A DNA stretch of 63,763 nucleotides, counting the filler, from Rhabdomonas costata (lineage: Eukaryota): assembly GCA_019059605.1 (NCBI GenBank). It is 39 parts of 39 records of this genome, joined end to end, with 100 filler letters (N's around TTAATTAATTAA, not from the genome) between each part and the next. Parts side by side here need not be neighbours in the genome. Positions count along the whole stretch, not along the records: positions 6,552 to 8,087 come from JAHMHO010013515.1; 38 more parts are not named here. One strand, 5' to 3'. The position numbers and the translations under genes were made by a program. The notes beneath the pieces were generated by a model that was not told the origin of the DNA, did no database searches, and saw only the letters and a list, made by a program, of their open reading frames with translations. Of this stretch, positions 1 to 63,763 are shown in pieces. Each line of letters begins with the position of its first letter. Positions within the stretch are counted from its first letter, which is position 1.

Positions 1-1235
1 GTGTGGTGGTCCGCGGGCTCGATGCCCTTCTTCAGCAGCGACCAGTCCGCACGCTCCAGGAGGGCCAGGCGGTCATCCGCGGTGGGGGGGTCCCCACGGG
101 GGGTGTAATTGCCCTTCCGAGGGATCCCCGCATGGGCACAGAACACCCGGTCTGCAACCACGGGATCCCGGGACAGTGAGACCGCGAGAGAGATGTGGCT
201 TAAAATTGGGAAACATGCAGGAAAGGCGGGATGCACGAATGGTGCAGGATGTTCCGACGGCTATCCGACGTGGCAATGTGGCAGTTCTTTTTATCCATCT
301 TTCGGGTCCTCGCTGTCTGCCTTTCTTCTTTCAGCCCTCTGTCCCCCAAATCCAAGACGTGGCAGGTCTTTATCCGACGTCCGTCCCATGTGAACGACCC
401 CCCACCCATATTGTGGGCGGAGGGAGAAGGGGCAGGATCACAGCAACAGTTTTGCTGAAGTAATCGCAACCCAATAGAAAGACTACAAATGAAGTGATAC
501 AGGAAGGCGAGGAAGGATGGGGAGGAGGGACAGAAATCCCAATTTTGCTTCAGCATGAGCATTTTGCCCTTGAGCGAAAGCAAAAGGAAGAGAAAGGGAG
601 CAGGGGCTGTGTGGGTTTACCATCAATGGTGGCTGCCAGAGGCAGGTACACGAAGACCTCGTTGATGGAGTTCCACACGTCCACCCCGCATCGATCCCCG
701 AAAAGCTCCACGCAGCTGAATCAGAATCCACGTCCACATCCAACCACCAAGCAGCAGGAAAATCGGATCGGACGAGGGAGAGGGACTAGTGAGTTCCAAG
801 ATCAGCATTCAGGGTGGTCCCGGATCAACTGGAGGATACGGCGCCAACCGCGGTCAATTTGAAAACATTTGTTCGGATTTCCTCCGGCAAGAAAAGGGAG
901 GGAAGTAGCATCACTACCTCCACTATCACCCTCAGGTTAATTTCCTTACTTATCCACAGGTAAATCGCACGGGGGAGCGACGGTGAACCTTCTCAACATT
1001 CCAACTAACAGGTCACTCATGCAACTCCTCATTCGAGAGCAGCAGAGCTGAGAAACCCACTCAGAGAATTGCAGCAAGAGAACTGAGTGTCCTTTTGGTC
1101 TCTCACCTTTCGTAAAACCCGTACTGGCGGTTGACAGGGGCGGTCTCGTGGTTCCCGCGAAGAAGATGCACTCGGTTGGGGTACAGGATCTTCAGCGCCA
1201 GCACGTACACAATCACCTCCACACTGGCCGGGCCG
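1..1235 (-). CDS. Ser/Thr protein phosphatase, PPP family (partial; exons 1235-1107, 715-621, 151-<1)
   Basis: The spliced frame reads (R)GPASVEVIVYVLALKILYPNRVHLLRGNHE..YGFYE|SCVELFG..VWNSINEVFVYLPLAATID|DRVFCAHAGIPR. PPP motifs LRGNHE and LPLAA are present, and the GT-AG junctions are phase-consistent. Confidence 0.92.
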
Positions 1236-1537
1236 CTGCGTACAGGAAGTGGGGTGCATTCAACTTCAAGGAGAAAAAGACAGAGACACGAAGACAGAGA
1301 TATGAAATGAGAGAGAACGCTCAGCAACCCTTCTACAACCCACAACCCTCGGGGCCAGCAAAGCCTTGTTCGAGGTTCCAGCGATGCAAAGGAGCAACCA
1401 CAAAAGCAATATAAAAGAGTTAAAGCTTGACATCTGATTTTAAGCAGCACAACGCCCACAAAAGCCCAAGGCGCAAGGACTTCCACGCCCGCACATACAC
1501 ATAATCACACACGCACAAACCTACACACACCCCACCC

Positions 1538-1637
1538 NNNNNNNNNNNNNNNNNNNNNNNNNNNNNNNNNNNNNNNNNNNNTTAATTAATTAANNNNNNN
1601 NNNNNNNNNNNNNNNNNNNNNNNNNNNNNNNNNNNNN
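1538..1637. other. Artificial contig linker (N-run + TTAATTAATTAA + N-run); recurs about every 1,638 nt through the window (~38 times)
   Basis: Identical 100-nt spacer with a 12-mer giving stops in all six frames; the intervening contigs are near-identical in length. Confidence 0.98.
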
Positions 1638-1751
1638 GTTGTGGGGTGTCGAGCGGAAAAAGCAAAATAAAAAAGGCCATTCAAAGCCTTCGGGTCGAGG
1701 GCAGCGCGGACTGCGTCCCGTCATCAAATAGTACAGTGCCCCACCGCCTTG

Positions 1752-3108
1752 TCACGGCACGTGGGGCGTCGCGGAGGAGGGAGCCGAGGCACCGGCGGTA
1801 GTGATGGGCGGAATCTCCGTGAGAAAGGTTTTGCATGGGCTCCCGGTGTAGTCGGAGCTTGTGAGGATTCGGTTGCGGAAGATGTCTTCAACGTCCCGCA
1901 TGTATTTTCGGTAGTCAGTCTTGTGAATTTTCCGAGTCTGAGAAAAGGATGCCTCACCCCAAACTTGGCCCTGATGCTGCTCCACTTCACCACCTAAGCA
2001 CCACTATTCCGCTCCAGTGTCGTCACGACATATCCATTGCATCTATTGCATAATTATTGCAGCTTATTTTGACAACATTGGCGAAAAGTAGGAACCAGAA
2101 GAAGCAACAAAAAATCCCACAAAACCTCGACTTCGGTTAAGGCAATGACATCTGCCACACAGGGCTGCTCGTACACCATCTCCAACTCCCCGATAACACC
2201 GCCCTAAAAGAAAGCAGTGCAATTACGCATCCCATCTGCAGCTCTGGCGCAATCTTATATGTGCTCGCCACACAGAGCACTCACCCATACACGCAAATAA
2301 AGTAGTTGCAAAAAGCGCCAGAGTCCATGAACCCTCAATGATCGAAGGGCCAAATTGTACAAGCCAACAAGTTCGCATGTTCACGGGTGCATTTTTATCC
2401 CACACTTTTTTATCATTATTCAATGGGCACAGAGGCCGCACACACCCGCGCGCACAAACGCGTACCTCTTCGATTTCGCAAATGTGCGTCTTGTTCCCGG
2501 CGTCGTCCCGCCCCACCACCTCGACCCGACCCTCCACAATGAAGTGCAGCCAGTTCCCCTCGCTGCCATGGGCGATGATGATTTCCCCTGAAAGGAGAAA
2601 GACTGCAGCTTGGCAGCTCAGCAGAAGCCAAACCACCGCAATTCAACAACACCGAGAGTACAACGGGAAGAAAGCAATGACATGCGAAGCTATAATAATT
2701 GCCCCAGGGGCCCCGTGCGTGCGGTACCTGCACTCTGGACTAACCACAAAAAGACGGATGTGCGCATGCGGTTGCGTGTAACCAGGCTGGTATCGCGCTT
2801 TCTGCAGAGCCTTGAAGATGCTCACTTTTTGCTCCGCAGTGAGGCACAAGGCCACCAGGTCAACTAGGCGGGGCTTCCGTTCCTGGGTCCCCCACCCCCA
2901 CCCCACTCACACGCAAGTCATTCCAACCAGTCTAAATGCGAAAAAAAAACGTCACTTCCTTTGCAGAAGAAACTTATTTCTCAGCATCAGTATATTCACT
3001 GGCCACCTTGGAGAGAGCCTTCCTGGAAGCCAAAAGAATACGCAGGGAGAATGAAAAAGACACACCAAACTGAGAACCATGGGGGAGGAGGGTGACGTGC
3101 TTCCTCAG
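1752..3108 (-). CDS. Cyclic-nucleotide-binding protein, C-terminal part, resembling kinetoplastid CARP1-type proteins (exons 3108-3078, 2863-2783, 2587-2466, 2203-2126, 1937-1752)
   Basis: Spliced: ..YQPGEIIIAHGSEGNWLHFIVEGRVEVVGRDDAGNKTHICEIEE|GGVIGELEMVYEQPCVADVIALTEVE|TRKIHKTDYRKYM..; CNB-domain pattern (FIVEGxVEV, GELE, ADVxA); four phase-consistent GT-AG introns. Confidence 0.88.
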
Positions 3109-4913
3109 CTGCAGGAATGTAGCGGCACACAATAGGGTTCCCATAGCGGCACTTCCACGTGAATTCACCACACAANNNNNNNNNNNNNNNNNNNNNNNNN
3201 NNNNNNNNNNNNNNNNNNNTTAATTAATTAANNNNNNNNNNNNNNNNNNNNNNNNNNNNNNNNNNNNNNNNNNNNGGTTGTTTGTCAAACAGAGAATAGC
3301 GGCGTTAATCCGCAGGGCGAGAAACAGATTAAGGTTAAAGGTTATCGAGCTGGAGCTCACCCTAAAACACGCTCTCTCTTTGCAACCGCGTGGAACCGCA
3401 AGCATTTATTGCTTCTTATGCAGGTTTGCTAGCACTGAGAAACTTCCTTTTCGAGGCTTCGGGAGCCCTTGTGCAGTTGTGGAAACATGTAACCAGACTC
3501 GATCCGCCCTCGATCGATCCGCCACCCCAACTACCTCGTTCCTTCCGTCTTCTTGTCGTTGCAGGCAAATGCCTCGCAGCAAAAAACATCGTCTGGTCAT
3601 GATTCGCCATCAGAGGTAGTCTAAGATGCGCGGAAAATGAAGGCGAGAAGTCGAATAAAAAAGAAGAAGGTGGAGGAGAAGTTTTGGAAAGAGCCGGCGA
3701 GTCAGACAGCTGGGACAGCCTGGTCAACCCTGCTCTCACAGTGGTGTGAGGGTGGTGGTGAGATGGGCTTAGAATTCCAGGGCCAAGGAGCTCTCCAGCT
3801 TCTGCAGGACCCCGTCCAGCTGCCCGGACTCCGCAGAGCGAACTGGAGAGTAGCCGCTGTGCGTGACGCACCAGTTCAATATGGAGGAGCGGGGACGGGA
3901 CAAGGACATGCCCAGCATGGGAATAACAACCACAACATTCACTTTCCTGGACGCCTTTAGGCCTTTAGGCAAATGTTAAGGTATGTACTAATGTCTTACA
4001 TTGATGCATGTGAATTGTTTGAAAGAAAAGTTATCTCACCAAATGCACAATGTATGAGTGTGTGAGAGTGTGCGTGCGTGCGTCAGTGTGTTTCGTAATC
4101 GGCCGTGATCTGAAGGCTCCACTCAGGGAACTGGGCTGCTCGCCCTGTCTGGTGCTTCCGCGATTGCGGCGACTGTGGGAGTCTTGTAGCGCACTTTTCT
4201 GACTGGCAGGGGAAGGGCGCGACCTGGTACACTGGTCCCTGTTTCACCCTGCAGCTTCCACCCTACCGGCAGGCTACAGTTCCCAGGTTACGCATTCTCG
4301 CTCCCATTTTTTGTGGTGGGGAAACAACACAGCGGAAGCAAAGGTTTGCACCGTTGTTGCCGCGACATTGACACACAGGTGCAGTAGAGATAGGGAAAAG
4401 GGGCATGGGAATAGTAGGGCAAGAAAAATGAAGGGCAATGGGGCGAGAAGCATTTGTGGTTAGCACAAGACTTCAGTGGAATGAGGAAAATGAGGGGGCG
4501 GAAAGAGTTTGGGAGTTCCGTTACGGGTACTTCTTCCCTGAAATGGCAGTATGAGTGAGTGTGCATGGGATGTGGGAGTGTCCCATCTGCTTGTTTCTTT
4601 GGCCCTGGGGGAGGGTTCGCCAACTAGTGATAGTCCGATGACCCCCCGTGAACTGCTTAGATCCAGAATGCAAATATTTTGTGTTCCCGAACATGGACGC
4701 TTTGGAGAAGGGCGTCGGATGTTGCACTCCCTGAACATTGCTACTTGATAAAGGTCTGCTTGCGTGCCATTTCTCTTACACCGCTACGAGCTGAACCCCA
4801 AAAAACCCACCACNNNNNNNNNNNNNNNNNNNNNNNNNNNNNNNNNNNNNNNNNNNNTTAATTAATTAANNNNNNNNNNNNNNNNNNNNNNNNNNNNNNN
4901 NNNNNNNNNNNNN

Positions 4914-5211
4914 GAAAGGAAGAGGAGAAGAGGAAGGGAAAAGGAAGAAAGGAGAAAAAGAGAAAAAGGGAAAAGGAAGGGGAAAGGGGGGAAAGGGGGG
5001 GAAAAGAAAAAGGGAGAAAAAGGGGAGAAAAAGGGGGAGAGAGAAAAGGAAGAAAAGAGAAAGAGGGAGGGGGAAGAGGGGAAAAAGGGGAAGAGGAGGG
5101 GGGAAAGAGGGGAGGAGGGGAGAGGAAGGGAAAAAAGGAGAGAGGGAGGGAAAAAAGAGAAGAGGGGAGAAGAAGAAAGAAAAGGAGGGAAAGGAAAGGG
5201 AGGGGGGAAAA
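4914..5211. repeat. ~300-nt pure polypurine (G/A-only) low-complexity tract
   Basis: No C or T on the + strand over this interval; it lies at a contig start. Confidence 0.9.
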
Positions 5212-5673
5212 GAAACAGTGTATCTGAGTCGACAAATAAGTGCCAACACGCAGCCGAGTTTACCAGCGGGGCAATTATGCAAAAGCGTAAAAAAAACAAA
5301 TACATCGTCATTCTTAAAAATAGCATTAACTGGCTAGCATAACTGCATAAACTGAATGAATATTTGCATTCCGGTCCTCACCTTTGAGCAGTGTGCTATA
5401 CCCTTTACAAGGTACCACAAGCACCACCGAAATCTTTTGACTGGATGAAGCACGAGACTTTCTGTGGAAGGGAGTGGGGCTAAACGCTGCGGGGGGACCC
5501 AAAGCCGAAGGCAATGCAGTATTCACAGTCAGTTCGGCACGGACAGCACCCATCACATCACAGGACGTGACATGCACCAAGAGAGCGAGAGAGAGAATTG
5601 GTCAAGCGCCCTTGCTCGTCTAGAAGTTCATTACAGCATCAGCGCATATCGGGGGGAGATTTAAAAATCAGAA

Positions 5674-6093
5674 CTAGCATGACCAAGCAGCTACTCCAGA
5701 GCCTCGGGATCCACGGGCTTTCGTCCTAGGTTGTGTGGATGCTACGCGGGCATTCAGCACAGCAAGCTCTTCCAAAAGGGCCCGCTCCCGCGCTTCCACT
5801 TCAGCCTCAAATGGGGATGGAAGTGGGATAAGCGAGATCCCCGCAGTGGTGAAGGTTGCTGTGGTTGATACGGAAGCATTCCGACTGCGAACCTTGCGGG
5901 GGGGAACTTCCACCCCTACAGAGCCCTGTAGGGAGGCAGGCTGACTGGCGAAGTGCGAGCCCAGAGGTGGATCCTGGCTTCGGCCCTGATCCCCTCGAGA
6001 ATAAAGGTCGTCGGAACTGGATAGGGTAATTCCAGAAATGCCCAGAAGGTGGTCATGGATGAGCTGAGAGAGGCGGTGCGCATCCAGAACATC
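5674..6093 (-). CDS. Probable terminal exon of an uncharacterised protein (short coiled-coil segment)
   Basis: An AAG acceptor follows a (GT)n-rich intron-like tract, then an open frame to TAG including EAEVEARERALLEELAVLNARV. No recognisable domain. Confidence 0.35.
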   Translation of the reverse strand, partial: DVLDAHRLSQLIHDHLLGISGITLSSSDDLYSRGDQGRSQDPPLGSHFASQPASLQGSVGVEVPPRKVRSRNASVSTTATFTTAGISLIPLPSPFEAEVEARERALLEELAVLNARVASTQPRTKARGSRGSGVAAWSC

Positions 6094-6849
6094 CTTTGGA
6101 CAAAATAAACGCCATCGTCGCAACGGCAGAATTACTCCCAACACACAGACACACACAGACACACGCACACAAACACACAAACACACACACACACACACAC
6201 GAAAAAAGCGATCGAGCGTCTGCAGCTCAGGGGCGCCCTGCCCTAGCCTCTCAAAGTTTTCTGGGGTGAAGTGAGGGAGGGAGGGGGGTGACACTTTTAA
6301 ATGAGAACATTTGCCATGGTAGCAATTTCCCTATTGGACCATTCGAAAAGTCATCAAGGGCCCAAGGTCACGTTTCCGCACCAGTCGCGCGAGAGGGAGG
6401 CTGCGACGCTCGCCTTCCCCTAACAATGCTGTCTCACTCGTCCACCCAAAANNNNNNNNNNNNNNNNNNNNNNNNNNNNNNNNNNNNNNNNNNNNTTAAT
6501 TAATTAANNNNNNNNNNNNNNNNNNNNNNNNNNNNNNNNNNNNNNNNNNNNGGGGGGTTTGGAAATGCCGTCTCAGACCGAGGTCTGAGAGAGCGGTGCC
6601 AGATATCAGGAGACGGGAAATAGCCGTTCCTGAGCCGCCTGCGCAGCGAGATTCGACCGAAAGCGTTGGAGAAGAGGTCGAGGAGCTTCGAAGGTTGCGA
6701 GCAGTGTTGAGAGAACGACATAGAGTTGGCGAAGAATGGTATGACGAGTGGCTAAAGCGGGCTAGAGCAGCTTAGGAGGAGTTGACGGGCCGGGGAAGTC
6801 CAGAAGCTCCCCGGTTAGGTGCTATGCAATAGAAGACGCTTATGTAGAG

Positions 6850-7344
6850 GTGGTGCTAAGAAGGCTTCCTGGAGAGCACTCTGAGCCGGTGTTCAGTCCG
6901 GAAGAAGAGGTGAAGTTAGACCCTCGTGTTTTTGGAGAGGCATGTCACAGGCTGTTGGTATCACCGTGCATGGACTTGTTTGCTTCCAAGAGGCATAACC
7001 AGTTGCCGAGGTATTTTGCGGCAGAGGAGTGGGAAGAGGCAGCGCTAGGCTGTAACGCATTTGCGTATGAGTGGAGTCCAGAGGTTTGATTGTACGCAAA
7101 TCCTCCGTGGAGTTTAATCCCATTGGTGTTGATGAAGAGTTGCAGATACAAAGCGCGAGTGTTGCTAGTTACGCTAAACTGGAAGGAAGCACATTGGTTT
7201 CATCTGTTGGAAGAAATTACAGTGCGGAGGTGGTTGAGAGGAGGTAAGCTTTATTTTTCAGAGAAGGGGGAGCTGATACCACCGCCAAGGTGGCCGACAT
7301 TTTTTTCGTACGTGGTTGGAAAAAAAGTTGAGCGGGTGGTGTAA
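6850..7344 (+). pseudogene. DIRS/Dam-like DNA N6-adenine methyltransferase ORF with one in-frame TGA (7087-7089)
   Basis: EEVKLDP..F..ACHRL..SPCMDLFASKRHNQLPRYF..NAFAYEWSPEV*LYANPPWSLIPLVLMK..ARVLLVTLNWKEAHWF. It has the DLFAS motif and the catalytic NPPW motif in the arrangement typical of retroelement-borne N6A-MTases. Confidence 0.88.
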
Positions 7345-7781
7345 CAAGAGGATGTAAATGGAGCTTGGGGAAGTTTGGATTGAGAAGTTACGGAGCCAGA
7401 GAGTGTGGATGTGCAGCAGAAGGATATTCAGAGTTGATCCAGAGAGGTGGTGGCGGAGCAGTCGATACCATTTCTTTCTTGAGAGGAGTAGAGATCATTT
7501 CTTTGTTGTCTCTTTTTCAGGAGTTTCTGTAGCAGAGTATACCCAAAGGAGTTCTTCATCTCAGAGGAGGCTTTATGCGGTGGAGGTTTGAGTATTGTGG
7601 ACGTGGGGAGGAGAGAGCGTGGTGTCGTAGGTCTTGTGTCAGTGTGTGAGTGCTGATCAAGTGTTCTGACTAACTACTCAAGCTTTGAGTCGAAACATGA
7701 GGAAAATGTCCGCGTCCAACGCATGTGAATTTTCTCCTTCCTCTCGTGATTGGGAGCAGCTGGGTGATATGGACCGTTACA
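7340..7781 (+). mobile_element. Putative 3' LTR (442 bp) of an LTR retroelement
   Basis: Starts TGTAAC (7340) and ends GTTACA (7781), a perfect 6-bp terminal inverted repeat with TG...CA termini. It is immediately preceded by a purine-rich PPT-like tract (GGAAAAAAAGTTGAGCGGGTGG) and followed by (GT)n-rich host-like sequence. Confidence 0.65.
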
Positions 7782-8606
7782 GTGTATGTGTCCGTGCGTG
7801 TGTGTGTGTTTATGTGAGCAAGGCGCGCAACCTTACCCCAATTACCTTCCTGTCGTCAATCACGAACAACAGCACATTGAACGCGCCAAAAAAGCCACAG
7901 GTTTGCGTCACGTCATGGATCACGATGGTGTGATAATAGAGATAAAAGTCGTGTAAGTGTGGATAGAAAAGAGTGGGAAGGTTTGGAACAGTCCAGAAGA
8001 GAAAAAAGAGACAACATCATGAGGGAGATGGAAAAGGGGAGAGGGTAAAAGAGAGGAAATGTAATCCGAGAAGAAAAGCTAAGGATGNNNNNNNNNNNNN
8101 NNNNNNNNNNNNNNNNNNNNNNNNNNNNNNNTTAATTAATTAANNNNNNNNNNNNNNNNNNNNNNNNNNNNNNNNNNNNNNNNNNNNGTTGGTTTTTCAT
8201 GTCGAACCCCACCTGAAAAGGACACTTTGCAACCAGGTGGGGTTCGACATGAAACAACGATAAAGGGGCATCAGGCTGGTTTGGATCGTGGCCGCACGGT
8301 CCGCTTTCGATTCCCAGCCCCAGCCGGTTCCCGTCGTCCGCTGGTGCGAAAACTCATGGGTTTGGGCAGGGCACGACGGAGCTACGGAGCAGCCCCCGCG
8401 ATCCCGTGCAAAGCAGGGTCCGTAACATCTGGTGGCAGACTGGTTCGGGTCCTGCGCCCTGTGTCTCCCTGACGGTGTCCGCGTGCAGCCCCCGCCCCAG
8501 GATGCATCGCGGGGGTATGGCAAACCCATCTCTCCGCCAAAAGAGCTGTAACTGCGGGTGCACGTATGTTCACCGTATATTCCACAGCTATTGGGCATCC
8601 GCGCCT

Positions 8607-8780
8607 TTAAATTCAAATCCCTGCTTTTCCTTGCATTGATTAAGCCAATTGTTCGTCTCTTGCATTGGAGGCTCTTGAGGCTACTACGACTTAAATTCAA
8701 ATCCCTGCTTTTCCTTGCATTGATTAAGCCAATTGTTCGTCTCTTGCATTGGAGGCCCTTGAGGCTACTTACGCCTTAAA
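8607..8780. repeat. Tandem duplication, 84-bp unit x2
   Basis: TTAAATTCAAATCCCTGCTTTTCCTTGCATTG... begins at 8607 and again at 8691, near-identical. Confidence 0.9.
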
Positions 8781-10430
8781 ATCAAGTCGAGCAAACGAGA
8801 ACCACTTGCGACTAGTTGTGCCAGTAAACTCTCAGTTGGTTCTGTTTTGCCGCAACCAAAAGACCATTCATGCTCGCACTGTCAATAATTCCAAACTCGG
8901 AACCTTTCTCGATGATCGATTGATTTGTTCGCGAAAAAATGTGACTCAGCATTATTGTATTTTTGAAAAGGACAACATTGCTATCAAGGGTATCCTGGCA
9001 CAAAATTGCCATTTGGCTTTATCAGACTCGAAACAGAATTTCCGCAAAGATGAACGTCTTTCCTTGCTAGGCATGCAAGGGGAGATGAAAACCTGCACAA
9101 GGCACAGCGACACGCGACAAAAAAGTCGAGTGGCTAAGGGCTACAAGAGACGGCCAGACAGCAGGCAGCAGGGGGTGCTGCTGCCCACCACCCACACTTC
9201 GCCGCCCCGCCTTCCCTTTCCGAACACACTTGGAATTATAATACAGGTGAAATAAGTACAGCACTATCCACAGTAAACAAAGCACAAAGGGAAACTCTAA
9301 CTAACGGGGAGAACGCAGCCCATCAGCTCTGTCAGAGCAACCGGCAACAACGACACAACGGGCGTGTGTGCGCGGAGTGTGCCAACGGCTGCTTTTTGTT
9401 TTCGGTATGCTGGATATGAGAAGTGTTTTGCTAACGGCGCACCGCTGTGCGTGCACGCTCGTGTACGACCCACACAGCGGCGCATGGGAGCAAAGCGTGG
9501 AAACGAGAGACGACTTGGCAACAGGCAGAGTATGCCCTACACCAAGCCAATTCAGGGAAAGGAGACCAAAGAGGAAACACGAAAGTGAGCGTGCGTCCGT
9601 GTGTGTGACCTTAACGGGGGCGGGGGGGATTGCAAATCGATCCTCGCAGAGATGGAACCCAAAAGCTGCAAAGCGCCTCAGCACCCCCATCCCTCCCTCA
9701 CCCCATGGGATGCGCCCAAAACCCNNNNNNNNNNNNNNNNNNNNNNNNNNNNNNNNNNNNNNNNNNNNTTAATTAATTAANNNNNNNNNNNNNNNNNNNN
9801 NNNNNNNNNNNNNNNNNNNNNNNNGGGGTTGGTTTAACATAAAATATGGCCTCACGTTACGTTTATTTATTTTCGACATCCAATCAAAAATGCGAGAAAT
9901 CATAACCCAAAAAATAGTGAACAGTATGCAAAACTAATCACAGTTCAGCAATGACCATTCACCATTTTTCCTTTTTCATGGCGCGAGTGAAAAAATGGCA
10001 ATTGTCGCGATACTGCACCCCCCCCCACCACCAGGAGTCACGATACTGCACAAGAGGACAGGTGTGTATGCCCGAATCCCAATACCCAATCGTGGGATGG
10101 GAACACAATGACGTTGTGGACGCTGTGCTCACGCCTCAATCAGGAAGGCAGAGTGAACCATTAAGTTCGCTCACTTCCGGAAGTGAGCTTTCCCAACATC
10201 CAATCAAAAAAATGTGAAGCTGCAATGGGATGAATTCCCATTTTGCTAATTTCCATTCCATCTCTTGTTAGGGGTCCAAAATGAAACAACACATCATAAG
10301 ATAATTCGCCCAAAATTACGGGGTAATTCAGTTCTTCATTTTTTCAAAGACGTCGGGAAATTTCGGTTTTGGAGTCCCCAATGCATCCCCGGACCCCAGG
10401 GGTGCAAAATGAAAGAACATTCGAAGAAAC

Positions 10431-11165
10431 CTTCTCCTTGAGCTGGTACATCCACTCGTCGTCAGCCTGAGATAGCCCCCCGATCACCTCATACGCCCTC
10501 TCGCACTTCCCATCCATCAGAGGAAGAATCAGGGCCAGCCGGCACTGGGTGCCGATGTTGATTTGCGAGTAAATGGTCTGATCGACCAAAACCTGGGGAG
10601 AAGCACACTCAGCCTCAGTCCTATCGATAAAGCAACCCCGCGGTGCGGGAGTGGATGCGGTGGATTCCCGCTAACCCTTCCCCCCAGTGGACTCACAAAC
10701 TCTTCGATTTCCAATGCACAGCGCCCGAGAAAATGCCCCTTCACATGAAGTCACCCGAGCCAGCGCAGCCGTGCACCAACCCTGAAAGGAATCATCTAGC
10801 AAGCCAGTACGGCAAGAAAAATATACCCGGAAATAGCCAAATAGCCTATAGCCTACTCAAAAGTGTGCGCAAATCGTATCACGACAAAACGTGCACCTGG
10901 AAAGGGATCATCTTCGACAGCTTCTGCAGCACCATCCCTCGAGGCACGCACGGCGATACCACAGTGAAGGCCCGCTGGGTGTTCGTTCCCATCGGCCCAA
11001 AGAACGCCGGCCTATGGGAATCACTAAAATGAGCCTTGATCCAAAGAAAAAGAATGAGGGGTTTGTGAACCAAGCCAAGTTTACCTCGGGCAGGCTGTGT
11101 GAGAGTATGCAGGCGAGCTCCAACTTTGCCAGGGCGGTGAACTGTTGGCCGTTACACGGAGTCTG
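10431..11165 (-). CDS. Degenerate class III adenylate/guanylate cyclase-like protein, euglenozoan type (exons ~11165-11085, 11034-10897, 10592-10431)
   Basis: Spliced: ..AFFGPMGTNTQRAFTVVSPCV..LQKLSKMIPFQ|VLVDQTIY..AYEVIGGLSQADDEWMYQLKEK|. It matches the cyclase GxxGxxxxRxFTVxG..V and ILxD pattern plus a trailing (D/E)EWMYQL motif. The upstream acceptor is uncertain. Confidence 0.65.
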
Positions 11166-12467
11166 ACACCGTGGCCGCAACGTGGGATTCTCACTCCCTT
11201 CCGCACCTCAGGCGTCCACCACTTTAAAAACTAGCACCCGCAATAGCTTCCCTGAGAATTCTCCAAAGCGGAGGTAACTTAATCATTTCGGGTGCGTCTC
11301 TGGAAGCTGTTTCGTGTGCATCGCGATGGGCCACCAAGAAAGAAACGAACCCCACACCCACNNNNNNNNNNNNNNNNNNNNNNNNNNNNNNNNNNNNNNN
11401 NNNNNTTAATTAATTAANNNNNNNNNNNNNNNNNNNNNNNNNNNNNNNNNNNNNNNNNNNNGGTGGGGTGTGTTTGGCGGGTTGGTGGGCTTGGAAAGAG
11501 TTGTTGAAATTCAAGCATCCACTTCTTCCAGGTTATTTACAGAAACACTCCTCGTAAGGTACGTATGAAGGACCGCAATACGGGCACATACATTCCAGCA
11601 CTTCAGCTATGCCCTCCCTTGTGTGGTTTTCCGCTCCTGGGGTGGTCCTGCAGCGCTGGTTCCTCACTGCTTTCAGGTCGGGCCCGCGATGATGTCGTGA
11701 GCGAAGGGACGGAGACACTTCCGCTTCGACTCAAAGATGGGTCACCGGTCGATTCGTTCTCCCACCCCACCCCCTCTCCACTGCAGTAAGAACCTCTTGC
11801 TCTATATGCACCGTTGTTGTTTACGGCGATTGCTTCCTCCAGCGCTTCCCGCGCAACCCTTACATGCTGGTCCTGTGGACGTAACACCTCGTTCACTTTG
11901 GCAAGCCGATTGTATCCCCAAAACTGGTCCCCTGCAGAAAGGTTTTAATTTGAATGATTAGCGGAATGTGGACACAACCAAGCCAGGCAATTCACATCCG
12001 CTGTGTATTCTGAAACTGTGGATACGCTTAGCGTTGCTTTGTGACGATGGTGTGGCCATGCTCAACCAAGGGTACCAATACATTCCATTACAGCTCTGCT
12101 GAAACGCTCTTGCTGTCCTCGTCCCACGATTGGAAGTAGTGACGGTGACGGAATCAACACCAAGCCCCTTTGAGCACTGCACTTTGAGTAATTCATTTTC
12201 CCTCAGGTGAAAACTTTCTCGAAGGGTGGCAACTGTGCCGCTGTGGTCCAACGATGTGTGAGCGGGGGCTACCAATGCTTTTTCAGTGTGTTCGGGGTTC
12301 TGTCTTCGGACTTTCTGGGCGCTTGGATCGATCGTCGTGTCCCTGTTCACTTTGTAAATAATCCTTTGGTTCTCAGGTTCTGTGGCGGGGCCTTGTAATT
12401 TTTTTGCGGGCTGTTGTACCGGTGCTGTTTTCGTGACAGTTCTGCCGCCTTTTCATTTTGAGGGGGG

Positions 12468-12992
12468 GTGCACCTGAGTGATATCCAAGCGATGCCGGTC
12501 ACGGATTCAACAGCTCTGTCGCTCCCGACATGCCGAAAATACTTGACAAAAGTCAAAATAAAAAGCATCCTGAAATGGCAAATAATTCTGCATTTTTGTC
12601 ACCTCTTCCCCTCGTGGGTCAGTGTTGGGACAAAAAATTTAAGGTCGTTTTAGGTCAATTTTTACTCTTTTTTGGTGCCTCCGGACTTAACAAGCCAGCA
12701 AGGGAAGGGCATGGTGCAAGAGGGAATTTCATGGGGGAAACGACAGAAAAAAATAGAAAAGACTATACCTTGGGATCCAAAAACGCCCTGAGGCGAGGAG
12801 TGCGAGAACGCTTTATTGGAATCATTTGCCATTTTTCACTATGGAGACATTCCTTTTTAAATTGAGTTTTGTCTCTTGTAAATTATCTGCAATTGGGCCG
12901 CAATGAATAGATCTGATACTTTCGGTTTCCTGTTGGGGTGACAGAGCTGTTGAATCCGTGACCGACATCGCTTGGATATCACTCAGGTGCAC
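12468..12992. mobile_element. MITE-like element, ~525 bp, with ~53-bp terminal inverted repeats
   Basis: 12468-12520 (GTGCACCTGAGTGATATCCAAGCGATGCCGGTCACGGATTCAACAGCTCTGTC) is the reverse complement of 12940-12992 with one mismatch. The interior is AT-rich and non-coding. Confidence 0.55.
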
Positions 12993-13265
12993 ACCCCCCN
13001 NNNNNNNNNNNNNNNNNNNNNNNNNNNNNNNNNNNNNNNNNNNTTAATTAATTAANNNNNNNNNNNNNNNNNNNNNNNNNNNNNNNNNNNNNNNNNNNNG
13101 GGTGTTGGCATCGCGACACAGCAGGCCGATCTATTTTCGTTTTCAGTTCCCGGCCCTGTGGCTGTTCAAACCATACATCAGATGCACAGACTTTCGGTCT
13201 TCGCCGCGTTTTTCGTTTGAAGTCACCATGCCACATGGAACGGGGCAATGCACTTCTCACCTTTG

Positions 13266-13337
13266 GGGGCATACGATGATGTTCAAGGAGAACAGTCTGA
13301 GGCAGTGAATGCAAGCTTTGCTGAGTACCTGTGCCCC
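13266..13337 (+). ncRNA. Box C/D snoRNA candidate (copy 1)
   Basis: Box C ATGATG 13276-13281, D' CTGA 13297-13300, C'-like GTGAATG 13305-13311, D CTGA 13321-13324. K-turn stem TAC/GTA with a GAT bulge; outer stem GGGGCATA/TGTGCCCC. Confidence 0.72.
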
Positions 13338-13917
13338 TCCTTTGGAGCAGTTTTGGGATATCGTGGGCTATGGTGGGTTTGCCTTTCTTTTTGCATTGCG
13401 TTTTGTTTTCACACGCAACCTTTTCTTTGAGGCAGTTCTTCCCCACTTCACTCCAGTGCATCGAGGTTGCCGAGGGTAGCATTAGGTGCTCCCATGGTAT
13501 TTTCTGCCATTATACCGTTGGGTGAAGGGAAGGGGAAGGTTTTTGTTCCGACGTGTGAAAGTACTGCACCTTTGTCGTGCTGGCCTGCTTCATGGGGTGC
13601 AGAGAACTTGGCAGCCCGCAGCCGCAATGTTTTGCCCGCCTCCGGCAGGCTTGGGCCGTGCCTTGCCGGAATAGGCCTGGGCTGGAATGTTATCTTCAGC
13701 TAGAAGGTGCATCTTTTGTATTCATCAATGGTGAGTCGGGGGACCTAGGAGGGGTGTTGACATCGCGACACAGCAGGCCGATCTATTTTCGTTTTCAGTT
13801 CCCGGCCCTGTGGCTGTTCAAACCATACATCAGATGCACAGACTTTCGGTCTTCGCCGCGTTTTTCGTTTGAAGTCACCATGCCACATGGAACGGGGCAA
13901 TGCACTTCTCACCTTTG

Positions 13918-13989
13918 GGGGCATACGATGATGTTCAAGGAGAACAGTCTGAGGCAGTGAATGCAAGCTTTGCTGAGTACCTGTGCCCC
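13918..13989 (+). ncRNA. Box C/D snoRNA candidate (copy 2; a third copy at ~14569 is truncated)
   Basis: Identical to copy 1, 652 nt downstream. Confidence 0.72.
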
Positions 13990-15174
13990 TCCTTTGGAGC
14001 AGTTTTGGGATATCGTGGGCTATGGTGGGTTTGCCTTTCTTTTTGCATTGCGTTTTGTTTTCACACGCAACCTTTTCTTTGAGGCAGTTCTTCCCCACTT
14101 CACTCCAGTGCATCGAGGTTGCCGAGGGTAGCATTAGGTGCTCCCATGGTATTTTCTGCCATTAGACCGTTGGGTGATGGGAAGGGGAAGGTTTTTTTCC
14201 GACGTGTGAAAGTACTGCACCTTTGTCGTGCTGGCCTGCTTCATGGGGTGCAGAGAACCTGGCAGCCCGCAGCCGCAATGTTTTGCCCGCCTCCGGCAGG
14301 CTTGGGCCGTGCCTTGCCGGAATAGGCCTGGGCTGGAATGTTATCTTCAACTAGAAGGTGCATCTTTTGTATTCATCAATGGTGAGTCGGGGGACCTAGG
14401 AGGGGTGTTGACCTCTCGGCACAGCAGGCCGATCTATTTTCGTTTTCAGTTCCCGGCCCTGTGGCTGTTCAAACCATACGTCAGATGCACAGACTTTCGG
14501 TCTTCGCCGCGTTTTTCGTTTGAAGTCACAATGCCACATGGAACGGGGCAATGCACTTCTCACCTTTGGGGGCATACGATGATGTTCAAGGAGAGAAGTG
14601 CATTGCCCCGTTCCATGTGGCATAGTGACCCCAAACAANNNNNNNNNNNNNNNNNNNNNNNNNNNNNNNNNNNNNNNNNNNNTTAATTAATTAANNNNNN
14701 NNNNNNNNNNNNNNNNNNNNNNNNNNNNNNNNNNNNNNGTTTTTTTGGATCGGCGAGCATGGCATTTGGCTGATTCAAAGAAAGTGTTGCGTAGGCAACC
14801 GCGAACGCGCGCCAGACATTCTATGTGCGGGAGGGGGGGGGAAAGGCTGTAATCTTACGGGTTTCAGATGCTGTCTCTATTTTGACCTGCTGCCCCTTCA
14901 TGTCGGTGGCTGTGCCTCCCTGGGTTGTGGTGGAAGCGGTGCTGCCGATAATGCTGAGTAACGCAAAGGTGGGCGCTGCAGTGTGGGAAGTGCAAGAACG
15001 TATGCAGATGCTGGGACTTGTATGCGATGGCCGATACCTTTGCAAAGTGGGCTATAAAAACCTTACATCGACATACTCGTCCACATGGGATGGACGCGCC
15101 AGTCATACCATCCAAGACCCACGACCAACACCCACGGAGAAGGATGAGTTTGCAGTTGGAAGGTGCGCGCACAC

Positions 15175-16032
15175 GTCGTTGATGCACTGCGAGAGGATCA
15201 TCGCGCCCTTCGCGCTCTGGCCCAAGGCGTGAGCCAGGGCGCTGAACCCCGAGATGTCCACGAAGGCCACTGCGCCCTCGATCTGCCGGCGGTCCTGCGA
15301 AAGTACATCCGAAACAGAACGGATATGAAGAAGCCGGAGGAAGAAGAGACCACAAAGGTAAACGGCCCACCACCGTCCCGACTGAGAGGGACTGCAAACT
15401 CGAGCACCAAAAATCTACTTCAAAGTTAGCTGCATGAAAATCTGATGCTTTGCCCAATGATTGTCGAGAAGTCGCGCTACGCCCCAGCGCTTTCCGCTTT
15501 CTCCTTTATGATTCGCCTGCGCAGCAACAGCGTGTAAGTCGGAACAAACAATTACACGCACCCCTCCCCCCACACACATACCATGTCCAGAGTGACGACC
15601 TGGTACCGCAGCGCCTCGGCCTGGTACGGCCGCAAGGTCTCCATGGGGTTGGGTATCGCACCTCCATCCTCGGGTAGCACAAAGGTCGCCGTGGGGCTGT
15701 CCAGGTGATCCAGCCCCGCAACGTCGGTTATCCCTGGGGCACCCGAAGGGGCAGCTGCAAGAACCTCCAAGGACACCGCAGAGACTACCGACTTCGAGGC
15801 TTTCACGGGCCCGGCCTGGGGCTGAGGCTGTTGCTCCCTTTGCTTCTTCTCCGTCCCACCCCGGGCCGTCATCCCCCCGGGGGTTCCCGGGGACTGCGGC
15901 CCGCCCTCCAGCGCCCCAGAGAGGTCCGCAATGCTCTCCCCAGAGCGGCTGGCGGTGTCCCCGCCTGCGGCGGCAGCGGCGTTGGAGGAGGAAGGCCCGG
16001 TGTCAACCTTCGGGAGGGGGACCCAGTAGTAC
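15175..16032 (-). CDS. Adenylate cyclase, soluble/ADCY10-like class III, start of first catalytic domain (exons 16032-15582, 15294-15175)
   Basis: ..LRPYQAEALRYQVVTLDM|DRRQIEGAVAFVDISGFSALAHALGQSAKGAMILSQCIND|. FVDISGFxAL is the metal-binding motif of sAC-like cyclases; the GT-AG junctions are in phase. Confidence 0.8.
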
Positions 16033-16426
16033 CTGGACAAAGGGGAAGGGGGTTCGAGCGTGAAAAGGGTTGCATGGGAAGTGCCCTCGCAGGAAGAAGG
16101 ATCCTAGAAAAGGATGCAGCCACCATCATGCTCAATTGCGTTCGTCCAAAGTAAGGACGGGATGGGGTAGCACCGGTAGCAATGGACAACAGAAATATAC
16201 TAAGATATCTTCGGGTAATGTGGGAAATGTGCCTCCACTCTGGAATTAATTTTTCTAATAGAAACCCAACAAAAANNNNNNNNNNNNNNNNNNNNNNNNN
16301 NNNNNNNNNNNNNNNNNNNTTAATTAATTAANNNNNNNNNNNNNNNNNNNNNNNNNNNNNNNNNNNNNNNNNNNNGTGGGGTGGTGTTTTCTAAAGGTTT
16401 CGCCCATTCCGCCGCGGTTCTGCAAG

Positions 16427-17913
16427 CTGTTCCCGTTCTTCCTGCTGGCCCGCGAGCCGGGCCGCGGGGTGGGCAGCGTGAATGGGGAGGTCGTGGTGGA
16501 GGGCGGCGAGGGCCACGGGCCGCGCAAGGAATTCTTTGACCTCGCAGCGGAGGAGTTGCGGCGGGAGTGGGAGTGCGCCGTGCCCGCGGAGGGCCACCTG
16601 GTCACCCTCACTGCGGGCTCCCCGTTGGTCACAATCTCCCCGACAAGGGCAGGTGGAGCTTGGAATCCTTTCCTTGTGCGTGTGCACAGCGCAGAGGAGC
16701 TTCCAGTGTTTTTGCGGTGTCAAGGACTCTCAGGATCCCCTGTCGAGAGTATAGGATATCGGATCCGCACCCGAGAATTGAATGCGTTTGGACGCTGAAT
16801 TCATCGCGATTCCGCCTTCGTGTTCTTGTGCAGGAGGCCCCGGTAAGATGGGGTGGCTGATACAGTCTTATGTTTACGTTACCGTGCTTCTTAATGTTCT
16901 TAGTCCTGAATCAGTTCTGAATAGTCTGATTCTCCAGTTACTTGTATTTAACTTCACGTGATATGCAAAGCCTCATGGGTTTGAGAATCTGCGAGCCGAT
17001 ACTCAGCCTCCACCTAGTGCGCCATCGCACTATCGGACTTGGAATTGGGATGCGGTGGGCGGTGATACAGGCGCGAGCCACGAGTGGCTGGTGACGGGGT
17101 GCCGGCTGGTGTTCCACGTCAGCCTGCCCCCGGATGGCCGAGCCTTCTCCGCGGTGGTGGTGGAGGTCAACGCGCCCCGCGACAAGCGCAAGGTCCTGGC
17201 CGAGGACCTGCCCCACGTGCAGTCCTCCTGCGGGGACTCGCAGGGCGGCACCCCTCGAGACCGCACCGGTGTGTGTATGTGTGTGTGTTGAAAGTGCCAA
17301 TGGCAGTGACAGCACCGTGAGTAGGACTACGCATATGGTTTCCTCCGCACATCAGTGCGTGCCTTTGTCGGTGTTTCTGTCTATCACCATCTCTGATCCC
17401 CTTTCTTTTCCTGCCGTTTGGGCTGACTGCTGTGAACAACCCCGAAAACATTTTCTCCTTTGCAGGTTGCTTTTTTTGTTGAGGTGGTTGTTTTTTGTCT
17501 CCACAAAACGACAGTCTTGCTAAAGTGCGGGGCCAAAAAGTTGGAGAAGCGCTTCCTTTCGTTATTTCCAACACGAGAGAGCACTCTTTCAGCTTCGCTT
17601 GTGCTTCACCGTTCCTCTGTTGCGCGGACCAAAGCACGCTAAACAATTCTTGTTGCTAACGTGGTCATTTCTTTCGTCCAAAAAGAACACACTCACTCAC
17701 TTTCGCTCACTCACCTAACTCTTTCTGTCTCCCTCCCTGTCTTCGGCTCAGCCGCAAGCTCGCCTCGCTCTGGGGGCAACGGGTACGGCGACACGGGCTC
17801 GCTAGTGCGCGAGGGCAGCGCCAGTAGCGGGGCCTCCATGGACAGCGGCGGGGTGATGGTGCTGGGCAGTGCGCACCGCCTGGCCAAGGGTCCCGCGTTG
17901 GTGGTGCACACAA
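16427..17913 (+). CDS. Probable HECT-type E3 ubiquitin ligase fragment (exons ~16427-16652, 17071-17268, 17752->17913)
   Basis: EGGEGHGPRKEFFDLAAEEL resembles the HECT N-lobe start (E.G.G.GP..EF[FY]); three exons are joined by phase-1 GT-AG introns. Confidence 0.5.
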
Positions 17914-18021
17914 NNNNNNNNNNNNNNNNNNNNNNNNNNNNNNNNNNNNNNNNNNNNTTAATTAATTAANNNNNNNNNNNNNNNNNNNNNNNNNNNNNNN
18001 NNNNNNNNNNNNNTGTGTTTT

Positions 18022-18246
18022 GGGACGGGACAAGCTGTCCCACTCCCACCATGCTGTGGGGGATTTTATCCCGATCGCTTATTTAGGATTGGGCCACTGC
18101 TCCGAATCCCTCGGTCTTGGTTTGCGGGTTTCCGGGCGGAGCAGCCATCCCGGTAGCCGGTTACCCAGCCGGTTCGTGATAAAAGAAGTGGGAGCAATAA
18201 AAGATTTCCCACGGCATGGTGGGTGTGGGACAGCTTGTCCCGTCCC
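18022..18246. mobile_element. MITE-like element, ~225 bp, with ~39-bp terminal inverted repeats
   Basis: 18022-18060 GGGACGGGACAAGCTGTCCCACTCCCACCATGCTGTGGG matches the reverse complement of 18208-18246 with 2 mismatches. Confidence 0.5.
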
Positions 18247-21200
18247 GGAAAACAGTGGAGAATACATACAACAATTGATTGACCTCCGGGTCCGGGTCGG
18301 GGTTGAATCCTGTAGTTTTGTGTGTGTGTGTGTGGGGGGGTCTAGCAAAAGGTCATTTCGCCCAAGTCAGGGGGAAATGGGGTGAAATCATGGGTTGTTA
18401 AGAATATGTGTTTCCGGGAGAGGGTACCTTGGCCATGAATCTGTTTCTGAAAATAGGAGGACCCTTGCGCAAATGAGACAAAAAATCGGAACATACGTTC
18501 GGGATGCGCGCCGGTCAAACCAGAAACCCCACTTTCACAAGCGATGCCCATCGCAAACTTTTAGGGTGGGTTGTTTGTGATGTCTTTAACAAAGCTTGGC
18601 AACAATCAGGGTGTGTCTGAAGGTGATTAAGGTAGTCCTTGGGAAAAAGGATCGTCACATTTTTTAGAAACTATTATGCCGCCCAAGGTAACAAAAACGG
18701 GCACAAAGATCCAGAGAAGGGGTCGTATATGAATCCTCGATGTCTTTCACTGCTGTTACTCATTTCGAAAAGGAACATTCCTTGAAGCACTCGCAATGAA
18801 ACAATGACATACACGGCGACGGTGCTTGCTTTTTGGCATCCATGTAACAACGTGGGCGCTGCCCCACACACAAAGACTCGGTACAAAAATGAAAAGCAGC
18901 GTGTGAGGGGGAGGATCCACCCAACCATCCAAACAAAAAAAGAACAGAAAGCAAGGTCAATGAAAAAATGAAAAGAAAATCAATGCCGTTCCACCGACAC
19001 GGAGACGGCTTCCTCCCATATCACCACAAAAACAGCTAGTCAGGCTCCACCACAAACTGAGAACCACTTGGAATAGCAAAGGATCAAGGGCAACAAGGTA
19101 TGCAACCGGGTCCAATACTTTTTTTGTGGGGTGTTAAACAACTAATCGAGGGAGCTCTACAAGTTTGCCTCTTTTCGTGTGCATAATTCCCTCAACTATT
19201 TGCCGAAACTTTGCAGGAATAGAAATTTTGCCATAAAAATCACGGTGCATCTGGCGCGCGAACGCTCATTTTCCACAACGAACTATTGCATTGCTAAACC
19301 GTGAACTTAGGGCTGAGGGCTTATCTACACACACAATACGGCTTCTCATTTCTTCCCAAACATCAGTTTTGAAACCAGCTGCATAAAAATAGGGCAAAAA
19401 AGCTTCCGTTCGGAAGGATACAAATCTCTCAGTTTGCGGGTGAAGGTATCAGAGGTGCAATGCTTCTCATATTGCTCAGTCACGGGCCAAAGAAGCGCAT
19501 CTACTCTGATATTATTCTGCCCGGAAAAGGCCAAAATGCCGCAAAGAAGTNNNNNNNNNNNNNNNNNNNNNNNNNNNNNNNNNNNNNNNNNNNNTTAATT
19601 AATTAANNNNNNNNNNNNNNNNNNNNNNNNNNNNNNNNNNNNNNNNNNNNTGTTGGTCTTAGATGATCATCACTACTGCTACAGGAACATGTGATTGGTT
19701 ATTACCCACCTGTTGTAAACGGTGCTTCTCCTTCAGTCAATAGAGGTTTTGAAATTATGTGGAATTTGAAATGTGCAACCTAGCGCGATGGTACGTGTCG
19801 TGGAAACGCGTGACACGCAGTAACAGACTGGAATGTTATTAACAACGCTTTCCATGAGGTGGACAAAATGCCTTGTCCACTTGTCCACATCTTATAGAAT
19901 GACTTGCGCACCAGTATGCACTAATGACTTATTCAGAGGCTCCAGCATCCAGAAAATAGAGGTATCTTTGCTAGAACGGTAACCGGCAGAGTTTGTCCTA
20001 TAACACAACTGGAAATGGATGTTCGGTATTGATAAGTACCGGGTTATTAAAGTAAAACATTCTGCACAATCCTCTTGGGTTCGTTTCCGTAAGGTGTGTC
20101 TCAGTGAAATGGAGGTTTATTTATTATAGGAATTAAGTAATAAAAGGCATTTAAATGGCTGTCTTTGATAATCCAGTATGTTCTATGCTATTTAGCTTTT
20201 CCTAGAGATTCCTAGGGAATCTGAATCACAATGATTCTCAACTTAGAATACGATACACACCCTTCTGCGGCATGCATTACAATAAAAGTGAGTCGAAAAA
20301 CAAATCTCGCGAGTCCTTTTGAGATTTATGCTCGTCATTTGTGCATGCGGTTTCTGCTGTGATCATTTTTAGTGCGGTGTGAACTCTTTTGCTCCAACGC
20401 TTGTCTGATGGAGCTGGTCGCGTAGGGCATAGAGGCTAAATAGTGGCGCAATGAAACGGAATATTGTGAGGTTGAACGACCGCTCCACTCCAGACGCTCT
20501 TCACCTTTCATGTAAGTTCCTTTGTTGCCACCTAGTAAATCAGGTTCTCGTTGCACACTGTTGACGTGTGCGTCCGCATCGCGGATAGAACGGCTACGTT
20601 CCAACGTCTAGATAATGTGGCAATCAAATGGAACTCAAGTGCTCAGTTTACATCAACGATTTCCACTCAGAGGTGTTGCGCAGGAACTTGGGATTGAGCT
20701 CCTGGAAAAAAAGGGTCACAGGTTTCTAACAACTGCCACTCGAGAACATCCAGATGACATGTAAGCCCAAGCGATGAGGGCACGTTGGATGGCGAAGGCT
20801 TCTGGAAGCTTCAGCTGCTCATTAAGTGCTCAGTGTTCCAAGTGTAGTGCGGAACTGCCGGTATTTTCCCAGCAAATTGCGGAAGTGGCCCTATTGTGGC
20901 CAATGCCGTAAACTGCTACAGCAGTGTATGCTGATCCTGTGGATAAGGAACAGCTTTCTGGACGATCCTCGCCAGCAATTCCGGCGTCCCTGAAACGGGC
21001 GCTTGGTGGTTATTTTTTGGACCGCTTCTCCTCCAACTAATTCGCGAAATAACGGTGCGGCCAAATCGTATCAAATTTACCAATTGTTTCTGAAAAACGT
21101 GCGTAAAATCAACAAATAAGAGACAATGGGAAGCCTTCCGTCAAATGTGTCGCGCGCGGCTTGTCTAAAAACAGCGTGTCTAAAAACCACNNNNNNNNNN

Positions 21201-22376
21201 NNNNNNNNNNNNNNNNNNNNNNNNNNNNNNNNNNTTAATTAATTAANNNNNNNNNNNNNNNNNNNNNNNNNNNNNNNNNNNNNNNNNNNNTGGGGTCATG
21301 GCAGTTTGGACTTGGGGTGCGATGTTCTGCCGTAGGCTTCCCACAGTCTGTGCACAGCATCGTAGGTGCGTTGCGGCACGCACAGCGCGGTCTCGGCGTG
21401 GGCCAGCCACTGCCGCAGCGCCCCCAACGGCTGTGGGGTCCCCGCTGCGAGAATGACAATGACATGCATCGTGCCCATCTGCCTCTCGCATAATCCATCT
21501 GCCGAATTTTCCTTTATTAAAATATTGCCATAATTTCTTTCACGGGCTCTTTTTTCTCACTAAGCTTTGTTTGCCGTCTTATGGTGCGCTTCATGTTATA
21601 AATGAGAGTTCTGAGACCAAAATGAAAGATATGCCACAACACGAAAAAAGCCACCGTGACATTGTGACAAGGAACCAATAACCAATGCGTTCTTGTTTAC
21701 CTTTTATACAGTTCGAAAAGATTTTATGAAAACTTCTCATTTCTCAGTTTTCCGTTGTGAAGCGGACAACATATCCTGCAAACGATTTAATGCAAACGAT
21801 TTCCTTAGGTCGAGAGGTGAGTACACTGGTGCGAAACAGCTCTTCTGCAGAAAGAATTTCTGTCAAAAACATCGCTTATACAGTTTCTTCACAACTGCGG
21901 TTCCGTTTCCATTCGGTCAAGAAGATGTGGGGTCTCTGATTCCTGTCTGACTAGCACCCACTGCCACGCGAAAGAAGGGAGAGGCATAGAGCACGCTCGC
22001 ACCATTCAGAGTCAGGGTGTCAAAGAAGGCAGCCCATGTCTCTCGTGACGAAAGCCCTTTGGGGACAAAATGAGAAGTGAGAAAACCAAGGAAGAGGGGC
22101 ACGGGGTACGAATTGCAGAATAGGACAATTCCCAACCCAGCGACTCTAAAATGAATGAGAAAGAGGCAAGGGTAGTGCTTCATGTGCTTCATGTCTGAAT
22201 GCAATCTGAAAAGGTTTCATCTACCATAACTCAGGGTGGAAGTTGGAGGATGCAAGCGGGCCTATGCCTGCGCCGTAGCTTTGAGTCTCAAGAGGCAAAC
22301 AGGTTTTTTCTCCATACATTCTTCGAGCTGAAGGAAAGAAAAACAGAAAGAAGATCGGAACGTAGGCGACAGACAC

Positions 22377-22507
22377 CTTCTGGCCGGGAGCTCAGCACAG
22401 CCACGGCGTCGTCCACGACCGCGCGCAGCCCCACCATCGTGGCACTGCGGGCCAGCGCAGCCACGACGGCCTCCCCCTCGGGCAGGGCATCCCACGCGAA
22501 CAACTCC
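22377..22507 (-). CDS. Internal exon of an uncharacterised protein
   Basis: GC-rich open segment ELFAWDALPEGEAVVAALARSATMVGLRAVVDDAVAVLSSRPE, bounded by CAG| and |GT. Confidence 0.45.
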
Positions 22508-24638
22508 CTGACCCACGCGCGCATTGTTACCAACCCCAATCCCCTTCCGACATTGCCACAGGGTATGACATGCACAAGCGCACTTAGAGCGTCGCAGTTC
22601 GCAGGACTGCGCGTGTAGTATGTTGGAGAACCCACCACACCACAAATTGCACTCCCATCTCCACTGCTAAGGTTTTTCTTTCAGTCGTTGGCAACCCGTA
22701 CATGACTAGAGATGACTGCCTTTATGTGTTCACAAGAATCCCATCTTCAACTGGAAAGGAACAATTTAATTCACTATCCGGAACAATGCGTCAGTCGATA
22801 GAAAAAATAGAGGGGGAAAGGAAAGAACNNNNNNNNNNNNNNNNNNNNNNNNNNNNNNNNNNNNNNNNNNNNTTAATTAATTAANNNNNNNNNNNNNNNN
22901 NNNNNNNNNNNNNNNNNNNNNNNNNNNNGGTTTTTGGGGAATAGTAGGCTTCATGCTGGCTCTCAACCCGTAGAGCTTCCTGTTCGCACCGTATTGGGAG
23001 CCAGCATGAAGCCTACTATTCTCCAAAGAAACACAGATGGGGCCTTTGTAGGTTCGCGCAAGGCTTGGGTGGAAAGCACTGTGCACGCCTCCTGCCTCAA
23101 TTCCACCCGACGTTGCCAATTTTGATCCTCGCAGGCACCAGGGTGCGATGCAATATTTTTTCCGGATTCCCCGTTGGTTTCTGGGCTGCAGGGCTCGTTC
23201 AGCGTGTTGGTTTGACGGTCTTTTCTGAGTTTAGATCAAAAAGTGCGGTCTTGAGGTCTTAATGTTGTTTCCAAAGTGCTGGACGATTTCTTTATGCTGA
23301 CTGCAGAGTTGGCCTACTTTGCTGTGTTTCGGATTACTTTCTGCAAGTTGCGTCTGCCGTGACCACTGCGTAACATTCCCACGAAAACCGTGACCGATTT
23401 GTTTTAAGCGACAATATGTTACGAATACAAGTGTGGTACCAATCTGACTTGATCTTGGTTTTGGAGCCTCTGCCGTGCTTCGATGCCACTTTTGAGCCGT
23501 TGCTGATGAAATTGAAATGACAGGGGAGCCTTTCATAGCTCTGATGCCATAGAGTTACCACCCCCCCCCTTTTTTTTTTTGCGAAAAAGCAATGAATACG
23601 CGTCGTGCTCCCCTGCAAACTATGAGTTGCCTTGATTGAAGTCACAGGAAGACAAAAAGCACATCAGCCCGCATGTAAGGAGGGGTTGTTTTGGTCTGGA
23701 CCGCAGTGGAATTTTCAGACAAGGTAACGTACACCCAAGGTGTTGTCCAACATGTGTTATGATTATACGATGTAACATGTTCTAGGTTTGGTTATAGAAC
23801 GGTCCTGAACTTTTTTGAAGGTTTTTGAAGTTTAGAGTGGAGCTGCGTGCAAAGCTTCCCCTCCCTTCTCTCAGCCTTCCCAGCAGCTTCCGGAACCCTC
23901 AGGCCGCGGCGCCGTTCCAGGGCAAGGGTGCAGGAGGCGTCCACTCCTGTGCACTCCCACCAGCAGTACATGCTTAGCTTGACCACGGTCCTCATCGGTA
24001 TGTGCATGTGGACGTGGGGGGTTGCATGTGGCTCATCGCGCGGCGCAAGCTTACCGTTTATTGCCAGAACGCACTATGCGCGAGTCCCGCGCGAGTGTTT
24101 TTTTTGAAATGTGCTCTAAAAGAGGATTTTCCTTACACGCGATATTTCTTGGTTAAAGTCTGGTGCGAAAATTCTTCCAAAAAATTCTGTTGAACAGCGT
24201 GTTGGTTTAATGTATGCACGCAACAGACCTGCTCACAACCCCCTCCTGTCGTCTCCTAACCCCCTGAAAATGCCGCTCCGAAAAGGCGACATCATGACAT
24301 GCTTGTCTCGTGTGATGCGGACATCACGGCTGAGTTTTCAAGTTCAGTTCGTAGACTTCAGTACGACTTTTTGGACGCAGTTTAAATTTGCCGTGGAGGT
24401 TCCGTGGCCGGCATTTGCAGAATTATCGCATCAGCCTTAACTCTCACTTTTAGCAAAACCACCNNNNNNNNNNNNNNNNNNNNNNNNNNNNNNNNNNNNN
24501 NNNNNNNTTAATTAATTAANNNNNNNNNNNNNNNNNNNNNNNNNNNNNNNNNNNNNNNNNNNNCCTATTCCTGTCGGCATTCACTACGTCAATCCAAGAA
24601 GCAACCTGTCCACAGCCGCGACGGATGTTGTTGCGCAG

Positions 24639-25886
24639 GTGAAGATCTGTGATTTGGGTCTGGCCCGGTGCGAGGTCGTGGGTGACCCCACCCGGTGCGT
24701 CGTCACGGAGGGCTACCGCGCTCCGGAGGTAATTGTGGAGGCGGAGTACTCCTCCAAGATCGACGTCTGGGCGGCGGGGTGCGTGCTGGCGCAGCTTCTC
24801 AACCGCCGCCCTCGCGAGGGCGGGTTTTGGTACCTTCCACTGTTCCCCGGCCCCTCCGACATGTTCGAGATGTTTGCCGAGATTCTCAGATTCATCGGTT
24901 TGGGCAGACAAAACAGCCCCCCACCCCACACACACACACACCACGAGAGAAGGCCCTAGGATCCCAAAGGAGGAGTGGGCAGTGCGGGTAGTGGTTGGAA
25001 AGGAGCAGCTGCGCGGCAAATGCTTGGGACCCGTGGGGCTGAAGGGAGGTTACCATATGTGGAACGTTCGTTGGGGTGAGCCGGTACCCCACGGCACCGT
25101 TCGCTCCAACGGTACCTTAGCAAGCACCCGTGTCTGTGGCCAACAGTGTGTGGCCCGTGAGTCCACAGTAAGCATCAACAGTCAATCAGGCAAGGGCCTG
25201 TGCTATGCGCCCAACACAAACACGCACACACACACACCGCGTCTTTGTCTTTTTCGGCGCCTTGCCTTGTGGAAAAAGCGCATTATTTTATATGTTCATT
25301 TTCTTTTCATATTTTCTTCGTGGTTCATGTGAACAATGAACTGCTACCCTCTCAGTCATCTACCAAACGCCTGGCAACAGATCCTGAGCCAGTATTTTTG
25401 GATGGCCGGCCTCAACCACTTTTTGGTGCGTTCGACCTAGGCGAGCGACCAGAGGTCGACTAGAGGATCTTTTCTTGGTTGGCAAACCCAGTGGTCAGAG
25501 TGCTTCCTTAACTTTTTTTGTGCTGCTGGGGGTACCAAGGCACACCCACCCCAGAAGAGCTGCAGGACTGCCCGGCGCAGTTGCAGGACGCTGTGACGCA
25601 CTTTCCGAACTTTCCCCATCCGAACATGCGCACGCGTCTGGTTTGCCCCGACGGCAACCCAGTGCCTCCTGAGGCGGCAGAGCTTGTGCTGGCTATGCTG
25701 AGGTTTGACCCCACGAGGAGGGTCACGGTCGACGAAGCCATGGCTCACCCCTTCCTGGACGAAGTCCACGACGAAGAGTGTCTGGTACAGGGTTTTGTTT
25801 CGCAAGCAAGACGTTCCATTCTTTTTGTCGATCAAGAATACCTCAGGCGAGTTGCCAACCACGTCAAAAAAAACAAGCACCCGTGA
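24639..25886 (+). CDS. CMGC/MAPK-like protein kinase, C-terminal half (exons 24639-24897, 25540-25886)
   Basis: [85 protein letters not shown]. This covers kinase subdomains VII-XI with MAPK-type features. Confidence 0.93.
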
Positions 25887-26223
25887 GAGTTTCCCACCTC
25901 TTGGGGGTGTTGAGAATTATCGTTAACGGAGTATTGGTTCGTTCGTTCGAATATGCCCCAAAGCAAGGTATTTTAACTCTGAAAAGAAGAATAGTGAGAT
26001 GGATGGAAAAGAAAAGTGAGCGATGACGAAGAAGCCGAAGAAATAGGCATTGGTCTCGACCTCAACTTGAACCTGAGGCAAAGTGTTAGAACCACAACCA
26101 CNNNNNNNNNNNNNNNNNNNNNNNNNNNNNNNNNNNNNNNNNNNNTTAATTAATTAANNNNNNNNNNNNNNNNNNNNNNNNNNNNNNNNNNNNNNNNNNN
26201 NGTGTTGTGTTGCCCGGTTGACT

Positions 26224-26263
26224 GTGAGTGAGTGAGTGAGTGAGTGAGTGAGTGAGTGAGTGA

Positions 26264-26301
<38 letters not shown>
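26224..26301. repeat. Compound microsatellite (GTGA)n(GT)n
   Basis: Directly visible simple repeat. Confidence 0.95.
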
Positions 26302-26304
<3 letters not shown>

Positions 26305-26842
26305 CACTATCCCCCACGGCCCTTTAAAACGCGCCTCCAAAAGCCCCAAAGACTTCATGGTTCCAACCTGGGACACATTACCATATACAGGCGCCCCAAA
26401 ACATTGGTCAGGAGTTGGGACAGTGAATTCGGAGGGACAAGAGTGAAGAAAACAAACGAACAGAACACCGAGCAACTCAATACAGTGGACTTCTTGAGTT
26501 CTTTGTTTAGATGGGTGACGCACCTCAGTCTGTCATGCAAAACCCCCCTGGCGGGTGCCAGTCCGAGTCGGACGAGGGTTAGGGTTAGGGAGCAAGTGGA
26601 GAAAGAAAAAAGAGGCGGTTCCATCTACAAAGCCCTTGAGTTGCACCCTGGCAACTAGCACCGGAATGAAGCCCACAACAAAGGCGGGAAAAGAGAGAGT
26701 ATAGGGGACATAAGACAATTGACTGACGACGTCCCCCCCAACACTTGTTTTCACTTGCACGCGTGCGTTTCAGTGGAAACTCGAGAGTAACCACCACTAT
26801 AAAGAGAGAGAGAGAAATAGCGAGCGGGGGACGAGAGCACAC

Positions 26843-27040
26843 CCCACAGTGGCGGCCGACCAGATCGCGAAGCCCACGAACACGGCGACCCCGCTGCCCC
26901 CGTCCACGACCAGCGGCCGCAGCCACGCGAAGTTCCAGAACACGTCGCTAAGCTCAGCGTGCGCCAGGCTCAGCGCCCAGAGCCGGAGGTAGCTCGCCGT
27001 GTTGCTCGCAGCCCAGCACAAACTCGATGGTGTGGATAAC
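26843..27040 (-). CDS. V-type H+-ATPase V0 subunit a exon (apparent 2-nt frameshift at ~27007)
   Basis: [11 protein letters not shown]/[frameshift]/[39 protein letters not shown] is the signature of subunit a around the essential Arg. Confidence 0.9.
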
Positions 27041-27564
27041 CTGAGGGTGTGCACATCAAGCCTTCAAATGCAGAGGAAAAATTCAGTGCAGGCACACCGG
27101 CGTGCAGGTGGGTGGACGATATGCCAGCCTAGAGTTCTTTCTCTTACAAAACCCAAGCCTAAGGTAAAGCAAGCAAAAAAAAAACGGAACTTAAGTCAAG
27201 GAAGTTGTCCCTAAGTCAAAGAAGTAAACTTCCCTCCATCCCGCTCCTCTCTCCTGCCACTCCACTTGACTTGACTGGTAAGATGGTGGTGACATGTCCG
27301 AACTATTGCCGATGTGTGGCTTGAACCACCTCACCCAAAACTTCCCTGGACTTTTCTTCACTGTAACTTACACTTTCTGCTTTTGCTGTATTTGTTGCCT
27401 GTTCCTTTCGTAAGAACTGTGAACACCGCATGTGGAATCAGCAACCTTTGTGGTGACGGTCCTTCCAAGGCTGTGTAAAGGCAAAAGGGCTCAGGGACAC
27501 CCAAAAATGCCCCTTAATGGCCTCCATGGTGGCCTGAAACACCAGCGTTGTGGCCCACTCTGGT

Positions 27565-27663
27565 ACCAGCATGACGTATTCCTGGGCTCTACCCTTAGGT
27601 AATGCTAAGTAGGCCCGGCCGAAAGCTCAGGCTCAGTATACAGGCCGGCCAAGGTCCAAAAAA
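27565..27663 (+). repeat. Interspersed repeat, copy A (homologous to 28176-28263 in the next contig)
   Basis: Shared colinear blocks ACCAG(G)CATGA.GTA.TCC..GCTCTACCC..G.TATGCTA..AAG.TCAGGC.CAGTA..GCCAAGGTCCAAAAAA. Confidence 0.65.
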
Positions 27664-28175
27664 TGCACCCCAGGCCCATAAAAAGGCCGCAATTGGATCT
27701 TGATGGGGCCATATCTCGGCGTAGAGAAGGAGTCCGAGACCAACAACCNNNNNNNNNNNNNNNNNNNNNNNNNNNNNNNNNNNNNNNNNNNNTTAATTAA
27801 TTAANNNNNNNNNNNNNNNNNNNNNNNNNNNNNNNNNNNNNNNNNNNNGTGTTGTGTGTGTTTGGTGTGGGTGGGTAGTGAGCGTGTGGCGGCAGTACGT
27901 GAGGGTGTTGACCCCGGGCAGTCCACAACGCGCAGGTAGCTGTACTCCTGGGCCCCCTCAGCGTTGGACTCCAACAGGTGCAGCAGCGGAAGGGAGCCTT
28001 CGCATACACACACACGTCAACCACAGACACGAACCTTCACACTGGGGCGAGTGTATCAACAAAGCTGAATTTTTCTTTGTTGCCAGGCCAGCAAGACCCA
28101 AAAGGCCGCAAAGTGGGCCCCCAAGGTCCGTCAAAGACCTCGGGGACGAGAGTTTCGGCTCACTTCGGAGCCAGG

Positions 28176-28263
28176 ACCAGGCATGAAGTACTCCAAGCTC
28201 TACCCAAGGGTATGCTATGCAAGTTCAGGCGCAGTACGCCGCCCTGCCAAGGTCCAAAAAAAA
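28176..28263 (+). repeat. Interspersed repeat, copy B
   Basis: Same colinear blocks as 27565-27663, on a separate contig. Confidence 0.65.
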
Positions 28264-29486
28264 GGGGTCCTTCCAAGCCCTGAGTGCGGAGTGATGTGAA
28301 GTTCCGCCCAAACTTGACCGATGCAAGACACGGCATCCAATCATTCACCGAAGCAGGGGATGATGTCAGAAAGCTTGGTTACTGCTGTGAACCGCTTCCC
28401 TGCGCAAGAGCGGTTCGGTGTGTAGTGCACGTACACTTTTGCGTACCTTTAGGTGGGTCCTGAGCGCCAGGGTGCTCTCCTCGGGCTCGAGTTTGGGTGC
28501 CTGCGCACAGCACAGCGTTGCTTTCCTTCTTTCCTTCCTTCCTTTTTTTCTTTCTTCCTTTCTTCATCTGTCCGTTCATTCAAACAACGAGTTGCTACCC
28601 CCCCCCCCTAGATGGATGAATTAAATTAGAGGAAGCTTGACTTCACTTTCTCACGCGTCCAATTCATCGGGTGCTGAAGGCTGGACTCGCAACGAGTCTG
28701 GTTTCACAATCATGCAAAGTGCTACACAGCATCCACCACGTCAACCATGGGATCCCATTTGAACCCAGAAGACATCAGCACATCCACGAAATCCTCTTAT
28801 GATCGAACATGCACCAAAAAGGCTGACCCTTCAGCAGAACAACCGAATTTAGCTCTCCCTGTTGGGATGGAGGAAAGCAGCTGCGTAGTAGAGAAAATGT
28901 ATGTGCGAAGTGCAAAGTAGTAGTTGCCCTGGGAGCGTTCCGTGGAGGTTTCACGGTCCACCACTGCCCGGGTCTGCGTGGCCTCGTCGGTCGCGTAGGG
29001 GGAGGCCTGCACAGCGGTCGCCTTCAGGGTCCGCCCAGAGGGCTCGACTTTCAGGTAGGCCGACGGGGGCAGCACACTGTCCAGCGCTGAAACAGCCCAA
29101 AGGGTACCAACAAAGGTGAAATCAGGGGAATGATTCTTCAAAGGAATTCTGATAGAATAAAAAACGACATCTCGCATGAAGTGGGTAGGCAGTCATTAGT
29201 GGGATTCTACTCTGGCCTCAACCCTGAAAATAATGGCTCCCACAAACCACAGCAAACTTTGCTTTGCATCTGCCAGGGGCCGTGCGGGCGGTTGTCATAA
29301 CGGCACAGAAGCAAGAGAGAGATAGACATAGAGAAAGTATGGGCATGTCTCACGGTCGGTGGCCTTGCACTAAATGGAAACCCCACNNNNNNNNNNNNNN
29401 NNNNNNNNNNNNNNNNNNNNNNNNNNNNNNTTAATTAATTAANNNNNNNNNNNNNNNNNNNNNNNNNNNNNNNNNNNNNNNNNNNN

Positions 29487-29940
29487 CTTAAAATGCGCAC
29501 TGGGTATGGGTTACCTCCGCAACTGTTACGTCACGCGAAAGTTTGCCTTGCTCCTTGCGTCCTCTGCTACGCATCTGGGATGCAAGCTTCTGGATGCCGA
29601 TGTTATCTCCATCACACAATTCCCAACATAGCTTGAACGAAACATCCTCTTCCATGAAAGAGACTTCCTCTTTCCATCACTCGATCCTCTCCCGGTGCTC
29701 TCTCTTTCGGGGCCTCGGACATAACCTTTTCCTCCTGAAACTGTTCCAAACAGTTTGCAGACAGAACCCAAGCAAGTTTTTTTTAAAGAAGCTTTGCTCT
29801 GTTGACCTCCATGTTCATCGAAAGACATTTACCAAAAGGAGGGAATTGAGAAACTTAAAACGCGCACTGGGAATGGGTTACCGCAACTGCTAGGCAACGC
29901 AAAAGTTTGACTTCATCCTACGCTACGCGGCTGGGATGGG
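29487..29940. repeat. Diverged direct repeat (~85 nt, ~367 nt apart)
   Basis: CTTAAAA(T/C)GCGCACTGGG(T/A)ATGGGTTACC..GCAACTG..AAAGTTTG occurs at 29487 and 29854. Confidence 0.75.
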
Positions 29941-31515
29941 ACGCTTTTGCCACAGCTTATAGCGGCAAACTTCTAGAATGCCCAAGTTAGGGGAAAAGGT
30001 GCATACTGCTGCAACCATTGCGCGACAACTTGTGCTGAAAGACACACCTCCGCATCCAGGGCAGATTCCGTAGTCCTTCAGCCTGGGCATATCCAACGAA
30101 TCCAGCAGCTTGCTGAAATTCGAGGTAAGTCCCTGCAGTCCCCCCAACGCACACACTTTGATGAAGAGAAAGCTGCCAGCCCATCTGCAGAAGACAGACA
30201 AAAATGAAGAGTATGCACACTGGAAGTAGACGCTTTCCAGCAGTGACTGACTCTCATCCGAAACCAAACGTGTCCGCTTGAAACCATTGGTGAAAACTCT
30301 CAAAATTGTCAAAAAAAAAGGGGGTGAAAACACTTCATTCAAAGTGACGTGTTCGGACAGCAAGACCTGTTCGGAGTTAAAAACGAAGGCAAAAAAAAAT
30401 ATAAAACAACAGCGACGCAGAAAAAAATGCACAGAAATTGTCTATTCCGTTGGTTGTTCAAATTCACTTTCTCACGCAGTTTATTCTCTGGAATTCGAGC
30501 TTTCGTAATGCAAAGCACGTGGTACATGTCGTATAAGTCAGATTGTAGGTAGCTTGAGAGTACTCATGGGTTATGGATGGGGTGCCACTGGGAACAGAGA
30601 CCAATGCCAATCAGCCAATGCCAATGACAAGAACCCCAGTCAGAGACCAATGTTAGGACGCTTGCCTTTTGCGAATCGTTCAGTAGCCTTCTCCTTCTGA
30701 ATCAGTGGCCTTGCGTCGTCCAACTCCACGCTGTTGACAAGCTCAACCTACTACAGAAGCACATGTGCAAACCTGGTGTCATCGATAAGGGAAATGAGCA
30801 ACAGACACATTCCAACTGCTCACTGCGGCTGTGGCAGAGAGCAGGAGTCCACTCCGGTGGTAGCGTGAGGAGACGGACCAAGAATTTTCGGAACTTCCCA
30901 CGGAATTCACACCAGGCAACGTGGCCTGTCAAAAAGAATGGACTTTCGGGTTCTCACCAATCCCAGCCGATTACGAGGGGCGCACCTGGTAGTTCTGAGG
31001 AACCAGGTTCAGCTGGGTGGAGGGNNNNNNNNNNNNNNNNNNNNNNNNNNNNNNNNNNNNNNNNNNNNTTAATTAATTAANNNNNNNNNNNNNNNNNNNN
31101 NNNNNNNNNNNNNNNNNNNNNNNNTTTTGGGTTTAGCAAGCAAATGGTCGATAACAACTTACAGAGAGTAAGGCAAGGATCCGATTGGGGAAAACAAGAA
31201 TCCCATTGCACAAGCGGGTAAGAGGACGGAGACGCGTTTCTTTCTCTCATTCTCAAAGGATCTCAGATATGCGCTGTGTTCCTTTCCGCTGCCCAGGTCT
31301 TTGTTCTGATTATTGCGTGCGGAAACAGGGACCATTCTGCGCGCCACAAGAGTTTCCTCCTTTTCACAACAACCACGGCTTCTTGCTTGATGTTCCTTGT
31401 TGTCTGTGTTTATTTGCTCCTGAATGGACACTGGCACCCGTTTGTGCGGGCATGCCCTGTGATCGGTTACAAAGACGATAAAAAAACTATTTGGAAAATT
31501 TAAAGTCATACATAC

Positions 31516-32578
31516 CTGCGACCCAGGCCCACAATCTCCAACTTCTTGTCCGAAAAGGAGGGCACTTCGTTCCGCTGCGTGCACCCCATGCACACACAAA
31601 ACTGCAGTTGGCAGACTGGGGGTGCTGCAGGTGTTTGAACCATTCTTTTTAGTTAAACCGGCAAGACCTAAAAACCATAATAAAAAAAAGGAAGGCCCTG
31701 GAATAAACCCTTCAAGATGGCAGAACTAGGCGCCAAGGCCGGAAAACTGCAAACGAATTGAACTCAGTAGAACGCCTTCCTAACAAGGGTCCACCCGCCA
31801 TTATGATGTGTTATGATACCCACTGATCCCACTCCGGCTCCGGCTCCGGTATCAAGGAGCCCATTTGGGAAGCAGGGTGAAAATGGAGCCGCAGTAAATA
31901 CCCCCGTCTTCACGTTGCAGAATAGAACACCTGCCCAGAAGGGCTTCTCCACACTTGGCTGTCCCAAAGGCCTAACCCTGAGGATGCAGCGCACAAGCCC
32001 GGAGGCTGAGAATCGTCGAGCTGTTGGCGCACTGCGAGATGGTGTGAACTTGTGCCAGGTTTGAAGGGAGCCATTATCACATACAGTCTGACAGAATTTG
32101 TCCCAAGCTCATTAGAAGCAATCCTTTGCACAAGAGATTGACAATAAAAACCCACTGGAGTACCCGGGAACGAGGTGAGCCCCAGATGTTCGCCCCTCCC
32201 ATGTAGCTGTTGATGTTCAGCACCACAACGGTGCGCACCCAAGGGGGAAGACGCACGGGGGTATTGTCCACCTGGGTGAAAGAGAGTGCAAGTGAGGGTG
32301 AAAGGGACTTTGAGCTCAGCAGCTAATAATGACCTCATGAGTTATTGGCTGCCGAGGTAAACGGGGTGATGGGTGAAAGGGGCTGCAGTAAAGGTGGGTA
32401 TTGAAGAAGAGGAAGACACACAGGGCGCCTTGGCGCGGTGTGCTGTGGCGTGTCCTTGTGCTGCTGCACACACACGCCGCGACGCAGAATCAGAAAAAGA
32501 ACGTGGCACTCACGCACCATAAGTTCCACGTTGTCCTTGAGAGGAACGGACAAAGTGCGCAGCGCACTGGCAATGTAC
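31516..32578 (-). CDS. Diacylglycerol kinase, accessory domain (exons 32578-32518, 32271-32164, 31601-31516)
   Basis: ..PLKDNVELM|VDNTPVRLPPWVRTVVVLNINSYMGGANIWGSPRSR|FCVC..PSFSDKKLEIVGL. Contains the DAGKa motifs LNIxSYxGG..W and SxxDxxLExVG. Confidence 0.9.
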
Positions 32579-33432
32579 CTGCAGAAAAAGGAGAGGCGAC
32601 GAACCTTTTTGCGTGGTTCACCACCCACAGCAAGAGAAAGGCGAAGTCACACCAACACCACNNNNNNNNNNNNNNNNNNNNNNNNNNNNNNNNNNNNNNN
32701 NNNNNTTAATTAATTAANNNNNNNNNNNNNNNNNNNNNNNNNNNNNNNNNNNNNNNNNNNNCCTGATCAAAATAACGTGCCGATATGTGCAAAGATGGAG
32801 TCAGGGGGGGGGATTCACTCCCTCTATGAATCCAGGTCATTCACCTTCGTTTGTTTTCGCAGGGATTCTATTTTGGGGGGGTTGTGCGGCCTTTCCATTG
32901 GAAGCGTGCGTGTGTGCCGCCACCTCTTCCCCAACACCACGTACAAGAAATGCAAACTGATAGAGGCGGAAGCGAAAGCAGCTCCACCAGCACTGCTGTG
33001 CGCTCCCCACGTGTCCCTCGCGCCACCGCACGTTCAGCGGAAAAAGCAATGCGGCTCATTGAGAGGTGCCGCCACTTCCCTCCTCTCCGCTCCTTTTGGA
33101 GGAGGTTTTGCTTGTCCTTGCCTGCGCGGTGCCCACCATTATCGCTGGCTTTCCTTCACTCTCCCGCGCCTCGATCCGATGCGTCTCGTTTCACAACACA
33201 TAACACTTGCACTCGAAAATATAAGGCGCTATTCGGTGCCAATGCCCCAGTTTCTCACTTTTTTCACTTTTTTTTTTGCACTTTTGTTTCGTTCCGTGAT
33301 TCGATTTTTTTCCTCTCTCATGTGAAGCGAGTTGAGAGAATGCCCACACACATAAGCACGCACATGCAATTTCCTTCGGGCAGCAAAGGGCGAGCCCCCC
33401 CTCGGCGCCATAAAGCCTTTCTGCCTGTTCAG

Positions 33433-34056
33433 GTATGCCGCGCTTTGCGGGGCCGCGGGTGTGGAGATGGTGCTGGAGTTCCTCTCCGCGCTTGCCGACC
33501 CCACGGTGGTGTCCTGCACACTGAGCCGGCGCCGGGTTCCGCTGGTGCGCGTCTGCTTCTGGTTGGGGCTGAAATCTGTGGTTTGCGGGGAATCGCTTGA
33601 AATGGCGATTTTTTTCTGATAGGGAAATCGCTGAAAACAACCGTAGGCGATATCTGAGCATGTATGTATGGAACCTCCACACTCTGCTTGTTATTTCTGC
33701 TTGATTGCGGTCGCTCTTTCGGGGGACCCAGATTTTTTTGGAGACTCATGCAACCCATCCATCCAACGTCTTTCCGAGACGAACACTTCATTACTCCTTC
33801 GATTTCTTCGGTTTAAGTAGCAATACATGCCAAGTGTGGACTTGCCATGTATGGGGAATTCCTTCCTTCTTCTCCGAAGTGGGTGTGATCTTTCAAATGT
33901 TCTCATTGGGTTGGAGGGATCAAGGGAGGTCGTGGTTCCCCTCGTTACCTAATCTCTTCTCAGCGGGAGCAGGACCTTCAGTGCATCTGCGAGATTCTCA
34001 CGGAGGAGGACAATGTGGAGTGCCTCATACTGGAGGGCAACCCGCTGGGACCCCGC
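33433..34056 (+). CDS. Leucine-rich-repeat (RI-like) protein fragment (exons 33433-33544, 33964-34056)
   Basis: YAALCGAAGVEMVLEFLSAL..|REQDLQCICEILTEEDNVECLILEGNPLGPR| contains an LxLxxNxLG repeat; the junctions are in phase. Confidence 0.6.
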
Positions 34057-34990
34057 GTGGGGCTCCACCTTGCCCACACCCTGCAAGGCGCAATCTCCCT
34101 TCACCCTCCTTGCTCTATTCTTTCTCTCTCCCCCTCTCTCACTCATCAATTCAAAGGAAGGTGAAGGGGGGGGGTGGCAGGTGGCTTCTTAACTGGGACA
34201 TGGAGTATATATCACCGCTGAAGTGGTGTCCATTATTTCCTGAATCTTGCTGGGCTTTTTTGACATTCCGCGAGGTGAGCCCGATACTCACCAAAACANN
34301 NNNNNNNNNNNNNNNNNNNNNNNNNNNNNNNNNNNNNNNNNNTTAATTAATTAANNNNNNNNNNNNNNNNNNNNNNNNNNNNNNNNNNNNNNNNNNNNCC
34401 CCACCTAGGAGAAAATCAAAAAGGGCATGTTCACTCGCCGATCATTGCGGGGATAGTTTACCGACGATAGTCGATTGTCACTGTCCTGTTAAACGGAAAG
34501 TTAAGGAAAAAGTTCCTCTGAATGGAAGGTTGATGACATTTTCCCCTTTTAGATGCTCATTACCAATTAAGGGGGGAGGTTTTTGTGGGAGGGGAAGATA
34601 TCGGAAAATATTGTCTTCGTACTGAATCGGGGTCGCTTGTGACAGGTTGCTGGATGAATGCAACCTTCAAAGGTCAATTTTTCTCTTTACTTCAATGCAC
34701 ACAATGGGATCTACGATTTTCACGAAATCTGCACATATTAGTGATCGAAGTAACCGAAGCGAAGCGAACGGAAATCGAGTGAAATCGCGTTTTGTTGGTG
34801 CCTCTGGATGTCACGGTAAGGGGTAATGGAGCGTGATAATCTATTGACTGATGTTTCGCAGATGCTCCGTCCCTCCACAGCACACCTTTCTTTACCCTAT
34901 ATATTTTGTACCCTATATTTTGTGTGTTCCGGAATTTCTCAGTCATTTTTCCGTCTATGTTGCTCTTCGGTGTCGAGGCAAACAACGCAC

Positions 34991-35830
34991 TCCGAGGCTT
35001 CGTTCAGGGCGTTCAGCAGGGTATGCACAGTCTGTGGCTTGAACTCTGCCAGGTCGTTGCTGCTGGTGGCGCCCCGAAGGCCCCCGGCTCCGCTGTTCTC
35101 GCGGATCTCGCACAGCGAGGCAACTGCAAGTATATAAAGACATAGAACCGTACCGCAAAGGGCAGAAAAAGAAAAGTAAGAAAGATGAGAGATGAGAAAA
35201 ACGGAAGAAGAGCGGAGCGTGATGACTTGGATCCTGCCGCCACACCACAGCTCCAACCGACTTAGTGACGCCCCCGACATACAAATCTCCACATTGCTAT
35301 TTCTTTTTTATTTGCATCATCTTGTCATACAGCACCCAACAATGAAGCATCATACCCGCGTTGGAAACGACCGTAGGGTTGGAGTCGCAAAGTAGCTCCT
35401 GGAGCATGTCAAGGAAGCCCCCCTCCTCTGCCTTCAACTTGTTGATCGTGAACATCTTAGCCACAGCAATGGCCGCTGTTTTGCGGACATACGGGTCAGA
35501 GTCCTGTAAAACACAGTCAAGTTAAAACCACTCAGTTGAAGGTGAGTTGGCTTTTTGTAAAGGTTTGCTGCCCAGAACGACCGTCGCATGGAGAAAATAA
35601 AGGGGAGGTTGTCCAAGCAAATTGCTCTCCAACAGTACCCGCAGAGCCTTCCTGAGAGGGTCGGCAAGGTAATCCGCCATTTTCTCGACATTGATTGCAG
35701 ACATTGTACGTATGGCCAACCCTCGAATCAAAGGGGACTCATTTTGGCTATCCCTGACGAAAGCGCCCGCCAGCAGAACGGCCTTCTCTGGCTGGGACTT
35801 GGCGTTGTTCATGATGTACAGGTACACGAG
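34991..35830 (-). CDS. AP-1/AP-2 complex beta subunit (beta-adaptin), N-terminal trunk (exons 35830-35639, 35503-35356, 35123-34991)
   Basis: [89 protein letters not shown]. Confidence 0.95.
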
Positions 35831-36511
35831 CTGTCCAAAGGGAAGAGGGAAGTTTTAGAAGAGAGTATTCAACTGCATTCATCGTCTAAAGTCACTGTAA
35901 AGAACATAACTGTCGCTATTTTTTTTGGTAAATCNNNNNNNNNNNNNNNNNNNNNNNNNNNNNNNNNNNNNNNNNNNNTTAATTAATTAANNNNNNNNNN
36001 NNNNNNNNNNNNNNNNNNNNNNNNNNNNNNNNNNTGTTGGTTGGTGTGGCGCAGACACTTGCTAAAAAAATGCCAGTAATTGGGATTGACCTCATCACCG
36101 GGTCCTTTGTCACGGGTAGCCGACGTCACTACCTTTCCTGTGGATGCTCAATTGTAAGGATATCGATATGCTGGAATGGATGGGCTAATGCAGCTGCCCC
36201 TGCAGCTGCTTCTGCATTCACCACACTGTTGCTGTACTTTCTTTGGGCTGCCTTGACCCCTTTCGGTATGGTGCAGCAATATGGGGGACAGGCAGCATGA
36301 ACTCCTGGAGGAAGTCCGAATTCGGGACCAGATGCAAGATGCAGGTGCGTAGATGTGTGGCTGAAATCCTTGCGCAAAAAAAAAGGAAGCGCTTTTATAC
36401 GATCGGTTAAAATCACCCGCTGGTTAGAAGACACACCCTCGCTCCAGCCAGAGCGCCTTCACGGCACACAAACACACGCCCACAGCGACTTCTTTGGATG
36501 CACGCACGCAC

Positions 36512-36946
36512 CCATCTGCCCTGCCCTGCATCAGCAGCAGCTTCGAAGACTCCAGGATGGGTTGCAGATTGAACACGGTGACATAGCCAGCCTCATCCCC
36601 GGCGTAAAGCAGAAGAGATTCCGAATCAAACTGCATCGTCGTCCCCTGTGAATGGGCGGGGAGGGCGAGGCAAAGAGAGAGGAACACGGAGAGCAATGTG
36701 ATCCCTACATGATGATTGCCAACTTCACCTTTCATCAAGTTAATGGACTTCTCATGGTAGGGATCATGGTAGGGTGGGGAGGGGGGCATAAACCATGGGC
36801 TGCCAGTTCCGCGACGTTCGGGGTACGGTGCCCCAGGTTGCGAGCAGGGCGTAGGGGTAGGGGTAGTGGCTTAGACTCCAGAGGTACAGCTGCCCATCCG
36901 AGTCGCACCCCACGAAGCACCGCAGCCGCGGAAGCACCCGCACCAC
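36512..36946 (-). CDS. WD40-repeat protein fragment (exons ~36946-36794, 36645-36512)
   Basis: FVGCDSDGQLYLWSL..|..LLLYAGDEAGYVTVFNL are WD40 blade-type segments; a further exon is likely at ~36130-36340. Confidence 0.6.
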
Positions 36947-38127
36947 GACAAACTCGCGCAGCCGTGGGGGAAGCCCGGCGGCGCCCTAAAACCCCCAGGC
37001 CCGCTCCCCAGAAGAACCCTAGAAACCCACAAGACGATAAATCCAACAGTCCTGTAGGATCCACTGTGCGAGCACCCAAGCAGCGCACGTGTATGGGAGG
37101 GAAGCCCGCAAATGAAATTGGAACCACACTGCAACGTGCCAGCATGCAGTGTTTCTGGGCTCCAACCCTTAAGTCCCTTTTAGACCGTTGTGAGTCTGGT
37201 TACTGAACCTACAGTAATTTCAACTCATGAGAACTATCCCACCATGCATGGGCCGCAACAAGCCAGTCAACTTGAGTCATAATACCCATTACAGGTGTCA
37301 CGGTCCGGCTTCCGTTCCGGCTCTGGTCCCAGGGGGCCCATACGGAAATCACCCAGCCAATAGGATGCAAAATCTGAGCCAAAGAAAGCGCCCTCAAGGA
37401 AACGTCGGGTACGTTTTTGTCCCACAACAAAATCCATTCCATATTAAAAACTTCACAAAAAGGCGAGAAGCAGGGAGGAACGGACGAGGAGGAAGAGAAC
37501 GAAGGGCGACACATACACGCAACCAAAATAAAAAACTCCCAGCGGTGACCCCGGGCACCGGTCCGAACCACNNNNNNNNNNNNNNNNNNNNNNNNNNNNN
37601 NNNNNNNNNNNNNNNTTAATTAATTAANNNNNNNNNNNNNNNNNNNNNNNNNNNNNNNNNNNNNNNNNNNNGTGGTGGGTGTGTTTGGTGGGTGGGGGTT
37701 TAAACCTTTAGCTAAATGTTTTTGACTTTTTCACATTTGGGAGTGTGGTTGCTGGGCAAGTCCGCAGCGCGGCCGGAGCGAGCACACTGCCGTTTTGCAG
37801 TAAACAACCGAATCGGACTCTTTGGGGGGAGGGGGGTATTTTAGGGCACGTTAATGAAAATGTGTCAACCTCTGCCTCTGTGTGCATTTATTTTGGCAAA
37901 TTGGGGTTAGGAATGCAGTTTTTTTAGGAGGGTTGGGAACATGATGACCGTTTAGCAGTGCTAAACGGTCATAATCGCCCAAGCTCCAAAAAATACAACA
38001 GGCTTTCTTAACGAACATCACAAAACCATGTGATTTAGGTGCAAGACAATACCAGAGGCCCTTTTAAACATTGTAACACGTAGCCCGCAAGATCATGGCT
38101 GAGTTGTCCAGGCACCTGCAGGCACAC

Positions 38128-38620
38128 CTCTCCACTGGAGGGCAGGTCACAGTCTTATTTGGGTTGCAGCGGTACTGATGCTTCAGGGTGTTCAGCAGCG
38201 CCACCGCACGCTGCACCTCAAAGTTCGGCGCGTCGGAATGGAAGGTGAATCCTACGCGCCCCCCCCCCCCGCATGCTGGGGTGCGGTTCGGGAGGCACAA
38301 CACCACTTTTCGCAGATAAAATGAACATATTGCAATCGCGCATCGCCAATTTAGGAATGACTCAAAAAAAGGGAACCAACAAGAACGTCAGCAAAGGAAG
38401 ATGTAAAAGTAATGTGTCCAACAGCGCCCAATCCCGACTCAATCCCGACTCGACGATTTCTTCCTTTCCCTCCTCGTTGCAAAGAAAATACTCTGTTCCT
38501 CCCGCACCCCCCGCACAAACCGTCCGTCTGAAGCTTTGCGAGCGCAGCGCTGGAAGGGCGACCCACCACTGCAGCTGGGGTAGCGCCCCCCACGTCCGCG
38601 GTGGTGTACACTGGGGAGTC
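38128..38620 (-). CDS. Two exons of an uncharacterised protein (~38620-38521, 38251-38128)
   Basis: A phase-1 GT-AG join gives ..AALAKLQTD|GFTFHSDAPNFEVQRAVALLNTLKHQY..; no family recognised. Confidence 0.45.
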
Positions 38621-39395
38621 AGCAATTGTCACGGAGCTGCAAGTACCAAGTCGAGAGAGAATGATGAATGAGAGATAGCTAGAGATAAATGATGAGTAAC
38701 TTCACGAGTGGCGGAAAGAGAGAAATGGTGCATGTGGTGTGTGTGTGTGTGTGTGTGTGTGCGTGTGTGTGTGTGTCTGCTGAAAATCACAGAGGCCCAA
38801 TGAAGGGCACCACAAGACACAACAAAGGAAGGGAAAATGAACAGTATTTCTTCTGACGGCTTTCTGGACATGTGATTGAGGGATGAACCTTCGGCCTCGG
38901 ATTCGTAATACAACAGGAAAAAGTAGTTTTCCACCCACCCACTCGGTTGTGGAAATCTGGGAGCACAGCGGCACAGGGTCAAAGAGATCCAAGCATACGT
39001 CATTCGGCGGGGAAGAAGCTTGGGATCTAAGTGAGAGACGCACTCCAAAAGGCACGCACTCCTTGTGTACCCTCTGGCCAACCTCTACTCAGGCAGCAAG
39101 GTAAACATTTTCAGGACCAGACGAAGACGAGTGGTACTTCGCGCACCGCTTGATGGACCGAAGCAGGAATATTGGTGAAGAGAGACATCCAATGTGCATT
39201 CACCACCACACANNNNNNNNNNNNNNNNNNNNNNNNNNNNNNNNNNNNNNNNNNNNTTAATTAATTAANNNNNNNNNNNNNNNNNNNNNNNNNNNNNNNN
39301 NNNNNNNNNNNNGGGTGGGGGGAGTGAAGAACCCCTCATGCATTCTCTACACGTGTCTCTTCACTCACTCCACCCCCATAAGAGGCTTACGGGCA

Positions 39396-39803
39396 TGCTC
39401 CGTCCTGGCGTAGCCACAGGAAGAAGATACCGGTAGAGGTTGAAGGCATCATTCTTACACCCAGAAGGCATGAAGGTTGAAGGCACGTATGCATGGTCGG
39501 AAGGGCATGCCGTAGTAGAGTGTCCCCAAGGCGAGGATGGTAGTGCGTCGGAGTCTGGCATCGTGGGTTCAGGCATGCGTAGGTTTAGGCATCAGGCATC
39601 TTAGCACCCTCTGAGTTCAGCATCTAGGATGAACGAAGGAGCGTAGCGACTGAGTGACGACATCAAGAACCCCCCTTGAGGCCTTTTACACCCCTCATTA
39701 GCTATACGTGTCACTACGCACCCTTCCACCACCATAGGGATGCTTACAGGGTGCTCCGTCCTGGCGTAGCCACAGGAAGAAGATACCGGTAGAGGTTGAA
39801 GGC
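39396..39803. repeat. 52-bp identical direct repeat within a diverged ~360-bp tandem unit
   Basis: TGCTCCGTCCTGGCGTAGCCACAGGAAGAAGATACCGGTAGAGGTTGAAGGC at 39396 and 39752. Confidence 0.85.
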
Positions 39804-41579
39804 TAAGGTCACGGAGCATGGGTGCGTCAGCGAGCCATTCGGAGTAGGAGGGAAGGTTAAGGCATCACGTGAAGCCCTCAGGTTACGTAAAGGCAGCATC
39901 TACGTGTCCCCAAGTGGAGGGTGCGTAAGGTATCGGGTATCTGGCATCGAGGGCATGTCTGAGGCACGAAGGCATTACAGAGAAGGAAGGCATCTGCGAT
40001 AGGAATGCACTTTACACACCCTTAGCCTCAGAATCTCTCAACACCCCTTAAACCCCTCCACAGAAACATGAAGGCCCTCAGAACTCACGCATCACTCTCA
40101 CACTCAGTACTCAGCTTGGCATCAGGACACTCACCACACCCTCAGACTTCAGACCTCGAGACGTAAATTCTCACCCCTGGCACCCAAGAACCCTCTGACA
40201 CCCTGAGAACACAAAGCGTAGTACAGTCATGCATCGAGACACTCACAGAACTCACACCCTCCAGACCCTCACACACCCAAAACGTGACGCTCCAACTCCA
40301 AACACCCCTCCTGACACCCTGAGACATGACAGCCTAGCAACACCAACACCCTCGCAGCAACCATCAACCCCTCACCTTCCAACACGTGACCTTCGAAACC
40401 CTGACCATCGAAAACACGAACCCATGAACCCAAGGCACCAACATCACCAAGTACATCATTAGCGCAAGCAACCATCACGTCACCAACCCTCACAGCCCCA
40501 GCCACAGAATTCCACGCAGCAACTTCCAACATCCCTCAACACACGGAAGCAAGCACACCATCAAGCACAACATCAACGCTACCCTCCACATCCACCGTAC
40601 CAGCCAAGCCACCAACCACATCCTACGCACAAGAAACAGAGAGCATGGTTGAAGGAATCGGAACACACACGGAAGGCACAGACATCGCAGCGTAAACCTA
40701 GCACTCCACCACAGCATCAACGTCACCACCAACACCCTCAGCGCCTCGAACCACCACACCCACCAACTGCAACACACCCTCCAACCCAAGCACATCCACA
40801 GAGCCATGAACCAACGTAGCAGCAACACAACACGCAACAAGCAACACAACNNNNNNNNNNNNNNNNNNNNNNNNNNNNNNNNNNNNNNNNNNNNTTAATT
40901 AATTAANNNNNNNNNNNNNNNNNNNNNNNNNNNNNNNNNNNNNNNNNNNNGGGTTTGGGTCTGCGCCGTACAGCGGGGGTTGTCCGCGCCGCACACAGGC
41001 AAAGTCGGACACCGCAGCCCCTACTTCGTCCCAGTGAGTCCGCAGGACTTCCTTCCGCTCTGTGTGTTTGGGGCTCGTCAGACCCTCGACCTCGACCCAC
41101 CTTTCCCGCGATGTCGTGGAAGGCGTTTTTGCCCTCTGACGTTTTCGTAGAGTTACACAGGTTACATTGTTCGTTTGTTTCGGTTTCCCTCATTGTGCTT
41201 TGAAAGGGCTTTGATACGGGTGGCGAACTTCTCCTGGATCGGAAAGTCGGAGATCTCCAGGACCCAAGAGTTGGAAGGGTTGCGTTGAAGTTGTCGTAAA
41301 CGCCTCGTTTCTCGATCGCATAATCGCAGACTTCGGCAATTGCCTGGCTTTTTGCGGTGTTTTTGTAGGGCCTTCGGTTTCCTGAAGCCACCCAATCCAA
41401 TAAATGGGAAACAGAAGAGGGACTTTTTCATTTCTTGCTCATTAACGTTTCAATTCATAATCATTTGGTCGTTTTCTCGCTCTGTATTTCAACGTTTTTT
41501 TGTCGCTTTGTGTTTCGTTTTGCGCTCCTGGGAAGGTGTTTATGATCGTTTTAGCTTGCTCTGTGATTACTGTTTGCAT

Positions 41580-42157
41580 ATGGGATGTTTTAGCAGTAAG
41601 CCCGAGAGAAGGATCTCTTGGGTGTACGTCCATGGGTTCATGGGGCGAAGGCGCCCACACCAATTGCCTCTCCCGTCGCCCTCGGTGCCTTCCATCCGGA
41701 GCCTGCAGAAGTCAACCCTGCGAGTACGAGCCAGGATGTGAAGGTGGAAACTCAGGAGGATGCTGAACTCTTCACAGCACTCGAGCTGGGAAACGCCGCG
41801 GAGCTTCACGCCGTGCATACGCGCCGCGGCGTTCACCCGAGGAGCTCCAGATGATGTACCGGCAGTGGGGTTCCATTGGGTCGGTGTCAGCTGCCTAACT
41901 TGGGCCGAGCCATCCACCGGAAGCACCGCTCTACACGTCGCGGGGGCATACCCATGCCCTGGTGTAGCTCCTGGAGCGCCGTGGGCATTGACGTGCGGAA
42001 AGGGCAGAACTGGTTCGGAGAGAGCCCGGTGGAGCTGTGCCATAGAGGCTGGGCGGATCACCCTGGGTGCTTGCAGGCTATTGAAGCCTACGTAGGCAGC
42101 GAGATTTCTGTGGCCGATGACAATGAGGCAAGCCGGGGTGTGGTGATGCGGACCTAA
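41580..42157 (+). pseudogene. Frameshifted, intronless ankyrin-repeat gene with an N-terminal acylation motif
   Basis: Starts MGCFSSKPE; ELFTALELGNAAEL, TGSTALHVA and GIDV..QNWFGESPVEL are ankyrin-like pieces lying in different frames. Confidence 0.6.
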
Positions 42158-42696
42158 AACCGAGGCTTCGCTTGGCTGGTGGCGATCAGTCCTTTGATTG
42201 GCGAACGCAATATCCCTTTCGACCGCCGCAACGGCGGCGGCGGCAACAGCTGGTGGAGAGAGGGAGGGGCCTTCCAGGCAGGCAGCGATAGTTATGTACA
42301 CGGTCGAGTACTTTGTGTACCGCTCCGTGTATGCAGTTTTGCGGGACCGTGATGAGTCCAAGGCCCACCTCGCCCCTTTTGTTCAACTGCTGTAGACCGC
42401 CGTCCGGCAGCTTGCTGAAACAAAACCCCACAAAGAAAGGTGAGGTGCTTCCGAACCCTAAGCTTGAGGCTTTGTACACCCCACACNNNNNNNNNNNNNN
42501 NNNNNNNNNNNNNNNNNNNNNNNNNNNNNNTTAATTAATTAANNNNNNNNNNNNNNNNNNNNNNNNNNNNNNNNNNNNNNNNNNNNGTGTTGGTTTTCTC
42601 GGGACCGATGCTGGTGTGAAAGCCTTGTAGTTGATTCGAACTGCAACCACCCTCAAAACAATGGAACTGGGAAGGTGTATCTGCGGATGTCTTCAG

Positions 42697-42885
42697 GTTG
42701 ACGAGCAGAACGAGCAGATCAGTGAGGTCCTGCAGTGCGCGCGGAGCAGCACGGACCTCCTGAAGCAGTCCGCGCAGCTCATCCAGCAGGCCACCCGCCG
42801 CGGAGTGACCTTCCGCCTACTGGTGGTGGCCTCGCTACTGAGCTTCTCCCTTTTGCTCCTTCTGCTGCACTCCGTCGTTCCGTGA
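42697..42885 (+). CDS. Syntaxin-18/Ufe1-like Qa-SNARE, last exon (SNARE C-terminus + tail anchor)
   Basis: VDEQNEQISEVLQCARSSTDLLKQSAQLIQQATRRGVTFRLLVVASLLSFSLLLLLLHSVVP*: Q-layer heptads followed by a C-terminal TM, with a CAG acceptor. Confidence 0.72.
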   Translation, partial: VDEQNEQISEVLQCARSSTDLLKQSAQLIQQATRRGVTFRLLVVASLLSFSLLLLLLHSVVP

Positions 42886-45199
42886 AAAGGGGGCCGGTCC
42901 CTGCGAGCCCCATCTGGCCGCCGTATAACGGTGGGGATGTTTTCCCCTGCCACGGGATGACTTCCAAAACCTGCCAAGCCGAAAAAGTTGCCCCAGGAGC
43001 GCTTCGGGTGATGCAGGGAGTTCGAAGAGCAATTGGCTTCTGCAGCGTCGCCCTACATCTCGCCTTCCCTCGGACTTGGCCAGCACGTATCTTAACCTCT
43101 CTGCGCGACTCTCGGAGGAGTCCTGAGGAGGCAACTTCCACATTTGTGCTTCGACGTGCCTTGTTTCTCTGGGCTGCCAATGGAGGTTCTACCCAAATTT
43201 TGGATTTGATTCTAACGGCTCCTGGATAGCGGTCTCGGGAACCATAGCTTAATGGTACGCGTCTTTGGGGCGGGGCTGCTCCTTCTGCCTTTCTTCTTGT
43301 AACTCTACCACGTTTACGCCCGTATACACGAAGCCGGTCCCTCTAGAAACATCCAGCAAAGGAGCCCCAACCGAAGACCACAGCAAGACATATAGTGCCA
43401 GCACGCGGGAAATCACAGATTTTCAGGGCCAAGTTACGGGTGAGGCCCGGGATTAATCCAGGGCTGTGAGGAGGCGGATGGCGTGCAGGCTTCTCATTCT
43501 TTCCCGCTTAATGGCTTTGTTTCATGCTGACGGTGCATTAGGCTTTGATCCGTAATGGGTGCATGCGGTTTACTTGTAGCTGAGAGTTTGAATTTTTGTG
43601 GCGGAGAGGGCAGATTCGGTCTAGGCATTTGTTCTCAAAAGACAGGATAAAGAGAGGTTTCCAAGAGGCTTAAGAAGCTGGGTTCAGGGCCTGTGCGAGG
43701 GTAGCAAAAGGGCGCTTGTGATAATTTGCGTAATGAGGATGTGGCCGAAAAGGCGGTTGCGTGGTTTCTGGGTTGACGTTATTTCGATTTTCAAGGCTGC
43801 GGTGGGCTGCAGCGTCGTGATTGAGCCTCTGTTAATTTGCTGGGCGATGGCAGGGATGTGGTGGTGTGTCCGCGGTAACATTAAACATACAGATCCCGAG
43901 ATGTTTCGTCAAAAGCCAACAGCTTTGGGTTTATTTCAGCATTTGGTTTTGATGTTACCTGAGTGATCCCCAGCTGTCCCCAGCTGTGCCTAAAAGATCT
44001 CTTCAACAATTTGTTATGATGGGGTGTTGATTGCCAATTTTGAATTTCTCTACCAAGGTTTGCCGCGCCTACCAAGGCGGCGTCGAGTTCGTGCATGATT
44101 TTCCCGCAGCACTTCCCACGGACNNNNNNNNNNNNNNNNNNNNNNNNNNNNNNNNNNNNNNNNNNNNTTAATTAATTAANNNNNNNNNNNNNNNNNNNNN
44201 NNNNNNNNNNNNNNNNNNNNNNNGGGGTGTTGTCAAGATCGGTCGTCGGTCTTCTGTCGTCAGAGAGACTCAGGACACGTAGGAGAGTGTTTGAGTGGAT
44301 AAAGATATGAACCGCACATTGGTGGTGTTTGTAGCCTTCAGAATTTTTGAAGTAGTTTTTTAGAGAGTGGATGGAGTCGTCGATACACAAGATTTGTGAT
44401 GAATGGCTGTCCAGAGTGAAGAGCGTTGTTGCTTCAAGTGCAGAGATAAATTTTGTTGGTGAGATGAGACTTAGTAAAATATCAAGAGTTGATGAAGTTG
44501 TGATGCGTTTTGATAAAGCCAGTGGAGGAAGTCACTGGATATGTATGGGAGCAGTTAAATGGAGAGAACGTTGAAAACAAAGGTAAGCAAGAGCAAGATC
44601 ATATGATCGAGTCAAGTCGTGAAAAAGTACAGGCCGAGTATATGACGCAATGTCAGGCAGAAAATGAACGCTAGAGATGAAAATTGGAGAGAAGGACAAA
44701 CCACCCGAGCAAAGAAGTGAGAGAAATGATTGGGAAGGAAAGTGGAAAAGACGAAAAAGCAGGAAGTCACGGCAGCGGAAGGCACTGGTTAAAGGAGGGC
44801 AACCAGCAGTGAGAGAGAAAAAGAGATAAATGGCACAGAAAATATAGCAGGCTACACCGTAAACTGAGACTTTTAACCACGGCATACCACAAGGTGACGC
44901 TAAGGACAACCGGCATAAATATCGGCTAAAAAGACTTCTGTTTGAAATGTAACATACTAAGGAGGTTTAAAGTGTATATCCCCATAATGGTCTGGAAACC
45001 GACGCCCCGACCTCGGGTAATTTTTGGTTGAGTTTTATTTGGGTATACTTTGGTTTTGTTGTGCTCTTTGGTTGTGATTTTAAAGCTGTTTACCCATTAT
45101 ACAGCCAGGATAAAGCAAGGTAAGTGTGTATTGCTGAATCTTCTCACTTCCGCTGTACTGTGCTCTGGTTTCGTTCTCTTCTTTTGCCTTGTTTTTGAT

Positions 45200-45560
45200 G
45201 TAGAAAGGCGTATGTGGACGGATGGGTAGATACAAGACCTCCAAGACACCATTTTTCAGCGGAACCATCGAAAGCATAGGTATTGGAACAAGCCAGCAGC
45301 CATCTGAAGCCACAGCAAGAGAATTCAAGCTAAACCACCCATATTGCCCAATACCTACACCCCCGCCTCAGCTAAAGAGCCAAAGAATCCAGATAGAGTA
45401 AGCAAGCGGGGAGCCGAAGAGCACGACGCCACATATGCCAAAGCGAGAAACAAAGACATGTCCCATGCGGCGGCGACAGACCGCAGCGCACAAAGTGAGG
45501 AAGCAATACAGGGATCTGGATAAACTCAGCCCCGTTCTTGGTGTTTCCAACCGGGTAAAC
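45200..45560 (-). mobile_element. Possible decayed CRE/SLACS-like non-LTR retrotransposon fragment
   Basis: Remnant motifs ..ICGVVL..*GGGVGI.. then ASDGCWLVPIP, resembling GGLGI and A.WL..P downstream of RT; stops are present. Confidence 0.3.
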
Positions 45561-46849
45561 AGCTGCAGTGCCCACTTAGTGCAAGCTAAGTCGTAACACA
45601 TGCTGTCAGAATTGGATTTCAAAGCGTATCTCCACTAGCTCCTGAGGGATAGCAGTACCAGCGCAGCGAAGACGCAAGTGTACACGCTAATAAGAGCATG
45701 GGAAAGCGGCGACGTAGCGACCAAGAATTATCGGTAGTAACATGAGCGTACGCCAACCCCNNNNNNNNNNNNNNNNNNNNNNNNNNNNNNNNNNNNNNNN
45801 NNNNTTAATTAATTAANNNNNNNNNNNNNNNNNNNNNNNNNNNNNNNNNNNNNNNNNNNNATGGAAAAGCAGAGAGAGAGTGGGGGGGGGGATTTCAGCC
45901 TTGATGTGCAACCCTCATGTCATGGACAACAAAGAACACACGAGGAGGCAAATGTGGAACAGCACAAATCACAACAGCGACGAGAAGATGTTGACAGTGA
46001 GACTCATCTGCACAAAGCAGGAACGCCCTCGAGGTTCCATAAAACAAGTCTTCAGTAAGGCGCACATTTGAGCAAAATTGGACCGATACGTTGGAATTCA
46101 TTCACCTTATCGCCAACACCATTCTTTTCTATGAAAATGGCCTTTTTTGAAATCAACACACGCAGATCGCATAAAATAGGGTTGAAATTGGGTTCAGTAA
46201 CTTTTGATTCCGAACTTTGCTGGCTATTCCACAGCCTCCAAGGGTTCTTAAAAAATGAAACGTAAAATTGGTTCCTACCATTCGCCAGTCTTCCTCGCGT
46301 GCACCGAACCTCGGCAGCGGTAGTAATAACACTTTGGCACCCGTCCCGAAATCCCCGTTTACCTGCTTTTCAAACACCACAATAAATAAGTACACTGTTT
46401 TGGCGACATACGTTGTCGCAAAGTACCTAATTTTGAAGTTTTCACTCCATCTGATCATGGCGGTATTGAATTCAATTTTGGCTTTTTTTTTCAGAATAAA
46501 AACTTTTTTCAAATTGTTTCAAACGGTTTTCTCCAACTTGCTAAAAAGGAGTTACGCTCATGCACTGTGATCTGGCATCGGAAGCAGCTAGTTCGGTGGA
46601 TCCATTTTTTCGCTGTGGTTGGTGAATATCTGCTCGTATTTATGCAGAAAAAGGGTGCGCCACAAATTTCACCAAATTGGGCAAGCTTCTTGGCTCCGCG
46701 GGGTAGTGAAAAACGGGAAGATGCCTGGGGTGTCAAAAAAAGTCAACTTTCATCAGCAGACGAAGTGGTCTGGAAGCGCCTTCTCCGCAAGCCACTAGTT
46801 GGAGGGGGGAGCACATGGGAAGTGCTTGGCACAGATCGGCCAAGTCTTC

Positions 46850-47180
46850 CAATGGGAGTGTCCAGCCCTCCGTGAGCTCTTCAGAGAGCACCAGGGTGGC
46901 CAGCCCCTCAGTCGCCAACCGCCACCTCCAGGTGAAGACCGCTGCCGGTTGATTAGACACTGCGCTTTGGATGCCAAGTCCTCCATACTTGAGGGGAACA
47001 TGACCTGCAGCGGAATGGATTCTGTAAATGGGAATGCGGACAGTTTTTCCCACTTTGCCATGGCTGGTCGATTTATCGAGCTGGCTGGTCAAAATTGCCT
47101 CAATATTGACCGGAGGAGGTGCACAAACCGACAAGCCCCGGTTGCACATCCGACGAAGGAGGAATGCTGACCATCCACCG
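46850..47180 (-). mobile_element. Decayed non-LTR retrotransposon (CRE/SLACS-like), post-RT region
   Basis: CRFVHLLRS followed, after a frameshift, by HVPLKYGGLGIQS..PAA, matching the R..HLLR and LP...GGLG motifs after the RT domain. Confidence 0.55.
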
Positions 47181-50100
47181 GGTATGTTCCAAAACCGCAA
47201 GACAAGAGAGAGCTTGCATATGAGTCCACGACTTGACGGCAGAGGTGCTGAAAAAGTTACGGGACCTCGGCAGCTCCTGGGCACAGCTCACCGAAGAAGA
47301 GGAACCGACGCAAGGGCCGGGGTCCATCCCAGCTGAGTCCCTCACACTTGAAAGAAGCATGCTCAGTAGACGCCATCGTCTGTAACCACACCCACCNNNN
47401 NNNNNNNNNNNNNNNNNNNNNNNNNNNNNNNNNNNNNNNNTTAATTAATTAANNNNNNNNNNNNNNNNNNNNNNNNNNNNNNNNNNNNNNNNNNNNGTGT
47501 TGTGGTTGACAGATCTAAGAACCTGTGGTCGAGGTCACGTCACCGCGGAGGAAGGATCCTCTCCTTGTGCTGGCGGACACAGTGGGAGAGGAGAGCGTAG
47601 AAATGGTTTGAGAGCTCGGGATCGGAGTGCACGAAGGTGGGGGACAGGCTGAGCAAAGACATCCCCTTTAAGTGATCCCCTTGGAGGAAATTGGGGGAGA
47701 AGTCTGGTGACCGGGGTGATCACGGGACATGACCTCCGCTGGATACCGCGTGATAGGCGCGGACCCATAGAGTGGTGCCATCATATGTCATCTTACGCAT
47801 AGCACCTAGCGAATGGGTTCACCGGGTAACCCATACACACCATCTAGGCATTCTTAGCCATATCATTAGGTATACTTGTATCTACGTTCGTTTCACTGCT
47901 GTCACGGTTACGCTCACTCCGCTTAATCCGACCTCCCTAATCTGCCATCTTGGGGTTGGAGGCGTAGAGGGTGGTTGGGGCATAGCAATATTGGTAGCCT
48001 TAGCCCTCCCCACCCCAGGCACCCAGTCCACCCAGCTCAAGCAAGGTCTGGATACAAAGGCAACGTACCACCATAGCACGAGTGACCAGACAGTCACCTT
48101 CACCTTCCCAACGCCTTCCAAGGTGTCCACGCCTCAGCTACTGACCGATAGTGCCACCCATGCCTCTCACATGGCTATCCCGTTCCACCTACACGTAACC
48201 ATCCCCAGGGACACCCCCGCGCCCAATCTCGCAGGAAATGCAGATAATGCGAACTCGCTGCTCTTTCGAGCAGATCCAAGTGTAGCATCACCATCCTGGT
48301 CTTGGCGCTAGGGGAACTGGCGTCAGGCACACAAGACCTATACATTAGAACCCAAGATAGAACATGCAACGTTTGGTGGTTCGCGGAGGGGAAAACCGAG
48401 TCAGTGTTTCTGGTGTGGAGAGATGGCATGGTTGACTTACAATGAAGGCCCTAACGAAGCAAATGACACCAAGTAACATAAGTGAAGGCCTGTACATGAG
48501 GATACACCACCACAAACGCTAAAAACCATATGCATCGTAGCATCTCCATCCTTGTCTTAGCGCAACAACCCCAGCCCACGTCAAACCAAATATAGCATCA
48601 CCAGCAACCCGTAGCGCAAGGAAATCATGAGAGCCAGAACCATCATCGAAGCCGAGACCGGGACCGATACCGAGACAGAAGACCGAACCCGAACCGGAAA
48701 CCATGCCTACTAAATACGGCTACCTTGTCACCCCAGTCACCACCCTACGCAAATCCCAGACCCAATACCTGACACCACATGCACCGATCCACTCCAAGCC
48801 ATCCAAATACCAAGCATCAACACATCCAAGACGCAACCCTACCGAATACCAACAACCAATCAGCAAACCCAACCACGCAACAAGCCCACTTCTACCACCA
48901 GCACATACGTACACCCAACGCTAAACCCCCCAACCCCCTAACCCCACACAGAACGCTCCAACCACACACTGAAGCCCGCAATACCACTCATCAACGCCTA
49001 CCAACCCCAGCACCAACATCTCCAAGCCAACAANNNNNNNNNNNNNNNNNNNNNNNNNNNNNNNNNNNNNNNNNNNNTTAATTAATTAANNNNNNNNNNN
49101 NNNNNNNNNNNNNNNNNNNNNNNNNNNNNNNNNTGTTGTGTGTCGAATAAGTTTACATATGCCTTATATATTTCACCTGTTGATATTTAGAAATAACAAT
49201 GGACTTATGTTGCATGCACATATAATCTAGACATCTGTAGATTTTATTATTGTCTCTTAGAGTTAATCTTCGCATGTGCTGCCTTAACGTCGAAATTAGT
49301 CAACATCAAATAAATTAAGTAGCATTTTGAGACGTTTTAAACTGCCTGAGCTTTCCGGCAATTTTTGTATTATTCTAAAAGCATTCAAGCGTTATTGCAT
49401 TACATTTGATGCCAAAAATTAGATTTTTGTATTACCACGTGAACGTGTATTACCACCTGATAATTGTGGACATACTAAATTAACATATTTGTGTCTTTTT
49501 GTTTTAAATGCTAATTATACCTTCTTTTAACAAACCGATACGAAATGTTTCTTCACAAAATCACAATTTTTGCTCCATTTGCTTAATTACGCAACAGCCA
49601 ACATTTGATTTAACTTCTTTCCAGCATTTCGAATAGTATGAAACGCTTTGGTGTTGAATACATGAGTGTACGTGTCTTTGCAGCAACCTTCTTGGATTAA
49701 AGATGCGCAGACCGCTGATTGACCTATAGTGTTTTGAAATAATTTACTACTGAAATTCTATATACTACTGAAAAACTAATGAAATAGTAAAACATTTTTT
49801 TGTTTATTTGTTTTGTACATGGAAGCAGTATTTTATGGAAATATGATTATCTCACCACCAGGTTTTTGGTTAAGTTAAAATTATGTTTCTCAGTGACACC
49901 AATTACATTTCTAGTGTGATAAAAGTTTCAAAAGTACACAAGCGTGAATGAATGTTACAATGTACAATATTTTTGACGCTTTTCAGCGTACTTATTTAAT
50001 CAACACTACGAATGTTCTGGTATTAACCAAAGCATAGTAATTAGGTTGACTAAGTGTTTCAATAACAGTAATGAAATATTCAAAACTTTGGGACCAGGTG

Positions 50101-50863
50101 TAAAGCAAAAAACAAATGTCCACTTTTACAAATAAAGCTTAAGCGCAGAACAGAAAACAATTTCGTTAAAGCTATGTGCAAGCTGTTGCATTGTGTTTGC
50201 ATAACTAATTTTATTTTAATAGTGCAAAAGCATGGTTTTTGAATTTACCAAATTTGAGTCTGAGCTGTGGAATGTGAAGCAGTGTTTTTGGGCATGTTCC
50301 TTTGTAATTGTTGGCCGTAATTTATGGAAAGAAGTTCTGTCCTATGTTGGCTTTCAACGCATCTGTGCAGGTTGTGCCAAAATTTAATGGAACAACAAAT
50401 ACTACTGTATCAAAAAAGTTTTTAGTAAAATGCGTTGCCAGTTGTAGTGAATATACGCGCACGGATTCTCTAAAAGTCTGCGATATTTGCAACGTTGTCT
50501 TATAACTGAATGTGCGTTTGTAACTCGTATTATGTGCCACATGTGATGTTGCGTGAACATAAATTGTGTTTTTTGCAGATAAGTAGCCTTGTGGTTTCAA
50601 CTGATGAGCGATCTATATAAATGTAACAAATAACTCTGTTTTATTGTACGTTACCAACCACCCACCCAACNNNNNNNNNNNNNNNNNNNNNNNNNNNNNN
50701 NNNNNNNNNNNNNNTTAATTAATTAANNNNNNNNNNNNNNNNNNNNNNNNNNNNNNNNNNNNNNNNNNNNTTGTGGCCTTCCGATTGATGAATCAGAATC
50801 AGGTGGCGACAACTCAAGTGATGAAAAGAGCTCTCTCCAGGGGGTGCAGGTCGAGAGACAGTA

Positions 50864-51960
50864 GCACTGATGAAATTGCATGAACGGTACCCAGAGTTCC
50901 AGCCATACGATGGTAAACCAGAGAATTTCCTGCCGTATATAACCACGGTTGAGGAGAAAATGACAAATCGGAGTCTTCATGACCAGGTTGCAATCACCTT
51001 TGCTGTCGGAGCGATGTGACAGCACTTCAGAGGCATAGTGTGGGACGATCAGACGTTTAAGACGTTGGACGCGTTTGTAGCTTACTTGAAGACCAGGTTC
51101 TGTTTGGACACTTTTGAGTCCAACATTTTGTGGAGATTGGACAAGCTGAGAGTTGATGGAAACTTTCAGTTTTTCGTGTCTCAGTTCACACTGGGAGCCA
51201 CGTTACTGAAAGGTTGTCCTTTTGTTCATGACTTACACTTGAGGTACTTTTCATACAAGGATTGGAGACAGACATGCAGGCAGAGCTGATGACGAATAAG
51301 CTTTTAGGTTTGCACAGGAGTTCCACAGGAAACCCAGAGCGCCACACAAGGTCATTGTTGTCGCGCAGCCAGAAGAGAAAGCGACATGTAAACCGACAGG
51401 AACGGAGCTGGATTCCATGAGATACGGCAACTCGCCGTTTGGAGAGGCGCGGTACTTTGATCAACCGCGAATTCAATCACACGGTTCAGAGAGTGCGGGG
51501 GTGGTCAGTGCTAGCTGAATGGGCCTGAGTGGGATGTCGGTTGACGGTGGTTGTGAAGCCATGACGTCAGGAACTTTGCTGAGGGAGATTGCGTCGCCGC
51601 CCAGAGTGGTGCTGTTTGTGAAACGTGTAGAGGCACAAGCCAACGCAGTTAGGACCCCGTCATCTAGACCTCCATTCCCAACAACCAGAGTGTACCCCAG
51701 GTGGGAAAGTTTTTTGAGTAGAGGAAAAGGAGTATTTCCCAGAACCGTTTCACCGGTTAGAGACAGACCAAGAGTTGTGGGTAGACCGGTGGTGGGACAG
51801 AGGTCTATCTCGCCGAGATCACCGGCGAAAACAGATACTCTTAGGTTGGAAGGGAGAAGCCCGTTTGCACAATCACACTTGGACAACGCGGTGCAGCGGG
51901 GGGCGCTGATGTGTTTTCACTGCTGGTCACCATCCATTTGATGAAGGAATGCCCGGAATT
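50864..51960 (+). mobile_element. Decayed LTR-retrotransposon gag with a CCHC zinc knuckle
   Basis: PEFQPYDGKPENFLPYITTVEE..TLDAFVAYLKTRF..LDKLRVDGNFQFFVSQF is a gag capsid pattern; the frameshift-corrected CFHCWSPxHLMKECP gives CX2CX4HX4C. Contains stops and frameshifts. Confidence 0.78.
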
Positions 51961-52748
51961 CAGGTCGAGGGCGTGGCAGTCCTCACCAACGACATTGTCA
52001 TGGAGCACACAGTTTCAGGAATGGGGAACTCTCCCTGTAAAGAAGGAAAACCCAAACTGAAGAGGGTTGGAATGGTGGCGACTCCAACCAGCGACATTGA
52101 GCCCGAGTATTGACCGAGAGTTTGTGCCAGAGAGTGTTGCACGTTTGTTTTTATTCGAGCAACAAGGAGAGCGTTGGGGCAATTTGGCCTTGCCGTGGTT
52201 TTTGGAACAAGCGGTAGGCCAGAGATACAAGGAGGAATGTGTGTGGCAAGCAAGGCTGCGGTAGAAGGAAGTGATGAAGAAGGTGAAAAGATCACTCCAC
52301 CCCAACNNNNNNNNNNNNNNNNNNNNNNNNNNNNNNNNNNNNNNNNNNNNTTAATTAATTAANNNNNNNNNNNNNNNNNNNNNNNNNNNNNNNNNNNNNN
52401 NNNNNNGGGGTTTTGGGCCTTTTTCTCCAACGCTTTGGGGTGTGAATCGGTCATCAATGCCATTCTCCTTTGATTTAGAGCGTCTCCCTAGCGGGCGGAG
52501 GGGGGGGAGCAGCAGCGGGAAAAACGTCATCTCGAACCCTATTCTGCTCGATTAGTTTAAATAGATGTGTTTGGCACTGTGCTGAAGGGAGCACCCCCAG
52601 GGAACCTCCCAACCCAACCGCCCACTTCGGCACCCGTGTCTCGCTCCTCCGAAGAAGCCCGCCATCAGCACGTTCATCTCCACAAAAGCCAAAGACAACA
52701 CGTGTAACACACACACCACTTCAAAAACAAACACAACGGTCCCTTCAG

Positions 52749-53943
52749 GTGGGCCTCAAATCCGCTTCTCCAGCGGCCGACGCCTCCGTCGTGGTGGGCA
52801 CCGCCAGGGCGCGCGAGGTGTGGCCGCAGAAGTGGCTGCTGCGAACCCCCCAGCAGATGCCCATGGGCGTGAACTGGATGTCCTTCGTGCCAGACTCCCG
52901 GCCGCTGTCCTCGCTGTCGATCCCCGGTACCCATGACACGATGGCCGTGGTGGACCTGTCCTTTGTGAGCATTGCGCAGTGCCAGGAAAGGCTGCTCCTG
53001 GAGCAGCTGGAGAGAGGGATTCGGTACGTCGACATCCGGTGCCGGCACTACCATGACCGGTGTGGCTCCTACGCCCGTCTCTTTCGCACAGCATAAGGGG
53101 CGATTGCTGTACGTTGGAGTGTATTGAGCAATGGCCCTGAACCGTCCGCTTCTTGGGGAAGGTGTGTCGCCGTGCAGAGTTTGCCAAACTGGACTGCTGC
53201 GGCTTCGATAACAGTGCCCGTCGTTCTGGATGCATTCTTTGATTTGGTCAGTATTCCTCAGCGCAGTGCTGTGATTTTGTGAGTTTTCCACCTTGCCCAC
53301 GAGTGCACCTACTCCGAACGAAATGAGAACCAAGGCTGTTCAGGGCCAGCTTGACAAGGCAACGGTGTGCCCTTACTGGAAATTGTCCTCGGGGACTCCC
53401 TGGGCGGCCTTGTCCTCCTCGCAGTCAGAGTCAACTCATCCCAAATCCCCGCCCCGATGTTATTGGAGCACCGAGCCTCGAGGCCTCGTAAAGGATAACA
53501 GGCGGACGCCGACACCGAGCATACGCACGCAGTCAAGATGGCATCACGCAAGTTTTTTCTGGCACTCAAATGGATTCATACTTTGTGCTTGAACAGGTTC
53601 CCAATTTATCATGGGAAGGTCTCCCAGAACAGCGACTTCTCCGACGTACTGCAATTCCTGATGGGTTTTCTGCACGAGAATTCCCGGGAGACCGTCATCG
53701 TCAGCGTTTGCCCGGAGTACGAGGCGAAGGGCAACACCCGGGATTTCGACGAGACCTTCCTGTGGTACCTGGACCACTACCAGTGCCGCGACCAGTGGTA
53801 CCTCAGCAGCGCCACCCCCACGCTGGGCGAGGTGCGGGGGAAGATGGTGCTGGCGCAGCGCTTCGACTCCACTCGGGTGCAGGGGATCAAGCTGCAGAAT
53901 CAGGAGTGGCTGGACGAGTGGGAGTGCAACACCGAGGCTGATC
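52749..53943 (+). CDS. Phosphatidylinositol-specific phospholipase C, bacterial-like PLC-X domain (exons 52749-53059, 53597->53943)
   Basis: NWMSFVPDSRPLSSLSIPGTHDT..QCQ..LLEQLERGIRYVDIRCR..|FPIYHG..FLHENSRETVIVSV..PTLGEVRGKMVL; both catalytic His are present. Confidence 0.95.
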
Positions 53944-56136
53944 NNNNNNNNNNNNNNNNNNNNNNNNNNNNNNNNNNNNNNNNNNNNTTAATTAATTAAN
54001 NNNNNNNNNNNNNNNNNNNNNNNNNNNNNNNNNNNNNNNNNNNGGTTGTTTTTGACCTCTCTGGAAACCAATTAAAGTGAATGGTGGATAACAACCGCTA
54101 ACTCAGCATTAGCTAATTGTTATCCGCACAACATTTCACGTCTTATCGTCTGATCTGGACCGATAACGGTTCTAACTTATTACTCATCTGTAATTTCTGA
54201 ACAAGTCCGGAACCGATCCGCTCTGCATCGGATTTCAACCTCACTAATGAGCCCACCAGTGCATTTTATGGCTTATGGAAACTGGTCTGAGGCTCTGCTC
54301 CTTTCTTTACCACACTTTTTTCAACTTGTTACAGGATTGTTTTTAGAGTGGCACTCTGAATTACATTTGGGGCTGCCACAGGTGTAACTCTGCGTGTGTT
54401 GGTCTTCGGTGGCTGCTCAACCTGATAAACTCTGGTTTATTTGATCACGGAATCTGGTGTTATATGCAAAATTCTTAATTGGACTGTGCCTGGAGCTCTC
54501 TGCACAACACCTGCGCTTGATGTGATCATGACTGAAGACAAAGTTGGCCTCTTAGGTGTGGAGGTAGCGGCCCTGAATTCTGCTTTCACTATTTTAACTG
54601 ATCTACAATCTTCTGAAATTCTGACAACTGACCACTTTGGCACACTTGTCTGAAACAACTCTGTCTTAGCCAATTCACAATCACTAAAAAAACGTGGCTC
54701 GTATTTCCACATTACATACACACTCTGGAAGTTACCTGCGGTTTTGCTTTCTCCAAACGTGACCTAGAAATGGGTGACTGCTGCCTGCTACCTTTCGAAG
54801 TATTTCTTGGGGGTCCAGGCGTGTATATATCTCTACTCATGTCAAACTAGAGAAATATGGGTCTGACACTTCTAGACTGTGAATGTTATTTGTAATATAG
54901 GCCTCCTCTTCCCATGTATCCTCGACATCTGAACGCCTACATTACTCTGGATGGAGTTACTCTCATTTCTGGAGAACGCGTACGCGTCGCATTGAATTGC
55001 GGATGTGAATCGGCGGAATACGACTGCACACACACCATGTCCTGTGCAACTCTGCAGCGTTCACACCACCACACTATCTGCAACTCTACCACCTCTCTGT
55101 ACTCTGCAGGGCCCTCCTGGTCTCATATCCCCTCTGGCCTGCGGCACTGCTGTGGTTTTTTAGGCACCTCGTAACAACAAAAGGCAATAATAACAAGAAA
55201 AAACTCTGGAAAACAAACTACCTGACAAATTTCGGATTTCTTGAACAACTACCGTACATTTCCTCTTAGAGTTTTGACAGGAGCTGGCTCACGACAGGCT
55301 AAAATTAGACTTCCGTCTCCGCTCACCTTGTCGGCTCTCTGGATTCTCTATGAAATCTCTGGAAACTAGTCTTTGGAAAAACATTGATGTCTTTTCTGTC
55401 TACGTCTGTGATGAGGAACACTTGGTTGACCTGGACAGATACAAGAAAAAGATAAAACACTCTCCGCTCATACTAACAATTTAATAAGAAGGCGACTAAT
55501 TTCTCTTATGTATAATCGCGTTTGCTTTCAGGGCGTATGTTTGCGCGTAAAAATGTTTACGCGCAAACATACCCCCAAAANNNNNNNNNNNNNNNNNNNN
55601 NNNNNNNNNNNNNNNNNNNNNNNNTTAATTAATTAANNNNNNNNNNNNNNNNNNNNNNNNNNNNNNNNNNNNNNNNNNNNGTTTTTGTGTTGAACTTTGA
55701 ATGTTGAGCTTTTTCTCCGATCGAACGTTGAAGTGTCTCACGTTGAACATTGAATCATCGCTGACTCAGGGCACTGTGAAGTTCATGAAAACACGAGCAA
55801 AGGTGCTCCGACAAGAAGAGTGGAGGGGTCGAGGTAAACTCAGCTGAATGTGAAACTGAAAGTCAATGGACGCCATGTTGTTGACCAGCAACAAAGATGC
55901 ATAGGCCGATATGGAGTCAATGGTGGGGTGCATGTAGTTTTGCAGAATGTTTTCGAACCCAACAGAAATTTGAATGACGGAAAGCTGCAGACATTTTACC
56001 GTAAATGTTTGAATGGTAGCCGGGCTCCAATTATAGTAATAGGACATTTACGGTATGTTTTTTCAGACTGTTCATCCTGCAGGGGTTGAACTGTCCTTTC
56101 CCTGGGTTTTTAAGAGTTTGTTTTTCTTGCACCCAG

Positions 56137-57216
56137 GTGGTGCCTCGGATGGGTGGTCGCTCTTTGCCTTTCCCGCTGAGGAGAACTTCAGTGGACGTCG
56201 CCTGCCAGTTTCTATGGTCCAGCATCTCCGGAAGGTGCTGGACTCGAAATGGAAGGTGCCATTTTGTCATCCACAATAATTTTTTTTTGCAAAAGACTGC
56301 TTGGGGCTCACACTGACGCTGTTGCATCTGGGTCTGTCTACACGCCACAGATTCTAGTGGATGCTGCCTCGTGGGCCGGACATTCCCCTCTGAGCCTGGC
56401 CGCTCGCGAGTGCCAACCCGACTACGTGGTGGTCTCTTTCTACAAGATCTGTGGGTTTCCGACTTCTCTGGGCGCTCTTCTGTGCAGGCGGCCCACACCA
56501 CCGCCACTGCCACACTCTGTGCCCTTGGCGTCGAATCACTGTAGCGTGGGCGCTGGACAACTGCTGCGGAAGCGATTTGTGGGAGGAGGAAGCGTGCTCC
56601 ACGTCTCTGCGGCACCCTCAGCGGTGGCCTCCCTGAAGGAACTTCCGGAGCGCTTTGAGGTTGGCTATCTTTCTCTGTGGTGGTCTCATCATATCATCGC
56701 CGCTTGAGTTTCCACTCATTGCAGTTGAGGTGGGGGGTGAGCGCTGTGGTGCTTTTTACACCCTATTCTGAGAATGAAGTCGCACGTCTGGTTAGTTTTG
56801 GTTAAGATAAAATGTTCCTGTGGATTTCTTGAACGGCAGTTTCCGTCGGAAACTTTGTTTTCTGCCCGCAAGCAGAAGAAAACAACACAATAGCACGTCC
56901 ACGGGAACACAGAAGGCGTCAAGCCAGCGTTCAAAGTGACCAAGGCTTTTCGCACATGGCAGAAAACGCATTGGGGCGGGTGGGCACCAAACAAAAGGTA
57001 AAAAATGAACAATGTGCTGCAGAAAGGGTCGAAAACGTCACAATTCGCCAAGGGCACTTTCTCAGCGCCCCAATTCACTTAATTGCATAGGGGAATTCAG
57101 AAGCACAGTTGCACAGTCGTGCTTTCACAGGACGGAACAGTGGACTTTATTGGTCTTACCTGCCTTCCAATTGGGCTGCGTAAGATTCACGAGCTCTCGA
57201 TGGAGGCCACCCCCCC
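56137..57216 (+). CDS. Molybdenum cofactor sulfurase (MOCOS/ABA3-like PLP domain; exons 56137-56255, 56351-56659, 57131->57216)
   Basis: LFAFPAEENFSG..WK|ILVDAAS..PDYVVVSFYKICGFPTSLGALL..RKRFVGGGSV..ERFE|DGTVDF. Confidence 0.92.
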
Positions 57217-57714
57217 NNNNNNNNNNNNNNNNNNNNNNNNNNNNNNNNNNNNNNNNNNNNTTAATTAATTAANNNNNNNNNNNNNNNNNNNNNNNNNNNN
57301 NNNNNNNNNNNNNNNNGTGTTTTTTGTGAACGTGTTTTGATGTTCTGTCTCCACAGCGATTGGGATTGTGAGCTTGTGGACGAGCACACAGAGGACGAAA
57401 TCAAAGGGCAACCTGAGGTGTTTCTTATATATCCCCATTTTAGAACGGTTTTGTTCTCTATCTCTTCTATCTTTTCCACAAACTTCTTCTCTCTTCTATC
57501 TTTGCCACAAACCACAGTACAGGCTTCCCACTGCGAGCAACCTGGTCCCGTTTTCTTTCCACTCCAGGCAAAGTGTTCTGAGTCCACATGCCAACAACCC
57601 GCCTCTAACGCGGAAAAGGAGGTGCCTTTCGTTTCGTTTCTTTTTGAATTTTGAAGGCGTTGTATTTCAGTTTTCATGTGCGGTAATGCGGTAAGATAGA
57701 CAGTCGAGGCAATC

Positions 57715-57930
57715 ACTTGACAGCCGTGCTTTTGAGAAGAGTTGGTCAGCTCCTCCCTGACGACAGCTTTTGTTGCGTGTTTTGGGGCACCGCCAGTTCA
57801 GATACCTTTTGGTGCCTTTTGGAGCCTTCCAGGTCCTTCGAGTGTACGGGAGTGGGACGTGCCAACGCCGGAGTGGAACACACACTGGCTTGCTTCCACC
57901 TGAGAAACGCCGTCTACCCTGCTGTTGCTG
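57715..57930 (+). mobile_element. Possible CRE-like retrotransposon C-terminal remnant
   Basis: LTAVLLRRVGQLLPDDSF.. and ..GVEHTLAC resemble the WL.A.P....L.D..F and G.HAL.C segments; highly decayed. Confidence 0.3.
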
Positions 57931-58982
57931 GTGGTGGCCACCAGTGTCCTCTCTGCTGTTTGTCGTTGAACTCAGATTTCTCTAACGCTGGTGTTGAGCT
58001 CCGACGCATCCGCTGGCAATCACCCGTCTGGAAGAAGGTCGGCTCGCATCGTCGTCGCCGCGTGCCACCAAGAAGGGTAAAAACGCACACATATTTTTTA
58101 ACTTTTGTTTTTGGTCTGTCTTGTTGTATTTTGATGGTTCATGTCACTTGTTTTTTTTTGCAGTGAACAGCCAGAGGGAAAGGAGCGAGATGCCGAGGTG
58201 TGGTACCTATGCGCAGTTTTGCACGCTCGCGTTGACGTTTGGACAATACAGGGGAACTGGTTTTCCTTGCCTTCTTCTTCCTGTTTTTGTTTGTGCTGAC
58301 TCCCGCAACTGCAAGAATTCCACGAGAACTCATCTGTGATGTTGGTGAATGACGAAGAATACAGGGGAATCTAAAATTCGTGCAGGAAGGCAGGGCAGAG
58401 GACAGAAAGCACACGCGTCATTCACTGGAACAATGCCGAAGGTCTGACGGCAAGACGTTTGTTTTTTATTCAGGAAGCTGCTCTTTCTGAGTTGGATCAG
58501 GGGGATAGATGTCAGCCTGCCGATGTGGACGCGAGAAGAGCTTAAGCAGGTAGGGATTTCGCGGATGCGTTCATTGCGATAGCAAGGTAGTGGGTTCGCC
58601 TTCTGCATCTTCTTCCACTGGCCAAACGGCATTTGTGCTCTTAAAAAATGGGGCTATGTCATGCTCCATCGTGGGTGGCTTTGCGTTCTCTAAGATTCAC
58701 TCTTCGTCATTTCGATCTCACGGGAACAAACCGAAGCAGTTACATTGCAGTTTAGCCAGTTTAGACAACTGCGGTTGAATTATTTCTTCATGGGCAATGA
58801 AATACCTTAGCTCCCAGCTGTTTCCCCGCCAGCACAGCGCACGCCACCCCACCNNNNNNNNNNNNNNNNNNNNNNNNNNNNNNNNNNNNNNNNNNNNTTA
58901 ATTAATTAANNNNNNNNNNNNNNNNNNNNNNNNNNNNNNNNNNNNNNNNNNNNGGGTTTGGGTACGCGGATGAGGCTGCAAC

Positions 58983-59737
<755 letters not shown>

Positions 59738-62700
59738 TTATCCAAAATATCACAATTAGGTTTCAGAAACCGAAACCCGAAAATATATGCGTCTGTTGAC
59801 CTCCGCTACACCAACGCTTCTATCGCCGTCCCGATCAGCCGGGCCGGAAGGCTCACGAAGTGATGGAATAGATGCAGAACTGTTCGAAATAGCAGCATCG
59901 AAAGCGGGGGGGGGGTCAAGTTGACATGATCAAGTCGATCAAAGCGAATTCGATACAAACAATTCTTTGTTCGTTGAGAGAACGTGCGTAGGATTTGGCG
60001 GGATGAAGTGTGTCAGCACCTTGCGCTTCGGAACGAGCAGAGAACGACGGAAAAACAAAAGAACCGGGAAACCTGGCAACGTCTACAATCCTGTCAGCCT
60101 TCAGCAGAGAAAACCCACATACAATGGCATGCAATGGACCTGACAAGCCGGCAGTGCAGATGAGTTTCAATAGGGTTCAACCAAGCAAACACCTAAAACC
60201 CGTCGCAGAAACCGGTTGCAAGCAAGAAGGGAGAGCACCTTGTGTAAATGTTGCCGAACTCTTTCAATCCAAAAAGCCTGCGTAGTCAAAACGGAGAAAC
60301 ATGTGTGGGTGAGCTGCCATCACTAGTGTGGCACGGACACAATGGCTCGCACTAATGCGGTCCTCACATGCAATCTTGTGTAACGCCGTGTTTTCATTGA
60401 CACCCGTAAGCCCCCCCCCTTAAAAAACCGATCCTTCATTCCTATGCATAATCGGTATGGCACAGCTTATGCATATCTTGGTAAACTGGNNNNNNNNNNN
60501 NNNNNNNNNNNNNNNNNNNNNNNNNNNNNNNNNTTAATTAATTAANNNNNNNNNNNNNNNNNNNNNNNNNNNNNNNNNNNNNNNNNNNNTGTTGGTGTGT
60601 GGATACCCACCTCGTTTGTGTTTCCGGATGTTAGCTCGCAGTGATAAAGGGCCGGGGGTGCGACGACCCAAAGCGAGCTTTAAAAGGGGCCTTTCAACAA
60701 GCGGCAGCTGCTGATGCGAACAGGAGCACAGGAATCGAGGGTAGGGTGCGCTCTTTTCAGTTGCTCAGTGCAGATGCCGCTAATTAAGCCTGCTTGAGAC
60801 TGGACCCCTTGTAATAAAATACAGGCTTGGTAATGCAGACATGCCAAGCACAGTGAGGCGCCACTCAGCCGCATAATGTTGGCTCTAACACAGTCAACCC
60901 GAAAACCTATGCGCCCGAGAACCGAGAAGGCTGGTCACCACACCGTTTCCGCATGTGTTCAGGTCTTTCTGTTGGAGAAAACGCTTCCTAGCGAAAGTAA
61001 ACAGAAGCTCTGACTACCCCCTTGAGAATGGAGCCCACAAATCGAATCAGCAGGTCCACGTTGCCGCGCTGCTGGAGGAGCTTCGCCAGCTTCTGTAGCT
61101 CCGGAGTTGCCGAAGAGCTGCTCGCGGGCTGGAGAGAAAAGAAAAATGCAATGGGATTGGATTCACAAAGGATGTAGACAGGCACCATTGTTGTTGAGTG
61201 CCACCCGCGTCAGGCACCAAAACATTTCTCCCGCTGTGGCCCCTTCTCAAGGTCAACCGAAACGATCTCCCACAGGCCACAAAATCATCGAACTTCGACG
61301 AGCGGGTCATGCGTCCCACAGCACAAAAGAGCACATTCACTGCAGAAAGAAGAGGGAATAGGAGGGGAAAAGAACCCCCCCCCCTAACAACGTTTCTTAC
61401 ACCAGTTCGCACAGGAGACAGGGAAAGTATAGCAGGCTACACGGTAGATCGAGAGTTTACAACCTTGCGAAATCATGAAGTGATATGACATGCGACCCAA
61501 GCCTAGTTCTGGATTTCGGGGGTGCAACTAGGCTTGGGTCGAAGGGACCCTCGTAAACGCCTACCTGTCGCATCCGAGCCAGTTCACCGCGGAGATTCGC
61601 CAGCTCACTCTGAAGATCCGACTGCTGCGCGCGCAGCCGGGCGACCTCAGAATCCTCGGACATTCTGTCTGAATTTAATGGAGCAGAAAATTTCAAAAGA
61701 ATAAGGCGGTCTGGGTTCACCTGAAGCAATTGTTTGCCGTACAAGACATACATTCCTCACTATCTGGTTCGTTCATTAAAAGCCATCTCATTTCTCGTGG
61801 GCATTCAAAAACGAATCCTGAGTCCAAAAAAAGATCCCACTGTTCCCAGACATTAGCCAATGAAAAAGCAGAAACTAGGCAAAAATCGGCCCAACGTAAA
61901 ATCAAAAGAACTCCGTGGAAAACCATTCACCCTTTGATTGGGGCCACCGGACAGCCACAACCATTCGAATTCTGCTTCTAATTCAAAGGTACATTTGAAT
62001 TGGTGGGCAATGAGACTTATTCCCTGCAGCCGCTACAGAGGCTACTAAAGGAGCCTGTGCCATATGCTGGCCAGTTTCAATCAACCCATTGGAGGCAGAA
62101 CTGCACCCAATTCCCACAACCACAACNNNNNNNNNNNNNNNNNNNNNNNNNNNNNNNNNNNNNNNNNNNNTTAATTAATTAANNNNNNNNNNNNNNNNNN
62201 NNNNNNNNNNNNNNNNNNNNNNNNNNCGCAAACTCTTTGTTTCACCAAGGAGGAAGGCAGGAATCAACCCTCTCTCTCGATCGGAGGCCCAGAGGCCGTG
62301 ATAGTTCAGCATCAAACTATTGCCGTTGGCTAGTTATATAGTCCGAAGAAGCGTGTGTGGGTGTGTAGAGGTTTCCACAAGAACAAAAAGTAATTGGAGA
62401 AGTGGAAAAACTTGGGAACACAAGAACAACCAGAAACGCTTGGAACGTTCAAACCTTCAGAAGCATGATATCATCCTCATCAAGAGCCTTAATTGGCTCT
62501 TCATCTTTTTCTTCCTTTGATTTCACCGACTTCTTCCAATCTCTAAAATCAGTTTCTCTCATCTCTGCACAAGAAGTTGACTTTCAACATGTACAATTTC
62601 CTACCGAAGAACTTGTGCATTTCACGTTAAAGAAAGGGACTTCACAACATTCAAAATAAGACTTTGGAATTTTTTATTTCTTTTCGCGTCTTTTCCTCTC

Positions 62701-63334
62701 TTTTCAAGTTTTTTTAAGGAACCAATTGGTAGCACAGAGGGATCTGGGGAGGCGGCGGGTGGGAACAAAGGCAGATAAAGGCCAAAACTTTACCTTCACA
62801 GCGTGCCTGCCGAGGCAATCGGCTTCGGCACCGCACGAGCACCCACAAGGTGCTTGGGGTGCCGCAAGGGCACCGCCGAGCACCCACTTTTCAGCACACT
62901 GCGCACTTCCGCGGCGGAACGGAAGATGAAGGGGTTTGAGACACTGATCCAGACAAGCGTGTGAGGCTGAAAAAGAGACTGCAATTGTTCAGTCGAGGAA
63001 GGCCCGGCTTTGGCGATGGAAGCGTGTAAATTACGGCGGGGATGCCTTCGACAAGACAAACACCATGTCCTTGAGTCAATCCCGAGCAGCACGGAACCCC
63101 CGAACGAAGAAGGTAGACAAGGTCGGCAAGGAACCGACCCAAGCCCCCCCGCAAGAAAGGGGAGAACTGCAGACCCATGCACACTGAAGTTTTCCATGGA
63201 AAGAGAGGTGTGCGCCTTGGACGAGAAGCGACCAACGGCGCGTCGAAAAGCTACTGAAAGTGCGAAAAACGAAAAGTCAGTTTATCTTTGACTTACCCCA
63301 GGAAGGATCGAGGGGAACATTAATACACTCAGAA

Positions 63335-63470
63335 TTAATGCAAATACAGACTTAGTTTGTCGACCTCAAAGCCTTCGTCTTCCACAAGGCGCGGCAGCTT
63401 GTACAGCACGCTGACAAGCGCCCTGTGAAGATAATCCAGCGCCTTGTGGTACCAAAACCGGACGAGACCT
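63335..63470 (-). CDS. Probable terminal exon of an uncharacterised protein
   Basis: Coding-like segment FWYHKALDYLHRALVSVLYKLPRLVEDEGFEVDKLSLYLH*; family not recognised. Confidence 0.35.
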
Positions 63471-63763
63471 TCAGAAGAAACACACCTGAGGCAAGCGGCT
63501 TCAAAAAAGGGATACATTTTTTGTTTAAAGGAAATAGCAAAACCACATGGTATCATATTAAATCAGGGTAGATCGTTTGAACTGGCTGCATGGGTCTCAT
63601 GCATTAAAATCACACAGATGTACATTTTTCTGTCGACATTCCATGGCTCTGAAACAATGTCCGGCACATCTGCCCGAGAAGATTGTGTTTTTCGTCGACC
63701 TCTGTCAGGAAATGCAAGGTCCTTTGCTTTCTCTTCATTTACGCTGTTTTTCCCACAAACAAC

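Follow-up and report, generated by a model that had tools for sequence, protein, structure and literature searches.

The locus

The window is a 63,763-nt stretch of DNA from Rhabdomonas costata (GenBank assembly GCA_019059605.1), a chain of 39 pieces of 1,535 to 1,547 bp each with 100-nt N/TTAATTAATTAA linkers between them, and all statements made here on the element are confined to the piece at 6552-8087. The features of this piece are as follows.

6552..8087, no strand: contig piece of 1,536 bp, with N/TTAATTAATTAA/N linkers on either side
6554..6772, plus strand: open, Arg/Glu-rich frame of 73 codons, running from the contig start and ended by TAG at 6773-6775
6775..7341, plus strand: Dam-like N6-adenine-methyltransferase-like domain (PF05869/TIGR01712-type), the C-terminal domain of Pol in relatives
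6973..6987, plus strand: D-L-F-A-S motif, its D, L, and A invariant in phage Dam methylase, DIRS-type, and integrase-linked relatives
7087..7089, plus strand: in-frame TGA that breaks the Dam-like domain, directly before LYANPPW
7099..7110, plus strand: N-P-P-W motif, all four residues invariant in both family alignments, and N-P-P also against phage Dam
7318..7339, plus strand: purine-rich tract, a candidate polypurine tract, with 18 of 22 purines and GGAAAAAAAG at 7318-7327, overlapping the last codons (GKKVERV)
7340..7781, plus strand: non-coding tail of 442 bp, a putative 3' LTR (TGTAAC...GTTACA)
7342..7344, plus strand: TAA stop of the Pol frame, a codon in the plus frame from 6766
7782..7818, plus strand: GT-rich, microsatellite-like stretch directly past the proposed LTR end

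The plus-strand frame from 6766 reads ...MDLFAS...LYANPPW and ends at the TAA, which lies within TGTAAC at 7340-7345. The family profile matches 6775-7341 on the plus strand (iE of 4.6e-98), and a domain-only profile matches 6835-7335 (iE of 4.7e-79). The first-pass annotation had described a Dam-like frame with these motifs and with its stop inside TGTAAC, and this much is confirmed; the TGA at 7087-7089 and the stops farther upstream went unmentioned, however.

Only 223 nt of contig precede the Dam-like domain, and an RNase H or integrase would therefore not be visible there. The first-pass remark that neither can be recognized in the ~300 nt upstream reflects no more than the end of the contig. 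Nor does the 1,536-bp piece contain an integrase, RT, gag, LTR pair, PBS, or TSD, and the assignment to an LTR element is thus drawn entirely from relatives. What the piece does hold upstream of the domain is the frame at 6554-6772 (frame 3), which is open across a stretch where the domain frame carries five stops (TAG at 6763-6765, with four others between it and the contig start). This frame may encode the linker that precedes the Dam-like domain in Pol, displaced by one base from the frame of the domain: by eye, its ...WLKRARAA plus SSLGGVDG resembles LARSRIASSGGSDG in P0002. As a Pol linker it obtained a BLASTP E of 7.1, no profile match, and no Pfam match.

The purine tract and the sequence downstream

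A purine-rich tract before TGTAAC had been proposed and is there: only 20 of the 1,209 22-nt windows in 6552-7781 (the top 1.7%) are as purine rich as 7318-7339, and 74 of 1,515 in the whole piece. Most of the relatives that keep the SYVVG motif end ~1 to 20 residues past it. The 3' non-coding region of the element likely begins at 7340.

Where that region ends is a different matter. The first-pass annotation delimited a 442-bp TG...CA LTR by pairing TGTAAC with GTTACA at 7776-7781; the partner and the length are as described, but termini of this kind fall within chance. With the downstream region replaced by first-order Markov sequence, the fixed TGTAAC finds a partner in 9.65% of 2,000 runs, and any TG-hexamer starting up to 30 nt upstream finds one in 36% of simulations; the TGTAAC/GTTACA pair is no commoner than chance. 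The composition profile has no sharp change at 7781, and a perfect 14-nt inverted repeat (7504-7517 and 8003-8016) spans the proposed LTR end; the inverted repeats on the contig piece are all short. Other copies of 7340-7781, which the first-pass annotation proposed to look for in the assembly and reads, were not found in the window, for a blastn search of the whole window with the contig piece as query returned only (GT)n/(CA)n microsatellite matches, and tblastn of four relatives against the window hit this locus only. Since (GT)n/(CA)n runs like that at 7782-7818 occur on other contig pieces, 7782-7818 may be host flank.

One weak minus-strand match in the tail was set aside. Residues 667-729 of P0012 match the minus strand at 7777-7571 with an E of 0.001 (4e-5 without composition correction); we take this match as chance, given that no other relative matches there and that the family profile gives an iE of 0.54 with a negative score.

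Kinship with Dam methylases

The closest relative of the window frame in a set of 5.8 billion proteins aligns with an E of 1.6e-56 at 59% identity, and the 10 short relatives of the window protein range from 1.6e-56 to 9e-34. By BLASTP, P0012 shares 96 of 183 residues (E of 6e-61) in an alignment that stops 7 residues short of the P0012 C terminus. As judged from these comparisons, the homology of the Dam-like frame far exceeds chance.

To which family does the domain belong? Direct matches of the window protein lie below the curated cut-offs: PF05869, the one Pfam family matched up to an E of 10, scores 15.3 bits against a cut-off of 28.1 (E of 0.016), and TIGR01712 (phage_N6A_met), the one NCBIfam family matched up to an E of 0.1, scores 20.2 bits against 97.05 (E of 3.3e-4). 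Four of the 21 DIRS-type relatives, on the other hand, exceed the PF05869 cut-off (P0166, 28.4 bits; P0171, 28.6; P0172, 35.4; P0182, 57.9), and P0182 matches annotated phage “Dam methylase” genes with an E of 4e-7. In a 9-row alignment, D-L-x-A, W, N-P-P, and W are invariant across the phage, DIRS-type, integrase-linked, and window rows; N-P-P is the catalytic-pocket triplet of N6-adenine methyltransferases (bioRxiv 10.64898/2026.05.21.726589). Dam-like membership is thus reached via intermediates that pass the cut-off, and sequence similarity indicates that the window domain is homologous to the DIRS MT domain and, via DIRS, to phage Dam methylases.

The phage enzyme used for comparison (QGJ86764.1, from Enterobacter phage ATCEA85, MN656993.1) is alike in its core, namely, D-L-x-A, (D/N)-A-F..W, N-P-P-(Y/F/W), and a V/L-x-P...W-F strand. 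It is 17% identical to the window protein and 13 to 19% identical to all aligned relatives except P0182 (33%). According to the same preprint, prokaryotic DAMs have N-terminal parts for catalysis and recognition that eukaryotic DAMs lack. Other searches gave little: tblastn of the window protein against phages yielded nothing significant (best E of 0.7), the domain profile found no methyltransferase among solved structures (best match, DUF4827, E of 0.0035), the ESM Atlas returned only unnamed eukaryotic clusters, with PF05869 on 11% of the members in one, and the bacterial and archaeal genome contigs searched contained 0 loci.

Domain order in the relatives

The single-protein search gave 1,077 candidates, and all three of the matches that are 337 to 2,000 aa long carry a C-terminal Dam-like domain after SH3_Tf2-1, which is a Ty3/gypsy integrase domain. 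P0012 and P0013 also have rve, at 29.7 and 27.0 bits, respectively, both under the Pfam cut-off of 32.6, and P0012 has an H2C2 zinc domain. The integrase part of the relatives matches the solved Ty3 integrase 7q5b with an E of 4.7e-37. A domain-only profile recovers the same three proteins first (E of 1e-71 to 2e-40), followed by 21 others (5e-23 to 4e-6).

Among the matches listed, six further proteins have integrase or SH3 and then the Dam-like domain, so that the one-ORF order of integrase, SH3_Tf2-1, and Dam-like domain occurs in at least nine proteins. The fullest is P0019, which runs RVT_1, RT_RNaseH, Integrase_H2C2, rve, SH3, and then the Dam-like domain. The linker between the integrase and the Dam-like domain measures 0 to 282 residues in the nearest relatives, and in relatives from the window's own clade, 222 and 282 residues separate the integrase SH3 from the domain. 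The identity of the window protein is 46 to 59% to the integrase-linked group versus 28 to 40% to DIRS-type relatives.

The sampling behind these counts has its own shape. The large profile search used a 727-position profile built from alignment A1, integrase included, and returned 68,935 hits; because the profile spanned the integrase, it mostly matched ordinary gypsy integrases, and the sampling is biased toward integrase-linked proteins. Of the 150 proteins listed, the 26 that matched over at least two stretches or within the Dam part were scanned against Pfam, as were three more.

An integrase-type (gypsy-like) context, as first proposed from the contig, is therefore borne out via the relatives. 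The idea that the methyltransferase forms a separate 3'-terminal ORF is not, given that in the relatives it is the C-terminal domain of Pol.

The domain tree and alternative contexts

The first-pass annotation had suggested a phylogeny of the methyltransferase against DIRS enzymes. In a tree of 46 domains, a split with support of 98/93 parts 25 rows from 21 rows. The 25-row side consists of 9 integrase-linked proteins, 15 short proteins without another domain, and the window copy; the 21-row side consists of 16 RT/RNaseH-linked proteins and 5 long proteins without other Pfam domains. The window copy sits in a 13-row clade (100/99) together with P0012 and P0013, and the clade's only members with context are integrase linked. 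Based on this tree, the window domain groups with the domains of integrase-bearing LTR-type Pol proteins and not with the DIRS type.

Could the piece nonetheless come from the 3' region of a tyrosine-recombinase retroelement of the DIRS type, whose Pol (RT-RNaseH-MT) is the classical home of the domain? The sequence downstream would then be a terminal repeat, an internal complementary region, or the start of the YR region. DIRS Pol has a PF05869-type MT after RNase H, as the available part of PMC3783388 describes it; the domain profile recovered 24 long relatives, 21 of them without integrase, and 16 of these 21 have RVT_1; the clades of DIRS and LTR elements are mixed in Euglena gracilis (bioRxiv 10.64898/2026.05.21.726589); and nothing upstream on the contig speaks against such an element. 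Against this stand the position of the window domain on the integrase-linked side of the split, its lower identity to DIRS-type relatives, and the lack of any YR or other coding signal in the 743 nt past the stop (Pfam and profile searches). An AU test rejects placement of the window copy on the RT-RNaseH-Dam (DIRS-type) side with a P value of 0.00345, for a grouping that was defined with the tree already known. We consider a DIRS origin unlikely.

A second possibility is that the domain is now outside any mobile element, either as an orphan remnant or as a Dam-like gene captured by the host, or that the very short contig is an assembly chimera. Short proteins without another domain do, after all, make up 15 of the 25 rows on the side of the split that includes the window, 46.1% of eukaryotic DAM proteins lack TE features in the preprint's survey, the contig is 1.5 kb long, and the frame is broken. 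However, the short relatives come from source contigs of 671 to 1,374 bp, and their missing context is thus uninformative; the preprint reads DAM orphans as TE remnants; P0004, a 90%-identity cluster of relatives with 155 member sequences, suggests a repeated element; and the in-frame stops speak against a working host gene. Taken together, these points leave an orphan, captured gene, or chimera quite improbable.

State of the copy

Apart from its stops, the window copy is well kept. Of 43 columns with a conservation of at least 90% among the other 15 rows, it retains 39, a share inside the range of those rows (0.88 to 1.0). The TGA at 7087-7089 nevertheless interrupts the Dam-like domain, and the window copy itself thus cannot write 6mA; the label “6mA writer” given to it at first does not hold for this copy and is putative for the family at large, and the preprint reports that eukaryotic DAMs expressed in dam-deficient E. 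coli brought no 6mA gain. That the host reads this TGA as Cys (as in NCBI table 10), leaving the domain intact, is very hard to credit: the codon falls exactly at a column with Cys in 9 of 13 aligned relatives, in a copy otherwise so well conserved, but both Cys codons are one base from TGA, so that a Cys codon mutating to nonsense is an expected route to TGA, the case is a single codon in a window without other evidence of a variant code, and the upstream part of the frame has TAG stops as well.

Proposed origin and mechanism

In our assessment, a Ty3/gypsy-type LTR retrotransposon of the “DAM-LTR” kind is quite probably the source of 6552-8087, which would hold the 3' end of one lightly decayed copy. 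The remaining Pol domains (integrase, RNase H, and RT) would have lain upstream of the contig start, as the linkers of 222 and 282 residues in the window's clade lead one to expect when the contig offers only 74 codons. A 1-nt frameshift may have occurred near 6766. The 3' LTR would run from ~7340 onward and would be primed from the purine tract at 7318-7339. We speculate that in intact copies the domain binds S-adenosyl-methionine and methylates adenine at N6, that its substrate would be cDNA of the element itself, an RNA:DNA intermediate, or the newly inserted copy, and that the methylated insertion would end up in 6mA-marked, transcriptionally permissive chromatin.

Does the window clade represent a capture event of its own? 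[quoted passage not shown] Its Pol would end with an integrase, an acidic linker of 222 to 282 residues, and a terminal Dam-like domain, and the conserved last codons (..VVGK K/R..) would double as the polypurine tract. The domain might act in the replication complex on RNA:DNA or nascent cDNA, such that new insertions would arrive already 6mA marked.

Relation to known elements

The element is a real, already-described kind, seen here as a decayed fragment. Ty3/gypsy LTR elements with Dam domains, including those of Euglena gracilis, were described in May 2026 (bioRxiv 10.64898/2026.05.21.726589), so that the novelty first attached to this locus falls away; our search of the earlier literature on non-DIRS LTR elements with a Dam domain found only this preprint. 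A DAM-LTR likewise has, within a Ty3/gypsy-type Pol, a Dam-like domain that belongs to the eukaryotic, DIRS-derived clade, with the N-P-P pocket motif kept as it is here, and many DAM-LTR copies are orphan or degenerate. The Euglena gracilis group accords with the euglenozoan host suggested in the first-pass annotation. According to the preprint, DIRS and LTR elements occur together in this group, possibly as a result of nested insertions or assembly artefacts.

In the relatives of the window protein, Pol closes with the Dam-like domain, which follows the integrase across a linker of at most 282 residues. No chromodomain or DNMT was found in the nine integrase-linked relatives, and there is no DNMT or Chromo match on the contig piece, including downstream of the domain. 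With a terminal domain and neither of these partners, the arrangement is unlike, as compared by description, the chromovirus-like form, the EpiLTR (chromodomain, DAM, and DNMT), and the form with DAM between integrase and RT.

Two other systems bear comparison. DIRS elements, defined in the available text of PMC3783388 by RT-RNaseH-MT, a tyrosine recombinase, and inverted terminal repeats, have a homologous MT domain: the window-clade profile matches RT-RNaseH-Dam proteins with E values of 5e-23 to 4e-6, and the D-L-x-A and N-P-P motifs are shared. In DIRS, however, RT-RNaseH lies directly upstream of the MT, whereas the nearest relatives of the window protein with any further domain have a DDE integrase there, and no tyrosine recombinase, and form a separate clade (98/93). 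Retrotransposons with captured cytosine-5 DNA methyltransferases (PMC5890265, in the part available) likewise have a DNA methyltransferase appended to Pol, but from the C5 DNMT family, which makes another DNA mark and has no signal on the window contig. In the accessible portion of a 2019 review (PMC6338049), DAM is placed in DIRS only and DCM in Ty3/Gypsy and DIRS.

By encoding a DNA-adenine methylase, a retrotransposon could steer the chromatin state in which its new insertions come to lie, and a working enzyme would tie a phage-derived domain to eukaryotic 6mA biology; this idea, too, dates in print from the preprint of May 2026. The window locus adds one decayed, context-less fragment to the DAM-LTR elements already in print.

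As to the remainder of the window, Rfam gave 0 matches on the window and on the contig piece, and a tRNA scan gave 0 genes. Five of the 122 long ORFs in the window have short exon-like Pfam matches, which points to an intron-bearing eukaryote as the host.

The Dam-like domain and its broken frame

The window (63,763 bases) is not a single locus: it consists of 39 pieces of 1535-1547 bp each, separated by 100-nt linkers (44 N, TTAATTAATTAA, 44 N), and since the pieces are separate contigs joined in this way, adjacent ones are not genomic neighbors. The Dam-like frame lies on one of them, and what we say of upstream or downstream sequence holds within that piece only.

Features of the piece carrying the Dam-like frame
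6552-8087, the piece itself (1536 bp)
6554-6772, second frame, open from the contig start
6763-6765, TAG in the domain frame
6775-7341 (+), Dam-like frame
7087-7089, in-frame TGA
7342-7344, TAA, within TGTAAC at 7340-7345
7776-7781, GTTACA

The first-pass annotation read a Dam-like methyltransferase here, with its stop codon inside TGTAAC and a matching GTTACA downstream, and these elements are found as it described them: the frame from 6766 contains ...MDLFAS...LYANPPW..., and both hexamers are in place. Absent from that annotation are the TGA that directly precedes LYANPPW, in a column that holds Cys in 9 of 13 aligned relatives, and the TAG at the head of the domain frame, behind which more stops follow back to the contig start. 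On visual comparison, the last residues of the second frame (..WLKRARAA), read on into the first residues of the domain frame (SSLGGVDG..), look similar to the relative P0002 (..LARSRIASSGGSDG..), which would imply a 1-nt frameshift near 6766. As an upstream part of the domain protein, the second frame gave a BLASTP E of 7.1 and no match to the family profile or Pfam. The window copy is a broken fragment. Of the 43 columns with ≥90% conservation in the 15 other rows of A2, the domain-only alignment of the window's clade, it retains 39, and those rows themselves keep 0.88-1.0; since the conserved columns are kept as well as in these rows, the copy is either only lightly decayed or its stops are assembly errors.

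Direct sequence evidence for the Dam-like identity of the window protein is weak. Pfam, searched to E 10, returns PF05869 (Dam) alone (15.3 bits against a cut-off of 28.1, E 0.016); NCBIfam, searched to E 0.1, returns TIGR01712 (phage_N6A_met) alone (20.2 bits against 97, E 3.3e-4); and tblastn against 50,697 phage records found no significant match (best E 0.7). The identity is reached through intermediates. The A2 profile (181 positions) matches 21 longer proteins (E 5e-23 to 4e-6). RVT_1 is present in 16 of these; 10 have a PF05869 match (E ≤ 0.01), which in 4 clears the family cut-off, and one of these 4, P0182, matches annotated phage "Dam methylase" genes (E 4e-7). A nine-row alignment brings together a phage enzyme (QGJ86764.1, from MN656993.1), four longer RT-linked or long relatives, two integrase-linked relatives, P0002 and the window protein; in it, D-L-x-A, W, N-P-P and W never vary. 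The Dam-like nature of the frame is therefore genuine.

Integrase-linked relatives and the domain tree

The proposal that the element is of the gypsy-like integrase type is supported through its relatives; the LTR boundaries of this copy are putative. With a single-protein query, all three relatives of 337-2000 aa (from 1077 candidates) have the Ty3/gypsy integrase domain SH3_Tf2-1 upstream of the Dam-like domain, and two of them, P0012 and P0013, have rve upstream as well. Residues 686-868 of the 875 in P0012 align to the window protein at 52% identity (E 6e-61), and in the joint profile the integrase part recovers the Ty3 integrase of known structure, 7q5b (E 4.7e-37). In a representative-library search, 26 of the 150 listed proteins were scanned with Pfam and the domain was located with its own HMM; in six further proteins the Dam-like domain comes after integrase or its SH3 domain. 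Among the six, P0019 has a single ORF of 1124 residues with RVT_1, RT_RNaseH, Integrase_H2C2, rve, SH3_Tf2-1 and, last, the Dam-like domain. None of the nine proteins with this order carries a chromodomain or DNMT. Between the end of SH3 and the start of the domain lie 0-282 residues across relatives, with 222 and 282 in P0012 and P0013, both members of the window's clade; the contig has just 74 codons upstream of the domain, so an integrase could not show here even if present. A different placement is seen in P0103 and P0133, where a PF05869 Dam match is N-terminal and is followed by protease, RT, RNaseH and integrase; the window-clade HMM did not recover these two proteins.

All 46 domains that the HMM found in the 183 collected proteins went into a maximum-likelihood tree, in which a branch with 98/93 support divides 25 rows from 21. 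On the larger side are 9 integrase-linked proteins, 15 short ones with no other domain and the window; on the smaller are 16 RT/RNaseH-linked proteins, the DIRS-type arrangement, and 5 long ones with no other Pfam matches. The window's clade (13 rows, support 100/99) comprises the window, P0012, P0013 and 10 short proteins; the short relatives come from contigs of 671-1374 bp, without context. Constraining the window to the 21-row side lowers the log-likelihood by 20.6 (AU p 0.00345, for a group named after the tree was seen). The representative search favored integrase-bearing proteins because its profile included integrase. In total, domain order in relatives and position in the tree support a gypsy-type reading of the element.

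Relation to described elements

DIRS Pol has the order RT-RNaseH-MT, with an MT of the PF05869 type (PMC3783388). [quoted passage not shown] The kind of element considered here is already described: a preprint (bioRxiv 10.64898/2026.05.21.726589) reports 10,030 DAM proteins from eukaryotes and, for the first time, DAM domains in LTR elements other than DIRS, named "DAM-LTRs," and infers at least 4 transfers from DIRS to Ty3/Gypsy-like elements. The literature searched yielded no earlier report of DAM in non-DIRS LTR elements. The same preprint describes EpiLTRs, which carry a chromodomain, DAM and DNMT, and warns that its Euglena gracilis group mixes DAM-LTR and DIRS. It finds the N-P-P pocket conserved, and DAMs expressed in dam-deficient E. 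coli gave no 6mA increase; for the whole class, catalytic activity is putative.

The region after the stop codon

The 13 small ORFs 3' of the stop yielded no coding signal (best match Kelch_6, E 0.11), and family profiles run on all six frames found nothing beyond the domain itself, so the tail from ~7340 reads clearly as non-coding. The proposed 442-bp TG...CA LTR (7340-7781) does not gain from its termini: the TGTAAC/GTTACA pair arises by chance in 9.65% of 2000 simulations with the hexamer fixed, a share that rises to 36% once the choice is widened to any TG-hexamer up to 30 nt upstream. No sharp change in base composition occurs at 7781, and neither a second copy within the window nor any homologous locus in the prokaryotic collection (0) was found. 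The GT-rich, microsatellite-like stretch that follows (7782-7818) has frequent counterparts elsewhere among the pieces and fits a host flank. Two 14-nt arms (7504-7517, TGTTGTCTCTTTTT; 8003-8016, AAAAAGAGACAACA), separated by 485 nt and both in compositionally biased sequence, form a perfect inverted repeat that spans the proposed end.

The purine-rich, PPT-like tract fares better in part. With 18 of 22 purines it is equalled or exceeded in 20 of 1209 windows within 6552-7781, but it overlaps the final GKKVERV codons, and the contig has 13 purine runs of ≥9 nt, GGAAAAAAAG among them. GGAAAAAAAG, the candidate PPT (7311-7344 region), encodes the conserved domain end, ..SYVVGK then K/R (compare P0002-P0013). 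We speculate that the last conserved Pol codons may double as PPT.

Other pieces of the window

The Pfam scan covered 122 of the 127 ORFs of ≥110 codons, the 5 omitted all lying in a GA-rich low-complexity stretch (4913-5377), and exon-sized short matches appeared in 5 of the 122 on other pieces, the fifth of them a sub-threshold match to cNMP_binding.

Short Pfam matches on other pieces, each ~60-90 model residues
24564-24956 (+), Pkinase
35525-35854 (-), Adaptin_N
53499-53942 (+), PI-PLC-X
59330-59737 (-), Cys_Met_Meta_PP

These partial matches suggest host genes split by introns, a pattern consistent with an intron-bearing eukaryote. No Rfam family and no tRNA gene (tRNA scan) was found in the window.

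A tandem satellite of period ~651-652 bp, whose copies share 96-100% identity (families D3 and D4), fills the whole piece 13100-14638, whose ORFs have no Pfam match and which has no Rfam match. At 8607-8785 lies a tandem repeat with an 84-bp unit (2.1 copies, 95% matches). The GA-rich stretch (4914-5377) holds imperfect 36- and 47-bp repeats and spurious long ORFs in several frames, and (CA)n/(GT)n and (GTGA)n microsatellites occur on several pieces (6140-6200, 7782-7818, 26224-26306 and 38721-38787).
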